Below, piece after piece: positions 1 to 64,000 of a DNA stretch of 64,000 nt. Numbering within the stretch: position 1 is the first letter of the stretch; each line of letters begins with the position of its first letter. The position numbers were made by a program, and so were the translations under genes. The stretch comes from an uncultured Clostridia bacterium (GTDB taxonomy: Bacteria; Bacillota; Clostridia; TANB77; CAG-508). The stretch covers positions 59,217-123,216 of the forward strand of contig CAKOVK010000001.1 of NCBI GenBank assembly GCA_934121925.1, in the 5' to 3' direction. The notes under the pieces were generated by a model. That model did not search any database and was not told where the DNA came from. It saw only the letters and a program-made list of their open reading frames with translations.

Positions 1-250
1 TTACAACATTACATATGTTTTGAAAACATATTGTATTTTCTATATCCCCTATTATTTCTATATTTCTTTCCCCTTTAAAAAAGTTTTTCAATTTATATCC
101 GACAAGTGGTCCAAAGCAATCTCCTATTACTCTATTCGTTCCAACACATAAAAACACAAGTTTCGATATTTCTATATCTTGAATTTTTTGTCTTAAATTA
201 TTGCTAAAATCACATACGAAATTGTTATAGATTTCTTCATTAAAAACCAT
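1..250 (-). CDS. yyaC: Sporulation protein YyaC-like, N-terminal part; the ORF runs off the left edge of the window.
   Basis: Reverse-strand translation from the ATG at 248-250 gives MVFNEEIYNN...LVFLCVGTNRVIGDCFGPLVGYKL. This contains the YyaC-family 'LCIGTDRxxGDxxGPLVG' motif. There is no stop codon before position 1. Confidence 0.55.
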   Translation of the reverse strand, partial: MVFNEEIYNNFVCDFSNNLRQKIQDIEISKLVFLCVGTNRVIGDCFGPLVGYKLKNFFKGERNIEIIGDIENTICFQNICNVV

Positions 251-294
251 ACTTACTCCTATTAGTTAGATAAATTGGAATTTGTTTTATTGAC

Positions 295-381
295 GTGTGA
301 AGTGTGATGTGAGAGGTGTAATTCGTAGGGGCGTATTGCATACGCCCCTACGAATCCAACTTTCCACCTCACACTTCACAC
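295..381. repeat. Near-perfect ~87-bp palindrome: GTGTGAAGTGTGATGTGAGAGGTG..ATTCGTAGGGGCGTA-ttgca-TACGCCCCTACGAAT..CACCTCACACTTCACAC.
   Basis: Inverted repeat read directly from the sequence. Its right half, GCCCCTACGAATCCAACTT-CACCTCACAC, recurs at 45978-46008 and partly at 7437-7470. Confidence 0.7.
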
Positions 382-412
382 TTCGCAAAATTTCCAATTT
401 GCTTATCTAATT

Positions 413-685
413 TTATGTGTAATTATCTTTATTATGACCTGGTGCAATAACTATATTTACACTTTCTATTCTGTTGTACTTTTTTATAATATCTTCTGAA
501 AAGCTTGCTACTTCGTTTGAAACTACAATAGTTGTATAGTTTTTGTCTACTAGTTCTCTTATTTTTTCATCTGTTTTTTCTAAATCATTTATTTTATATA
601 CATCCATTCCAAAACTTTCAAATATCTTAAAACTTTTTCTATCATTTGATGCTTTTAACCAAGAAATCCTCATATAAATCACCAT
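413..685 (-). CDS. Small protein resembling V-type ATPase subunit F (ATP-synt_F fold), present as an orphan.
   Basis: 90-aa ORF. The pattern FKIFESFGMDV...YTTIVVSNEVAS...VNIVIAPGH resembles NtpG/AtpF (FRLFGFDV...VIYITEQ...IILIPSH). No other V-ATPase genes are nearby. Confidence 0.35.
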   Translation of the reverse strand: MVIYMRISWLKASNDRKSFKIFESFGMDVYKINDLEKTDEKIRELVDKNYTTIVVSNEVASFSEDIIKKYNRIESVNIVIAPGHNKDNYT

Positions 686-791
686 ATTTATTTTGGCTTT
701 TTTTATTATAATTATTCTTTTTAGTATTAGTAACTATTATAGCATTTGCCTTAATTATAGTTTTGTCTATAATTATTAGCAAATAAAGCAA

Positions 792-833
792 AATCACATC
801 TCTGCTCGCTATTAGAGATGTGATTTTTTATTC
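792..833. terminator. Hairpin AATCACATCTCT..AGAGATGTGATT followed by a T-run.
   Basis: Inverted repeat plus TTTTTTATT, lying between the 413..685 ORF and the U32 peptidase gene. Confidence 0.4.
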
Positions 834-923
834 ACTAACTGATGACAACCACATTTTTGTGGCTTCCTATTTCTTTTTTATTATACCATAAATTTATCTT
901 TTGTAAATACTTTTTGACAAGTT

Positions 924-3284
924 TTAAATCTCTCTATTCAAGTTTCCATTTGTGTAATCTTGTCCTTCTAGTCTTTCTCCTCTTTTTTGTATATCTATAA
1001 TTCTTTGGATTTCTTCCCTTGTTTCTTCTAATATATCTATTTTTATTGAGTCTGTTTGTAAGTCTTTATAGCTTATCGATGTTATTTTTGAATTGTATAT
1101 TAAATTGTTGCAATTTATTCTGTCTGTATATATCGGAAATTCAAATCCCATTCTATCTTTTAAAGTATATCTTCCTTTTTGACACATTGCAGGACAATTC
1201 TTTAGTGTCCCTATTGTACAATATTCTGTTGTCATTAATAAAGTTCTTCCATATACTATTGTTTCTTTTTCTATGTTTTCTGTTAATCCTCTTATTGTTT
1301 CTTTTTCAGCTTCTGGGGGTACTATATATTTACAAACTCCAAGTTTTTTTAGTTCTTCTACTGTAAAATTATTTTCTATGTTCATTGTATAATTTGCAAC
1401 TAGCTTTTTGCCATTTATTCCAAGCTTTTCTAGTTCATATATCTGAGATAAATTTGATATAACTATACCTTCTACTCTTTCTGCTATTTTAGGCAAATTG
1501 TTATACAATAGTTTTTCATAATTTGATTTTGTTATAGCTGGAAGTAGTATATATGTACTAAATTTTTTAGATATATTTTCTATGTTTTCTTTTAAATCTT
1601 CTTCTAAAAAGTATTTAAATGGTATATACACATTGTCTACATTTTTTAGACTAGCATAATCAATTTCCTTACTAATTTTATTCAAACATAATGTAACTTT
1701 TACTTCTTCTTTTGGTATAAATTTTTCTTCTTTAACGTCTAATTTTAGATTAACTTGCTCTCTTTTAAATGTTTCTAATAGTTTATGTTCTAGCTCTTCT
1801 AGTCCTCTTCTTCTTATTTCATTTAAGCTACTTATTGGAACAATTATACTTTCATCCATTTTTATATTAATATTTTCAATTTTAAAAATCGTATTTCCTG
1901 TTTTATATAATTGCTCTTCAATTCTTTTACTAGTTATTCCTGCATTATCTGCTTTTTTTACAACAGATTCTCCTTCTAACTTTACACTTATATTTGTATC
2001 TATATCTTGTAGTTCTAGTTTTATAACTTCATCTTGTTTTAACTCTATATTGCAATTTACTTTTCTTTTTATATTTTCTTTGCCTATTTTTTGATCCATT
2101 TCTTGGTTTAGTTTTATAGATACAGTTTTATACACTTTATCTTTTGGCTTTATTTTTCCTTTTATTCTACCTATTGTTACTATATCATTTGCTTTTGCCA
2201 TTTTTATATTATTATTTTTTTGCATAAGCTCTGAAATTTTACAACTTGAATCTCCAATTGCTATACTGTCTCCTAAATCCAGCTCTTTGCATAATTTTAT
2301 TTTTACATGTCCCTTATTTGGATTATATGATATTATTTCTCCTAAAAGAGTTCCTATATGGTTTGGTCTTTTGGTATACATCATATTTTTGCCAAGTTTT
2401 CCTTTAAGATATCCTGTGCTGAATCCACCTCTATTAAATATTTGCATTAGCATTTCTCTATCTTTTTCATCAACCACATATTCTTCATTACTTTCTGCTA
2501 AATCAATGTATTTTCTATAAATGCTTGTTACTATTCCAACATATTCCTTTGATTTCATTCTGCCTTCTATTTTAAATGATTTTACTCCTGCTTCTATTAG
2601 TTCTGGTAAAATATCTAATGTACATACATCTTTCGAGCTTAAAAGATATCCTTTTTCTTTCTCTTGTCCATCTTTTAATAAGGAATATGGTAGTCTACAA
2701 GTTCCTGCACATTTGCCTCTGTTGCCACTTCTTCCACCAATTAAACTGCTCATTAGGCATTGTCCTGAATAGCAAATACAAAGCGCACCATGAATAAATA
2801 CCTCTATTTCTATATTGGTATTTTTACATATATTTTTTATTTCTTCTATTGAAAGTTCACGAGCAAGCACACATCTTGAATAACCTAGTTTTTCTATCTC
2901 TTTTACTCCATCTAGATTATATATTGTCATTTGAGTACTGCTATGAACTTCAAGCTTTGGAAATAGTTCCATTATTTTTTTAGCTAGGCCTAAATCTTGC
3001 ACAATTACTGCATCTATTCCACTATTGTATGCAAATTCTACTAGTTTTAAGGCTTCTTCAAATTCCTTGTTTTTTATTAATATATTTAATGTTAAGTGTG
3101 TTTTTACATTGCGAAGTTTTGCATATTTAATTGCCTTTACTAGCTCTTCATCTTCAAAATTTCTACCATTAACTCTTGCATTAAATTTATCTAGTCCAAA
3201 ATATACTGCATTTGCTCCATTTTGTACTGCTGAAACCAAGCACTCAAAGTCCCCTGCTGGTGATAATAACTCTATATTACTCAT
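924..3284 (-). CDS. Peptidase U32 family (collagenase-like PrtC/YhbU), long form with C-terminal domain.
   Basis: 786-aa ORF. N-terminus [30 protein letters not shown] and the ...[17 protein letters not shown]... motif are typical of U32 peptidases. Confidence 0.85.
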
Positions 3285-5690
3285 TTATTTCGTATCCTAC
3301 TTCTTCTATTTTTTTCTTTAATACTTCATTATCTATATCCTTCGATAACTCTAAATCTACTCTTCCTGTTTTTAAGTCTACCTCTACATTATTTACTTCT
3401 TCTAATGTTAGTAATTCTTTTTTTACCGCATTTGAACAATGTTCACATTGCATTCCTTTTACATATATTGTTTTTGTCATATTTTTCACCTCTTTTTTTA
3501 TTTTAAATTTTCTTAATGTTAGTGCATTTGTTACAACACATATTGAACTTAAACTCATTGCTAATGCTGCTATCATTGGGTTTAGCAATATTCCAAGTGA
3601 TTTATATAGTACTCCACATGCAAGTGGAATTCCAATAGTGTTATAGAAAAATGCCCAAAACAAATTCATTTTTATATTTTTTATAACTGCTTTACTTAAC
3701 CTTAATAAGTATACTACATCTGTCAAATTGCTTTTTATTAGAACAACATCTGCAGATTCTATTGCAATATCTGTTCCCGCGCCAATTGCTATTCCTACGT
3801 TTGCTCTTGAAAGTGCTGGTGAATCATTTATTCCGGTCACCTATCATTGCAACAATTTTACCTTGTTCTTGCAAACTACGAACTTTACTTTCTTTTTCTT
3901 GTGGTAAAACTTCCGAAATAATATTATCTATTCCTACCATTTTTCCAATTGCTTGTGCTGATGTTTTATTATCTCCTGTTAGCATATATGTTTCTATTTT
4001 CATATCTTTAAAGCCATTTATTGCTTCTATGCTTGTTTGTTTTACAGTATCTGATATTGCAATAATTCCTAGTAATTTTTCATCATCTGATACAAATATT
4101 ACTGTTTTAGCTTGTTCATATAATTTTTGATATATGCCTTCTGCCTCTGATAGTTTAATATTATTTTCTTTCATCAAACTTTCATTTCCAGCAAAATAGG
4201 TATTGTTATTTATGCTTGCTTTTATTCCTTTTCCTTCAATTGCTTCAAAATTTTGTGCTTCTGAAATCTCAATTTCTTTTGTTTTTTCTAATATAGCTTT
4301 TGCTATTGGGTGTTCAGATTTTGATTCTATTGCTCCTACTATTTTTAGTAATTCGCCCTCTTGCATATTGTTAAATGCAAATATGTCATTTACTTGTGGT
4401 TTTCCTACTGTTATTGTTCCTGTCTTATCTAAAACTATTGCATTTATTGAATGCGCAAGTTCTAAGCTTTCTGCTGATTTTATTAATATTCCATTTTCAG
4501 CAGCTTTTCCTGTACCTACCATAATAGAAACAGGCGTAGCAAGTCCTAAAGCACAAGGACAAGATATTACTAAAACTGAGATTCCAATAGAAAGTGCAAA
4601 TTCAAATGGATATCCTAATAGTATCCAAATAATTGTAGCAATTACTGCAATCGTAATTACAATTGGTACAAACACCCCGACTTACTTTATCTGCTAATCT
4701 TCCAATTGGTGCTTTTGAGGCACTTGCCTCTTCCACTAATTTTATTATTTGCGATATTGTTGTATCTTCTCCTACTTTTTCTGCTCTAAATTCTATTGCT
4801 CCATTTTTGTTAATACTTCCAGAAATTACTTTACTTCCAATTTCTTTTTTTACTGGTATATGTTCTCCTGTAATTGTTGACTCATCTATATATGTTTGTC
4901 CTTTCACTATTACTCCATCTACTGCAATAGTTTCCCCTGGTTTTACAACAATTATATCTCCAACTTTTACTTCTTCTATAGGTATTTCTATTTCTTTTTG
5001 CTCTCTTAAAATTGTAACTTTTTTAGGAGTTAAATCTAATAATTTATTAATTGCATTTGAAGTTTTATCCTTTGCTTTTGTTTCTAAGTATTTTCCAAAA
5101 GTTATTAATGTTAATATCATTCCAGCAGATTCAAAATACAAGTTCATTGCATAACTACTTTCTCCCTGCCCTATTTTATATATTGCAAAAATTCCATATA
5201 CAATTGAAGCAAATGAACCTATTGCAATTAGTGAATCCATATTGGGGGCTCTTTTTATTAATGCTTTAAAGCCTGAAGTATAATATTTTCTATTTACATA
5301 CACTATTGGTGTAATTAATATTAATTGTACAAGACTAAATAGGACTAAATTTTTATGGAATATATGTGGTAATGGTAATCCTGCCATATGTCCCATTGCA
5401 ACATACATAAGTGGAATTAGAAATGCAAAGGATATTATAACTCTATGTTTCATTTTATCTAGGTTACTTTTATTTTGTCCTCCTTTTGTATTTGCATCAT
5501 ATCCTATACTTTGTACTGCTTTTATAATCTCTTGTTCTGTAATTATTTTTTTGTCAAAGTCTACTATCATATTGTTATTTATTAAACTAACATTTACACT
5601 ATTCACGCCTTTTTGTTTTGAGACTATTTTTTCTATATGATTGCTACATGCACTACATAACATGCCAATTACATTAAACTTTACTTTCAA
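3277..5690 (-). CDS. copA: Copper-translocating P-type ATPase CopA, with N-terminal and C-terminal HMA domains. The frame is interrupted twice at in-frame CGG codons (plus-strand ccg at 4677-4679 and 3833-3835).
   Basis: Three consecutive ORFs carry ordered CopA motifs: [19 protein letters not shown]; ...ADKVS|(G)VFVPIVI; DKTGTIT; ...IVAMIGD|GINDSPAL; C-terminal HMA MQCEHC. Removing the C of each CGG restores ADKVSGVFVP and [10 protein letters not shown]. Confidence 0.8.
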
Positions 5691-5887
5691 CTTTTTCCTC
5701 CAGTTTACTTTTATTATTAACTAATTTTATATTTTCTATGAATCAATGTCAATTATATAAATTATATTTTTGCACTTGCTACTCATTGTTTCAATAGCAA
5801 AATATTATTTTAACATTTACTTTTAAAAAAAAATATAATATAATTATATTATACTTTATATAATTTTTTCAGAAAGGATGTTGTAAT

Positions 5888-6208
5888 ATGAATCGGATTA
5901 AGCATAAGCATAAGCATGAGCATAGTTGTTTAGTCGGTAGTGTTGGAACGCTTACCATAGACAGCTTATTTCAGTCCTTTACGATTTCAGATTTATGTGA
6001 GAATTCTGAAGTAACTGTTATTTATAAAAAGAACAGTATATTTGCAAAGTTTCTCCATGCTCTTGAAATTGCAGGCATTTGTTCAGGTAACGAAATTTGC
6101 TATATTGTTGATAATGACTCTACAATATTTGCAATAGGTTCTGCAGGAACTAACCTTTGGATCTGTTTACGTGACCTTTCAGTATCTGGACTTTCCGATA
6201 TCTTATAA
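5888..6208 (+). CDS. Hypothetical His-rich small protein (MNRIKHKHKHEHSC...). It is locally GC-richer than its surroundings.
   Basis: 106-aa ORF with RBS AAAGGA 9 nt upstream, followed by a strong terminator. It has many C-ending codons and no recognisable family. Codon 3 is an in-frame CGG. Confidence 0.35.
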   Translation: MNRIKHKHKHEHSCLVGSVGTLTIDSLFQSFTISDLCENSEVTVIYKKNSIFAKFLHALEIAGICSGNEICYIVDNDSTIFAIGSAGTNLWICLRDLSVSGLSDIL

Positions 6209-6214
6209 CACAGC

Positions 6215-6253
6215 ACAGATATGATTCTAAACTAGAATCATATCTGTATTTTT
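6215..6253 (+). terminator. Rho-independent terminator: ACAGATATGATTCTAAACTAGAATCATATCTGT followed by ATTTTT.
   Basis: Perfect 14-bp stem plus T-tract immediately after the 5888..6208 ORF. Confidence 0.65.
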
Positions 6254-6484
6254 ATATAGTAGAAAATTTATCATTTTCTACTAGTTTTATTTTATTATAT
6301 CTATTTGAAATAACTTATGATTTATGATATATTTTATTTATTGGGAAATTTTTCATTTTCTAGTATATAAAATATGCTATGATTACTATTACCTTTGAGA
6401 TTTTCTCTTTTCATTCGTGGACCCAAATTAAATAGAACAAAGGGCAATTTAAATCTCTTTGTTTCAAGAGAAAGAAGGGCTTTT

Positions 6485-7222
6485 ATGAATCTTGATATTT
6501 ATTCTCACAATTTAACAATAAATTATTCTGATGTTGATGAAAACAATCAAGTGACTAATAGAGGATTATTACGTTTATTGCAAGAAGTAGCTGGAATTCA
6601 CTGTGGACTTTTAGGTTATGGAGTAAATGATACTCCTAAAACTGGTCTTGCATGGATTCTTTTAAATTGGAAACTTAAAGTTTTTGCTCGTCCTAAAACT
6701 AATACTAATCTTTTAATAAAAACTTGGACTAGAAAGAAAACTCCTCTATTTATATATAGAGATTTTGAAGTTTATGATAACGATTATAATCTTGTTGCAA
6801 TTGCAAGTTCTAAATGGGTTTTATTTAATGTAAATACTAAATCTATTAGTAGAGTTACAGATGGAGTAAATGAAAAATACATTCAAGTTAATAAAGAAGT
6901 TTTCCCTGAAAAATTTGAAGAAAAGCTAAAAGAACCATTAAACTCTAAATTTGTTTTGAATTATGCTGTTCAAAGAAGAGATATTGATACAAATCATCAT
7001 GTAAATAATTTATATTATTTGGATTATGCATATGAAGCCTTGCCTTTGGAAGTATTTAAGAATAATAAATTTTCAAATGTAGAAATTATGTATAAGCACC
7101 AGGCCACTCTTGGTGACGCACTTAGCCTTTTCTGTTCTCATGCAGGCAATAATGAATATATAATTTCTATTAAGGATAAATTAGATGGTAAGTTGCATGC
7201 TGTTGTCAAATTATATGAATAG
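6485..7222 (+). CDS. Acyl-ACP thioesterase.
   Basis: MNLDIYSHNLTINYSDVDENNQVTNRGLLRLLQEVAGIHCGLLGYG...AWILLNWKLKV matches the acyl-ACP thioesterase (FatA/B-like) hotdog family. The TTG at 6395 proposed by the ORF finder is probably not the start. Confidence 0.8.
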   Translation: MNLDIYSHNLTINYSDVDENNQVTNRGLLRLLQEVAGIHCGLLGYGVNDTPKTGLAWILLNWKLKVFARPKTNTNLLIKTWTRKKTPLFIYRDFEVYDNDYNLVAIASSKWVLFNVNTKSISRVTDGVNEKYIQVNKEVFPEKFEEKLKEPLNSKFVLNYAVQRRDIDTNHHVNNLYYLDYAYEALPLEVFKNNKFSNVEIMYKHQATLGDALSLFCSHAGNNEYIISIKDKLDGKLHAVVKLYE

Positions 7223-7267
7223 TATTTATAAAACCTTTTTCTTTAACTCAAGAAGAAGGTTTTATCT

Positions 7268-7414
7268 TTATTTTTTCTTTCCGCAATTGCACCCTTCTCG
7301 TTTATATACACATTTTGAACATACATCTTTATCTTTTTTTATAAAATTAAAATATGCTATTACGCCTAATGCTCCTAAAACAACTGCTAAAATAATAAAA
7401 TCTACAAAATTCAT
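7268..7414 (-). CDS. FeoB-associated Cys-rich small membrane protein.
   Basis: MNFVDFIILAVVLGALGVIAYF...CSKCVYKREGCNCGKKK has one TM helix plus a Cys-rich tail, immediately downstream of feoB. Confidence 0.55.
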   Translation of the reverse strand: MNFVDFIILAVVLGALGVIAYFNFIKKDKDVCSKCVYKREGCNCGKKK

Positions 7415-7467
7415 AAAACCTCTCCTTATTCTTTCACACTTCCCACATAGCACTGCACACTTCAATT

Positions 7468-9442
7468 TTACAAATTACCAATAAATGTTCCTACATTAAA
7501 TACTATACTAGCCAAAATCCAGGCTAACCCTGTTTGAAAAGCTATTGCTTTAAACATTTTTTTAGTTGTACCAAATTCTCTTCTCATCGCTCCTATTGCT
7601 CCAAAACATGGTGCACTAAATAAATTGAATACCATATATGCATATGCACTTGCAGGAGTAAAGAAATTAAATGCTACTGATTTAAATAATAAGACTCCCT
7701 CTTCTACTTCTTCACTTAATCCTGCTATTATATTCATTGATGATATTACTTGTTCTTTTGCAACTAATCCTTGCACGGCTGATACAGACGCTTCCCAACT
7801 AAAAGTTCCAAGTATTGGGTAAAATATCCATGAAATTGCATTTCCTATGCTTGCTAGGATGCTATCTTTTATTTCCACTCCATATTCTAATTTCCAAGAG
7901 AATGATAGTAAAAACCAAATTATTACTGAACAAAATAGTATTATTGTTCCTGCTCTTTTTATAAATTCTTTTACTTTATCAAATACATCCCTTGCTACAT
8001 ATTTTACACTTGGCAATTTATACTCTGGGAGTTCAGATATAAATGCTGTACCACTATCTTTCATAAATAACTTTTTAATAATAATAGCAGATATTAAAAT
8101 TATTGCTATTGCAAAAAAGTATAATGATGCAGAAACAAGTCCAGATTTATCTGCAAAAAAGTATCCTGTAAACATTGCAATTATTGGCAATTTTGCACTA
8201 CATGGTATAAATGGTGTTAGCATTATAGATAGTTCTCTTTCTTTGCTATCTTTTATTATTCTTGTTGACATTATTGCAGGCACACTACATCCGAAGTCCA
8301 ACTATGAATGGCACTAAAGTTTCTCCGCTTAATCCAAATTTTTTAAACAACTTGTCTAATAAAAATGTTACTCTAGACATATATCCAGTAGTTTCTAATA
8401 TTGATATGCAAAGGAATAATATAATTAACTGTGGTACAAAACCTAAAACCGCTCCTACTCCTGCAATTATTCCATCTACCACTAAGCTTGTTGACCATGC
8501 TGACGCACCTAAATTTGTTAAGCCTTCTCTTACAATTTCTCCAAAGGTTTCTGCTAATCCTGAAATCCAATCAACTGTAAAGCTTCCAACAACCCCTACT
8601 GATAAATAATAGACTAAAAACATTATCACTACAAATATAGGAAATGCTAAAAATTTATTTAAAAATATTTTATCTAATTTATCTGACATAGTTTCTTTTA
8701 TTGGTGTTATTGTTGTTGATTTATTTTTTATCTTAACTATGTACTCATACCTAGCATTTGCAATAATTTCTTCTATGTCCATTTTATATATCTCTTCAAG
8801 TTTTTGTCTACTGTTTTTTACACTTCCTTTTTGATAGTTTTTATATAGCTTATCATTTTCTAATATCTTTATTGCCATAAATCTATTTACTTTTAATTCA
8901 TTTTCTATATTAATTATTTCATTTTCTATATCCGACTTAAATATTTCTTTACTTCTAACTTTTTGCTTATTATATTTTTTTATTGCGTTTTTTAGTTCCT
9001 CTATTCCAGTTGCTTTTAATGCAGATATAATTACAACATCTGTTCCTATTTCCTTTGCTAGTTTTTCTTTATCTATATGTATTCCTTTTTTCTCTAATCT
9101 ATCTGCCATATTAAGTGCTATTATAACCTTTGTATCTAATTCCATAAGCTGTGTAGTAAGATATAAGCTTCTTTCTATTGATGTAGCATCTACTATATTT
9201 ATTATTATGTCTGGCTTATCTTCTAACACAAATTTTCTTGAAACCTCTTCTTCTACTGTATATGGACTAAGTGAATAAATTCCTGGTAAATCTACTAGGT
9301 CATCTCCTAGGTCTTTTATTTTCCCTACTTTTCTTTCTATTGTTACACCTGGCCAATTTCCTATTTTTTGATTTGTTCCAGTAAGTAAATTAAAAAGTGT
9401 GGTTTTACCACTGTTTTGATTTCCTACTAATGCAATTTTCAT
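7468..9442 (-). CDS. feoB: Ferrous iron transporter FeoB. The frame is interrupted at an in-frame CGG (plus-strand ccg 8291-8293).
   Basis: The N-terminal G-domain MKIALVGNQNSGKTTLFN...GETLVPFIVGL continues after skipping one C as GCSVPAIMSTRII... This matches the canonical ...GFGCNVPAIMATR... Confidence 0.8.
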
Positions 9443-9690
9443 TATAGTACCTCCACATCAATGTTTTTCATTTCCTCTTTTCTAATGCAGAGTTCATAGC
9501 CTCTAAGTTCTATATCAACAGGATCTCCCATTGGTGCGATTTTTTTAATTAAAATTTCTGTTCCTTTTGTTATTCCCATATCTAATAAATGTCTTCTTAC
9601 TTCTGGTTTGTCCAAATGCAAACCTAAAACTCTTGCTCTTTGTCCTATTTTTAAATTACTTAACTGTGTGTGTTCTCCTTTTTTTAACAT
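9442..9690 (-). CDS. feoA: FeoA.
   Basis: 82-aa SH3-like FeoA (…KIGQRARVLGL…ELRGYELCIRKEEM) directly upstream of feoB. Confidence 0.8.
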   Translation of the reverse strand: MLKKGEHTQLSNLKIGQRARVLGLHLDKPEVRRHLLDMGITKGTEILIKKIAPMGDPVDIELRGYELCIRKEEMKNIDVEVL

Positions 9691-9793
9691 TTTGTATTCT
9701 CCTTTGTATAATTACTAAATTATTTCATATTAGATTATATTACCCATTCGGACAAGTATGATTATTTTTCAAAAAAAATAAAGGGATTTCCCT

Positions 9794-10507
9794 TTACTTT
9801 TTTATTTTTATTAATAACTTTTCTATCCAGCCTTTTTTATACTTTAATGATATATATCCAATTGTTGACATTGTAAAAGCTCCTATACAATCTACTATCA
9901 GGTCTTCCATTGTATCTTTTAAGGCTTCTCTTCCCATAAGGGCAGTTCCGTTTTCTAATGCAAATTTTTGCATGTTTAGTCCTAATATTCCGTCAAATGT
10001 AAACTCATATATTTCCCATATTACACCAAGTGACACTGCAAAAGCAAAAGCAAATATTGCAACAAATATTGGTGCTAATTCTACATGCACTTTTTCATGT
10101 TTATTTAAAATATTAATAAAAGAAAATCCTAATGCTCCTAGCATTGCACCACTACAAGTATGAAGTATAGTATCCCAATGTGGCACTCTATAATAAAAAT
10201 TTCTTACCTCTCCTAAAAATACGGCTCCCCACAAAAATAGTACGTACACAATATACATATTTGTTGGTATTACTATTTTTAATTTTTTTGATAACATGTT
10301 AGGCAAGAAAAATGCAATCACACCTAGCACACATTGAGTAAGCATTAGTATGTAGTCTGTTTTTACTCTCACACCTTCTATCTGTTCTACATTTGTAGTT
10401 GGAGAAACAATAATTTTATAAATTATAAATGCAATTGGAGCTATAAAGCTTATAAGTACAATTATTCCTATTATTGATTTCCAATCTCTTTTTTCTTTAT
10501 TTTTCAT
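9794..10507 (-). CDS. Multi-pass membrane protein, possibly DUF2238/YjdF-like.
   Basis: 237 aa with several hydrophobic helices. An intrinsic terminator (AAAGGGAAATCCCTTT plus T-run) follows at 9762-9790. Confidence 0.45.
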   Translation of the reverse strand: MKNKEKRDWKSIIGIIVLISFIAPIAFIIYKIIVSPTTNVEQIEGVRVKTDYILMLTQCVLGVIAFFLPNMLSKKLKIVIPTNMYIVYVLFLWGAVFLGEVRNFYYRVPHWDTILHTCSGAMLGALGFSFINILNKHEKVHVELAPIFVAIFAFAFAVSLGVIWEIYEFTFDGILGLNMQKFALENGTALMGREALKDTMEDLIVDCIGAFTMSTIGYISLKYKKGWIEKLLIKIKK

Positions 10508-10542
10508 TTATTCCCCCTTAATCTATTATATGTATATTTTTA

Positions 10543-11070
10543 TTAAATATCATAAATGTATGTTGCTTCTAAATCCGCTTCATGAGTATATAATGCAAGA
10601 GGATATTTTTTATATGCTTGTCCTATTGTTCCGTATAATTCCTTTGGTTCTGTAAATCCCATATGCCATCTTATTGCATATTTTTCTTCTGGTGTTAGTT
10701 TTATAAATTCGCTAATCATCATTACAGATTTTTCTCCATGTCCATAAGGAATAGTATCTTCTATTGTATAATATGGCACTTGTTCCCATACTCCATTATT
10801 TTTTACATTTCTAAAGTCTGTTTTATAGAAATTTGTCTTACATATATCATGTAATAATGCAACAATTTTAGTAGAATCATTGTCTTCTACTTTTGTTTTT
10901 AATATTTCATATACTTTCATACTATGTTCAAGCAATCCACCTTTAAAGTTTCCGTGATATCTTGTACTTGCTGGTGCTTCAAAAAAGTCTGAATTTTCTA
11001 AAAATTCTATTAATTTATCTATTCCTTCTCTGTTTGTTTCTTTTAATAATTTTATAAATTCTTCTTTCAT
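10543..11070 (-). CDS. HD-domain phosphohydrolase.
   Basis: ...STRYHGNFKGGLLEHSMKV...ALLHDICK... carries the H...HD metal-binding signature. Confidence 0.7.
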   Translation of the reverse strand: MKEEFIKLLKETNREGIDKLIEFLENSDFFEAPASTRYHGNFKGGLLEHSMKVYEILKTKVEDNDSTKIVALLHDICKTNFYKTDFRNVKNNGVWEQVPYYTIEDTIPYGHGEKSVMMISEFIKLTPEEKYAIRWHMGFTEPKELYGTIGQAYKKYPLALYTHEADLEATYIYDI

Positions 11071-11073
11071 ATT

Positions 11074-11472
11074 CTACTCCTTACCTTCCTCTTTTTTTAA
11101 TAAATCTCTTATTTCTTCTAATAGTAAAACTTCATCGGATTTTTTTGGTTCTTCTACTGTTTCTTCTTCTTTTTCTTTATGTATTTTGCTCATGAATCTA
11201 TTTACAATTCTTACTAGCATAAATATACAAAATGCTATTATTAAAAAATCTAATACATTTTGAATAAAGCTTCCATACTTAATTTCTGCATTCCCTATCT
11301 TTAAAGTTAATCCAGTAAAATCAATCCCTCCTATTATAACTCCAATTACTGGCATTATAATATCTCCAACTAATGATGTTACTATTTTACCAAATGCTCC
11401 GCCAATTATTACACCTACTGCTAAATCCATTACATTGCCTTTTGCTATAAATTCTTTGAATTCTTTTAACAT
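11074..11472 (-). CDS. mscL: Large-conductance mechanosensitive channel MscL.
   Basis: [31 protein letters not shown] is the typical MscL N-terminus. Confidence 0.85.
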
Positions 11473-11613
11473 ATTTATTTCTCCTTTTATTTTTTATTAA
11501 TTTTGAGGTTTTCTCATTATAATTGAAAAGCTCAAATAATTATGTTTAATACATTGCTTCATTATACCAGTATTTTTATATCAAATTTAGTTGTATTTTG
11601 TCAATGAAAAAAC

Positions 11614-11642
11614 AAAAGAGAATTTTTTAAAAATTCTCTTTT
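11614..11642. terminator. Hairpin AAAAGAGAATTTTTTAAAAATTCTCTTTT.
   Basis: Palindrome with T-runs on both sides, overlapping the fbp stop codon. Confidence 0.5.
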
Positions 11643-13595
11643 ATCTTTCCCTCTTTATATGCGGTTAATAATAGTTTTAGATCATCAATTTCTTCTTGTA
11701 TTTCTTTACCTATATCTGTATCTGCAACTCTTTTTCTTTCTGTTTCTTTTGCATTTACCATTATATCATATTTAATATCTTTTTCTTCTCTTATTGCATC
11801 CGCTTTTGAATCAAATGGTTCATTTGCAGCTAATATTAGTCCATAAGAATTATATGTTAAAGTATAGCCTGCTCTACCAGTCTGGCCTCTATAACTTTTT
11901 GCAAATCCTCCGGTCTATTACTAGAAGTTTTCCATTTGCTTTTATAGGGCTTTCTCCATCTTTTTCTTTAACTGGTATATGTCCATTTATTATATGTGAA
12001 TTTTTTCCTTCTATGCCAAATTCTTTTAAAATTTTATCACATATTTCTTCATTTTCTACTAATGTGAAATATGGATTTTTTATTTCATTGTGTGTTTCTT
12101 TTTCCATAACAAAATATCTTTCAAATGTAGCAGCTTTATCTTTTCCAAACAATGGTGATTTTGGTCCACACCATAAGTACCACATAAAATCAATAGCATC
12201 TTTGCTTTTATCTAGTTGCTCCCTTTCTGAATATGCTTTCCTTACTACTTTTTCTATACAGTCAAAATATTCTTTTCCTGTAAGTTCTTTTCCCAATATA
12301 TATACTCTTGAAAATTCTCCATTTTCTTCCATTGGAATACATCCATGAAATAATAGGTTTGAATTAAAGCATTTATATATCGAAGATTTAGAATATAAAA
12401 AAGCTATATGTTTATTAAGAGTTTCACTATTTTTGAATGATTCTTGTAGTCTATTTATTATTTCGTTTTCTTCTTTAGTTAATTTATATGGTTCTTTAGG
12501 ATCAATTGTTGGAAAATTTGTATCATTTAAATGATATACATTATCTCCTATTTTTATTGTTCCTTTATCATAGTCTACTTTGTCTAATAAAAGTCTTTCT
12601 TTCATTTCATATTCTGGATGTTCTTTTATAAGTTTTCCTTCTAATTTGAATTGTATTACTGCTATTGCCTTATGCAATTTTGCTATTGATATTTCGTCAC
12701 TTCTTATGTATTTGTTATAATCATAAATTTTAGGCATAAATTTCTCGCAATCATCATCCTGATATGTTTTTAAAGCAAATGTTGTAAGTGGTCTTATATT
12801 TATTCCATATCCTTCTTCTAATGTATCTATATTGTCATATCTACTACATATTCTAATTACATTTGCTATACACGCTTTATTTCCACAAGCTGCTCCCATC
12901 CATAATATATCATGATTTCCAAGTTCTATATCTAAACTATGGAAATTCATTAATGTATTCATTACTAATTTTGCATTAGGTCCTCTATCGAAAATATCTC
13001 CTATTACGTGCAAATGATCTATTGCCATTCGTTTTATTAAATTGGATATTGCTACAATAAATTCATCTGCTCTATCTAACTCTATTATGGAACTTATTAT
13101 TTGTCTATAATATGTTTCTTTATCTGGTCCACATCCTTGCAAATGTAGAAGTTCATCTATTATATAGTCAAATCCCTTTGGCATAGCTTTTCTTACTTTT
13201 GATCTTGTGTACTTTGAACTTACTTCTCTTGCTACTTCTATTAATCTATATAGTGTTATGCTATACCATTCTTTTAAATCCTCTGATGTTTTCTTTATTA
13301 ATGTTAGTTTTTCTTCTGGATAATAAATTAATGTAGCCAAAGCACTTCTTTCACGCTCTGTTATTTGATTATCAAATATATCTTCTATTTTATTTTTTAT
13401 TATTCCTGAGCCATTATTTAAGATATGTGAGAAAGAGCCATATTCCCCATGAATATCACTTAAAAAAAGCTCCGTCCCCTTTGGTAAATTAAGAATTGCT
13501 TGGAGATTAATTATTTCTTCTGCAACTTGACCTATATTATTATACTGCTTACTAAGAGTTTTTAAATGTCTCAATAGTTCTATATTATTTTCCAT
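11627..13595 (-). CDS. fbp: Fructose-1,6-bisphosphatase class 3. The frame is interrupted at an in-frame CGG (plus-strand ccg 11910-11912).
   Basis: The 568-aa ORF ends ...ANGKLLVID|RRICKKL*. Skipping one C gives ...[36 protein letters not shown]...AYKEGKIKENF*, restoring the conserved Fbp C-terminus. Stop is at 11627-11629. Confidence 0.8.
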
Positions 13596-13710
13596 TTTGA
13601 ACCTCTCTATTATATATAAATAATTACTTACTTATTTTAACATAAATAAAATATATTCTCAAGTCAAACAATTAATTCTTAATTTTTCATTAATAACAAA
13701 GTGATTTAAT

Positions 13711-13790
13711 TTGCCTCTTGTTATCGCTAATTTGACTTTCCGAATGAAACAAGGAAATCTCAAAGGCAATATTATAGTATACAAAAAGAG
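13711..13790. repeat. Copy of the intergenic repeat family ...TTTCCGAATGAAA-C/T-GAGGAAATCTCAAAGGCAATA...
   Basis: ATTTGACTTTCCGAATGAAACAAGGAAATCTCAAAGGCAATATTATAG matches copies at 18818, 38940, 62235 and 63772. It is followed by a terminator hairpin at 13790-13812. Confidence 0.6.
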
Positions 13791-13856
13791 CGTATTCAAT
13801 ACGCTCCTTGTTTATTTCATATGTTATTTTTATTTGTGTAAATGTTTTTCAGATAT

Positions 13857-14273
13857 CTATTTTACTTTATATCCTTGTTCTTCAAGCTTTGCTTTTAAAG
13901 CATCTTTTGTCATTTCTTCATCGTTTGTTCCTTCTTGTTCTTCAAATGCTTTTGAATCCATTGTCATTATAACTTTTTTGTCATCTTGTTCTACTTTTAA
14001 TCCTTCTACTTCTTCACCAGCCATAGTCATTCCTAAATTTAATAAGCTATACATAGCATCTGCATTTGATTTATCTTCAAATTCATATGTCATTTTTACT
14101 TCATTAGCTTTATCATTTTTAAAAGTTATTTCAATTTTTTCATTGTATTTTCCGATTGTATCATCTTCTGAAGCTTTAGTTGCTACTAATTTATTTCCTC
14201 CACAACCAGTAAGTAAAACTAGCATTATACCTATGACTAGTACTAATGCTATATTTTTTATTGTTTTTTTCAT
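13857..14273 (-). CDS. Putative lipoprotein.
   Basis: Signal peptide with lipobox (LLTGC), then a hydrophilic, acidic 110-aa body. Confidence 0.5.
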   Translation of the reverse strand: MKKTIKNIALVLVIGIMLVLLTGCGGNKLVATKASEDDTIGKYNEKIEITFKNDKANEVKMTYEFEDKSNADAMYSLLNLGMTMAGEEVEGLKVEQDDKKVIMTMDSKAFEEQEGTNDEEMTKDALKAKLEEQGYKVK

Positions 14274-14356
14274 TTTTTCACCCCCTTTTTTTGTTTATTT
14301 TATCATAACAGTAAATTTCTTTCTACTATTTTACATTTTTTCATCAAATATATTTT

Positions 14357-15670
14357 TTATAGACACATTTCTCCAATTAAGTCGTAATCTTTCACATTAG
14401 TTATTTTACATCTAACAAATTTTCCATTCATATTGTCTTTTGAATTTTTCAATATTACAACTCCATCTGTATCTGGTATATCCATATAGCTTCTTGCTAT
14501 ATAATATTTTCCATCAAATGTTTTATTTTCAATTAAAACTTCATATTCATTACCTATAAATTTTTTCAATTTTTCTGCTGATATTTCTTTTGCAATTTTC
14601 ATAATTTGATTATATCTTTTCTTTTTTGTATTATGATGTATTTGCTCTTTTAATCTAGCAGCTGGTGTTCCATCTTCTTTTGAATATATAAATACTCCTA
14701 GTTTATCAAAATATCCTTTTTTTACAAAATCGTATAATTTTTTAAAGTCTTCTTCTGTTTCTCCAGGAAATCCAACTATAAGAGAAGTTCTTAATATCAC
14801 ATCTGGTATATTTTTCTTAATATCTTTGATTAATTTTTCTATTTTAGCTCCTGTAGTTTTTCTATTCATTCTTTTTAGTACACTATCTGATATATGTTGA
14901 ATTGGTATGTCAAAATAGTTACATATTTTATCATTATTTTTAACTGTTTGTATTAGTTCTTCTGTTATTGCTTCTGGATATGCATATAAAAATCTAACCC
15001 ATTTTATTCCTTTTATTTCACATATTTTATTTAGCAACTCACTTAATTTATATCTCCCATATAAATCTTCGCCATATCTTGTTGTGTCTTGGGCAATTAG
15101 TATTAATTCTTCTATTCCCTTTTTGCTTAATTCTTCTGCTTCTTTTATAATATCTTCCATTGGTCTACTAACATATTTCCCACGTATATATGGTATAGCA
15201 CAATATGTACATTTATTATTACAACCTTCTGCTATCTTTAAGTAAGCTGTTTTATTTCCAGTACTTACTACTCTATCCATATAGTCTAACTGACTGCATG
15301 CGTTTACATTTATTTTTTGATTTAGTAAATTTGATATTTTGTTCCAAAATTCATTATACTCATCAATTGTTATAAACAAATCGACTTCTGGTATGGCTTT
15401 TTGTAATTCTTCCTTATATCTTTGAACTAAGCATCCCATTACTACTAAGTATTTACAAATACCTGTTTCTTTATAATTTGCCATCTCTAATATTGTATCT
15501 ATAGCTTCTTGTTTTGCGGATTCAATAAACCCACATGTATTGACTACAATGATCTCTGCTTTTTCTACATCATTTACTATTTCAAATTTATTGTTTTTAA
15601 ATAAGCCTATAGCCATTTCTGTATCTATTAGATTTTTAGAACATCCTAATGATATAAATCCTACTTTCAT
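14357..15670 (-). CDS. rimO: Ribosomal protein S12 methylthiotransferase RimO (radical SAM MTTase with TRAM domain).
   Basis: MKVGFISLGCSKNLIDTE..., the radical SAM cluster CNNKCTYCAIP, and a C-terminal TRAM domain. Confidence 0.75.
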   Translation of the reverse strand: MKVGFISLGCSKNLIDTEMAIGLFKNNKFEIVNDVEKAEIIVVNTCGFIESAKQEAIDTILEMANYKETGICKYLVVMGCLVQRYKEELQKAIPEVDLFITIDEYNEFWNKISNLLNQKINVNACSQLDYMDRVVSTGNKTAYLKIAEGCNNKCTYCAIPYIRGKYVSRPMEDIIKEAEELSKKGIEELILIAQDTTRYGEDLYGRYKLSELLNKICEIKGIKWVRFLYAYPEAITEELIQTVKNNDKICNYFDIPIQHISDSVLKRMNRKTTGAKIEKLIKDIKKNIPDVILRTSLIVGFPGETEEDFKKLYDFVKKGYFDKLGVFIYSKEDGTPAARLKEQIHHNTKKKRYNQIMKIAKEISAEKLKKFIGNEYEVLIENKTFDGKYYIARSYMDIPDTDGVVILKNSKDNMNGKFVRCKITNVKDYDLIGEMCL

Positions 15671-15684
15671 TTTTTACTCCTCTA

Positions 15685-16884
15685 TTAATAGTCATCATTA
15701 TTACACATATTTTTTCTTGTCATCTCTAGTAAGTTTAATTTTGTAAATCCTAATATTTGTGATTTTGTTCTATCACTTTTTAATTTATTTTCTAATATAG
15801 TTTTAATCTCATTTTTATTTTCTTCATCGTGCATATCTATATAATCTATAATTATTATTCCACCAATATCTCTTAGTCTTAACTGTTTTGCGATTTCTGT
15901 AGTTGCTTCTTTATTAACTTTAAAAACTGTTTGTTCCAAGTTTTTTGTACCTACATATTTACCAGTATTTACATCAATTGCAGTTAATGCTTCTGTTCTA
16001 TCTATTGTTATAAAGCCTCCGCATTTAAGCCAAATTTTCCTATTATTTGTTTTTTCTAATTGACTTCTTAATGAATGCAAGTCTAGTAAATCTTCGTTTT
16101 CTCTTAATTCTAATCTTATTTTATCATTCATTTCCATATTTTTTAATATTTCTTCTACATCTTTATAAGTTTTTTTGTCATTTACTATAACAGCATTCAA
16201 GTTTTGATCTATTACATCTATTAATGTGCGTCTAAGAAGAGCTTTGTTATCATATATCAATTTAGGTTCATTTAGTTTATAAGACTCGTAATTTGTTTGT
16301 ATTACTTTCCATCTTTTTATAAGTAATTCTAAATCTTTTTTTAGTATTTCTTCATCAATTCCATCACTTGATGTTCTTACAATGGCACCAGTTCCTTTTG
16401 GTAATATTTGCCTAACAGTTTTTATTAGTCTTTCTCTTTCTTTTTCATTTTCTACTTTTTGTGATACAGTTATAAATTCGCTGTTCGGCATAAAAACAAC
16501 AAATCTTCCTGGTAAGTTTATATGTGTAGAAACTCTTGCTCCCTTACTTTCTGTACCATCTCTTTTTACTTGCACTAATATTTTCATATTTGGTTTTATT
16601 ATATCATTTATGTTGCAGTTGTTAATTTTTTCTTCTACATTAGTTTTTGTTTCATCTTCTTTTGGTAACAAATCTTTTAACCTTATAAATGTATTTCTTT
16701 TGTCCCCAATATCTATAAAAGCAGATTGCATTCCTTTCAATACATTTTGTACTTTTCCACAATATATATTTCCTTCTAATCTTTGATGATTTTCATGCTC
16801 TTCATGTTTTTCTACTAAAATTCCATTTTCTACTAACATTATACTTTTTTTATCTGGTTCTTTGTTTATTATAAGTTCTAACAT
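15685..16884 (-). CDS. rng: RNase E/G family ribonuclease (Rng-like).
   Basis: S1 domain (GNIYCGKVQNVLKGMQSAFIDIG) and catalytic core (...ALTAIDVNTGKY...GIIIIDYIDM...). Confidence 0.75.
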   Translation of the reverse strand: MLELIINKEPDKKSIMLVENGILVEKHEEHENHQRLEGNIYCGKVQNVLKGMQSAFIDIGDKRNTFIRLKDLLPKEDETKTNVEEKINNCNINDIIKPNMKILVQVKRDGTESKGARVSTHINLPGRFVVFMPNSEFITVSQKVENEKERERLIKTVRQILPKGTGAIVRTSSDGIDEEILKKDLELLIKRWKVIQTNYESYKLNEPKLIYDNKALLRRTLIDVIDQNLNAVIVNDKKTYKDVEEILKNMEMNDKIRLELRENEDLLDLHSLRSQLEKTNNRKIWLKCGGFITIDRTEALTAIDVNTGKYVGTKNLEQTVFKVNKEATTEIAKQLRLRDIGGIIIIDYIDMHDEENKNEIKTILENKLKSDRTKSQILGFTKLNLLEMTRKNMCNNDDY

Positions 16885-16894
16885 ACTGTCTCCT

Positions 16895-17452
16895 TTAATT
16901 AAATTTATTCATTGCTTTATCAATTCCATTTTCTAGAATTTCTATTACTGCTTGTGCTGCTCTTTGTGTACTTTCTACAAGTATTTCTTTTTCTCTTTTA
17001 GGAATTTGTCCTATTACATAGTTTATCATATCACTTTTATTTTCTGGTGTTCCTATTCCAACACGTACTCTTGGGAACTCTTCTGTTTTTAAGTTTTGGA
17101 TTACAGATTTCATTCCATTATGAGTTCCACTACTTCCTTTTGGTTTTAATCTTATATCTCCTATTTTTAAATCCATATCATCGTATATTACTATTATATT
17201 TTTGTTAGAAATTTTATAAAATCTTTTAAACTGTATTACACTCTCTCCACTCAGATTCATATACGTTTGTGGTTTTACTAAAATTACTTTTTTGCTATTA
17301 ATTTCACCCATTCCATATAAGGCATTAAATTTAGATTTCGTTACTTTTATATCTGTAATTTTTGTTATTTCATTAATCACATCAAATCCCATATTATGCC
17401 TTGTATTTGCATATTCATTTTCAGGATTTCCAAGTCCTACTATTAGATACAT
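16895..17452 (-). CDS. pth: Peptidyl-tRNA hydrolase.
   Basis: MYLIVGLGNPENEYANTRHNMGF... is the canonical Pth N-terminus. Confidence 0.9.
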   Translation of the reverse strand: MYLIVGLGNPENEYANTRHNMGFDVINEITKITDIKVTKSKFNALYGMGEINSKKVILVKPQTYMNLSGESVIQFKRFYKISNKNIIVIYDDMDLKIGDIRLKPKGSSGTHNGMKSVIQNLKTEEFPRVRVGIGTPENKSDMINYVIGQIPKREKEILVESTQRAAQAVIEILENGIDKAMNKFN

Positions 17453-17462
17453 ACTTCTCCTT

Positions 17463-18659
17463 CTATAAACAATTTTTATATAATTCTATTATTTTATCTA
17501 TTATTTGTTTTGTCGAATAGTTATTTTTTATATATTCTGCAATTTCTTCATTTTTATATTTTTCTTTTTCACTTAAAGTTTTAATTATCCCATTAGCTAG
17601 TGCTTGAGGATTTTCTTTTTCTACGACTAATCCAAATTCTTTCTTCATAAATCCATTCATTGCTTCTATGTTAGTAACTACTACAGGTGTTCCACAAGCT
17701 AAAGCCTCAATAAGTACTAAAGCCAAGCCTTCATATCTAGAAGATAAAACTGTAACATCTGCAATATTATATAATTCATTAAGTTCCGTTTGTGTTTTTG
17801 CACCTAGAAAAAATACGTTTTTTAATTTTAATTTTTTTGCTAATTCTTCCAATTCCTTATGCAATATTCCTTCTCCCGCTATAAGTGTCACTATATTCTC
17901 TTTTTCATATATCTTTGCTGCCTTTAGTAATATATCAATTCCTTTCACATGAACTAACCTACCTGAAAGCAAGACTATATTATCATATTTATTAGTTATT
18001 CCTAATTTGTTTAAAATTAACTGTTTGTCATATTTCTTCCTAGAAAAAATTTCCTGATCATAACCATTTACTATAGTAATAGACTTATTCTTCGCATAGG
18101 GAAATCTTTGCAAAACTTGCTCATTATTGCTTTGTGAAATTGTAACAATGTTTTCACATTTTTCTACTGCATTACTACAATATCTATGAAATTGCTCCCA
18201 TAAATCATATCCTATTATATCAGTTCCATGAGAAGAAACTATTGTTGGTATATTAAATTCAGTTGCTATACTAGATAGTATCCAAATATGTCCAGAATGT
18301 ATTATGTCAGGTTTAAAAGTATTTACTATTTCTCCAATTTTTGCTCTAAAAGCATTTTCGTATTTATTAAGCTGTTCTTCTGTTAATTGTCCAAAAGTAA
18401 AAGCGCTTCTTGGATGTGTTGTAAAACAAGGAAAGTTAAATGGTAACTGTCCTGGTATTTCTTCTTTGTACTTGAAAAATACTGGATTTATTTTTACTCC
18501 TTCTATTTGTTCTATTTTTGTTGTATTTTCTGGAATAATTATTTGCACTTCATGTCCTGAATCTCTTAAGCTTTTTGCAAGGTTTTTAGTATATATTCCA
18601 CTTCCTCCACCTTGAAGTGGAAATTGATTTATTAATAACACCCTCATATTATGCTCCAA
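17463..18659 (-). CDS. Glycosyltransferase family 4 (GT-B).
   Basis: C-terminal ...GRLVHVKGID...EGLALVLIEALACGTPVV... is the EX7E-type GT4 signature. Confidence 0.7.
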   Translation of the reverse strand: MEHNMRVLLINQFPLQGGGSGIYTKNLAKSLRDSGHEVQIIIPENTTKIEQIEGVKINPVFFKYKEEIPGQLPFNFPCFTTHPRSAFTFGQLTEEQLNKYENAFRAKIGEIVNTFKPDIIHSGHIWILSSIATEFNIPTIVSSHGTDIIGYDLWEQFHRYCSNAVEKCENIVTISQSNNEQVLQRFPYAKNKSITIVNGYDQEIFSRKKYDKQLILNKLGITNKYDNIVLLSGRLVHVKGIDILLKAAKIYEKENIVTLIAGEGILHKELEELAKKLKLKNVFFLGAKTQTELNELYNIADVTVLSSRYEGLALVLIEALACGTPVVVTNIEAMNGFMKKEFGLVVEKENPQALANGIIKTLSEKEKYKNEEIAEYIKNNYSTKQIIDKIIELYKNCL

Positions 18660-18817
18660 TTAATTTTATCTAATGTTATTAATATATCATATTTATCAGT
18701 TTTTGACAATATTTTACACAAACGATTTAAACTATTTTATGTTCTTTCATTCACATGCTTTTAATCATAGTATCTTCTTTTTTTGAATATTTTAAAGAAC
18801 AAAGCACTACTTTAACC

Positions 18818-18895
18818 ACTCTTTGTTCTCGCCGATTTGAGTTTCTGAATGAAATGAGGAAATTTCAAAGGCAATAGCGATTATAGCATATAATA
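18818..18895. repeat. Copy of the CTCTTTGTTCTCGCCGATTTGAGTTTCTGAATGAAATGAGGAAATTTCAAAGGCAATAGCGATTATAGCAT repeat.
   Basis: About 90% identical to 63772-63845. Followed by terminator hairpin GACCTCTTTTG..CAAAAGAGGTC at 18901-18940. Confidence 0.7.
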
Positions 18896-18959
18896 AACAG
18901 ACCTCTTTTGTCTGAAATTATATCCAGTCAAAAGAGGTCTGCATTTATTTTTTTATAGT

Positions 18960-19409
18960 TTAATCTTCTTTTATATCTTTTAGTATTTCTAATTGAGATA
19001 TTAATAGTGATTCCATTTTTGCCTTATATACATCAAATTGTTTTTTCAAATCTTCTAGTTCCTTTTGTTTGCTAAATATCTGTGTATTTAGTTCGTCAAC
19101 AGATGTTTTAGCCTGATATTCAGCATCTTTTATAATTTGTTCAGCCTGTTGTTTTGCAACAGCCGTAATTTCATCTGCTGTTTTTTGAGCCATAACTAAT
19201 GTATTTTGTAATGTATTTTCTATATTTTTGTATTTTCCAACATTGTTGTCTAGTTCTTCTCTTTGTGCTTTTAATTCTGCATTTTCTTTATATATTTTAC
19301 CATACTCTAATGTTAATTCATCTAAAAAGTCATCCACTTCATTTACATTATATCCACCTAATTTTTGTTTACCAAATCTTTTGTTTTCTATATCTAATGG
19401 CGTTATCAT
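18960..19409 (-). CDS. divIVA: Cell-division protein DivIVA.
   Basis: MITPLDIENKRFGKQKLGGYNVNEVDDFLDEL... plus coiled coil. The start is set at the conserved MITPLD. Confidence 0.8.
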   Translation of the reverse strand: MITPLDIENKRFGKQKLGGYNVNEVDDFLDELTLEYGKIYKENAELKAQREELDNNVGKYKNIENTLQNTLVMAQKTADEITAVAKQQAEQIIKDAEYQAKTSVDELNTQIFSKQKELEDLKKQFDVYKAKMESLLISQLEILKDIKED

Positions 19410-19471
19410 ATTTTTTCCTCCTTTTATTAATAGAAAAGGGCATACATGTATGCCCAATTTATTTAAATTAA

Positions 19472-19954
19472 TTAATTATTTCTAAGCCATGAAACAGATA
19501 ATTTACTTTTTATTTCTTCCCTTGCCAAATCGCTTGCTATTTCATAATTTATTGGTGCAACTAAGAATATAGCATTTGATACCTTTTGAATATGTCCATC
19601 TAATGCATGAACTGCTCCACTAATAAAGTCTACTATTCTTCTTGCAACATCTTTGTTTACATATTCTAAGTTTACTATAACCGATTTTTTTTCTTTCAAA
19701 TAATTACAAATTTCCTCTGATTGTTCAAAACTTGTTGGTTGGGTAATAACCATTCTTACTTGTTGTGGTGTAGGCATACTTACAACTTTACTTTTCCTTC
19801 CAAAAAAGCCTTTTTCTTCTGGTTCTTCTTCTGGTTCTGAATCCTTATCATAATTGTATGTATATACATTATCGTTTTCATTTTCTACTTCTTCTTCTGA
19901 GCCTGTATCTACTCCTAAAAAATCCCATACTTTATTCATAATTGCTCCTGCCAT
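19472..19954 (-). CDS. sepF: Cell-division protein SepF.
   Basis: C-terminal ...MVITQPTSFEQSEEICNYLKEKKSVIVNLEYV...IFLVAP is the SepF domain. Confidence 0.8.
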   Translation of the reverse strand: MAGAIMNKVWDFLGVDTGSEEEVENENDNVYTYNYDKDSEPEEEPEEKGFFGRKSKVVSMPTPQQVRMVITQPTSFEQSEEICNYLKEKKSVIVNLEYVNKDVARRIVDFISGAVHALDGHIQKVSNAIFLVAPINYEIASDLAREEIKSKLSVSWLRNN

Positions 19955-20090
19955 TTATATTAACCCCCTAAAAAATTTCTCCTTAGTAATTTACTATTAC
20001 TAGTATCTTACTTTTTTAACTTGTTGTCAATAGTTTTCGTTCCCTTGTAATTAAATCTTAATGTTTTTGTAATAGTTTTGTAATATTTTA

Positions 20091-21350
20091 TTATTGTTCT
20101 ATATCTTTTAGATTTGGATTAATAACTACCTCATCATATATAGATATTTTTCTCATGTTATTAATATCAGTATCATCGTACCCCATACTTTTTAAGTCAT
20201 CATAAGCATAGGTTCCTACTATGCAATAATTATCACTTTCCTTTAATATTTTTACTAGTATTTTATTATAATATCCTGCTCTATTTCTAACCACATAACT
20301 TAATCCGTTATCATATATAATTGCAGACTTCGGTATTTTTAGTCCTTCATATTTCCACCAAACTATATCGAGTGTTACTTTCCTATAGTCTATTAATTTT
20401 TCGACACAATCGCTTATTCTGAAAACAATTAAAACTGATCCGTCTTCTTGATTACTTAAATATTGTACAGTTGCTTTTATTTCGTCTTGTGTAGATAATC
20501 TTAATGTTACTTTTCTACCAACTTTTGTCTCCATTGCCTCTTTAGAATTCGTTATTGTAGCTATATAACATTCATAATTATTTATAACTTTCCCCATCTG
20601 ATTGCTCGTTGTAACAATTTGTCCAGTTTTTAACTCTAGGTTATCTAGTTTTTCTTTATTTAAATCATTGAAATTGTCTGGCGTTAAGATTTCTTCTAAA
20701 TTATCTACTCTATATGAAATAACTCCACTCATCGGAGCTTTTACATATTCCGAATTCTTTTTTAATTCAGATTGATATTTTTCTTTTTCCTTAATGAGGC
20801 TATTAATATAAGTACCTGCTTGACTCGATTCACCTGCTATCTTAGATTTTTTTATTATATATGTATCTATATCTTTTTTATTTTCATTAATTTCCTGAAT
20901 ATTATTTTTATATTTTAATCCATCTATCTTATTTTCTATTTGATTTTCTATAGCTTTAGCATCCCTTGGAAACAAATCTGTTTTTCCTACCATAGCTTCC
21001 TGTATCTTATTATTCAGTTCTTTTATATCCTCATTTAGTTTTTCTTCATTGCTACCATAATATCTAAATATATAGTCTCCTTTTGCTACTTTTTCTCCTT
21101 CTGTTTTTATTTGATATATTCCGTTTTGATAATTTTCTCCCTTTACTACCTTTTCGTCTCTTATAACATAACCAGTTGCACTTTCTTCTGATGATATAAA
21201 ACCATTTTCTACGACTGAAACATCTGTAGGAGCAATTACTAAACTTACAACTTTATATAAAACATATACTATAATTAAAACTATTATTAACAATAATAAT
21301 CTACCTAGAAATTTATTTTTTATTTCTTTGTTTTCTATTCTTTTCTTCAA
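20091..21350 (-). CDS. HlyD-family membrane-fusion-like protein.
   Basis: N-terminal TM, long coiled-coil region, and C-terminal beta-barrel-like ...VTLRLSTQDEIKATVQYLS... Confidence 0.45.
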   Translation of the reverse strand: MKKRIENKEIKNKFLGRLLLLIIVLIIVYVLYKVVSLVIAPTDVSVVENGFISSEESATGYVIRDEKVVKGENYQNGIYQIKTEGEKVAKGDYIFRYYGSNEEKLNEDIKELNNKIQEAMVGKTDLFPRDAKAIENQIENKIDGLKYKNNIQEINENKKDIDTYIIKKSKIAGESSQAGTYINSLIKEKEKYQSELKKNSEYVKAPMSGVISYRVDNLEEILTPDNFNDLNKEKLDNLELKTGQIVTTSNQMGKVINNYECYIATITNSKEAMETKVGRKVTLRLSTQDEIKATVQYLSNQEDGSVLIVFRISDCVEKLIDYRKVTLDIVWWKYEGLKIPKSAIIYDNGLSYVVRNRAGYYNKILVKILKESDNYCIVGTYAYDDLKSMGYDDTDINNMRKISIYDEVVINPNLKDIEQ

Positions 21351-21409
21351 ATTTAACCTCCAATTTTTTTCATGAATTTATGATTAATTCTAAGAAAATT
21401 ATTAGCTAC

Positions 21410-22331
21410 TTACTTTAGTGTGTCCATTATAATACATAGATTATTCTCTATTCCTTCTTGCACTTCTAAATAATTTGCTCCTTCTGTTTTTTTAAACCAC
21501 GTTATTTGTCTTTTTGCATATCTTCTTGTTTCCATCTTTATTTTATCTATCATTTCTTCTTTACTAATTGTTCCTTTTAAGTACTCTACAACTTCTTTAT
21601 ATCCGAAGTCCTTGCATTGCAGTTGGAAACTTATCATATTTTTTTATTATGCTTTCTACTTCTTCAATTAGTCCTTCTTCTATCATTAGGTCTACTCTTT
21701 TATTTATTCTATCATATAGTACCTGTCTATCCATATTTAGGACAAATATTTTATAGTCATATTTTAATTCTTTATTTCTAGAGTCTATATCTTGTTGAGT
21801 TTTTGTTTTTCCTGTTTTGTGAAAAATCTCTAACACTCTAATAATTCTTTTCTTATCATTCTTGCTTATTTTTTCCATTGCTTCAGGGTCAATTTCCATA
21901 GCCATATTGTACAAACCTTCTAAGCCTTCATTTTCAGCAATATTATTCAATTTATTTCTGTATTCTTCATCTATTTTTTCTTCATTAAATTCTATACCAT
22001 ACACCAAAGAATTTATATAAAGTCCTGTTCCTCCACATATTATTGGTGTTTTTCCTTTGGCCAAAATTTCCTCTATACATTTTTCTGCTTCTTTTTTATA
22101 TGCTGATACACTATATCTTTCATCAGGTGCAACTAAGTCTAGCATATAATGTTTTATACCTTCCATTTCTTTTGGCATTATTTTTGCTGTTCCTATGTTC
22201 ATTTCTTTATATATTTGCATAGAATCTGCAGATACTATTTCTCCATTTATTCTTTTTGCAAGTTCAACTGCTAATTTAGATTTTCCAGAAGCAGTTGGTC
22301 CTGCTATTACTATTACTTTAGGTTTTTTCAT
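21410..22331 (-). CDS. miaA: tRNA dimethylallyltransferase MiaA. The frame is interrupted at an in-frame CGG (plus-strand ccg 21603-21605).
   Basis: MKKPKVIVIAGPTASGKSKLA...FPTAMQGL|RI* continues in +1 as GYKEVVEYLKGTISKEEMIDKIKMETRRYAKRQITWF, the conserved MiaA C-terminus. Confidence 0.8.
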
Positions 22332-22342
22332 TTTATTATCCT

Positions 22343-24429
22343 TTATTTTCTACTAAATTTACGTTCTATTTCATATTTACTCATTTTTATTGCAGTTGGT
22401 CTTCCATGTGGACAAGTAAATGGATTTCTTAGAACTAATAATTGTTTCATTAAATTGTCAACCTCTTCTTTAGTTAGTTTCATATTAGCTTTTACTGCCG
22501 CTTTACAAGCTACTGTACTTATAAATTTTTCTTCTTTTTCTTGTGTTGCAGTTATTGCCACTGTATCTATTTCATCTAGTAATTGCAAAAACAATTCTTT
22601 TGTATCTAAGTCCATACATAGAGAAGGTACACCTATTAACCTTATTGTGTTTTCTCCAAATTCTTCAAATATAAATCCAGCTTTTTTAAATAATTCTGTA
22701 TTTTCTTTTACTATATCTTTTTCTTTGTGTGAAAGATTTATAATATCTGGAAGTAGCATTATTTGAGAATCCTTTTCTTTATCACTATAAAAATTCTCTT
22801 TTACTTTTTCATACATTATTCTTTCATGAGCTGCATGCTGATCTATTATATATATTTCATCTTTTATCTCTATAACGATGTATGTTGAAAACAATGCTCC
22901 TATATATTTATAGTTTGGTATAGCTTTATATTCTTCTTTTTCTTCAAAAACAGACATATTCTTTACTGAACTTAAATCTATACTTGGAGCTTTTGTTTCT
23001 TCTTTATTTTCTTCTACTTCTGGTAACTTTCCAAATGTTTTTACATACATTTCGTTAAAATCTTGTTTAGTACTTTTAATCTCATTTGTTTCTTTGTCCA
23101 TATCTTTTTGTAAATTTAGTATTTCTGTCATTTTACCAACTTGTTCTTCTGTTGGTATTTTAAAATCTTTATTAGAATTATTGTTATTTTCTATATCTTC
23201 ATTTTTCAAATTATTTTTACTATTATATAATTCTTGTATAGTATTTCTATTGTTTATGTCTGCTAGTTCTTCTGTTTCTGTGTTTTTCTTAAATAAATTT
23301 ATAAAGCTTGGCATTTTCATAGTCTGGCTTTTTGTTTCTTCTTGAGCTTTGCTCTCTTCATTTAATACGATATTATTTGACTCTATTATTTGCTCTTTAG
23401 TATTCTGTTCAATATTTTTTTCAGAATCTTTTACTAATTCTTCTTTTAATAGACTTTCTTTAATAGCATGATAAATAGCTTTAAACACTTTTTGTTCCTC
23501 AGACCATCTTATTTCTAGCTTAGTTGGATGTACGTTTACATCTATTTTCTTAGGTTCAATTTCAACATTTAAAACTAAAAATCCATATTTTCCAATAGTA
23601 AGCAAACCTTTAAAAGCTTGTTCTGCAGCTGCTGATAATGTTTTATCTTTTATATATCTTCTATTTACAAAAAACAATTGGTAACTTCTATTTCCCCTTG
23701 CTATTTCTGGTTTTCCTACTACACCACTTATTTTTATATCTTCATATTCATAAGATACATCTATAATTCCTTCTGCAATTTCTTTTCCATATATACTATA
23801 CACTGTATTTTTTAAATCCCTTGTTCCTGTTGTTTGTATAATAGTTTTATTGCCATTTATTAATTTTATTGCTATCTGTGGATTTGCTAGTGCTATTCTT
23901 GTTATTACATCTTCTATGTAACCTGCTTCTGTAAAATCCTTTTTTAAGAATTTATATCTAACTGGAGTATTAAAAAATAAATTCTTAACTGTTATTGTTG
24001 TTCCTATTGTTGCTGCAATTTCTTGAGATTCTAAAACTTTTCCACCTTCTACTACAATTCTATCTCCACTTTCTTCTTTTTCTGTTCTAGATATCATTTC
24101 TACATTAGCAATTGCTGCAATACTGGCTAAAGCTTCTCCTCTAAACCCCATTGATTTTACACTTTCCAAATCCGCTGCTTCTCTAATCTTACTTGTAGCA
24201 TGCCTTTCAAAAGCAAATTCCATATCATCTTTAGATATTCCGAGATCCATTATCTATAATTCTTATTTTACTAATTCCACCATTTTGTATTTCTACTGTT
24301 ACTTTATTTGCACCTGCATCTATTGAATTTTCTACTAATTCTTTTACCACAGATGCTGGTCTTTCAATAACCTCACCGGCAGCAATTTTATTTATTGTTA
24401 ATTCATCTAATAATACAATTTTACCCAAT
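22343..24429 (-). CDS. mutL: DNA mismatch repair protein MutL. The frame is interrupted at an in-frame CGG (plus-strand ccg 24240-24242). Probable TTG start with RBS AAGGAGG.
   Basis: (L)[39 protein letters not shown]...IIDNGS|RNI* continues in +1 as [19 protein letters not shown]..., the conserved DNGxGI motif. Confidence 0.85.
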
Positions 24430-24648
24430 TTAAATTCCTCCTTAAATCTATTTTGAATTATATCATTAAATAAAAAAAATGTATATTTTTTCACAAAATT
24501 TTTCTAATATCAATTATAAATTGTTGCATCTCTAGTCCTTTTTTGATTTTTTACTCAAATTATAGTATAATATATGTATGTAGTAAATCTACATATTATT
24601 ATTACTGACCTATTGGTTAGTAGCCCCTAAAAAGGGCAAGGAGAAAAC

Positions 24649-24873
24649 ATGATGATTATAACAACAAAATCCGGCAGCGAGTACATCTTCTCAAAGCATG
24701 ATGGAAATTTATGGATTTCCAAAGGTCTTATGGAAGGTGTTGTGATAAAACATTCGGTTTTTGAAATAGGCTCTATATTGGAAGTCTATTTTCGTAAAAT
24801 GAATTGTTTTGGAGAGCTTGACTCTTACACTAGTTTTTTAAGAACTACTGATGTTATTGTTAGTATTTCTTAA
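24649..24873 (+). CDS. Hypothetical small protein.
   Basis: 74-aa ORF with RBS AAGGAGAAAAC and a downstream terminator at 24879-24911 (GGAACCCTAT..ATAGGGTTCC plus T-run). Codon usage is atypical. Confidence 0.4.
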   Translation: MMIITTKSGSEYIFSKHDGNLWISKGLMEGVVIKHSVFEIGSILEVYFRKMNCFGELDSYTSFLRTTDVIVSIS

Positions 24874-24909
24874 AAAATGGAACCCTATCTTATAGGGTTC
24901 CTCTCCTTT

Positions 24910-25809
24910 TTATATCATTGATGCTCCTATCATTCCTGCATCATTTTTTAGTTTTGCTATTAAAATTTTAGGAATTTGTTCTTTATTATATAATTCTGTT
25001 TTTTTATTAATTTTATCTTGTAACCTTTTTAATAATATTCCATAATGTCCAAAGCTTCCGCCTATCGATATTGCTTGTGGTTCAAATATATTTATTAAAT
25101 TTGCTATTCCTATTTGTAAATCTTCTACATATTCATCTAGCATTTTATTTAATTTATCGTTTCCTTGATTTTCTTCCATAAATTCTCTTATTTTTATACC
25201 ATCTATTGTATTTAAGTTAAATTCTTTGCTTATTTTTTCTTTTAATCTCCTCATAGAACAATATGTTTCAAAGCATCCTTTTCTTCCGCAATTACACTTG
25301 ATTCCATTTTTATTTATAACCATATGTCCTACTTCAAAACCAGAATATCTTTTAGGTTTTAAAAGTTTTCCATCTAAAAAGGCAGCTCCTCCTACTCCTG
25401 TACCAATAATTAAAAAAAGTGCATCATCGTATTCCTTTAAACTTCCAAACTTTTTTTCTGCTATTGCAGCACATTTTGCATCGTTTTCTATGTATATTGG
25501 AAGTTTAAATTCCTTTTCTAATTTTGTTACAACTTCTAAATTTTCAATTCCTAAATTTTCTGCTTTTATTACTGAAGTTTCTGATACTGTCCCTGGAAAG
25601 GCTATTCCTATACTTTCTATATTTTCTTTTTTTATTGAATTTTCCTTTAGTATTTCCCTTATAAGACTAACAATTGTTTCCAATACAATACAGGACATAT
25701 CTTTTTCTATTTTTTCGTAATCTTTTTCTTTTTTTAGTATCAGCTCTCCCTCTTTATTTACAAGTCCCAATCCAATATGACTTCCACCAACGTCAATACC
25801 AATTTTCAT
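24910..25809 (-). CDS. glcK: ROK-family glucokinase.
   Basis: MKIGIDVGGSHIGLGLV... and the ROK Zn motif ...GIKCNCGRKGCFETYCS. Confidence 0.8.
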   Translation of the reverse strand: MKIGIDVGGSHIGLGLVNKEGELILKKEKDYEKIEKDMSCIVLETIVSLIREILKENSIKKENIESIGIAFPGTVSETSVIKAENLGIENLEVVTKLEKEFKLPIYIENDAKCAAIAEKKFGSLKEYDDALFLIIGTGVGGAAFLDGKLLKPKRYSGFEVGHMVINKNGIKCNCGRKGCFETYCSMRRLKEKISKEFNLNTIDGIKIREFMEENQGNDKLNKMLDEYVEDLQIGIANLINIFEPQAISIGGSFGHYGILLKRLQDKINKKTELYNKEQIPKILIAKLKNDAGMIGASMI

Positions 25810-25825
25810 AATATTCCTCCATAAT

Positions 25826-25858
25826 AAATTGTAATTTGCGCTACAAATTACAATTTAT
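25826..25858. repeat. Minimal palindrome AAATTGTAATTTG-cgct-CAAATTACAATTT.
   Basis: Perfect 13-bp inverted repeat identical to the terminal inverted repeats of the elements at 36026-36140 and 45789-46020. Confidence 0.6.
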
Positions 25859-27214
25859 AAGTATGCTGAGAATAACCAAGTACCCATATATACATATATC
25901 AATGGTACTAATACTATTACTGTTACAAATATCAATAATAATCCAACTATTAAATATACAATTTGTGGTAACACTTTCATTATTCTTTGTATAATATTAT
26001 CTATATCAATATCTAAATATTCTAATAATTTTTCCATCATTTCTGCTAAGTCAGATTGCATACCTATTTTTAACATTTCTGTTATCATTGGGCTTGATAA
26101 TCCTGATTGTTCAAATGGTTCTATCCAACTTTGTCCAATTAGTATATTATTGATTGAAGCTTCTATTAGAGATAACATTACTAAATTGTTTGTAATATTT
26201 TTACTGGTTTCTAAAGCCTCTTGTATTCTCATTCCATTTTTTAAGTTTAATAGTATTGCTCTTATCAGCCTAGAAAAATCTATTGCATAAATAAGTTTTC
26301 CAAATATTGGCATCTTGTACTTAAAGTAGTGATAATTATATCTTCCATGTGGCGTTCTAACATATATAATTATTCCTACAATAATTCCTATTATTATAAA
26401 TGTTGGAATATACCAATATTGCACTAAATCATCTAGCACACCTTTAAACCACAATGTTGGTGCCGGTAATTGATCCTCGCTTCCAACTTCTTCAAATACT
26501 TTTTGTATACCAGGTATTGCAACAAGTGTTCCTATCATTAATAGTGCAAGTAGTCCTAAAAACATCACTAAATTAGGAACTAGAATTTTTCTTAATCTTT
26601 TTGTCATAGCTTCGCTATCTTCCAAATATTTTACTGCCTGTTCTAAAGCTCTTGTTAATGAACCGTGATAATTCTCCTACTTTTATCATGTTAATATAAA
26701 TCGGCGGAAACACTCCTGTATAATACTCCATAGTAGTATACATATTTTCTCCTGCTTCTACTCCTAATAATATATCTTCTATTATTGCTCTAAAAGAATC
26801 ATTTTCTGTTGTTTCTATAATTGTTGATAATGCATGTATATTATTAAAATTAGCTTTTTTTAATAGATAAAAACTTTGTGTAAAAATAACAATATCTCTA
26901 TTTGTAATATTAACATTGCTAAAAAGTGCTTTTTTGGCTTTTTCAAAAAAACTATTTCCCTTTGAATTAATATTTCTTGCAATCTCCTGTTCTCTAACAG
27001 TTTTTAATACGCTGTTACTACTCTCTATATTTCTTTTTTGTTTTTTCATTATTTTACTAGCTCTAGTACTAATTTTTATTTGAGTAACAGTTATTGGTAG
27101 CAAGCCATTTTCCTTAAGTTTTTTCATTAGTGTATATCTGCTTATTGCTTCTACTTTTCTATTATATACAATTTGACCTTCTGAATTTGCTGCTTTATAA
27201 TTGTATAAAGGCAT
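25855..27214 (-). CDS. pilC: Type IV pilus platform protein PilC (GspF family). The frame is interrupted at an in-frame CGG (plus-strand ccg 26663-26665).
   Basis: The first GspF repeat ends ...MIKVGELS|RFIN... In +1 it reads GSLTRALEQAVKYLEDSEAMTKRLRKILVPNLVMF..., continuous with the second half. Confidence 0.75.
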
Positions 27215-27234
27215 ATATATCCTCCAATCCTATA

Positions 27235-28332
27235 TTATCCTCTCTTTATTTTCATTTGCATTATTGTTCTATTTAATATTTCTATGTTCTTTTCTTCTAT
27301 CTGTGATTTTGCTTGTGCTAGACTAATCTTCTCATCAACAAATAATTTTGCAATTGAATTTATTAAACTAACATTTCCTTTATCACTATTACTTTGTATT
27401 GCATCTTCTAGTTCAGACACACTGAATCTTTCTTTTCTTATACATCCAGCAACTACATTATCTACAACCATAACTTCTGGTAATAATACTAATTTTCCAT
27501 CTAATCCTTTTAAAAGTCTCTGCGATATAACTAGTTTTAGTAAAGATGACATTAAATATTTTATACTTGCTTGATCTCTTACTTCATAAAAGTTTATCAT
27601 TCTATCTATTGTTTCTGCACAAGATTTAGTATGTAGTGTTCCTATTACTAAATGCCCAGATTCTGCCATATCTATTGCTGCTTCCATTGTTTCTTTATCT
27701 CTTATCTCTCCTATAACTAATATGTCACAATCTTCTCTTAATGAATTTTTTACGCCATCTCTAAAATTTAATACATCTCCGCCTCTTCCAACTTCTTTTT
27801 GTACTATTATAGATTTTTTACATGTATGTTTAAATTCTATTGGCTTTTCCAAAGTTAAGATTTTCTTATTTTGTGTTTCATTTATTTCGTTTATTAATGC
27901 GTTTAATGTCGTTGTTTTTCCGGAATTTGTTTTTCCTGTAACTAGTATTAGTCCCTGAGGTTGTAATGTCATTCTTCTTACTATATCTGGCACTCCCAAT
28001 TCTTCAAATTTTGGAAGAGTATTTTTTATAATTCTTAAAGTAAAAATAGGCATATCATCGGCTGATGAAATATTAACTCTTAGTCTAACATCTCCATATT
28101 CATATGATGTATCTAATCTTTTCACTTCTTTATATATTTCATCTTTATCTATGTTACCTCTAACAAAATAATCATATGCATCATATAAATCTGACTCTGC
28201 TAAAACTTCTTCTTCCTCTATTTCCACTAATTCTCTTGAAATTCTCATTATTGGTTTTAGCCCTTTAATTAAATGTATATCTGATGCATCATTTTTTATA
28301 GCAATATCCAGAACTTTATTTATGTTTATCAT
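27235..28332 (-). CDS. pilT: Twitching-motility ATPase PilT.
   Basis: Walker A ...LVTGKTNSGKTTTLNAL..., and the His box ...GHLVIGTLHT typical of PilT. Confidence 0.85.
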   Translation of the reverse strand: MININKVLDIAIKNDASDIHLIKGLKPIMRISRELVEIEEEEVLAESDLYDAYDYFVRGNIDKDEIYKEVKRLDTSYEYGDVRLRVNISSADDMPIFTLRIIKNTLPKFEELGVPDIVRRMTLQPQGLILVTGKTNSGKTTTLNALINEINETQNKKILTLEKPIEFKHTCKKSIIVQKEVGRGGDVLNFRDGVKNSLREDCDILVIGEIRDKETMEAAIDMAESGHLVIGTLHTKSCAETIDRMINFYEVRDQASIKYLMSSLLKLVISQRLLKGLDGKLVLLPEVMVVDNVVAGCIRKERFSVSELEDAIQSNSDKGNVSLINSIAKLFVDEKISLAQAKSQIEEKNIEILNRTIMQMKIKRG

Positions 28333-28352
28333 TTTATCCTCCTTAATTTTCT

Positions 28353-29981
28353 TTAGTATAATATTAGTTTTCTATTTATTTCTTCCAAAGTAGTTATTCC
28401 ATTGATAACTTTGTTTATACCATCTACTAGTAATGGTTTATATGTGCCTTTTAGTGCTTCTTCTCTAACTTCTATACTCGATGCACCATTTACTATTAAT
28501 TCTTTTATGTTATCTTCTATATTTAAAACCTCATATATACCTATTCTTTCATAATATCCGCTATTATTACATTCTTTACAGCCAACAGCCTCATATGTGT
28601 ATTTGCCTTCTAGATTAAAATTAGTATTATATTTTTCACCAATTTGTAATATAAGTTTTTTTTCTTGTTCTGTAAATTCCCTTTGTCTTGCACATTTTTT
28701 ACATATTTTTCTTACTAATCTTTGAGAAACGGTAGTTCCTATTGTACTAGAAATATCATAGTTAGAAATTCCCATTTTTCTAAGTCTAGTTATGACTTCT
28801 ATTGCATCAATTGTATGAATAGTAGATAAAACATAATGGCCTGTTTGTCCAGCCTGGAATGCTATTTCCGCCGTTTCTTTATCTCTTATTTCTCCAAGTA
28901 AAATTATATCTGGGTCTTGTCTTAAAACAGTCCTTAGTGAATCTGAAAATCTAAGTTTTTCATTTATTTCAATTTGATTTAGTCCTGGTATACGTATTTC
29001 CACAGGGTCTTCTATTGTAGTTATATTTATTTCTGGTCTATTTAAATAATCTATTATACTATACAGTGTTGTTGTCTTTCCCTCTCCTGTAGGTGCTGCA
29101 ATTATAGTTATGCTATTTCTCTTATTAAAACTTGTTTTTATTAGTTTCTTATCATCTGGAAATCCTAAATCTGTAAGACCTCTAATATTTAAGTTTTTCT
29201 TTAATAATCTTAATACAAATTTTTCTCCATATATATTTTTTTGCGAAGAAACACGTATATTATAGTCAGGATACATTATAATTCTACCATCTTGTGATTC
29301 TTGCTTTTCTTGGAACATATTTGATATTGCTTTTAATCTACCTATAATTTGGCTTTGTTTCTCTTTAGCTATCTTTGCAGCTGTTATCAATTCTCCATCT
29401 ATTCTATATCTTACCCTAAGCTCATTCTCCAGTGGTTCAATGTGTATATCACTTGCTCTCTTTTTCATTGCATTTCTTATTATACTATCTACCAGCCCTG
29501 TTGTATCTACATTTGAATTAATATTTTCTGTTGCTGCTCCTTCTAAAGATTGCAATATATCATCAATATTTTTCTCAAATGTTATATATCTTTCCATTAT
29601 TAATCCTTTATTTAAAAGAATTAACCTAACTGTATCTACTGATTTTCTGTTTAATGTGTCAGAAAAACATACCTTTACTTTATTACCACTTATATCAAAT
29701 GGTATTGCCTTGTTGTTTCTTGCGACATCCATAGAAATATAATCTGAAATATTTAAATTAATATCATTTTTTGTTAATATAATTGATTTTTCATCTAATA
29801 TATCTCCTAAAGCTTCTATTAACTGATATTCATCACATAAATGTAATATATTAATAATTTCAATAATTTTCTTATTTGGATTTTCTTTTTGATAATCTAA
29901 AGCTTTATTAATATCTTCTTCAGTTACAAGACCTCTCCTTACTAACTCTATACCTATTGGTCCTCTTCTTTTGTTATCCAT
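28353..29981 (-). CDS. pilB: Type IV pilus assembly ATPase PilB (GspE family).
   Basis: ...IIAAPTGEGKTTTLYS...GEIRDKETAEIAFQAGQTGHYVLSTIHT... plus C-terminal Zn-binding CKKCARQ...CKECNNSGY. Confidence 0.85.
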   Translation of the reverse strand: MDNKRRGPIGIELVRRGLVTEEDINKALDYQKENPNKKIIEIINILHLCDEYQLIEALGDILDEKSIILTKNDINLNISDYISMDVARNNKAIPFDISGNKVKVCFSDTLNRKSVDTVRLILLNKGLIMERYITFEKNIDDILQSLEGAATENINSNVDTTGLVDSIIRNAMKKRASDIHIEPLENELRVRYRIDGELITAAKIAKEKQSQIIGRLKAISNMFQEKQESQDGRIIMYPDYNIRVSSQKNIYGEKFVLRLLKKNLNIRGLTDLGFPDDKKLIKTSFNKRNSITIIAAPTGEGKTTTLYSIIDYLNRPEINITTIEDPVEIRIPGLNQIEINEKLRFSDSLRTVLRQDPDIILLGEIRDKETAEIAFQAGQTGHYVLSTIHTIDAIEVITRLRKMGISNYDISSTIGTTVSQRLVRKICKKCARQREFTEQEKKLILQIGEKYNTNFNLEGKYTYEAVGCKECNNSGYYERIGIYEVLNIEDNIKELIVNGASSIEVREEALKGTYKPLLVDGINKVINGITTLEEINRKLILY

Positions 29982-30067
29982 GCTCTGTCCTCCTTTTGTA
30001 TATATTTATTATAATATATTTTTATGATGTTTTATATACAATTTTAATAATTACATAAATTTTCTAA

Positions 30068-30919
30068 CTAAATTTCTTCCCATATTCCTGTAGAATTCTC
30101 TGCAAATATACTTCCTAAAATATATTGGTCTCCAATATCTAATAACTTTTCGTACTCTCCCTGTTCTTCTAAATAATTATTTGTATTGCTGAACAAATAT
30201 TTTATATCTTCTGAATTATTAACATTAATAGCATATCTAGGGACCCATCTATATTTAGCATCTATTTTTTCTATGCTTTCTCCTTCTTTTAAATCTTCTG
30301 TAGTTACAATAGCTATAGCATAAATACCATTTGAATAATTATACCAGGTCATATCATTTTCATTGCACACAGTATATCCTTCATTGTTTTGTTTTACTGG
30401 GTAAACTTTTTCTTGGTCATTTAATTGTATTAAGCTTAATTCTGGTCTATTTGGAGTTATAATATTTTCTCTATTTTTGTTTTTTTTCATTTCAATTGAT
30501 TGGTCTTTATTCCCTAATTTGTATTTTACTGTTGCAGTAACTTCTTTAACTAAATCTAATTTCTCTTCATTACCAGTAATTTCATTATATTTTTGTACTT
30601 TTATTATTATTTTAAATGGAGCCTGTACTGGTGTGTCTTGATTATTTACAGCTTGTACTTCTGTGCTCTCATATTTTTCATTTACATATGATAGTAAATT
30701 TTCATCATTTACATCTTCATAATATAATTTATCTACATATTCAAATATATCTATTATATAATTGTTTGCTTTGCTCATTCTTTTTAAAGAAGCATTAGAT
30801 AAATAAATATTATATGCTAAAGTTGCTATTATTCCTGTAAATATTGTTATTATTATTATTGCTATTAATGCATCAGAAGCAGCAAATCCATCATTATTTT
30901 TTAACTTTACTTTTTTCAT
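30068..30919 (-). CDS. Prepilin-type minor pilin / pilus-associated protein.
   Basis: N-terminal DGFAASDALIAIIIITIF is a prepilin-like hydrophobic segment, followed by a 250-aa variable domain. Confidence 0.45.
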   Translation of the reverse strand: MKKVKLKNNDGFAASDALIAIIIITIFTGIIATLAYNIYLSNASLKRMSKANNYIIDIFEYVDKLYYEDVNDENLLSYVNEKYESTEVQAVNNQDTPVQAPFKIIIKVQKYNEITGNEEKLDLVKEVTATVKYKLGNKDQSIEMKKNKNRENIITPNRPELSLIQLNDQEKVYPVKQNNEGYTVCNENDMTWYNYSNGIYAIAIVTTEDLKEGESIEKIDAKYRWVPRYAINVNNSEDIKYLFSNTNNYLEEQGEYEKLLDIGDQYILGSIFAENSTGIWEEI

Positions 30920-30954
30920 AGTAATCTCCTTGTCAAAGTTCTCAGTTTGTAATA

Positions 30955-31737
30955 TCAGCTTAAAAAATTATATATTATCAATATTAATATATTTGAAAAA
31001 CACAAGTAAAATCCTAAAGGATTTTTCATATTGCCATCAGTATTGTTATTTTTTTGATTAGTTTTTATATTATATATAATTTGGCTTACACTAGAAACTA
31101 GTAATGCCACTGCTATACTAATAACTGTAATTACTGGATTAGTTCCTATAGCTAAATATAAGCATAAATTTAGTATTTGAAATGTATATTGTTTTTGTTT
31201 TAAAAGGCTTATATTTGTAATTATAATTGCTATCAAAGTTATTATATATATTACATATTTATACATATTATTGTTTAATATATATAAATATATTATATAC
31301 ATTGCTGCAATAATTAGGCCAAATAGTAATACTGATTTAGAAATATAGTTATTCTCTTTATCAATTCCTCCAATTATAAATAAAGTGGAAATGTAAAAGA
31401 ATCCAAATATTAAATATATTATTTTTAATATATTTATATTATATATGTTTATTTTTAGAGATAGAGCGAATAATAGAAATAATAATCCAGAAAAAACTTC
31501 TAAGCAAATATATCTTGCCCTTATTTTTTCTTTGCAGTATCTACACTTTCCTCCTAAAAATATATAACTTAAAATAGGTATCATATCCCAAAAACCTAAT
31601 TTATGATTGCATTTAGGGCAATATGATCTTTTATGTGTTATATCTTGTTTTAAAGGTAGTCTATATATTGCAAGTGAAAAAAAACTTCCAAGAAGTGTAC
31701 CTATTATAAATATTGCTAAATATATTATTATTTCCAA
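30955..31737 (-). CDS. pilD: Prepilin peptidase (A24 family).
   Basis: N-terminal Zn-binding CPKCNHKL...CRYCKEKI followed by a polytopic membrane domain. Confidence 0.85.
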   Translation of the reverse strand: MEIIIYLAIFIIGTLLGSFFSLAIYRLPLKQDITHKRSYCPKCNHKLGFWDMIPILSYIFLGGKCRYCKEKIRARYICLEVFSGLLFLLFALSLKINIYNINILKIIYLIFGFFYISTLFIIGGIDKENNYISKSVLLFGLIIAAMYIIYLYILNNNMYKYVIYIITLIAIIITNISLLKQKQYTFQILNLCLYLAIGTNPVITVISIAVALLVSSVSQIIYNIKTNQKNNNTDGNMKNPLGFYLCFSNILILIIYNFLS

Positions 31738-31828
31738 TTTTATTTGCTCCTTTATAGCATTTTAGGCATATACATATAAAATGCACATGCCATTCAATGT
31801 TGTTATTGTTAGCTTTCAATAATATTTA

Positions 31829-32056
31829 TTATTGCCAATCTGTAACATTATGTTCTTCACCATTAACTGTAACTTTTCCGCTAGATAGATTTAATTCAGC
31901 ATTTCTAGCTTCTTGTGTGTTGTTAGCGGCATCTTTAGCTGTATTAAATAGTCCTCCATTTAAAGCAACTGTTATACTAACACCAACTAATATTAACATT
32001 ACTATAATTGTAATAACTAAAGCTACTAATGTTATACCTTTTTGTTCTTTCATCAT
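31829..32056 (-). CDS. pilA: Type IV major pilin.
   Basis: KGITLVALVITIIVMLILVGVS is a class III signal with a hydrophobic helix. Short 75-aa pilin. Confidence 0.65.
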   Translation of the reverse strand: MMKEQKGITLVALVITIIVMLILVGVSITVALNGGLFNTAKDAANNTQEARNAELNLSSGKVTVNGEEHNVTDWQ

Positions 32057-32107
32057 TTGTTTCCCTCCTTTATTTTTATATATCTATATTATTTAAATTA
32101 AATAATA

Positions 32108-32500
32108 TCAAAACTTACCAGATTTATTATAATAAACCTCTTTATTTTCTGCATTTGATACATTGTTATTAGAATTTATATTATTATTTGTTAATCCTGT
32201 AGAATTTTCTGTGCTCGTAATTGAAAATGGATTTGGGTTTCCTTTATTATAATCTTTTTTAGATTCGTATGCATCTAAATCTGTTTCATCTAAATAGTGC
32301 GTAATTATTATATTCTGCCCTTCTTCAACATTCCCTTGTAGCTCCGTCTTTATATCCTCTGAAAATTCATATGCTTGTCTTTTTACTGGTATGCTTTTAT
32401 TTTTAGGAATGTAATCATAAAATACTATTCCAATTGCTAATATTATAGCTAGTATTAATAATATAACAATTCCAACTTCTTTTGCAATACTTTTTAGCAT
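32108..32500 (-). CDS. Pilus assembly protein with N-terminal TM.
   Basis: Single TM plus Asn-rich periplasmic tail within the pilus cluster. Confidence 0.4.
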   Translation of the reverse strand: MLKSIAKEVGIVILLILAIILAIGIVFYDYIPKNKSIPVKRQAYEFSEDIKTELQGNVEEGQNIIITHYLDETDLDAYESKKDYNKGNPNPFSITSTENSTGLTNNNINSNNNVSNAENKEVYYNKSGKF

Positions 32501-32516
32501 AAAAACCTCCTTAGTT

Positions 32517-33332
32517 TTAATCTAATGTTATTCCAATATTTTCTACTTTGAAAGTAGCTTCAACCCATTTAGGATCATATACTGTAGTTGAATTATTGTT
32601 ATTAGCGCTGTTTGTAGTAGTATTTGCGGCTGTATTGTTATTGCTAGAATTGTTTTGTGTATTTTTCGTATTATTAGTTGAATTTTCTAATGCTGAACTT
32701 GTTATTTGAAAGATAAAACTAAATGGATTTATTTTTGTTGTTTTTTTATTTTTTGTATCTCCATCTATTGTGGTAGTTATAGTTGTTGTAGTTGTATATG
32801 GTTGTATAGATAGATTTTTTACTTCAAAGTTTAACTGTTCGTCATCTTCTATATCATATAAAAAATCTGTAATTCCTATATAACTTCCTACTAAAGTAAT
32901 TTGTAAATCATATACATCTTTTGTTTTGGTTGTTTTTAAGTCTAAATTTAAGGATTTTAAATTTTCCTCTTTCTTATAATTTCCTAATATAGCCCATAAG
33001 TAGTGGATTTTATATGTTTTAACTTCTAGTGCTCCAACTTTTTCTCCCTCTGAATTATATTTAGTTTTGTTTTCGTATTCTTGTTTACTTTTTTTCAACG
33101 CTTCTATTGCATCCTCTAACTCCTTATATTCGTTAGGATATGTTTGATTATTCAGTTCATTTGCATTATATAGTTTGTCAGTCACTTCTTGGCTTGCCTG
33201 CTTTATTTCTTGAATACTTTTTACATTAAACAATTTGATTCCATGCCAAATTAAAAAGTAGTTAGAAATTAACAATAATACAATTAAAATTGACATTAAT
33301 ATTTTTTTCACATTATTCTCCTTTAAATTCAT
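32517..33332 (-). CDS. PilO/PilN-like pilus assembly protein.
   Basis: N-terminal TM, coiled coil, and a Thr/Asn-rich low-complexity tail. Confidence 0.45.
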   Translation of the reverse strand: MNLKENNVKKILMSILIVLLLISNYFLIWHGIKLFNVKSIQEIKQASQEVTDKLYNANELNNQTYPNEYKELEDAIEALKKSKQEYENKTKYNSEGEKVGALEVKTYKIHYLWAILGNYKKEENLKSLNLDLKTTKTKDVYDLQITLVGSYIGITDFLYDIEDDEQLNFEVKNLSIQPYTTTTTITTTIDGDTKNKKTTKINPFSFIFQITSSALENSTNNTKNTQNNSSNNNTAANTTTNSANNNNSTTVYDPKWVEATFKVENIGITLD

Positions 33333-33350
33333 ATAAATACAATATTTTAA

Positions 33351-35000
33351 CTAATATGGTAAATTTCCTTCTATTGTAATTTTAATGAATTCATCTTTTT
33401 TTGTTCCTGAACTCGATGTAACATCTGTTAATATTCCTTCATTTTTTATTTTAGCTATAAAATATCCTAGCACTGAATATTCTTCTGCTTGTGCTTCTAT
33501 TTTTATTTTTTTCCCTGATGGATTCTTTATTGATATTAATTGAATTCCTTTTGGTATATTAAACATTATTTCAGTTAAGCAATTTGGTAACACATCTTTT
33601 CTTGCATAATTTTCTGTAATTTTTTCATTTTGTTCCTTTATTTTTTCTACTAAAGAATTATATTGTTCAGTTCTCGCTGTTACTAATCTCTTATCATTAT
33701 TAATATTACTTATTTGCTCTTCCGTATATGTTATATAATCTTGTATTTCTTCCTGCTTTTTGTTAATCTGATTTGTTGTTATTTTAGAAGCTATTGTATA
33801 AACAAGTAATAATGCTAACAATCCTGCCACAGCTCTTATCATTTGCATTTCTATTCTATCAAAACTTCCTTTTAAACTCAAATCGATTCCGTTTTTTAAA
33901 TTTTCTGTTATCTTTTTAACAGATGAAGTTTTACTGTCATTTGACTCTTTTGGTTTTTTCTCAGTTTTAAATAGACTTGATAATTGTTCCAAATTATTAG
34001 TTCTCTTAAAATTAATTTCTTTATTTCCTATTCCTAATCCCTGCAATGCCAATGATATTGCTGAATTTACTTCTATATAATCTTTTATATTTAATTTTAT
34101 GTTTTCTCTTTTTATAAAAAATGGTGTTAATATTTCGCATTTTTTATTTGGAAAGTTTTCTTCAAAGTATAAGTCTATGTTACTTATAGCTGCAGCAAGC
34201 CCAGTTATATATATATTACTTATTTCAATTTCATTATTAATAATAATTTCTTTTAGCTTTTCTACTATTCTATATAAAACTGGCATTATATCTTCCATAT
34301 ATTCATTTTCTTCTACTTGAAGGTTTCTTCCTTGAGTAGTATATATGGTTGTATTCTTGCATATTTCATATGCTTTAGCATATGAATTTTCTTTTACCAT
34401 AATGCTATCTAAAACTTCTTTCATTCCATCTTCTATTAGATCTACTCTGTGTATTTTTCCATTTATTACTGTAGTAATCGATGTATTTTTTTCTATGTTT
34501 ACAATAGCACTATTTTTGTTGTCTGCAAAAGTTGATAAGTTCACAATGCTTAACGGTAAAGGAAGAATTTTAACAAGCCTATAAGGATCTAATAGTTGCA
34601 TTTTTCCTACTATATTTGATTTATCTACATAGGCATATATGCTAGTACGCTTATCCTTATCTTCTAAATATGGTACTAATAAATTTCTATATTCTAATGC
34701 TTTTCTATTTTTTCCTGTTTCATTACAGTACAAATCGAATTCAGCAGAAACAGCTTTTTCTAGATATTTGCTGTTAACAAGACTAAATACCTGTGCATAA
34801 TAATATTTTTCATCTGATATATTAACACTAATAGGAGTTTTATAACTATAAGTTTCATTTATAATTTGTTTTATGCCATCATTTATATTATCAAAAAATT
34901 TCATGCCAAAAGAATCTATTCTAAAGTTGTCATGATCTTTAGAAATTTTAGCATATTTTATCATATTGTTTTCTATATATAATCCTAAACAGCTTGGCAT
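33351..35000 (-). CDS. pilM: PilM-like actin-fold pilus assembly protein with a C-terminal PilN-like extension.
   Basis: 549 aa. The N-terminal 330 aa are PilM/FtsA-like, followed by TM GLLALLLVYTIA and a coiled coil. Confidence 0.55.
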   Translation of the reverse strand: MPSCLGLYIENNMIKYAKISKDHDNFRIDSFGMKFFDNINDGIKQIINETYSYKTPISVNISDEKYYYAQVFSLVNSKYLEKAVSAEFDLYCNETGKNRKALEYRNLLVPYLEDKDKRTSIYAYVDKSNIVGKMQLLDPYRLVKILPLPLSIVNLSTFADNKNSAIVNIEKNTSITTVINGKIHRVDLIEDGMKEVLDSIMVKENSYAKAYEICKNTTIYTTQGRNLQVEENEYMEDIMPVLYRIVEKLKEIIINNEIEISNIYITGLAAAISNIDLYFEENFPNKKCEILTPFFIKRENIKLNIKDYIEVNSAISLALQGLGIGNKEINFKRTNNLEQLSSLFKTEKKPKESNDSKTSSVKKITENLKNGIDLSLKGSFDRIEMQMIRAVAGLLALLLVYTIASKITTNQINKKQEEIQDYITYTEEQISNINNDKRLVTARTEQYNSLVEKIKEQNEKITENYARKDVLPNCLTEIMFNIPKGIQLISIKNPSGKKIKIEAQAEEYSVLGYFIAKIKNEGILTDVTSSSGTKKDEFIKITIEGNLPY

Positions 35001-35297
35001 TATTTTCTCCTCTTTATTTTTCTTTTTAATAATATAATTTACAATTTAAATTTATTGATACTTGAATTTTTATACATTTTAGTATTTTTTTCAATTTCTT
35101 TTAATTTTTATTCACAATTATTTTATAGTATTTTACTAAAAAGTCAATATTTTTACACCATTTGTAACCTAATTGTAACATAATTGTAATATGTATTTTT
35201 TATTCTTTATTTTGCATATTTTTTACTATTTTGGAAAGCATAAAATTATTAAACTAATTTTTATTTTTTTGCAAATTTTATTTAAAATATTTAAATT

Positions 35298-35522
35298 ATG
35301 GAGGTTCTTATGACAGTAGAAAAACATTTAAAATTAACAGGAATATCTAATATTTCTTGGAAAGATGCAATAACCAAAACCATTTTAGAAGCATCAAAAA
35401 GTATTGATTATATTTCATCAGTTAATGTATTAGAACAAAAAGCCAAAATAGATGGCAATAAAATTATAGAATACTATTCGACTATCGAACTTACTTTTAA
35501 CGTTGATTCGACTCGAGAATAA
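35298..35522 (+). CDS. Dodecin-family (DUF1458) small protein.
   Basis: ...KLTGISNISWKDAITKTILEASKSIDYISSVNVLEQKAKIDGNKIIEYYSTIELTF matches the dodecin fold pattern. Confidence 0.55.
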   Translation: MEVLMTVEKHLKLTGISNISWKDAITKTILEASKSIDYISSVNVLEQKAKIDGNKIIEYYSTIELTFNVDSTRE

Positions 35523-35537
35523 GAAAGGAGTTTTTTT

Positions 35538-36002
35538 ATGAAACCAATAAACACTCAAAAAGAATACCAAGAATATGTCGATAAAAAATCACCAAATTCT
35601 CCCATATGGAAAAATTGTTTAAATAGCTTTTGGATTGGCGGTCTCATTTGTAGTATTGGGCAAATCATAATGGAAATATGCAAATACAGAGGTTTAGACA
35701 CAGAAATAAGTGCAACAATAACATCAATAATTTTAATATTTTTAAGCGCTTTTCTTACAGCCCTTAACTTATTTAATAAAATTGGAAAATTTGCTGGAGC
35801 AGGTTCGCTTGTTCCTATTACAGGTTTTGCAAATTCTATAGTATCACCTGCTATGGAATATAAATCAGAAGGATATGTTATGGGTGTAGGTGCAAAAATG
35901 TTTACAGTTGCTGGTCCCGTACTAGTTTACGGAATTTCTTCTTCTATATTGGTCGGAATTATTTATTTAATTTTTAACACGCAATCTATAACACTAGTAT
36001 AA
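35538..36002 (+). CDS. spoVAC: Stage V sporulation protein AC.
   Basis: ...WIGGLICSIGQIIMEI...FAGAGSLVPITGFANSIVSPAMEYKSEGYVMGVGAKMF is highly conserved SpoVAC. Confidence 0.85.
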   Translation: MKPINTQKEYQEYVDKKSPNSPIWKNCLNSFWIGGLICSIGQIIMEICKYRGLDTEISATITSIILIFLSAFLTALNLFNKIGKFAGAGSLVPITGFANSIVSPAMEYKSEGYVMGVGAKMFTVAGPVLVYGISSSILVGIIYLIFNTQSITLV

Positions 36003-36025
36003 ATAAATTTTATTAAATTAAACAA

Positions 36026-36140
36026 CTTGTAATTTGTTTGGTTTCGGGTGAATTCAGGACAGTCCCCAAAATCCCCAGGTTTGGTGATTTTGAATGACAG
36101 TCCCTAGAATTCCCCCCCTCACACAAATTACAATTTATCT
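36026..36140. mobile_element. MITE-like element (~115 bp) with 11-bp terminal inverted repeats TTGTAATTTGT / ACAAATTACAA, inserted between spoVAC and spoVAD.
   Basis: The internal 90 bp is about 97% identical, in inverted orientation, to 45809-45898. No ORF. Confidence 0.6.
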
Positions 36141-36160
36141 TATTATTTTGGAGGTTTAAT

Positions 36161-37165
36161 ATGAAAAAAATAGGTAGTCAATCTGTAAGATTTGATAATC
36201 CAATAACAATTTTAGAAACTGCTTCTATAGTAGGTCCAAAAGAAGCAGAAGGCCCCATGGCTAAATATTTTGATAAATGTTTGGAAGATGAATTTTGGGG
36301 AGAAAAAACTTGGGAAAAAGCGGAGAGCAAAATAATTAAAGAAACTGTAAATTCTAGTATAATTAAATCTAAAATTCCTGCTAATATGATAGATTACTGC
36401 TTTGCCGGAGATCTTCTAAACCAATGTATATCTTCAAGTTTTGGTTTAAGAGAGCTTGGTATTCCATTTTTTGGGATCTTTGGAGCATGTTCTACCTTTG
36501 TTGAAGCATTAAGTTTAGCATCTGTTTTTATAGATGGTGGCGCTGCCAAAAGTGCAATAGCTACAGCTTCTAGTCACTTTTGTAGTGCAGAAAAACAATT
36601 CAGGTTTCCCTTAGAACTTGGCAATCAAAGGCCTCCTTCATCTCAATGGACAGTTACGGGTGCAGGTTCTGCAATACTTTCCAAGGAAGGTACTGGGCCT
36701 TATATAACAAACATTACAACAGGTAAAATAGTAGATATGGGAATTAAAGATGCTAATAATATGGGGGCTGCTATGGCACCAGCCTTTGTAGATACATTGA
36801 TTACTCATTTTAAGGACACTGGTCGAAACCCAAGTTACTACGATGGAATTTTTTCTGGGGATTTAGGACACATTGGTAAAGAAATATCAATAGAACTCTG
36901 TCAAAGTGAAGGATACAATATAAAAAGCAACTACAATGACTGTGGTGTAATGATTTTTGATAAAGCAACCCAGGATACCCACTCTGGTGGTTCTGGTTGC
37001 GCATGTTGTGCAAGTATTTTTTCTGGTTATCTGTTTAATCAATTAAAGCAAAAAAAGCTAAAGAAAATTCTCTTAGTAGCAACAGGTGCTTTAACTAATG
37101 CGACTTCTTCGCAACAGGGAGAATCAATTCCTGGAATTGCACATGCAATTTCTATAGAAATTTAA
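36161..37165 (+). CDS. spoVAD: Stage V sporulation protein AD.
   Basis: Thiolase/KAS-like fold; ...FGIFGACSTFVEALSLAS... is typical SpoVAD. Confidence 0.85.
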   Translation: MKKIGSQSVRFDNPITILETASIVGPKEAEGPMAKYFDKCLEDEFWGEKTWEKAESKIIKETVNSSIIKSKIPANMIDYCFAGDLLNQCISSSFGLRELGIPFFGIFGACSTFVEALSLASVFIDGGAAKSAIATASSHFCSAEKQFRFPLELGNQRPPSSQWTVTGAGSAILSKEGTGPYITNITTGKIVDMGIKDANNMGAAMAPAFVDTLITHFKDTGRNPSYYDGIFSGDLGHIGKEISIELCQSEGYNIKSNYNDCGVMIFDKATQDTHSGGSGCACCASIFSGYLFNQLKQKKLKKILLVATGALTNATSSQQGESIPGIAHAISIEI

Positions 37166-37199
37166 ATGAATTGTAATTTACAGAAAGGATATAATTATT

Positions 37200-37589
37200 A
37201 TGGAAGATTTTTTTAATAACTTTAATTGGATTATGCTAGCAAAAGCATTCATTGTTGGTGGTTTAATATGTATTGTTGGTCAAATTTTGATAGACAAAAC
37301 TAAATTGACTCCCGCAAGGATCCTTGTTATATTTGTAACAACTGGTGCTATTCTAGGTGGACTTGGAATATATCAGCACTTAGTCGATTTTGCTGGCGCT
37401 GGTGCCACTGTTCCACTAACTGGTTTTGGTAATTTGCTAGCAAAAGGAGCTATACAAAAGACTAAAGAGATCGGCTTAGTTGGCGCATTTACCGGCGGAA
37501 CAGCTGCTGCCGCAGGTGGAATTGCTGCTGCTGTATTTTTCGGGTATATAGCTTCATTAATTTCAAAGCCGAAAATGAAAAAGCAATAA
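37200..37589 (+). CDS. spoVAEb: Stage V sporulation protein AEb.
   Basis: ...IVGGLICIVGQILID...FAGAGATVPLTGFGNLLAKGA... is SpoVAC/SpoVAEb-family. Confidence 0.8.
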   Translation: MEDFFNNFNWIMLAKAFIVGGLICIVGQILIDKTKLTPARILVIFVTTGAILGGLGIYQHLVDFAGAGATVPLTGFGNLLAKGAIQKTKEIGLVGAFTGGTAAAAGGIAAAVFFGYIASLISKPKMKKQ

Positions 37590-37791
37590 GAAAGGCATTT
37601 TGCTAAGTATCCCTTCGAAGAAAGTGCAAAATACATTCCACTCGCTTTGCTCGAGCAGAGCTAAAGAAGCCTAACCTTGTTGTATACGCAAAAATCTTCG
37701 ATTTTTCCTATACAATAACAAAATTAAAAGCTAAGAAATAAAAAACAAAGGACGACCTAAGTCGCTTTGTTCTTTATTTCCTAGCTTTCTT

Positions 37792-38905
37792 CTAAATAGC
37801 TTTTCTTATTACTCTATTTGAAATTGTACACAATATTTCATAATTTATTGTTTTGCATTCTTTCGCAATGTCATCTACAGTAATTGTTTTATTGTCCCAA
37901 ATATATACTTCATCTCCTATATTCACATCTTCTATTTCTGTAACATCTGCCATAAAGCTGTCCATACATATTGTACCAACTATAGGCGCCTTTTTTCCAT
38001 TTATTACTACACTTCCATTATTACTCATTGCTCTTTTTATTCCATCTGCATATCCTATTGGAATGTTTGCAATTTTTGTTTTTTTAGATGTCACATATGT
38101 TCTTCCATATCCTATAGGAGTACCTTTTTCCACTTCTTTCATAAAAGAAATTTTAGTTTTTAATGTGCATACTGGTTTTATTTTTATTTTATCCTTTAAT
38201 TTTAAATCTGGATAATATCCATATAGCATTATTCCTGGTCTAACCATATTTCCCGGATAATTATCAATGTTAAGTATTGCACCACTGTTTGCACAATGCA
38301 CATATTTTATTGTGTCAAAGTTCTGTTTTACTATATCAACTGCTTTTTTAAATTTATTTATCTGTTCTTGTGTGTATTCTATATTTGTATCACTTTCTGC
38401 AAAATGAGTATATACTCCTTCTACAATAACGTTATTCATTTGCTTGATTTTTTCTATAAAATGTTCGAGATTTTTCTCTTGTACTCCCGTTCTTCCCATT
38501 CCACTTTCTATTTCAATGTGGATTTTTGCCTCAAGTCCTTTTTCCTTAGCTTTTTTATCTAATTCAGAAACAAATTCATCATAGCAAGTCCCTACTGTTA
38601 TGCCATATTTTATTATATTATCTATATCTTCAACAAGTGGTTGATTAATCACTATAATTTCTCCGTTTGTAGTCCAATCCTGCTCTTAACACAATCGCTT
38701 CATCTACTAAAGCTGTTCCTATTCTTTCTATTGGAACTTTGTCTAAAAATTTTTTTACATTTTTTGCTCCAATTCCATACCCGCTCGCTTTTAATATAGG
38801 TAGTATTTCCTTATCTCCTATTTTTCTTTTAATTTGATTATAATTATAAACCATTGAATCTATATCTATAAGTAACTCTGTTTGTCTGTTTCTTTCATAT
38901 TCCAT
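37792..38905 (-). CDS. alr: Alanine racemase. The frame is interrupted at an in-frame CGG (plus-strand ccg 38663-38665).
   Basis: N-terminal piece ...LKASGYGIGAKNV...VDEAIVLRAGLDYK|RRNYSD* continues in +1 as GEIIVINQPLVEDIDNIIKYGITVGTCYDEF... The PLP Lys context is conserved. Confidence 0.8.
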
Positions 38906-38939
38906 AATAACCTCTTCCTATATTTATAACAATACTTGA

Positions 38940-39040
38940 TTTGAGTTTTTGAATGAAATGAAGAAATTCTAAACGTAATATCAATTATAGCATCTTTTGT
39001 ATAGAAAGAGATTTCTCATTTCATAGTATATAAAAAGCAA
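38940..39040. repeat. Degenerate copy of the CCGAATGAAATGAGGAAAT / TATATACTAG..GAGAAATTT composite repeat.
   Basis: TTGAATGAAATGAAGAAATTCTAAACGTAATATCAATTATAGCAT...GAGATTTCTCATTTCATAGTATATAAAAAG. Confidence 0.45.
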
Positions 39041-39090
39041 AAACGATTTATATAATAGTTTTCTATTACTAAATCGTTTAGTTCTTCTAT

Positions 39091-39441
39091 TTATGCATTT
39101 TTTGCAATATTTGCAATTTCTTCAAATGCTTTCATATCATTTACTGCAAGGTCTGCTAACATTTTTCTATTTATTGTTACGTTAGCTTTTTTTAATCCTG
39201 CTATCATTTTGCTGTATGTTGTTCCATTCATTCTTGCTGCAGCATTTATTCTTGTAATCCATAATTTTCTAAAATCACTTTTTTTATCTTTTCTTCCAAC
39301 ATATGCATATGATAATGATTTTAAAACTGCTTGATTTGCGTTTCTAAATCTATAACTTTTTGCTCCAAAATATCCTTTTGCTTGTTTTAAAACTTTTTTA
39401 TGTTTTTTTCTTGTTATTCTTGCTGTTTTTACTCTTGCCAT
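39091..39441 (-). CDS. rplT: 50S ribosomal protein L20.
   Basis: [27 protein letters not shown]... Confidence 0.9.
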
Positions 39442-39465
39442 TTTCTTTCACCTTCCTATTTCTTA

Positions 39466-39666
39466 TTAATTTCCGTATGGTAGTAATTTTTTAACTCCTG
39501 CTTCGCATGTTTTATCTGCATAAGCACCTGGTCTTCTTGACATTTTTTGTCTTTTTGTTTTTGTAGCTAATCTATGTCTTGAGTTAGCTGATGTTCTTTT
39601 TACTTTTCCTTTTGCTGTATAAGAATATCTCTTTGCAGCTGCTTTGTTTGTTTTTAACTTTGGCAT
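39466..39666 (-). CDS. rpmI: 50S ribosomal protein L35.
   Basis: MPKLKTNKAAAKRYSYTAKGKVKR...; start chosen at the conserved MPK. Confidence 0.85.
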   Translation of the reverse strand: MPKLKTNKAAAKRYSYTAKGKVKRTSANSRHRLATKTKRQKMSRRPGAYADKTCEAGVKKLLPYGN

Positions 39667-39683
39667 TGTTTTACCTCCCATAA

Positions 39684-40196
39684 TTATTTATTATTTGGTG
39701 CTAGTATTATAAACATATTCTTTCCTTCTAGTAAAGGTTTCTTCTCTAATGTAGACACATCAGATAGTTCTTCTGCGAATTTGTTTAGTACTTGTTCACC
39801 TAATTTTACATAGTTAAGTTCTCTTCCTCTAAATCGAACTGTGATTTTAACTTTATTTCCATCTTCTATAAACTTCTTTGCATTTTTTATTTTAAAATTA
39901 AAGTCATGTTCTTCTATATTCGGTGTAACTCTTAATTCTTTTAGTTCAAATGTCTTTTGCTTCTTTTTAGATTCTTTTTCTCTTTTAGCTTGTTCAAATT
40001 TATATTTTCCATAATCCATGAATTTGCAAACTGGATTTTCTGGATTTGAAGATACTAAAACTAAATCTAAATTTTTGTCCATTGCTAAATCTATAGCACT
40101 ATGTGTAGACATTTTTCCAAGTTTATTACCTGTTTCATCAATTACTTGAACTTCTTTAAATCTAATTTGTTCATTGATTAATTGGTCTTGTTTTAT
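39684..40196 (-). CDS. infC: Translation initiation factor IF-3, probably with a non-AUG start (ATA after GGAGGTG).
   Basis: IKQDQLINEQIRFKEVQVIDETGNKLG... infC classically uses AUU/AUA starts. Confidence 0.8.
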   Translation of the reverse strand: MKQDQLINEQIRFKEVQVIDETGNKLGKMSTHSAIDLAMDKNLDLVLVSSNPENPVCKFMDYGKYKFEQAKREKESKKKQKTFELKELRVTPNIEEHDFNFKIKNAKKFIEDGNKVKITVRFRGRELNYVKLGEQVLNKFAEELSDVSTLEKKPLLEGKNMFIILAPNNK

Positions 40197-40214
40197 CTCA
40201 TTCACCTCCAAACA

Positions 40215-40470
40215 AATGAAAATCTTCGTCTTGCTTTGTCAAACTTCATTTAATTTCTTTCAATGTACCTTTGTACTATTTCAAGAAATTAAATTCGTTT
40301 TCCTTGCAATACTCGTTTTTGATTTGTTTAACATATTTAACAAATGAAAAAACTTGTTCTTAAAGAACAAGTTACCCTAACAATATTTATATTACTAATT
40401 GTCTGTAATTTAAATATATTAACCTTTTTCCTATACTTAGATAAGGTGAGAAGGGTTACTTCTTCTTTCG
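40215..40470 (-). promoter_or_regulatory. Putative L20-responsive leader of infC-rpmI-rplT with an attenuator hairpin (plus-strand 40346-40372, AACTTGTTCTTTAAGAACAAGTT plus T-run).
   Basis: Long untranslated leader with an intrinsic terminator upstream of infC. L20 autoregulation by attenuation is established in Bacillus. Confidence 0.35.
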
Positions 40471-40661
40471 ACTTTACTAATAATACAGTATTTTTTGAAA
40501 AAAGTCAAGGTTTTTGTTGACTTTTTTTTATTTTTATATTAAAATAGTTTGGTACGAATATTTGTAGGTATATATTTTATCCTATTACCCGGTAGTTAAA
40601 ATATATTCTATACTAATATATTATAAATTAAACATTTTATGATGGGAGGAATAATTTTACC

Positions 40662-41099
40662 ATGAATAATACAACATATATGGCTAAAAAGAATGAAGTT
40701 GAAAGTAAATGGTATATAATAGACGCTAGTCAAAAACCATTAGGTAGAGTAGCTGCAGAAGCTGCAAAACTATTAAGAGGAAAACACAAACCAACATTTA
40801 CACCAAATCAAGATACAGGTGATCATGTTATAATATTAAATTGCAAAGATGTTATTTTAACAGGAAAGAAATTAGATCAAAAAATATACAGACATCATTC
40901 AGGATATATTGGAGGAATGAAAGAAACTTCTGCAAGAGATATGCTTTCTAAAAATCCAGAAAAAGCAATGATGCTTGCAATAAAAGGAATGCTTCCTCAC
41001 AATAGATTAGGAAGACAAATGATTAACAAAGTAAGAATATATGCAGGTGCTGATCATGAAAACCAAGCACAAAAACCTGAAATTTGGGAGGTAAAATAA
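40662..41099 (+). CDS. rplM: 50S ribosomal protein L13.
   Basis: [31 protein letters not shown]... Confidence 0.9.
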
Positions 41100-41100
41100 T

Positions 41101-41505
41101 ATGGCAACAAAAAAAGATAAAATAGCATTTTGCGGTACAGGTAGAAGAAAAAAATCTATCGCAAGAGTTAGATTAGTAAATGGAAATGGAAAAATTACTG
41201 TAAATAATAAATCTTTAGATGATTTCTTTGGAGTTGAAACACTAAAAGTTATTGTAAAACAACCATTAGTTGCAACAAATTCTTTAGATAAATTTGATGT
41301 TATTGCTAAAGTTACAGGTGGCGGAATTAGTGGTCAAGCTGGAGCAATAAGACATGGTATTGCAAGAGCATTAGTAGAAGCAAATTCAGAATACAGACCA
41401 ACAGTTAAAGCTGCTGGATTCTTAACAAGAGATGCAAGAATGAAAGAACGTAAAAAATACGGACTTAAAAAGGCTAGAAAAGCCCCTCAATTCAGCAAAA
41501 GATAG
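41101..41505 (+). CDS. rpsI: 30S ribosomal protein S9.
   Basis: ...[24 protein letters not shown]...[12 protein letters not shown]. Confidence 0.9.
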
Positions 41506-41515
41506 GCAAATATAT

Positions 41516-41546
41516 AAAAAATCCAGAATTTTATTCTGGATTTTTT
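41516..41546. terminator. Bidirectional terminator AAAAAATCCAGAATTTTATTCTGGATTTTTT.
   Basis: Perfect hairpin flanked by A/T runs, between rpsI (+) and the nitroreductase gene (-). Confidence 0.7.
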
Positions 41547-41551
41547 ATATT

Positions 41552-42058
41552 TTAAAACAATATTTCATCTAAACTTTTTCTTTCAAAGTGCCTTTCTGAT
41601 GGTTTTGCATCCTCTGCAGGATACCCTATTGGTAATATTGCAACAGGTACATAATTTTTGGGTAAATTATATACTTCTTTTACTTTTTCTGCATCAAAAT
41701 GTCCAATCCACGTTGTGCCTAAACCTAAATTAACTATCTCTAACATCATATATGTAGTTATAATACTTGAATCTATATCTCCAAATTCTTTATTATCTAT
41801 TCCCCTTTTATATGAAACATCTTTATCATAACATATAACTAAACATACAGGTGCATTCCATCCAAACTTTGTACATTCACTTAATTTTTCTAAATCCTCT
41901 TTACTTTTTAATATTTTTATTTTTTGTGGCTGAAAATTCCTTGCTGTTGGTGCTAGTATTCCTGCCTCTATTACTTTTCTTATCTTCTCCTCTTCTACGA
42001 CTTTATTTGAGAAGCTTCTACACGAATACCTCGTTCTTATTAAATCATTAAATTCCAT
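41552..42058 (-). CDS. Nitroreductase-family protein.
   Basis: MEFNDLIRTRYSCRSFSNKVVEEEKIRKVIEAGILAPTARNFQPQKI... Confidence 0.75.
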   Translation of the reverse strand: MEFNDLIRTRYSCRSFSNKVVEEEKIRKVIEAGILAPTARNFQPQKIKILKSKEDLEKLSECTKFGWNAPVCLVICYDKDVSYKRGIDNKEFGDIDSSIITTYMMLEIVNLGLGTTWIGHFDAEKVKEVYNLPKNYVPVAILPIGYPAEDAKPSERHFERKSLDEILF

Positions 42059-42277
42059 AATCTCATCTCCTTAACTACTATATATATCACAAAAAAACGA
42101 AAAAAGCATTATAGTCGTTAAAAATTATTGGCATTTCACCCATTATAATTCATAAAATGATAGCCAAATCTATATGCTTTAAAATTTAGAAAATAAAATT
42201 ATCTAGATTTTTATATTAGGTCAATTCTTGTTTTTTTATGTAGACTATGTTATAATTTTGGTGTCAAGGAGGCTTCT

Positions 42278-44710
42278 ATGAATTTTGATGAAATATTAAA
42301 CCTATCAAAAGATAATCCAAGTAAATTTGTAAAAAATTTTGGTTACTATTTAATGATTGTAAGCAGAAAAGACTTACCCAGGCTAATTGAAATAGCAATG
42401 AGCATTAATAACCCCATTATTAATAAAAAAATTTTCAATGAAATTCCATTCCTTTTAAATAAAGTAAAAATTGGAGAATTAGGAAATTTATTATCAGTTC
42501 TTTTTTATAATCCAATGTACTATGAAAAAATAGTTTCTATGTTTGACTATCTTTCGACTTTTTTTGCGCCTAATAATATTGAACAGGTTATTTCTGCTTT
42601 TTTAAGAGTAAACCCTAATTCAAAGATAATAGCTAACAATTATGAAACTTTCTTAGAAAATGCTAAAACAAAGCCTCAAGCAATGCAAATTATTCAAAGT
42701 ACATCTCATATTAGCAAGTGTAAAAATATAATAGACACATACAATTCTACAATTTTGGAGTTAAATGATTATCCATTTTTAGCAGATTTGAATATTGGTA
42801 CTATGCTAAAACTAATCAATTATGGCTGCTTAGATGAAATTAAAAATATTTTTAACTCGTACTCAAACGGCAATTTAAAAAATGTAAAATTCTTGTCTAA
42901 TGGATTTACTAGTACAGTTTTTATTGCAGGAGATAAAGTTATCAAAATAGGAAAAAAGAGAGTTAAATTTGATTCGTTTTTTTCTAAATATTTATTGCAA
43001 CCTTATTACAGAAAAGAATTAAAAGATTTCAATGATAATGTTATTGCGACGATTGAAATTCAAGATGTTTGCTTAAATATTGGATTAGATCCTAAGAAAG
43101 TAACAGATTTTATGGATGAAGTTAATTCTGAAGAAGATTTCGTTTGGGCAGATTGTAATCCAAGTAATGTTTTTTTACTATTAAAAGACAATAATAGAAA
43201 AATTGCACCTAATGAAGATGGCTTCTCTTATTCTGGAGTAAAATCTACAGTTCCTACTGGTAAAAAAGGAGACCTTGTTATAGGAGATACAGATTTTATT
43301 TTTTCTAAAAATGATTTTATCGAAAGAGAAAACTCATACTATACTCCACCTCATAATACTACTTTCTCTTTTATACTTCCTACATACAATATGGAAAAAT
43401 ATTTATCTAACTGCTTAAATAGCATTTTAAATCAAACTTGTGATGACTTTGAGGTCCTTATAATAGATGATGGCTCTACAGATGCTAGTAAAGAAATTGC
43501 AACACGATATGCAAAAATTGATAAAAGGATTAAAGTTTTATCATTTGAAAATGGTGGATTAAGTGTTGCAAGAAATAGAGGTATTAAAGCTGCTTCTGGA
43601 GATTACATTTTATTAGTTGACCCAGATGACACAATAGAACCTGAACTTTTAGAAAAATTGCTTCCTTACGTAAAAAATGGAGTAGAAACAATTCGTTTCG
43701 GTGCACTAGTTCAAGATGATAGTCCTCAAAAGGATAAATACAGATTTAATAGGCCTTACTACCCTGAAGTTACTTCTGGTATTGAAGCTTTAAAAAAATG
43801 GGATGCCGATAAGAGATATGCTACTGCTTGGCTATATTGTATTAATAGAAATGTATACGAAAGATCTAACTTTGAATTTCCAAAAGTAAAAATATATGAA
43901 GATGTAGCATCTATCCCAAAACTTATAGCAAGTTCTAATACTGTTGCATTGCTTGATTATATTGGTTACAATTACATCCAACATGATGATACTATAACAA
44001 ATGGTAAAACTCCAGAGAAACAATTATCAAACTTATCTGGCTTTATTAATGCATATGATGTAATTATGAATACTATGAATAACTTTTTTAAAGGAAAGGC
44101 TCATTTAGAATCATCTAGAGCTTCTATATTAAATGGTTTTTTTAATAGGCTTGAAGATAAATTTCAGCATACAAATTTAATTGAAAAGGATACTTTTGCT
44201 CATCAACTATTGGACAGACATAAAAGATTTAAAATAAATTATAACGATGAATATTTTTATTATAATTTTGCTAAAAATGCCCATAATCAAATTACAAAAT
44301 TTTATCCTAGTAGAGATAAAAGACGTTTAAAATATAAAAACACAACTATAATGCAATTAGGGTCGTATGATTATTGTATTGATGATCAACATAATTCTAT
44401 ATCGCTTTATAGAATTGAAAAAGAGGGGCAATTTAATTATACAGATTCATTTCTATCTTTTTCAAATATTGATTTTGACAAATTAAAATCCAGTGAGTCC
44501 TATAGAGAAGTAGTATTTGAAAAGTTACTTTCATATACAAATCTATTGCTTGCTGAAGCCATTAATGGTAGCTACATTGGAGATGTACGTGAAAACTCAA
44601 ATACAAATTCTATGGACATAGAATTTGATCCTTATAATACTATATTTGCTAGAAATACAAGGGCAGTAACTCCTAGACTTCCAGAAAAAACAGAAGCAAA
44701 AGAATTATAA
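42278..44710 (+). CDS. 810-aa multidomain protein: N-terminal protein-kinase-like/CotS-like fold, central GT2 (GT-A) glycosyltransferase, and a C-terminal ~200-aa domain of unknown function.
   Basis: Kinase-like motifs: Gly-rich loop FLSNGFTSTVFIAGDKVIKIGKK, catalytic WADCNPSNVFLL, and DFG-like VIGDTDFIF. GT2: ...FSFILPTYNMEKYLSNCLNSILNQTCDDFEVLIIDDGSTD...ILLVDPDD... Promoter TATAAT and RBS AGGAGG are present upstream. Confidence 0.7.
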   Translation: MNFDEILNLSKDNPSKFVKNFGYYLMIVSRKDLPRLIEIAMSINNPIINKKIFNEIPFLLNKVKIGELGNLLSVLFYNPMYYEKIVSMFDYLSTFFAPNNIEQVISAFLRVNPNSKIIANNYETFLENAKTKPQAMQIIQSTSHISKCKNIIDTYNSTILELNDYPFLADLNIGTMLKLINYGCLDEIKNIFNSYSNGNLKNVKFLSNGFTSTVFIAGDKVIKIGKKRVKFDSFFSKYLLQPYYRKELKDFNDNVIATIEIQDVCLNIGLDPKKVTDFMDEVNSEEDFVWADCNPSNVFLLLKDNNRKIAPNEDGFSYSGVKSTVPTGKKGDLVIGDTDFIFSKNDFIERENSYYTPPHNTTFSFILPTYNMEKYLSNCLNSILNQTCDDFEVLIIDDGSTDASKEIATRYAKIDKRIKVLSFENGGLSVARNRGIKAASGDYILLVDPDDTIEPELLEKLLPYVKNGVETIRFGALVQDDSPQKDKYRFNRPYYPEVTSGIEALKKWDADKRYATAWLYCINRNVYERSNFEFPKVKIYEDVASIPKLIASSNTVALLDYIGYNYIQHDDTITNGKTPEKQLSNLSGFINAYDVIMNTMNNFFKGKAHLESSRASILNGFFNRLEDKFQHTNLIEKDTFAHQLLDRHKRFKINYNDEYFYYNFAKNAHNQITKFYPSRDKRRLKYKNTTIMQLGSYDYCIDDQHNSISLYRIEKEGQFNYTDSFLSFSNIDFDKLKSSESYREVVFEKLLSYTNLLLAEAINGSYIGDVRENSNTNSMDIEFDPYNTIFARNTRAVTPRLPEKTEAKEL

Positions 44711-44858
44711 TCAAAAGTTAAGCTTTAATGAAATGTACCAGAAAATTCAATTAAAACTTAGAATTCTATGGTACATTTTTAATATATAAAAAATTTCAGT
44801 TTTCCTATACAATAAGAAAAGCAAGCCAATCCATATTAATGGTCTGGCTTGCTGTAGG

Positions 44859-45098
44859 TTACCTGTTGTGTTCCAGATTACAATAAAATGCATGAATCTT
44901 TGGAAGAACATCCAGCATTTCAGCTATATCTTCTTCTGACATTCCAGCATTTTTCATAACCCGATTAATATCTTTAATCATTTCTTGTCCTGCCTTAAAG
45001 ATATAAGAAGGTGCTAGTCTGCTCGGAACAAAATTCATTAAATTATTATGAAACTCTTCATGAAGTCTGATGCACTCTAAAAGCACTTCTCCACTCAC
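44859..45098 (-). CDS. Hypothetical small protein.
   Basis: 79-aa ORF with a downstream terminator hairpin (44816-44858). It contains an in-frame CGG at plus-strand 44962-44964, read here as Arg. Confidence 0.35.
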   Translation of the reverse strand: MSGEVLLECIRLHEEFHNNLMNFVPSRLAPSYIFKAGQEMIKDINRVMKNAGMSEEDIAEMLDVLPKIHAFYCNLEHNR

Positions 45099-45172
45099 AG
45101 TATTTGCCTCCTTTCAATTTTATATAAGTATATTATATCATCTTTCTAGTTTTATGTAAAACGTTAATCCTA

Positions 45173-45712
45173 TTAGAAATTCTCTGCTTTTATTTCAAAA
45201 TAAGCTCTTGGATGTGCGCATACTGGACAAACTTCTGGTGCTTCTTTTCCAATGCATATATGTCCGCAGTTTCTACATTTCCAAATTTTATCTCCATCTT
45301 TACTAAATACTAATCCATTCTCTAAATTTTCTAGCAATTTTTTGTATCTTTCTTCATGTTCTTTTTCTATTTTTGCAACACCTTCAAATAACTCTGCTAT
45401 GTGATCAAATCCTTCTTCTCTAGCTTCTTTTGCCATTTTTTCGTACATGTCTGTCCATTCAAAATTCTCTCCTTCTGCAGCTGCTTTTAAATTTTCTGCT
45501 GTAGATGGAATTCCGTTGTTTAATAATTTAAACCACATTTTTGCATGTTCTTTTTCATTATCTGCTGTTTCTTGGAATATTGCTGCTATTTGCTCATACC
45601 CTTCTTTTTTTGCTTTGCTTGCAAAATATGTATATTTATTTCTCGCTTGGGATTCTCCTGCGAAAGCCTCCATTAAATTTTTTTCTGTTTTTGTTCCTTT
45701 TAAATCTGCCAT
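45173..45712 (-). CDS. rbr: Rubrerythrin.
   Basis: Ferritin-like diiron domain ([16 protein letters not shown]...EKEH...) plus C-terminal rubredoxin CRNCGHI...CPVCAHP. Confidence 0.85.
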
Positions 45713-45788
45713 CTTTATACCTCCTAATTTGTATTTACTCTTTTCTTTATATCATATTAAAATTTTTTAATCAAGAAATAATTATATA

Positions 45789-46020
45789 AATTGTAATTTG
45801 TGTGAGGGGGAATTCTAGGGACTGTCCTTCAAAATCACCAAACCTGGGGATTTTGGGGACTGTCCTGAATTCACCCAGAATGCAAAATCTATTGCAAAAA
45901 TTGTAGGGGGCGGGGCTCAGTACCCTCCCGAAAATCATAAAAAATAATTGTAAATTTGGGGCAGACACAGGGCCTGCCCCTACGAATCCAACTTCACACC
46001 TCACACATCCATTTTACAAA
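45789..46020. mobile_element. MITE-like non-coding element (~232 bp) with terminal inverted repeats AAATTGTAATTTGTGTGAGG / CCTCACACA..ACAAATTACAAT.
   Basis: The left ~100 bp is the inverted copy of 36040-36140. The right end shares GCCCCTACGAATCCAACTTCACACCTCACAC with the palindrome at 340-381. The internal 77-aa ORF is judged spurious. Confidence 0.55.
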
Positions 46021-46027
46021 TTACAAT

Positions 46028-46729
46028 CTATTCAATTATATCTACTGCATTTTCTCTATTTATTCCTTCTAAGTTATAATATGACTCTGGTACTTCTCCA
46101 ACTATAACAGTTTCTACTAATAATACCTGGCTGCTTATATCTTCTTGTATTGTTTTATATTGACTTACAATACTAACTTTACAAGTTATCTCAAGATATA
46201 TCCTATAAATAGTCTGGTTTATTCCTTTTGTTTCAAATTCGTTTTTTATTTCTGTAAAAGTATTTCCTGTTGAAATTACTTTTATATTTATATCAGGTCC
46301 TATTCCTGCTAAATACTTATTACCTAAGAATGCTCCTATAGGAATTTGTATGGCTTCATCCTTTAACTCTTGAAATCTTTTTTCCGCTTCTAATGCAATA
46401 TCAGAAGCTATTTTATTAATTACAACTACATCAGTTTTTAAAACATTACTATTTTTATCCTTTTCTATTGTTAATATTTCATTATAATCTATATTATCCA
46501 AAACTACATTTGCTGCTTCATTCATTATGTTTGTTCCTATTTCTCTTGCTTTTTCTAAACATAAATTCTCAAATATTGGGTTCAAGCTTTTAAATAAGTT
46601 ATAAAAAGTATAAGAACATATTAATAGTATAACAAAAATGCTAAAAAATCTTTTAGCATTTTTGTTGTTTGTATAAAATCCTTTTATTTTTGGTATTTTT
46701 ATTCTTCTTCTAGAATATAAACTATCCAT
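46028..46729 (-). CDS. yunB: Sporulation protein YunB.
   Basis: N-terminal TM, then ...LEKAREIGTNIMNEAANVVLDNIDYNEILTIEKDKNSNVLKTDVVVINKIASDIALEAE... is the YunB family. Confidence 0.65.
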   Translation of the reverse strand: MDSLYSRRRIKIPKIKGFYTNNKNAKRFFSIFVILLICSYTFYNLFKSLNPIFENLCLEKAREIGTNIMNEAANVVLDNIDYNEILTIEKDKNSNVLKTDVVVINKIASDIALEAEKRFQELKDEAIQIPIGAFLGNKYLAGIGPDINIKVISTGNTFTEIKNEFETKGINQTIYRIYLEITCKVSIVSQYKTIQEDISSQVLLVETVIVGEVPESYYNLEGINRENAVDIIE

Positions 46730-46732
46730 TTA

Positions 46733-48272
46733 TTATACCGCTATTTCCCTTTTTACAAACTTAGGAATATATAACTGTTGGCCTGGATAAATTTTATTAA
46801 CATCTTCTATTTCGTTTACTCTAGCAATATCATCTACTGTACTCTTAAATTTCTTTGCTATTTTCCAAAGAGTGTCTCCTGGTTTTACAAAATATATTAC
46901 CATACTATATATATTATTTTCTCTATTTTCTTCTACATTTATTTCATCTATTATATTTAAACTCTCATTTCTACTAACACTAATATTAAACTCTAATTCA
47001 ATATTTGCATTTACACTTCCTGAATTTACAACAAAATCGTCTCTCTTTATATCTATATTAGTATTAGCACTGCAATTCTCATTTATATCATCTGAATTAA
47101 CTTCAAAATTAAATGGTATCTGAGCTGTTCTAGAATTTACTCCGTTAGTCACTTCATAAATAAACTCTAAATTTATTTCTCCTTCATACATTATCCTTCC
47201 ATTTCTTATTGTAACATTTTGTATTGTAGGATTTGTTTTAACATTATATAATTGATTATTATCTATTTCCGGAATTGAAACTTGTTCATTTATATTACAT
47301 ATATCTTTTATATTTTTCTTTCCTACCATTGTTGTTATTTTCTTTTGAGTAAAACTTAAATCTGTTGATATACTATATAAATCTTCTATTAAATTTATGT
47401 TTTTTGCTTCATAAGCAAAACATGTTATTTCAATTTCAATTTCTACATATATTGAATGTTCATCTCCGCTGTTAGGTTTTATAATAATGTTTTTAGTTTT
47501 ATAGTCAACATCACATTCATTATTATCACCAATATTTTCTATATCCACAAATCCCATAACAGGAATTCTTGCACTAGTATTTTTTATTCTATTATCTTCT
47601 GTCAAATACATTATCGAAATTTCCGCATCTGCTTTTGCAAGTACTTTGTTATAGCTCAATTTTATATCTTTATCTAAAATTTTTATATCTACTCCCATTA
47701 TTTCTGCTAAATCATCTGTAGAATCTATGCTTATAGTGTCTTTTGCATATACCTTTGTATTTCCTTCTCCTATTAAAGAATTCACCGTTTTTTGAGTGTT
47801 TAACATTTGTATGTCATCTGCATTGTTGACACCGCATACTATCTGCATATTATCGTTTGAATAAACCTTTGCTTCTACTTCTAATGTTGCTTTTATATTT
47901 ATTTTTCTACCATTTAAAATTTTAGTTTCTATTTTTTTAATATTAACTTTCTCATTTACTGTCATTTGTGACATACAATTTTCAATATCTATAATTCCGG
48001 CTAAAATCTAAGACTGTGTTTAAACTTCTTACTGTACTATCTTCACTGTCGGCCATATATATAACGTATGTATTAATACTTCCATCAAGCCTTATCTTTC
48101 CATCCATTACTTCTTTTTTATATACACATGGTATTCCACTTGTACTAACTATACTTAATACATCTGGTTTAATATCGTTTACTATAACATCTCCTTCTAC
48201 TATAATTTCATCTTTCTTTTGTCCAACTATTTGGTTTATGCATACATTCTCTTTTTCTGTTTCTAGTAGCAT
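46733..48272 (-). CDS. SpoVID-like spore-coat morphogenetic protein (DUF3794/SPOCS repeats plus C-terminal LysM). The frame is interrupted at an in-frame CGG (plus-strand ccg 47997-47999).
   Basis: N-terminal 96-aa ORF ...RSLNTVLDFS|RNYRY* continues in +1 as GIIDIENCMSQMTVNEKVNIKKIETKILNGRKINIKATLEVEAKV... C-terminal LysM: YFVKPGDTLWKIAKKFKSTVDDIARVN. Confidence 0.65.
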
Positions 48273-48368
48273 ATAAAATCCCTCCTTAAAAGTTTAATAA
48301 TATATATTATATTTAGAAGGACAAAAAAAATTCCTAAAATTTAGGAATTTTTTATATTATTAAATATT

Positions 48369-48650
48369 TTACTTTTGTAACGGTGGAATCAAAGGACAAT
48401 ATCCTTCTCCATCAAATACTGAAACCTCTAAATCTCTTGTAAGTATATCTGTGTACCTATAGCTAACATTAGTATCATGTTCCTCATACTTTACTACAAA
48501 GATATTTGGATAAGTTTCTTTTATAACTGCTTCTTCCTCAAAAGGTTTGTTTCTCCCAAGTGATCCTTTAACTATTATCTTTTGTCCTATTTTTTCGCCT
48601 ATCTCATTTTTAATGCTTGAAATATCATTTTTGTAGATCATAAAACTCAC
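48369..48650 (-). CDS. veg: Veg-like protein.
   Basis: ...IKNEIGEKIGQKIIVKGSLGRNKPFEEEAVIKETYPNIFVVKYEEH..VSYRYTDILT resembles Veg. Confidence 0.65.
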   Translation of the reverse strand: MSFMIYKNDISSIKNEIGEKIGQKIIVKGSLGRNKPFEEEAVIKETYPNIFVVKYEEHDTNVSYRYTDILTRDLEVSVFDGEGYCPLIPPLQK

Positions 48651-48813
48651 GCACCTTTATTCTCAAGATGATGCGATTATATCATTAAGTATGAAAAATG
48701 TCAAAAAACAGTTCTTCCAATTCTTTACTCAAAATGGTTGTGGCTGTAAGCATTTCTCAGTTTGCATATGCATTTATGACAATTATATTACATTATTATT
48801 ACATTACCATTAC

Positions 48814-49629
48814 CTACTTTATTATTCGGCTTTTTCCTCTTGCACCTACACCGCTAACACCTTTTGCTCCTTCTTTTATTTCTCTTGACATTTCACTGCT
48901 TGTTACAAATTTGTAGTCCTCTGTTAGTGCAATTTTTTCTGCAACTATCAATGGATCTACAAAATCTATTAATATTCTACCTGGAGAAGAAGCAAAATCT
49001 GCCCCTGCTGACATTATTCCTTCATAAAAACTTTGACATGCACCTGCAAAAATTACTAACTTATCTGAATTAGGTCCCCACCTTCTAGCTTCTCTTACTG
49101 TATTTATAAAATGTCTTGAATTTCTGTAATTATATATATTATTATAATTTGTTCCATTTTTTAGCATTGCATCATGCCCTGTTATTATTAATATATCTGG
49201 ATTAAACTTATTTAATAACGGAATTATAACTCTTGCTTGTTTATTTTCTGCAATATTTCTTACAACTGCATTTAATCCCATTTTATTATAATATCTTGCA
49301 GATTTTTCACTATATTTTCTATCTCCATCTAAATGCAAAATTTTTCCTGTATATATTTTCTGTCTTTTTAGACTATCCTCTTTTTGAATCCTATTTTTTT
49401 TTATTCTATTTTCTAAGTATAACTCAGATGATTTTATACTGTTCATAACTTCTTGTGTACCTATTATTTCTAAATCTTCTATAGGACTATCTGCCATTAT
49501 TCTAACATTTACGCCTTTAAGAATAGCAAATTTCTTATTTTGCCTAGTTGTTAGTATCGTATCTACTATAAAAAAAATATCTTTGTCATACGATTTTCTT
49601 CCTACGATATCTCCCTTTTTTATATTCAT
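48814..49629 (-). CDS. yabG: Sporulation-specific protease YabG.
   Basis: MNIKKGDIVGRKSYDKDIFFIVDTI...GKILHLDGD...IITGHDA... matches the YabG peptidase family. Confidence 0.8.
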   Translation of the reverse strand: MNIKKGDIVGRKSYDKDIFFIVDTILTTRQNKKFAILKGVNVRIMADSPIEDLEIIGTQEVMNSIKSSELYLENRIKKNRIQKEDSLKRQKIYTGKILHLDGDRKYSEKSARYYNKMGLNAVVRNIAENKQARVIIPLLNKFNPDILIITGHDAMLKNGTNYNNIYNYRNSRHFINTVREARRWGPNSDKLVIFAGACQSFYEGIMSAGADFASSPGRILIDFVDPLIVAEKIALTEDYKFVTSSEMSREIKEGAKGVSGVGARGKSRIIK

Positions 49630-49861
49630 ATCATCACCTCAAACAGATTTGCCTAATATATTTTATGTCGAATTTTGAAAGTTGTGATTATATGAATATT
49701 TATTAAAATCTATTGTTATTTTATTTTTTCTATGATATACTTTACAAGGTTGTAAAGTACAGCCAATTTAATTTATTAGAGACTTTTACCCTTCTTTTTA
49801 GATAGGATCATTTGTGTCAAAATAATTAAATTAGAAATTCTAAAAAGGAGGTATTATACTA

Positions 49862-50020
49862 TGGCAGATAAAACATTAACATGTAAAGATTGTGGTGCTG
49901 AATTTGTTTTCACAGAAGGTGAACAAGCATTCTATGCAGAAAAAGGATTTGAAAATGATCCTGTTAGATGTCCAGAATGTAGAAAAGCAAGAAAGCAACA
50001 AAGAAGAAATAATTTCTAAT
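49862..50020 (+). CDS. Small zinc-ribbon protein.
   Basis: MADKTLTCKDCGAEFVFTEGEQAFYAEKGFENDPVRCPECRKARKQQRRNNF, with RBS AAAGGAGG and terminator 50023-50060. Confidence 0.5.
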
Positions 50021-50071
50021 TAAACAAAAATTCCAAGAAATAATCTTGGAATTTTTGTTTAAGTTTTAATA

Positions 50072-50338
50072 TTAGCATGCTTTATCTTTTTCGTGACTAT
50101 ACTTTAATTTAGTTGCCATTCCCCCTCTTATGTGTCTTTCTGCTTTGTTTTCATCTAGAATTTTTCTAACTTCTATTGCTAATGCATGGTTTATATGTAA
50201 TAATCTTTCACTTACATCTTTGTGTACTGTTGACTTTGAAATTCCAAATTTTTTGGCTGCTCCACGTACTGTATCTTTTGAATCTATTATATATTGTGCT
50301 AGAGCTACTGCTCTTTCCTCTATTGAAACTCCTCTCAT
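50072..50338 (-). CDS. spoIIID: Sporulation transcriptional regulator SpoIIID.
   Basis: MRGVSIEERAVALAQYIIDSKDTVRGAAKKFGISKSTVHKDVSERL...RHIRGGMATKLKY, with RBS GGAGG 10 nt upstream. Confidence 0.8.
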   Translation of the reverse strand: MRGVSIEERAVALAQYIIDSKDTVRGAAKKFGISKSTVHKDVSERLLHINHALAIEVRKILDENKAERHIRGGMATKLKYSHEKDKAC

Positions 50339-50437
50339 AAAAGCAAAACCTCCATACGAATACATTTGTTTAATTGTATTCTTATAGAGGTTCATTTATG
50401 AATTTTATTTTATTGCTGTTCTATTGTACCAAAATTC
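50218..50437. repeat. Direct repeat (copy 1) of about 220 bp covering the spoIIID 5' half and its upstream region. It is about 97% identical to 52197-52416.
   Basis: Alignment of the two stretches read directly from the sequence. Confidence 0.75.
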
Positions 50438-50646
50438 TCCATCAGGCTGTCTGAAAATTAATTTAAAGAATGGTCAAAAAAAGCTAGAAAATTAAGAGAT
50501 AAATTTTCCGATAACTAATTAAAAGATTTTAAAATAGTATTTAAAAATTTGAGTGATATTTATTATAAATAAAATACAATAAAGCGATAAGATCCAAAAA
50601 ATTGTACTTCATCACTTTATTTATGACATTTTTTAATTGATTACAT

Positions 50647-51192
50647 CTAATGGCTTGAATAATATGCATAAATTGTTATTATTGAAAATAATATAATAAA
50701 TGGTACTATTATTAGCAACATTTTTTTTAAAAGCTTTGAAGTACTTCCATCTTTTACTTTCTCGATTTCTATACTTGATAATATAATATTATTTTGTTTA
50801 AGCTCATTAAACAATTTTGTTTGTAAATTATTATAATATTCTCTACCTGCCATATTACTATTTACCTTTGAGTGAATATATGCTTTACTATTTGAAAAAG
50901 CGTTTAAAATACATGCTTTAATAATAAGTTGATTTCCTATTATTTCATATTCAAAACATTGATGTAAATTAGGATAAGTAACTATAAAATATGGTTGAAT
51001 ATTAGATACTATACTTGCAGCCATATTAATATTAGCATCCTTTTCTGATGGATTACCTATAATATAACATTTTTCATTATTGTTATAGCTAAAATTATTT
51101 TGTTTTAAATAATTAACTATAATTGAATCAATTATTTTCTTTGTTTTTTCAACATCTCTAATAGTAAACTTAAATATAGATTTTCTACTCAT
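50647..51192 (-). CDS. Hypothetical protein with C-terminal TM, inside the islet.
   Basis: 181-aa ORF with no family recognised. Confidence 0.4.
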   Translation of the reverse strand: MSRKSIFKFTIRDVEKTKKIIDSIIVNYLKQNNFSYNNNEKCYIIGNPSEKDANINMAASIVSNIQPYFIVTYPNLHQCFEYEIIGNQLIIKACILNAFSNSKAYIHSKVNSNMAGREYYNNLQTKLFNELKQNNIILSSIEIEKVKDGSTSKLLKKMLLIIVPFIILFSIITIYAYYSSH

Positions 51193-51225
51193 AATTTATT
51201 TTCAATTCCTTCCTCAAATTTCAAA

Positions 51226-51453
51226 TTACATGCTTATTATTCTTCCATAAAAATATAATCCTAATCCTATTGTTCCTACAATAATACCAATTATAGCTAA
51301 TACCTTACCTTTTTCTTGTTTTGTTTTAATTTCATTTAGTGCTCTAATTCCTAAACCTAATCCGATTGGACCTAACCACCAAAATATAAATAAAGAAACT
51401 ATTGAAAATATACAAGAATATATGGCGTTTGTGTTAAATTTTTTCTTTTCCAT
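51226..51453 (-). CDS. Small membrane protein (DUF4190-like).
   Basis: Two TM helices with GLGLGI...GLGLY motifs. Confidence 0.45.
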   Translation of the reverse strand: MEKKKFNTNAIYSCIFSIVSLFIFWWLGPIGLGLGIRALNEIKTKQEKGKVLAIIGIIVGTIGLGLYFYGRIISM

Positions 51454-51609
51454 TTTTTACCTCCTTTTTTATTTTTAACGATTTTTCACTTTTTTATTAT
51501 TTCATAACTATATAAAATTTTCAATACTTTTTTGATATTTTTAACGTTTTTTCGTTAACGTTATTTCGTCACATTTGTTATACTTCTTTTATATTAAAAA
51601 GGAGTTACT

Positions 51610-51846
51610 ATGGAATTATCTCAAGCAGTTAAAGAAAGAATTACTAATCTTTCCAAAAATAAAAATATAACATTACACAAACTTTCTCTTGATGCAGGAA
51701 TTTCTTATTCTACATTAAGTAGCTTTATGCGTGGAAAATGCAAAACACCAAATTTATCTACTATATTGCATATATGCGAAGGACTAAATATTGATTTGTT
51801 CGAATTTTTTCAAGATGAAATTTTTAAAAATGTAAAAGATGAATAA
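51610..51846 (+). CDS. XRE-family helix-turn-helix transcriptional regulator.
   Basis: ...ITLHKLSLDAGISYSTLSSFMRGKCKTPNLSTILHICEGLNIDLFEFF is a Cro/C1-type HTH. Confidence 0.7.
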   Translation: MELSQAVKERITNLSKNKNITLHKLSLDAGISYSTLSSFMRGKCKTPNLSTILHICEGLNIDLFEFFQDEIFKNVKDE

Positions 51847-52161
51847 GAAGCAATTATATTATATTTAATAATACAATATAATTGCTTCTTACATTTCCAT
51901 ATCTCATTCTTTTTCTCTTTCTAACGCTTCATTTAATGCTTCTAATATTTCTGCTTTTGTATTTTTCAATGTTATTTCTTCTTTTTTCATGACTTTTACT
52001 CCTTTTTCTTTTATTTTTTATATTTTATCATAAAAATAAAGTAATCTACATAATTTATGCAAATCACCTTGTTTTTTAATTTCATTTATTAACAATCCCA
52101 ATTTAACAACAGGATTTTTTATACTTAAGCCCCCTTTAATTTCAATACTTTCTGGAATAAG

Positions 52162-52317
52162 TTATCCTTTATTTTTACCGTTCTTGAGTGTTACATCCTT
52201 GTGTACTGTTGATTTTGAGATTCCAAATTTTTTAGCAGCTCCACGTACTGTATCTTTTGAATCTATTATATATTGTGCTAGAGCTACTGCTCTTTCCTCT
52301 ATTGAAACTCCTCTCAT
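52162..52317 (-). pseudogene. Truncated duplicate of the spoIIID 5' half. It diverges after codon ~40 (…HKDV|TLKNGKNKG*).
   Basis: Identical to spoIIID residues 1-41, then unrelated sequence. Part of direct repeat copy 2 (52197-52416). Confidence 0.6.
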
Positions 52318-52423
52318 AAAAGCAAAACCTCCATACGAATACATTTGTTTAATTGTATTCTTATAGAGGTTCATTTATGAATTTTATTTTATTGCTATTC
52401 TATTGTACCAAAATTTCCTGTCC

Positions 52424-64000: not shown

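What the first reader, a model, noticed from the sequence alone, without database searches (positions are those of the whole stretch)
42278..44710. 810-aa fusion of a protein-kinase-like domain and a GT2 glycosyltransferase, recalling spore-coat CotS/CotSA
Residues ~180-360 carry kinase-like motifs: a Gly-rich loop SNGFTSTVF, the Lys in VIKIG, a catalytic-loop-like DCNPSNVF and the DFG-like GDTDF. Residues ~365-600 are a canonical GT-A/GT2 domain with the DDGSTD and DPDD motifs. A further ~200-aa C-terminal domain has no recognisable family.

In Bacillus the CotS-family kinase-like protein and the CotSA glycosyltransferase are separate spore-coat proteins encoded together. A single polypeptide combining both activities, in a sporulation-rich neighbourhood, suggests a coat or exosporium glycosylation enzyme with an unusual architecture. 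It is a stand-alone transcription unit with its own TATAAT promoter and flanking terminators.
Basis: partly seen in the sequence, partly recalled or inferred. Interest (0 to 1): 0.55.

Follow-up and report, generated by a model that had tools for sequence, protein, structure and literature searches.

The report
Minimal kinase-like domain fused to glycosyltransferase
An uncultured gut Clostridia bacterium encodes an 810-residue soluble protein that joins a previously uncatalogued, stripped-down protein-kinase-like domain to an ordinary family-2 glycosyltransferase; the fusion is real and unusual, but nothing ties it to the Bacillus spore-coat proteins CotS/CotSA.

Summary
The ORF (42278..44710, +, 810 aa) and all the cited motifs are real.

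**Domain layout**
- Residues 1-195: all-helical domain.
- Residues 196-358: minimal protein-kinase-like (PKL) domain.
- Residues 359-591: canonical GT-A/GT2.
- Residues 592-670: helical linker.
- Residues 671-810: lineage-specific alpha/beta domain.

**Evidence for the kinase reading**
- K223, E260, D292 and N297 are invariant in 148 of 148 relatives that are at most 50% identical to each other. D337 and D339 are nearly invariant.
- The AlphaFold2 model of the core has pLDDT 95.9.
- All 50 best PDB matches are protein kinases (ERK2, NleH2, PknB). The named matches among the top 50 in a viral structure library are also almost all protein kinases.
- No Pfam, NCBIfam, PHROG, PADLOC or PDB sequence model detects the domain.
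- Helix plus PKL is a stand-alone module in about 540 unannotated protein clusters from gut Bacillota. The intact fusion to GT2 is confined to one narrow clade.

**Evidence against the CotS/CotSA analogy**
- There is no APH/CotS match.
- The transferase is GT2, not GT4.
- The conserved promoter is sigmaA-type (TTGnnn-N17-TGnTATAAT).
- The link to sporulation genes is positional only, and the gene's orientation flips between relatives.

**Best reading:** a cytoplasmic bifunctional phosphotransferase/glycosyltransferase acting on one glycoconjugate. The substrate is unknown.

The parts
42228..42256 (+). SigmaA-type promoter: -35 TTGTTT (42228-42233), 17-nt spacer, extended -10 TG (42248-42249) plus TATAAT (42251-42256)
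   Evidence: Sequence read. The -35 TTGnnn, the 17-nt spacing and TGnTAT(A/T)AT are conserved in four orthologous loci at ~55% protein identity. The consensus scan did not list it because the -35 is weak in this species.
42266..42272 (+). Ribosome-binding site AAGGAGG
   Evidence: GGAGG is invariant in the orthologue alignment.
42278..44710 (+). Whole CDS, 810 aa plus stop codon
   Evidence: The identical protein P0001 was read on 21 metagenome contigs.
42278..42862 (+). Residues 1-195: all-alpha domain (16 helices), part of the conserved 'helical + kinase-like' module
   Evidence: AF2 pLDDT is 92-97. Profile matches to stand-alone relatives often extend over query residues ~50-350. No Pfam, NCBIfam or PDB match.
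42863..43351 (+). Residues 196-358: minimal protein-kinase-like domain. It carries the Gly-loop G209, the beta3 Lys K223, E260, the catalytic loop D292-x4-N297, N305, and the metal-binding D337-x-D339
   Evidence: Conservation. AF2 model with pLDDT 95.9 and pTM 0.88. In Foldseek the top 50 PDB hits are all protein kinases, and viral kinases are hit as well. Sub-threshold CaMK1G, CASK and CK2 alignments are in the correct register.
43352..44050 (+). Residues 359-591: GT-A fold family-2 glycosyltransferase, with DDGSTD 397-402, DPDD 448-451 and YED 540-542
   Evidence: PF00535 at E=4e-37. NCBIfam PRK10073, TuaG and EpsD match below their cut-offs. PDB sequence matches 5hea, 2z87 and 3bcv. Foldseek matches RmlT, TarS, CgT and TarP. 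The motif residues are invariant in the family.
44051..44287 (+). Residues 592-670: helical linker following the GT-A core
   Evidence: AF2 secondary structure, with pLDDT only 42-60. Foldseek alignments to TarS and RmlT extend beyond the GT-A core but with large rmsd.
44288..44707 (+). Residues 671-810: lineage-specific alpha/beta domain of unknown fold family
   Evidence: AF2 pLDDT is 69-88 for residues ~671-790, with a beta-sheet plus helices. No PDB match. It is found only in this family among 5.8 billion proteins. No Pfam or NCBIfam match.
44730..44786 (+). Terminator-like hairpin followed by a short U-run
   Evidence: RNA fold -16.1 kcal/mol, z=-3.4 against shuffles. It is AT-rich and so was missed by the strict scan.

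Best explanation
This is a soluble cytoplasmic enzyme with two catalytic centres, transcribed on its own from a housekeeping (sigmaA-type) promoter.

The N-terminal half (residues 1-358) is a member of a previously uncurated family: a helical domain followed by a minimal protein-kinase-like (PKL) domain. That domain keeps the ATP-binding and phosphotransfer residues:
- the Gly-rich loop (G209);
- the beta3 Lys (K223);
- the catalytic Asp-x4-Asn (D292, N297);
- the metal-binding Asp pair (D337, D339).

It lacks the activation segment and the C-lobe helices, as the NleH/OspG effector kinases do.

The middle part (residues 359-591) is an intact GT-A/GT2 transferase that uses a nucleotide sugar (the family is inverting), with its DxD motif. 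The C-terminal alpha/beta domain probably binds the acceptor or mediates oligomerisation, as the C-terminal domains of TarS and RmlT do.

**Shown:** the architecture, the kinase-like fold, the conservation of the catalytic residues, the GT2 identity, the lack of transmembrane segments, and the promoter type.

**Inferred:** that the two active sites act one after the other on the same acceptor. That acceptor would be a cell-envelope glycopolymer or a glycoprotein. Either phosphorylation creates or marks the site that is glycosylated, or the added sugar is itself phosphorylated, as POMK and Fam20B do in eukaryotes. The identity of the substrate is not known.
For: **Architecture and solubility**
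- Five segments are laid out by the predicted secondary structure.
- The highest 19-residue hydropathy is 1.13, so no transmembrane helix is expected.

**PKL domain**
- Among 148 relatives, conservation is K223 148, E260 148, D292 148, N297 148, D337 147, R245 146, G209 145, N305 145 and D339 145.
- The D-x4-N spacing has no gaps in those 148 relatives.
- A profile search of PDB sequences puts the Gly-loop on CaMK1G 'LGSGAFSEV' and the catalytic loop on 'GIVHRDLKPENLL'.
- The AF2 core model has pLDDT 95.9 and pTM 0.88.
- The Foldseek PDB top 50 are all protein kinases, with probability up to 0.99. They include the minimal kinase NleH2 (4o96, 4lrk).
- In the BFVD viral library the named hits among the top 50 are almost all kinases from phages and giant viruses, with probability up to 1.00.
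- Only ~20 residues follow D339 before the GT2 domain starts. [quoted passage not shown]

**GT2 domain**
-.
- D398, D448, D450 and D451 are invariant, and E541 and D542 nearly so.

**Coupling of kinase and transferase**
- The whole length is conserved at 53-60% identity across the clade.
- An unrelated GT2-APH fusion (P0060) shows that kinase-GT2 fusions arise independently.
- Glycan kinases with the kinase fold are established (POMK PMC5142810, Fam20B PMC5865150).

**Expression**
- The sigmaA-type promoter is conserved.
Against: - No sequence model of any kinase family detects the domain, even weakly, in 106 members. The PDB profile matches are not significant (E = 0.3-6).
- Foldseek E-values are modest (2e-3 to 2e-2) and query-normalised TM-scores are 0.33-0.45.
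- No alphaC helix is predicted between beta3 and beta4. The canonical Lys-Glu ion pair is therefore not demonstrated, and the role of the invariant E260, P242 and R245 is unexplained.
- Two orthologues carry insertions between D292 and N297: 18 aa in P0014 and 1 aa in P0007.
- The closest sister proteins (P0122, P0123, P0125) keep the kinase-like module but have only a degenerate GT2 stub. The module therefore does not need an active transferase.
- Nothing here identifies a substrate. Gene context is uninformative.
- The GT2 region 475-575 is poorly modelled.
Confidence: 0.6

Rival explanations
1. The protein is a spore-coat or exosporium glycosylation enzyme that combines CotS-like and CotSA-like activities. 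It would be made in the mother cell during sporulation and would act on coat or exosporium proteins.
For: - The host encodes a full set of sporulation genes, and the gene always lies between rplM-rpsI and the yunB-sipL-veg-yabG-spoIIID block.
- GT-A glycosyltransferases such as SpsA and CgeD take part in Bacillus spore crust glycan synthesis (PMC10502511).
- SpsA is a weak PDB sequence match at E=7e-6.
- One stand-alone relative lies near cotJB/cotJC.
Against: - There is no match to APH/PF01636 or to the NCBIfam CotS-type models.
- The transferase is GT2, not the GT4 of CotSA (the CotSA family assignment is from my own knowledge).
- The conserved promoter is sigmaA-type with an extended -10.
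- The gene's orientation relative to the sporulation block flips between relatives, so it is not co-transcribed with that block.
- Relatives of the kinase-like module are scattered with no conserved neighbours, in MAGs labelled Bacilli, Erysipelotrichaceae and Tenericutes.
- Much better GT2 matches than SpsA exist: CgT, the K4 chondroitin polymerase, TarS and RmlT.
Confidence: 0.12
2. The kinase-like domain is not a catalyst. It would be a nucleotide-binding regulatory or scaffolding domain (a pseudokinase) that controls or targets the GT2 domain.
For: - No alphaC helix and no activation segment are predicted.
- Insertions in the catalytic loop are tolerated in P0014 and P0007.
- No kinase HMM matches.
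- Minimal kinases such as OspG need a partner protein for activity (abstract of PMC11078946).
Against: The residues needed for phosphotransfer (K223, D292, N297, D337) are invariant in 147-148 of 148 relatives, which span less than 30% identity to the query. Pseudokinases typically lose one or more of these residues (general knowledge).
Confidence: 0.13
3. The kinase-fold domain carries out chemistry other than phosphorylation. Candidates are AMPylation or another NMPylation (as in SelO or the nidovirus NiRAN domain) or glutamylation (as in SidJ). The target would be a protein or a glycan.
For: - The best BFVD hit is a nidovirus replicase polyprotein.
- The invariant residues E260, P242, R245 and N305 are not part of the canonical kinase motif set.
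- There is no alphaC Glu.
Against: - The overall motif set and the D-x4-N spacing are canonical for phosphotransfer.
- Nearly all structural neighbours are conventional Ser/Thr kinases.
Confidence: 0.08
4. The kinase-like appearance is spurious, and residues 196-358 are an unrelated alpha/beta domain.
For: All sequence-based searches fail, and the TM-scores are below 0.5.
Against: - Fifty of the 50 top PDB hits are kinases, and the named top hits in an independent viral library are almost all kinases too.
- The invariant residues fall exactly on the kinase catalytic positions and in the right order.
Confidence: 0.03

Closest known systems
NleH1/NleH2 and OspG, minimal Ser/Thr kinase effectors of EPEC/EHEC and Shigella (PDB 4o96, 4lrk)
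   Same: Both are kinase domains of ~160-170 residues with a Gly-loop, a beta3 Lys, a catalytic D-x4-N and a metal-binding Asp, and both lack subdomains VIII-XI. NleH2 is the 2nd and 3rd best PDB structural match (PMC12756638).
   Different: - There is no detectable sequence similarity.
- Here there is no alphaC helix, and the family has its own invariant residues (E260, P242, R245, N305).
- This is a cytoplasmic protein of a Gram-positive gut commensal, fused to a helical domain and a GT2. It is not a secreted type III effector.
Eukaryotic-type Ser/Thr protein kinases (Pkinase PF00069; for example ERK2, p38, PknB)
   Same: They share the fold of the N-lobe and the catalytic core, and the order and spacing of the catalytic motifs.
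   Different: The PF00069 HMM does not match. The C-lobe and activation loop are absent. TM-scores are only 0.33-0.45.
CotS / CotSA of Bacillus subtilis
   Same: The pairing of a kinase-fold protein with a glycosyltransferase, in a spore-forming Firmicute.
   Different: - CotS belongs to the APH/choline-kinase branch (PF01636), which does not match here.
- CotSA is a GT4/GT-B enzyme (my own knowledge), whereas this one is GT2/GT-A.
- The two Bacillus proteins are separate.
- The promoter here is sigmaA-type.
GT2 transferases with C-terminal accessory domains: TarS (5tz8), RmlT (8bz4-8), TarP (6h1j) and CgT/GalT1 of dGT1 (5hea)
   Same: These are the best sequence and structure matches of residues 362-591. 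They are soluble GT-A enzymes in which helices and a further C-terminal domain follow the catalytic core, and they glycosylate wall teichoic acid or a protein-linked glycan.
   Different: - Identity is 17-28%.
- The match is below the NCBIfam equivalog cut-offs.
- None of them carries a kinase-like domain.
- The C-terminal domain here has no detectable relative.
Glycan kinases with a kinase fold: POMK, Fam20B (and, from my own knowledge, bacterial WaaP and KdkA)
   Same: They are kinase-fold enzymes that phosphorylate a sugar inside a growing glycan and so gate the next glycosyltransferase step (PMC5142810, PMC5865150). This functional logic would explain a kinase-GT fusion.
   Different: There is no sequence or specific structural relationship. 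The substrate here is unknown, and those enzymes are not fused to the transferase.

Membership tests
Protein kinase-like (PKL) superfamily | Kinase fold (five-stranded N-lobe sheet, hinge, catalytic-loop strands) | tested here: met
   The AF2 core model has pLDDT 95.9. The top 50 PDB hits in Foldseek are all kinases, with probability up to 0.99, and the named BFVD top hits are almost all kinases. TM-scores are modest (0.33-0.45).
Protein kinase-like (PKL) superfamily | Gly-rich loop and beta3 Lys for ATP phosphate binding | tested here: met
   G209 is conserved in 145 of 148 relatives and K223 in 148 of 148. The loop aligns to the CaMK1G Gly-loop.
Protein kinase-like (PKL) superfamily | Catalytic loop Asp-x4-Asn and downstream metal-binding Asp (the DFG equivalent) | tested here: met
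   D292 and N297 are conserved in 148 of 148 relatives with no gaps between them. D337 is conserved in 147 and D339 in 145. Two close orthologues have insertions in the loop.
Protein kinase-like (PKL) superfamily | AlphaC helix Glu that pairs with the beta3 Lys | tested here: inconclusive
   No helix is predicted between beta3 and beta4. The invariant E260 on beta5 might substitute, but the model coordinates could not be inspected.
Protein kinase-like (PKL) superfamily | Significant match to a curated kinase sequence model | tested here: not met
   No kinase family was found in Pfam or NCBIfam for the query or for 106 relatives. PDB profile hits have E = 0.3-6.
Protein kinase-like (PKL) superfamily | ATP-dependent phosphotransfer activity | not testable with these tools
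   This needs biochemistry.
CotS family (APH-type spore coat kinase-like proteins) | Match to PF01636 (APH) or the NCBIfam CotS-type models | tested here: not met
   No match at E up to 1 in Pfam or up to 10 in NCBIfam.
CotS family (APH-type spore coat kinase-like proteins) | Sporulation-specific (sigmaK) expression and coat localisation | tested here: inconclusive
   The conserved promoter looks sigmaA-type. There are no expression data.
CotSA (GT4 spore coat glycosyltransferase) | GT-B fold, Glycos_transf_1 (PF00534) | tested here: not met
   Only GT2/GT-A families match.
Glycosyltransferase family 2 (PF00535, GT-A) | HMM score above the gathering threshold | tested here: met
   128.1 bits against a cut-off of 23.3.
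Glycosyltransferase family 2 (PF00535, GT-A) | DxD metal/nucleotide-sugar motif and upstream Asp-rich motif | tested here: met
   DPDD 448-451 and DDGSTD 397-402. D398, D448, D450 and D451 are invariant in the family.
Glycosyltransferase family 2 (PF00535, GT-A) | GT-A fold | tested here: met
   Foldseek matches RmlT, TarS, CgT and 3bcv at E = 1e-9 to 1e-7. Residues 475-575 are poorly modelled.
NleH/OspG minimal effector kinases | Kinase core ending shortly after the metal-binding Asp (no subdomains VIII-XI) | tested here: met
   About 20 residues separate D339 from the start of the GT2 domain. NleH2 is among the top 3 structural hits.
NleH/OspG minimal effector kinases | Sequence homology and a secreted-effector context | tested here: not met
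   There is no sequence match. The protein is a cytoplasmic protein of a Gram-positive bacterium, encoded next to housekeeping genes.
TarS/RmlT-type teichoic-acid glycosyltransferases | GT-A core plus a C-terminal oligomerisation or acceptor domain of the same fold | tested here: inconclusive
   Foldseek alignments run over 390-509 columns but with rmsd of 13-17 A.

The most novel reading that the evidence does not exclude
The helical + minimal-kinase module defines a new, catalytically active family of the kinase superfamily that is widespread in uncultured gut Bacillota. In this fusion it acts as a glycan or glycoprotein kinase mechanistically coupled to the adjoining GT2. That would make it a bacterial, single-polypeptide counterpart of the POMK/Fam20B 'phosphorylate the glycan to gate the next transferase' logic.
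Probability: 0.3. Interest if true: 0.7.

Novelty: new variant of a known kind. Interest (0 to 1): 0.5.

Why it matters
About 540 protein clusters (at 50% identity) from gut Bacillota carry a kinase-fold domain that no public family database recognises. The phosphosignalling or phospho-glycan repertoire of these largely uncultured gut bacteria is therefore under-annotated.

The fusion to a GT2 gives a concrete experimental handle, because the two activities on one polypeptide presumably share a substrate. Defining that substrate could reveal a new phosphorylated cell-envelope glycan, or a phospho-dependent protein glycosylation step, in Clostridia.

The result also corrects a tempting but unsupported annotation (CotS/CotSA-like spore-coat enzyme).

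Tried and rejected
- **P0060 as homology support.** This protein has GT2 plus precomputed APH Pfam hits, but its APH domain is C-terminal (residues 673-881). The BLAST extension into our N-terminal region is noise.
- **Sequence-profile detection of the N-terminal 358 residues.** Nothing was found in PDB, Pfam, NCBIfam, PHROGs or PADLOC.
- **Fold search with the full-length model.** It returned only GT2 hits, so the core was re-predicted on its own.
- **GTDB genome scan with the N-terminal alignment.** It found no relatives of the fusion clade. A 9-sequence core alignment then found 31 loci with stand-alone relatives.
- **Conserved-neighbour analysis of those 31 loci.** No neighbour is shared by more than 4 loci.
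- **Phage origin.** A tblastn search of a stand-alone relative against 50,697 phage records found no match.
- **Source names.** None, apart from 'hypothetical protein'.
- **C-terminal domain.** No relatives outside the family.
- **Sporulation-type promoter.** Only the sigmaA-like elements are conserved. Comparison by eye with the yabG and sipL upstream regions was too ambiguous to use.
- **Literature search for kinase-GT fusions in spore formers.** Nothing relevant was found.
Full report
**Observation.** The ORF at 42278..44710 (+) exists and encodes 810 aa. A good RBS, AAGGAGG, lies 5 nt upstream of the ATG. The protein has no hydrophobic stretch long enough for a membrane helix (maximum 19-residue Kyte-Doolittle mean 1.13), so it is predicted to be soluble.

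**The glycosyltransferase.**
- Pfam finds only GT2 families: PF00535 at E=4e-37 over residues 364-488.
- NCBIfam gives sub-cut-off matches to PRK10073, TuaG, EpsD and others over residues 360-591.
- PDB sequences give CgT/GalT1 5hea (E=5.5e-28, residues 362-585), the K4 chondroitin polymerase, 3bcv, TarS, RmlT and TarP. SpsA matches only weakly, at 7e-6.
- The full-length AlphaFold2 model (mean pLDDT 77.6) matches the same enzymes structurally: RmlT, TarS, CgT and TarP at E = 1e-9 to 1e-7.
- D398, D448, D450 and D451 are invariant, and Y540, E541 and D542 nearly invariant, in the family alignment.
- The GT2 domain is therefore ordinary and looks catalytically intact.

**The family.** About 19 clusters of metagenome proteins (P0001-P0019, 53-100% identity) share the whole 810-aa architecture. 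The next-best hits share only the GT2 domain. P0060 carries precomputed APH and fructosamine-kinase hits, but its kinase domain is C-terminal (residues 673-881) and does not align with our N-terminal region. It is an independent kinase-GT2 fusion, not a homologue of this one.

**The N-terminal half.**
- No Pfam, NCBIfam, PHROG, PADLOC or PDB sequence model matches residues 1-360.
- A profile of residues 1-358 was searched against 1.84 billion representative proteins. It found 539 proteins at E<=1e-3 and 234 at E<=1e-10.
- Most of these are stand-alone proteins of 250-450 aa. In many of them the match extends over query residues ~50-350; the shared core is residues ~196-350.
- The unit is therefore 'helical domain + beta-rich core'.
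- These relatives are unannotated. They have no Pfam family, and the only source name is 'hypothetical protein'.
- They occur in MAGs of gut Bacillota labelled Bacilli, Erysipelotrichaceae, Clostridia, Clostridium sp. CAG:417 and Tenericutes.
- They share no conserved neighbour, and none was found in phage genomes.

**Is it kinase-like?** Four independent lines of evidence agree.
1. *Conservation.* Among 148 relatives that are at most 50% identical to each other, the invariant or nearly invariant positions are G209 (145), K223 (148), G225 (144), R228 (137), P242 (144), R245 (146), E260 (148), D292 (148), N297 (148), L301 (146), N305 (145), G331 (135), D337 (147) and D339 (145). These include, in order and with canonical spacing, a Gly-rich loop, the beta3 lysine, a catalytic Asp-x4-Asn and a downstream metal-binding Asp.
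2. *Profile search.* A profile of the core aligned against PDB sequences gives only non-significant hits (E = 0.3-6). The protein hits that fall on the core are all protein kinases (CaMK1G, CASK, CK2alpha), and they align the Gly-loop to 'LGSGAFSEV' and the catalytic loop to 'GIVHRDLKPENLL'.
3. *Predicted structure against PDB.* With a 106-sequence alignment the core folds with pLDDT 95.9 and pTM 0.88 into beta1-beta5, a helix, four short strands and a terminal helix. Its 50 best Foldseek matches in the PDB are all protein kinases (ERK2, NleH2, PknB, GSK3, p38, JNK). Probabilities are 0.75-0.99, E-values 2e-3 to 2e-2 and query TM-scores 0.33-0.45.
4. *Predicted structure against viral models.* The independent BFVD library returns kinases from phages, giant viruses and poxviruses at E down to 1e-4.

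Only ~20 residues separate D339 from the first GT2 strand. [quoted passage not shown]

Caveats:
- No alphaC helix is predicted, so the Lys-Glu pair is unproven.
- E260, P242, R245 and N305 are family-specific invariant residues of unknown role.
- P0014 and P0007 have insertions inside the catalytic loop.
- No kinase HMM reaches even E=1 in 106 members.

**Other domains.** Residues 1-195 are sixteen helices modelled at pLDDT 92-97. Residues 592-670 are helical with low confidence. Residues 671-~797 form a beta-sheet plus helices at pLDDT 69-88. This C-terminal part has no relative outside the family in 5.8 billion proteins and none in the PDB.

**Context and expression.**
- The organism is an uncultured gut Clostridia bacterium. 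Its housekeeping proteins occur on MAG contigs of up to 292 kb, and the nearest source name is 'Clostridia bacterium'.
- The gene lies between rplM-rpsI (plus a divergent nitroreductase gene) and rubrerythrin-yunB-sipL-veg-yabG-spoIIID.
- This position is kept in relatives at ~55% identity. However, the gene points the same way as rplM-rpsI here and in L007, and the opposite way in L005 and L008. It is therefore not part of a conserved operon.
- An alignment of four orthologous upstream regions shows a conserved -35 TTGnnn, a 17-nt spacer, an extended -10 TGnTAT(A/T)AT and GGAGG. Here these are TTGTTT at 42228-42233 and TG-T-TATAAT at 42248-42256.
- In L005, L007 and L008 a GC-rich inverted repeat followed by a T-run (a terminator-like hairpin of the preceding gene) lies upstream of the promoter.
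- This is the signature of a housekeeping sigmaA promoter. No sigmaE-, sigmaK-, sigmaF- or sigmaG-like element is conserved.
- Downstream there is an AT-rich hairpin (-16.1 kcal/mol, z=-3.4) followed by a short U-run.
- The 'stand-alone unit with a TATAAT promoter' is confirmed. The inference of sporulation-specific expression is not.

**Mechanism.** I conclude with fair confidence that the protein is bifunctional: a minimal kinase-fold phosphotransferase and a GT2 transferase on one soluble polypeptide. That both act on the same acceptor is inferred from three things:
- the conservation of the fusion over the whole length at 53-60% identity;
- the independent origin of another kinase-GT2 fusion (P0060);
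- the precedent of kinase-fold enzymes that phosphorylate sugars in a growing glycan, namely POMK (PMC5142810) and Fam20B (PMC5865150).

The nearest GT2 relatives act on wall teichoic acid or on protein-linked O-glycans (TarS, RmlT, TarP, CgT). A cell-envelope glycopolymer or a surface glycoprotein is therefore the most plausible acceptor. Whether the kinase substrate is a protein Ser/Thr, as for its nearest structural neighbours, or a sugar hydroxyl cannot be decided here. Sister proteins keep the module with only a GT2 stub (P0122, P0123) or carry an added HAD domain (P0125). This shows that the module can work without an active transferase.

**Comparison with known systems.**
- The protein works like a kinase-plus-transferase pair, but it is not a member of the CotS (APH) or CotSA (GT4) families. 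Both membership tests were run and failed.
- It belongs to GT2 by every test.
- Its kinase-like domain belongs to the PKL superfamily by fold and by catalytic motifs, but to no curated family.
- Its closest structural analogues in terms of 'minimalism' are NleH and OspG, with which it shares neither sequence similarity nor biological setting.

**Novelty and verdict.** The kinase fold, GT2 and multi-domain GTs are all well known. What is new is an unrecognised, widespread minimal kinase-like family in gut Bacillota and its fusion to a GT2 in one narrow Clostridia clade. I rate it a new variant of a known kind, with interest 0.5.

Noticed in passing
window 37792-38905 (minus strand): The alanine racemase gene is split by a 1-nt frameshift into an 86-aa ORF and a 286-aa ORF that overlap at ~38645-38652. 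The junction sequence is identical in three independent metagenome assemblies (L001, L002, L004). It is therefore a real feature of this species, either a pseudogene or a programmed frameshift.
   Followed up: partly
window 46733-48272 (minus strand): sipL, the clostridial coat morphogenetic protein, is split into a 96-aa ORF (47982..48272) and a 413-aa ORF (46733..47974) in different frames. It is also called as two ORFs in L001-L003, but it is a single 512-aa ORF in the relatives L005 and L008. Two damaged sporulation-associated genes in one neighbourhood could mean that sporulation is decaying in this lineage.
   Followed up: partly
protein P0060 (metagenome, 963 aa): This is an independent kinase-GT2 fusion with the domains in the opposite order: GT2 at residues 167-285 and an APH/fructosamine-kinase-like domain at 673-881. 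It is not homologous to the kinase-like domain studied here.
   Followed up: partly
proteins P0122, P0123, P0125 (closest sister clusters): P0122 and P0123 keep the helical + kinase-like module but end in a degenerate GT2 stub that lacks the DxD motif. P0125 adds an N-terminal HAD phosphatase-like domain.
   Followed up: partly
L005, L007, L008 versus the window: The gene keeps its position between rpsI and the sipL block, but it is inverted relative to the flanks in L005, L008 and L009 compared with the window and L007.
   Followed up: yes
window 1-64000: Rfam at gathering thresholds finds nothing in the whole 64 kb. There are no tRNAs or riboswitches, and no L20 or L13 leader upstream of infC or rplM.
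   Followed up: no
window 36001-38000: G+C rises locally to 0.349, against ~0.27 elsewhere.
   Followed up: no
window 44859-45098 (minus strand): A 79-aa ORF convergent with the GT gene has no Pfam family. It is also called in the near-identical same-species contigs L001-L003 (cut at the locus end in L004), and it has its own GC-rich terminator hairpin at ~44818-44856.
   Followed up: no
proteins P0014 and P0007 (orthologues): P0014 has an 18-aa insertion and P0007 a 1-aa insertion between the putative catalytic Asp (D292) and Asn (N297). Both are single-contig assemblies, so these may be real variants or artefacts.
   Followed up: no
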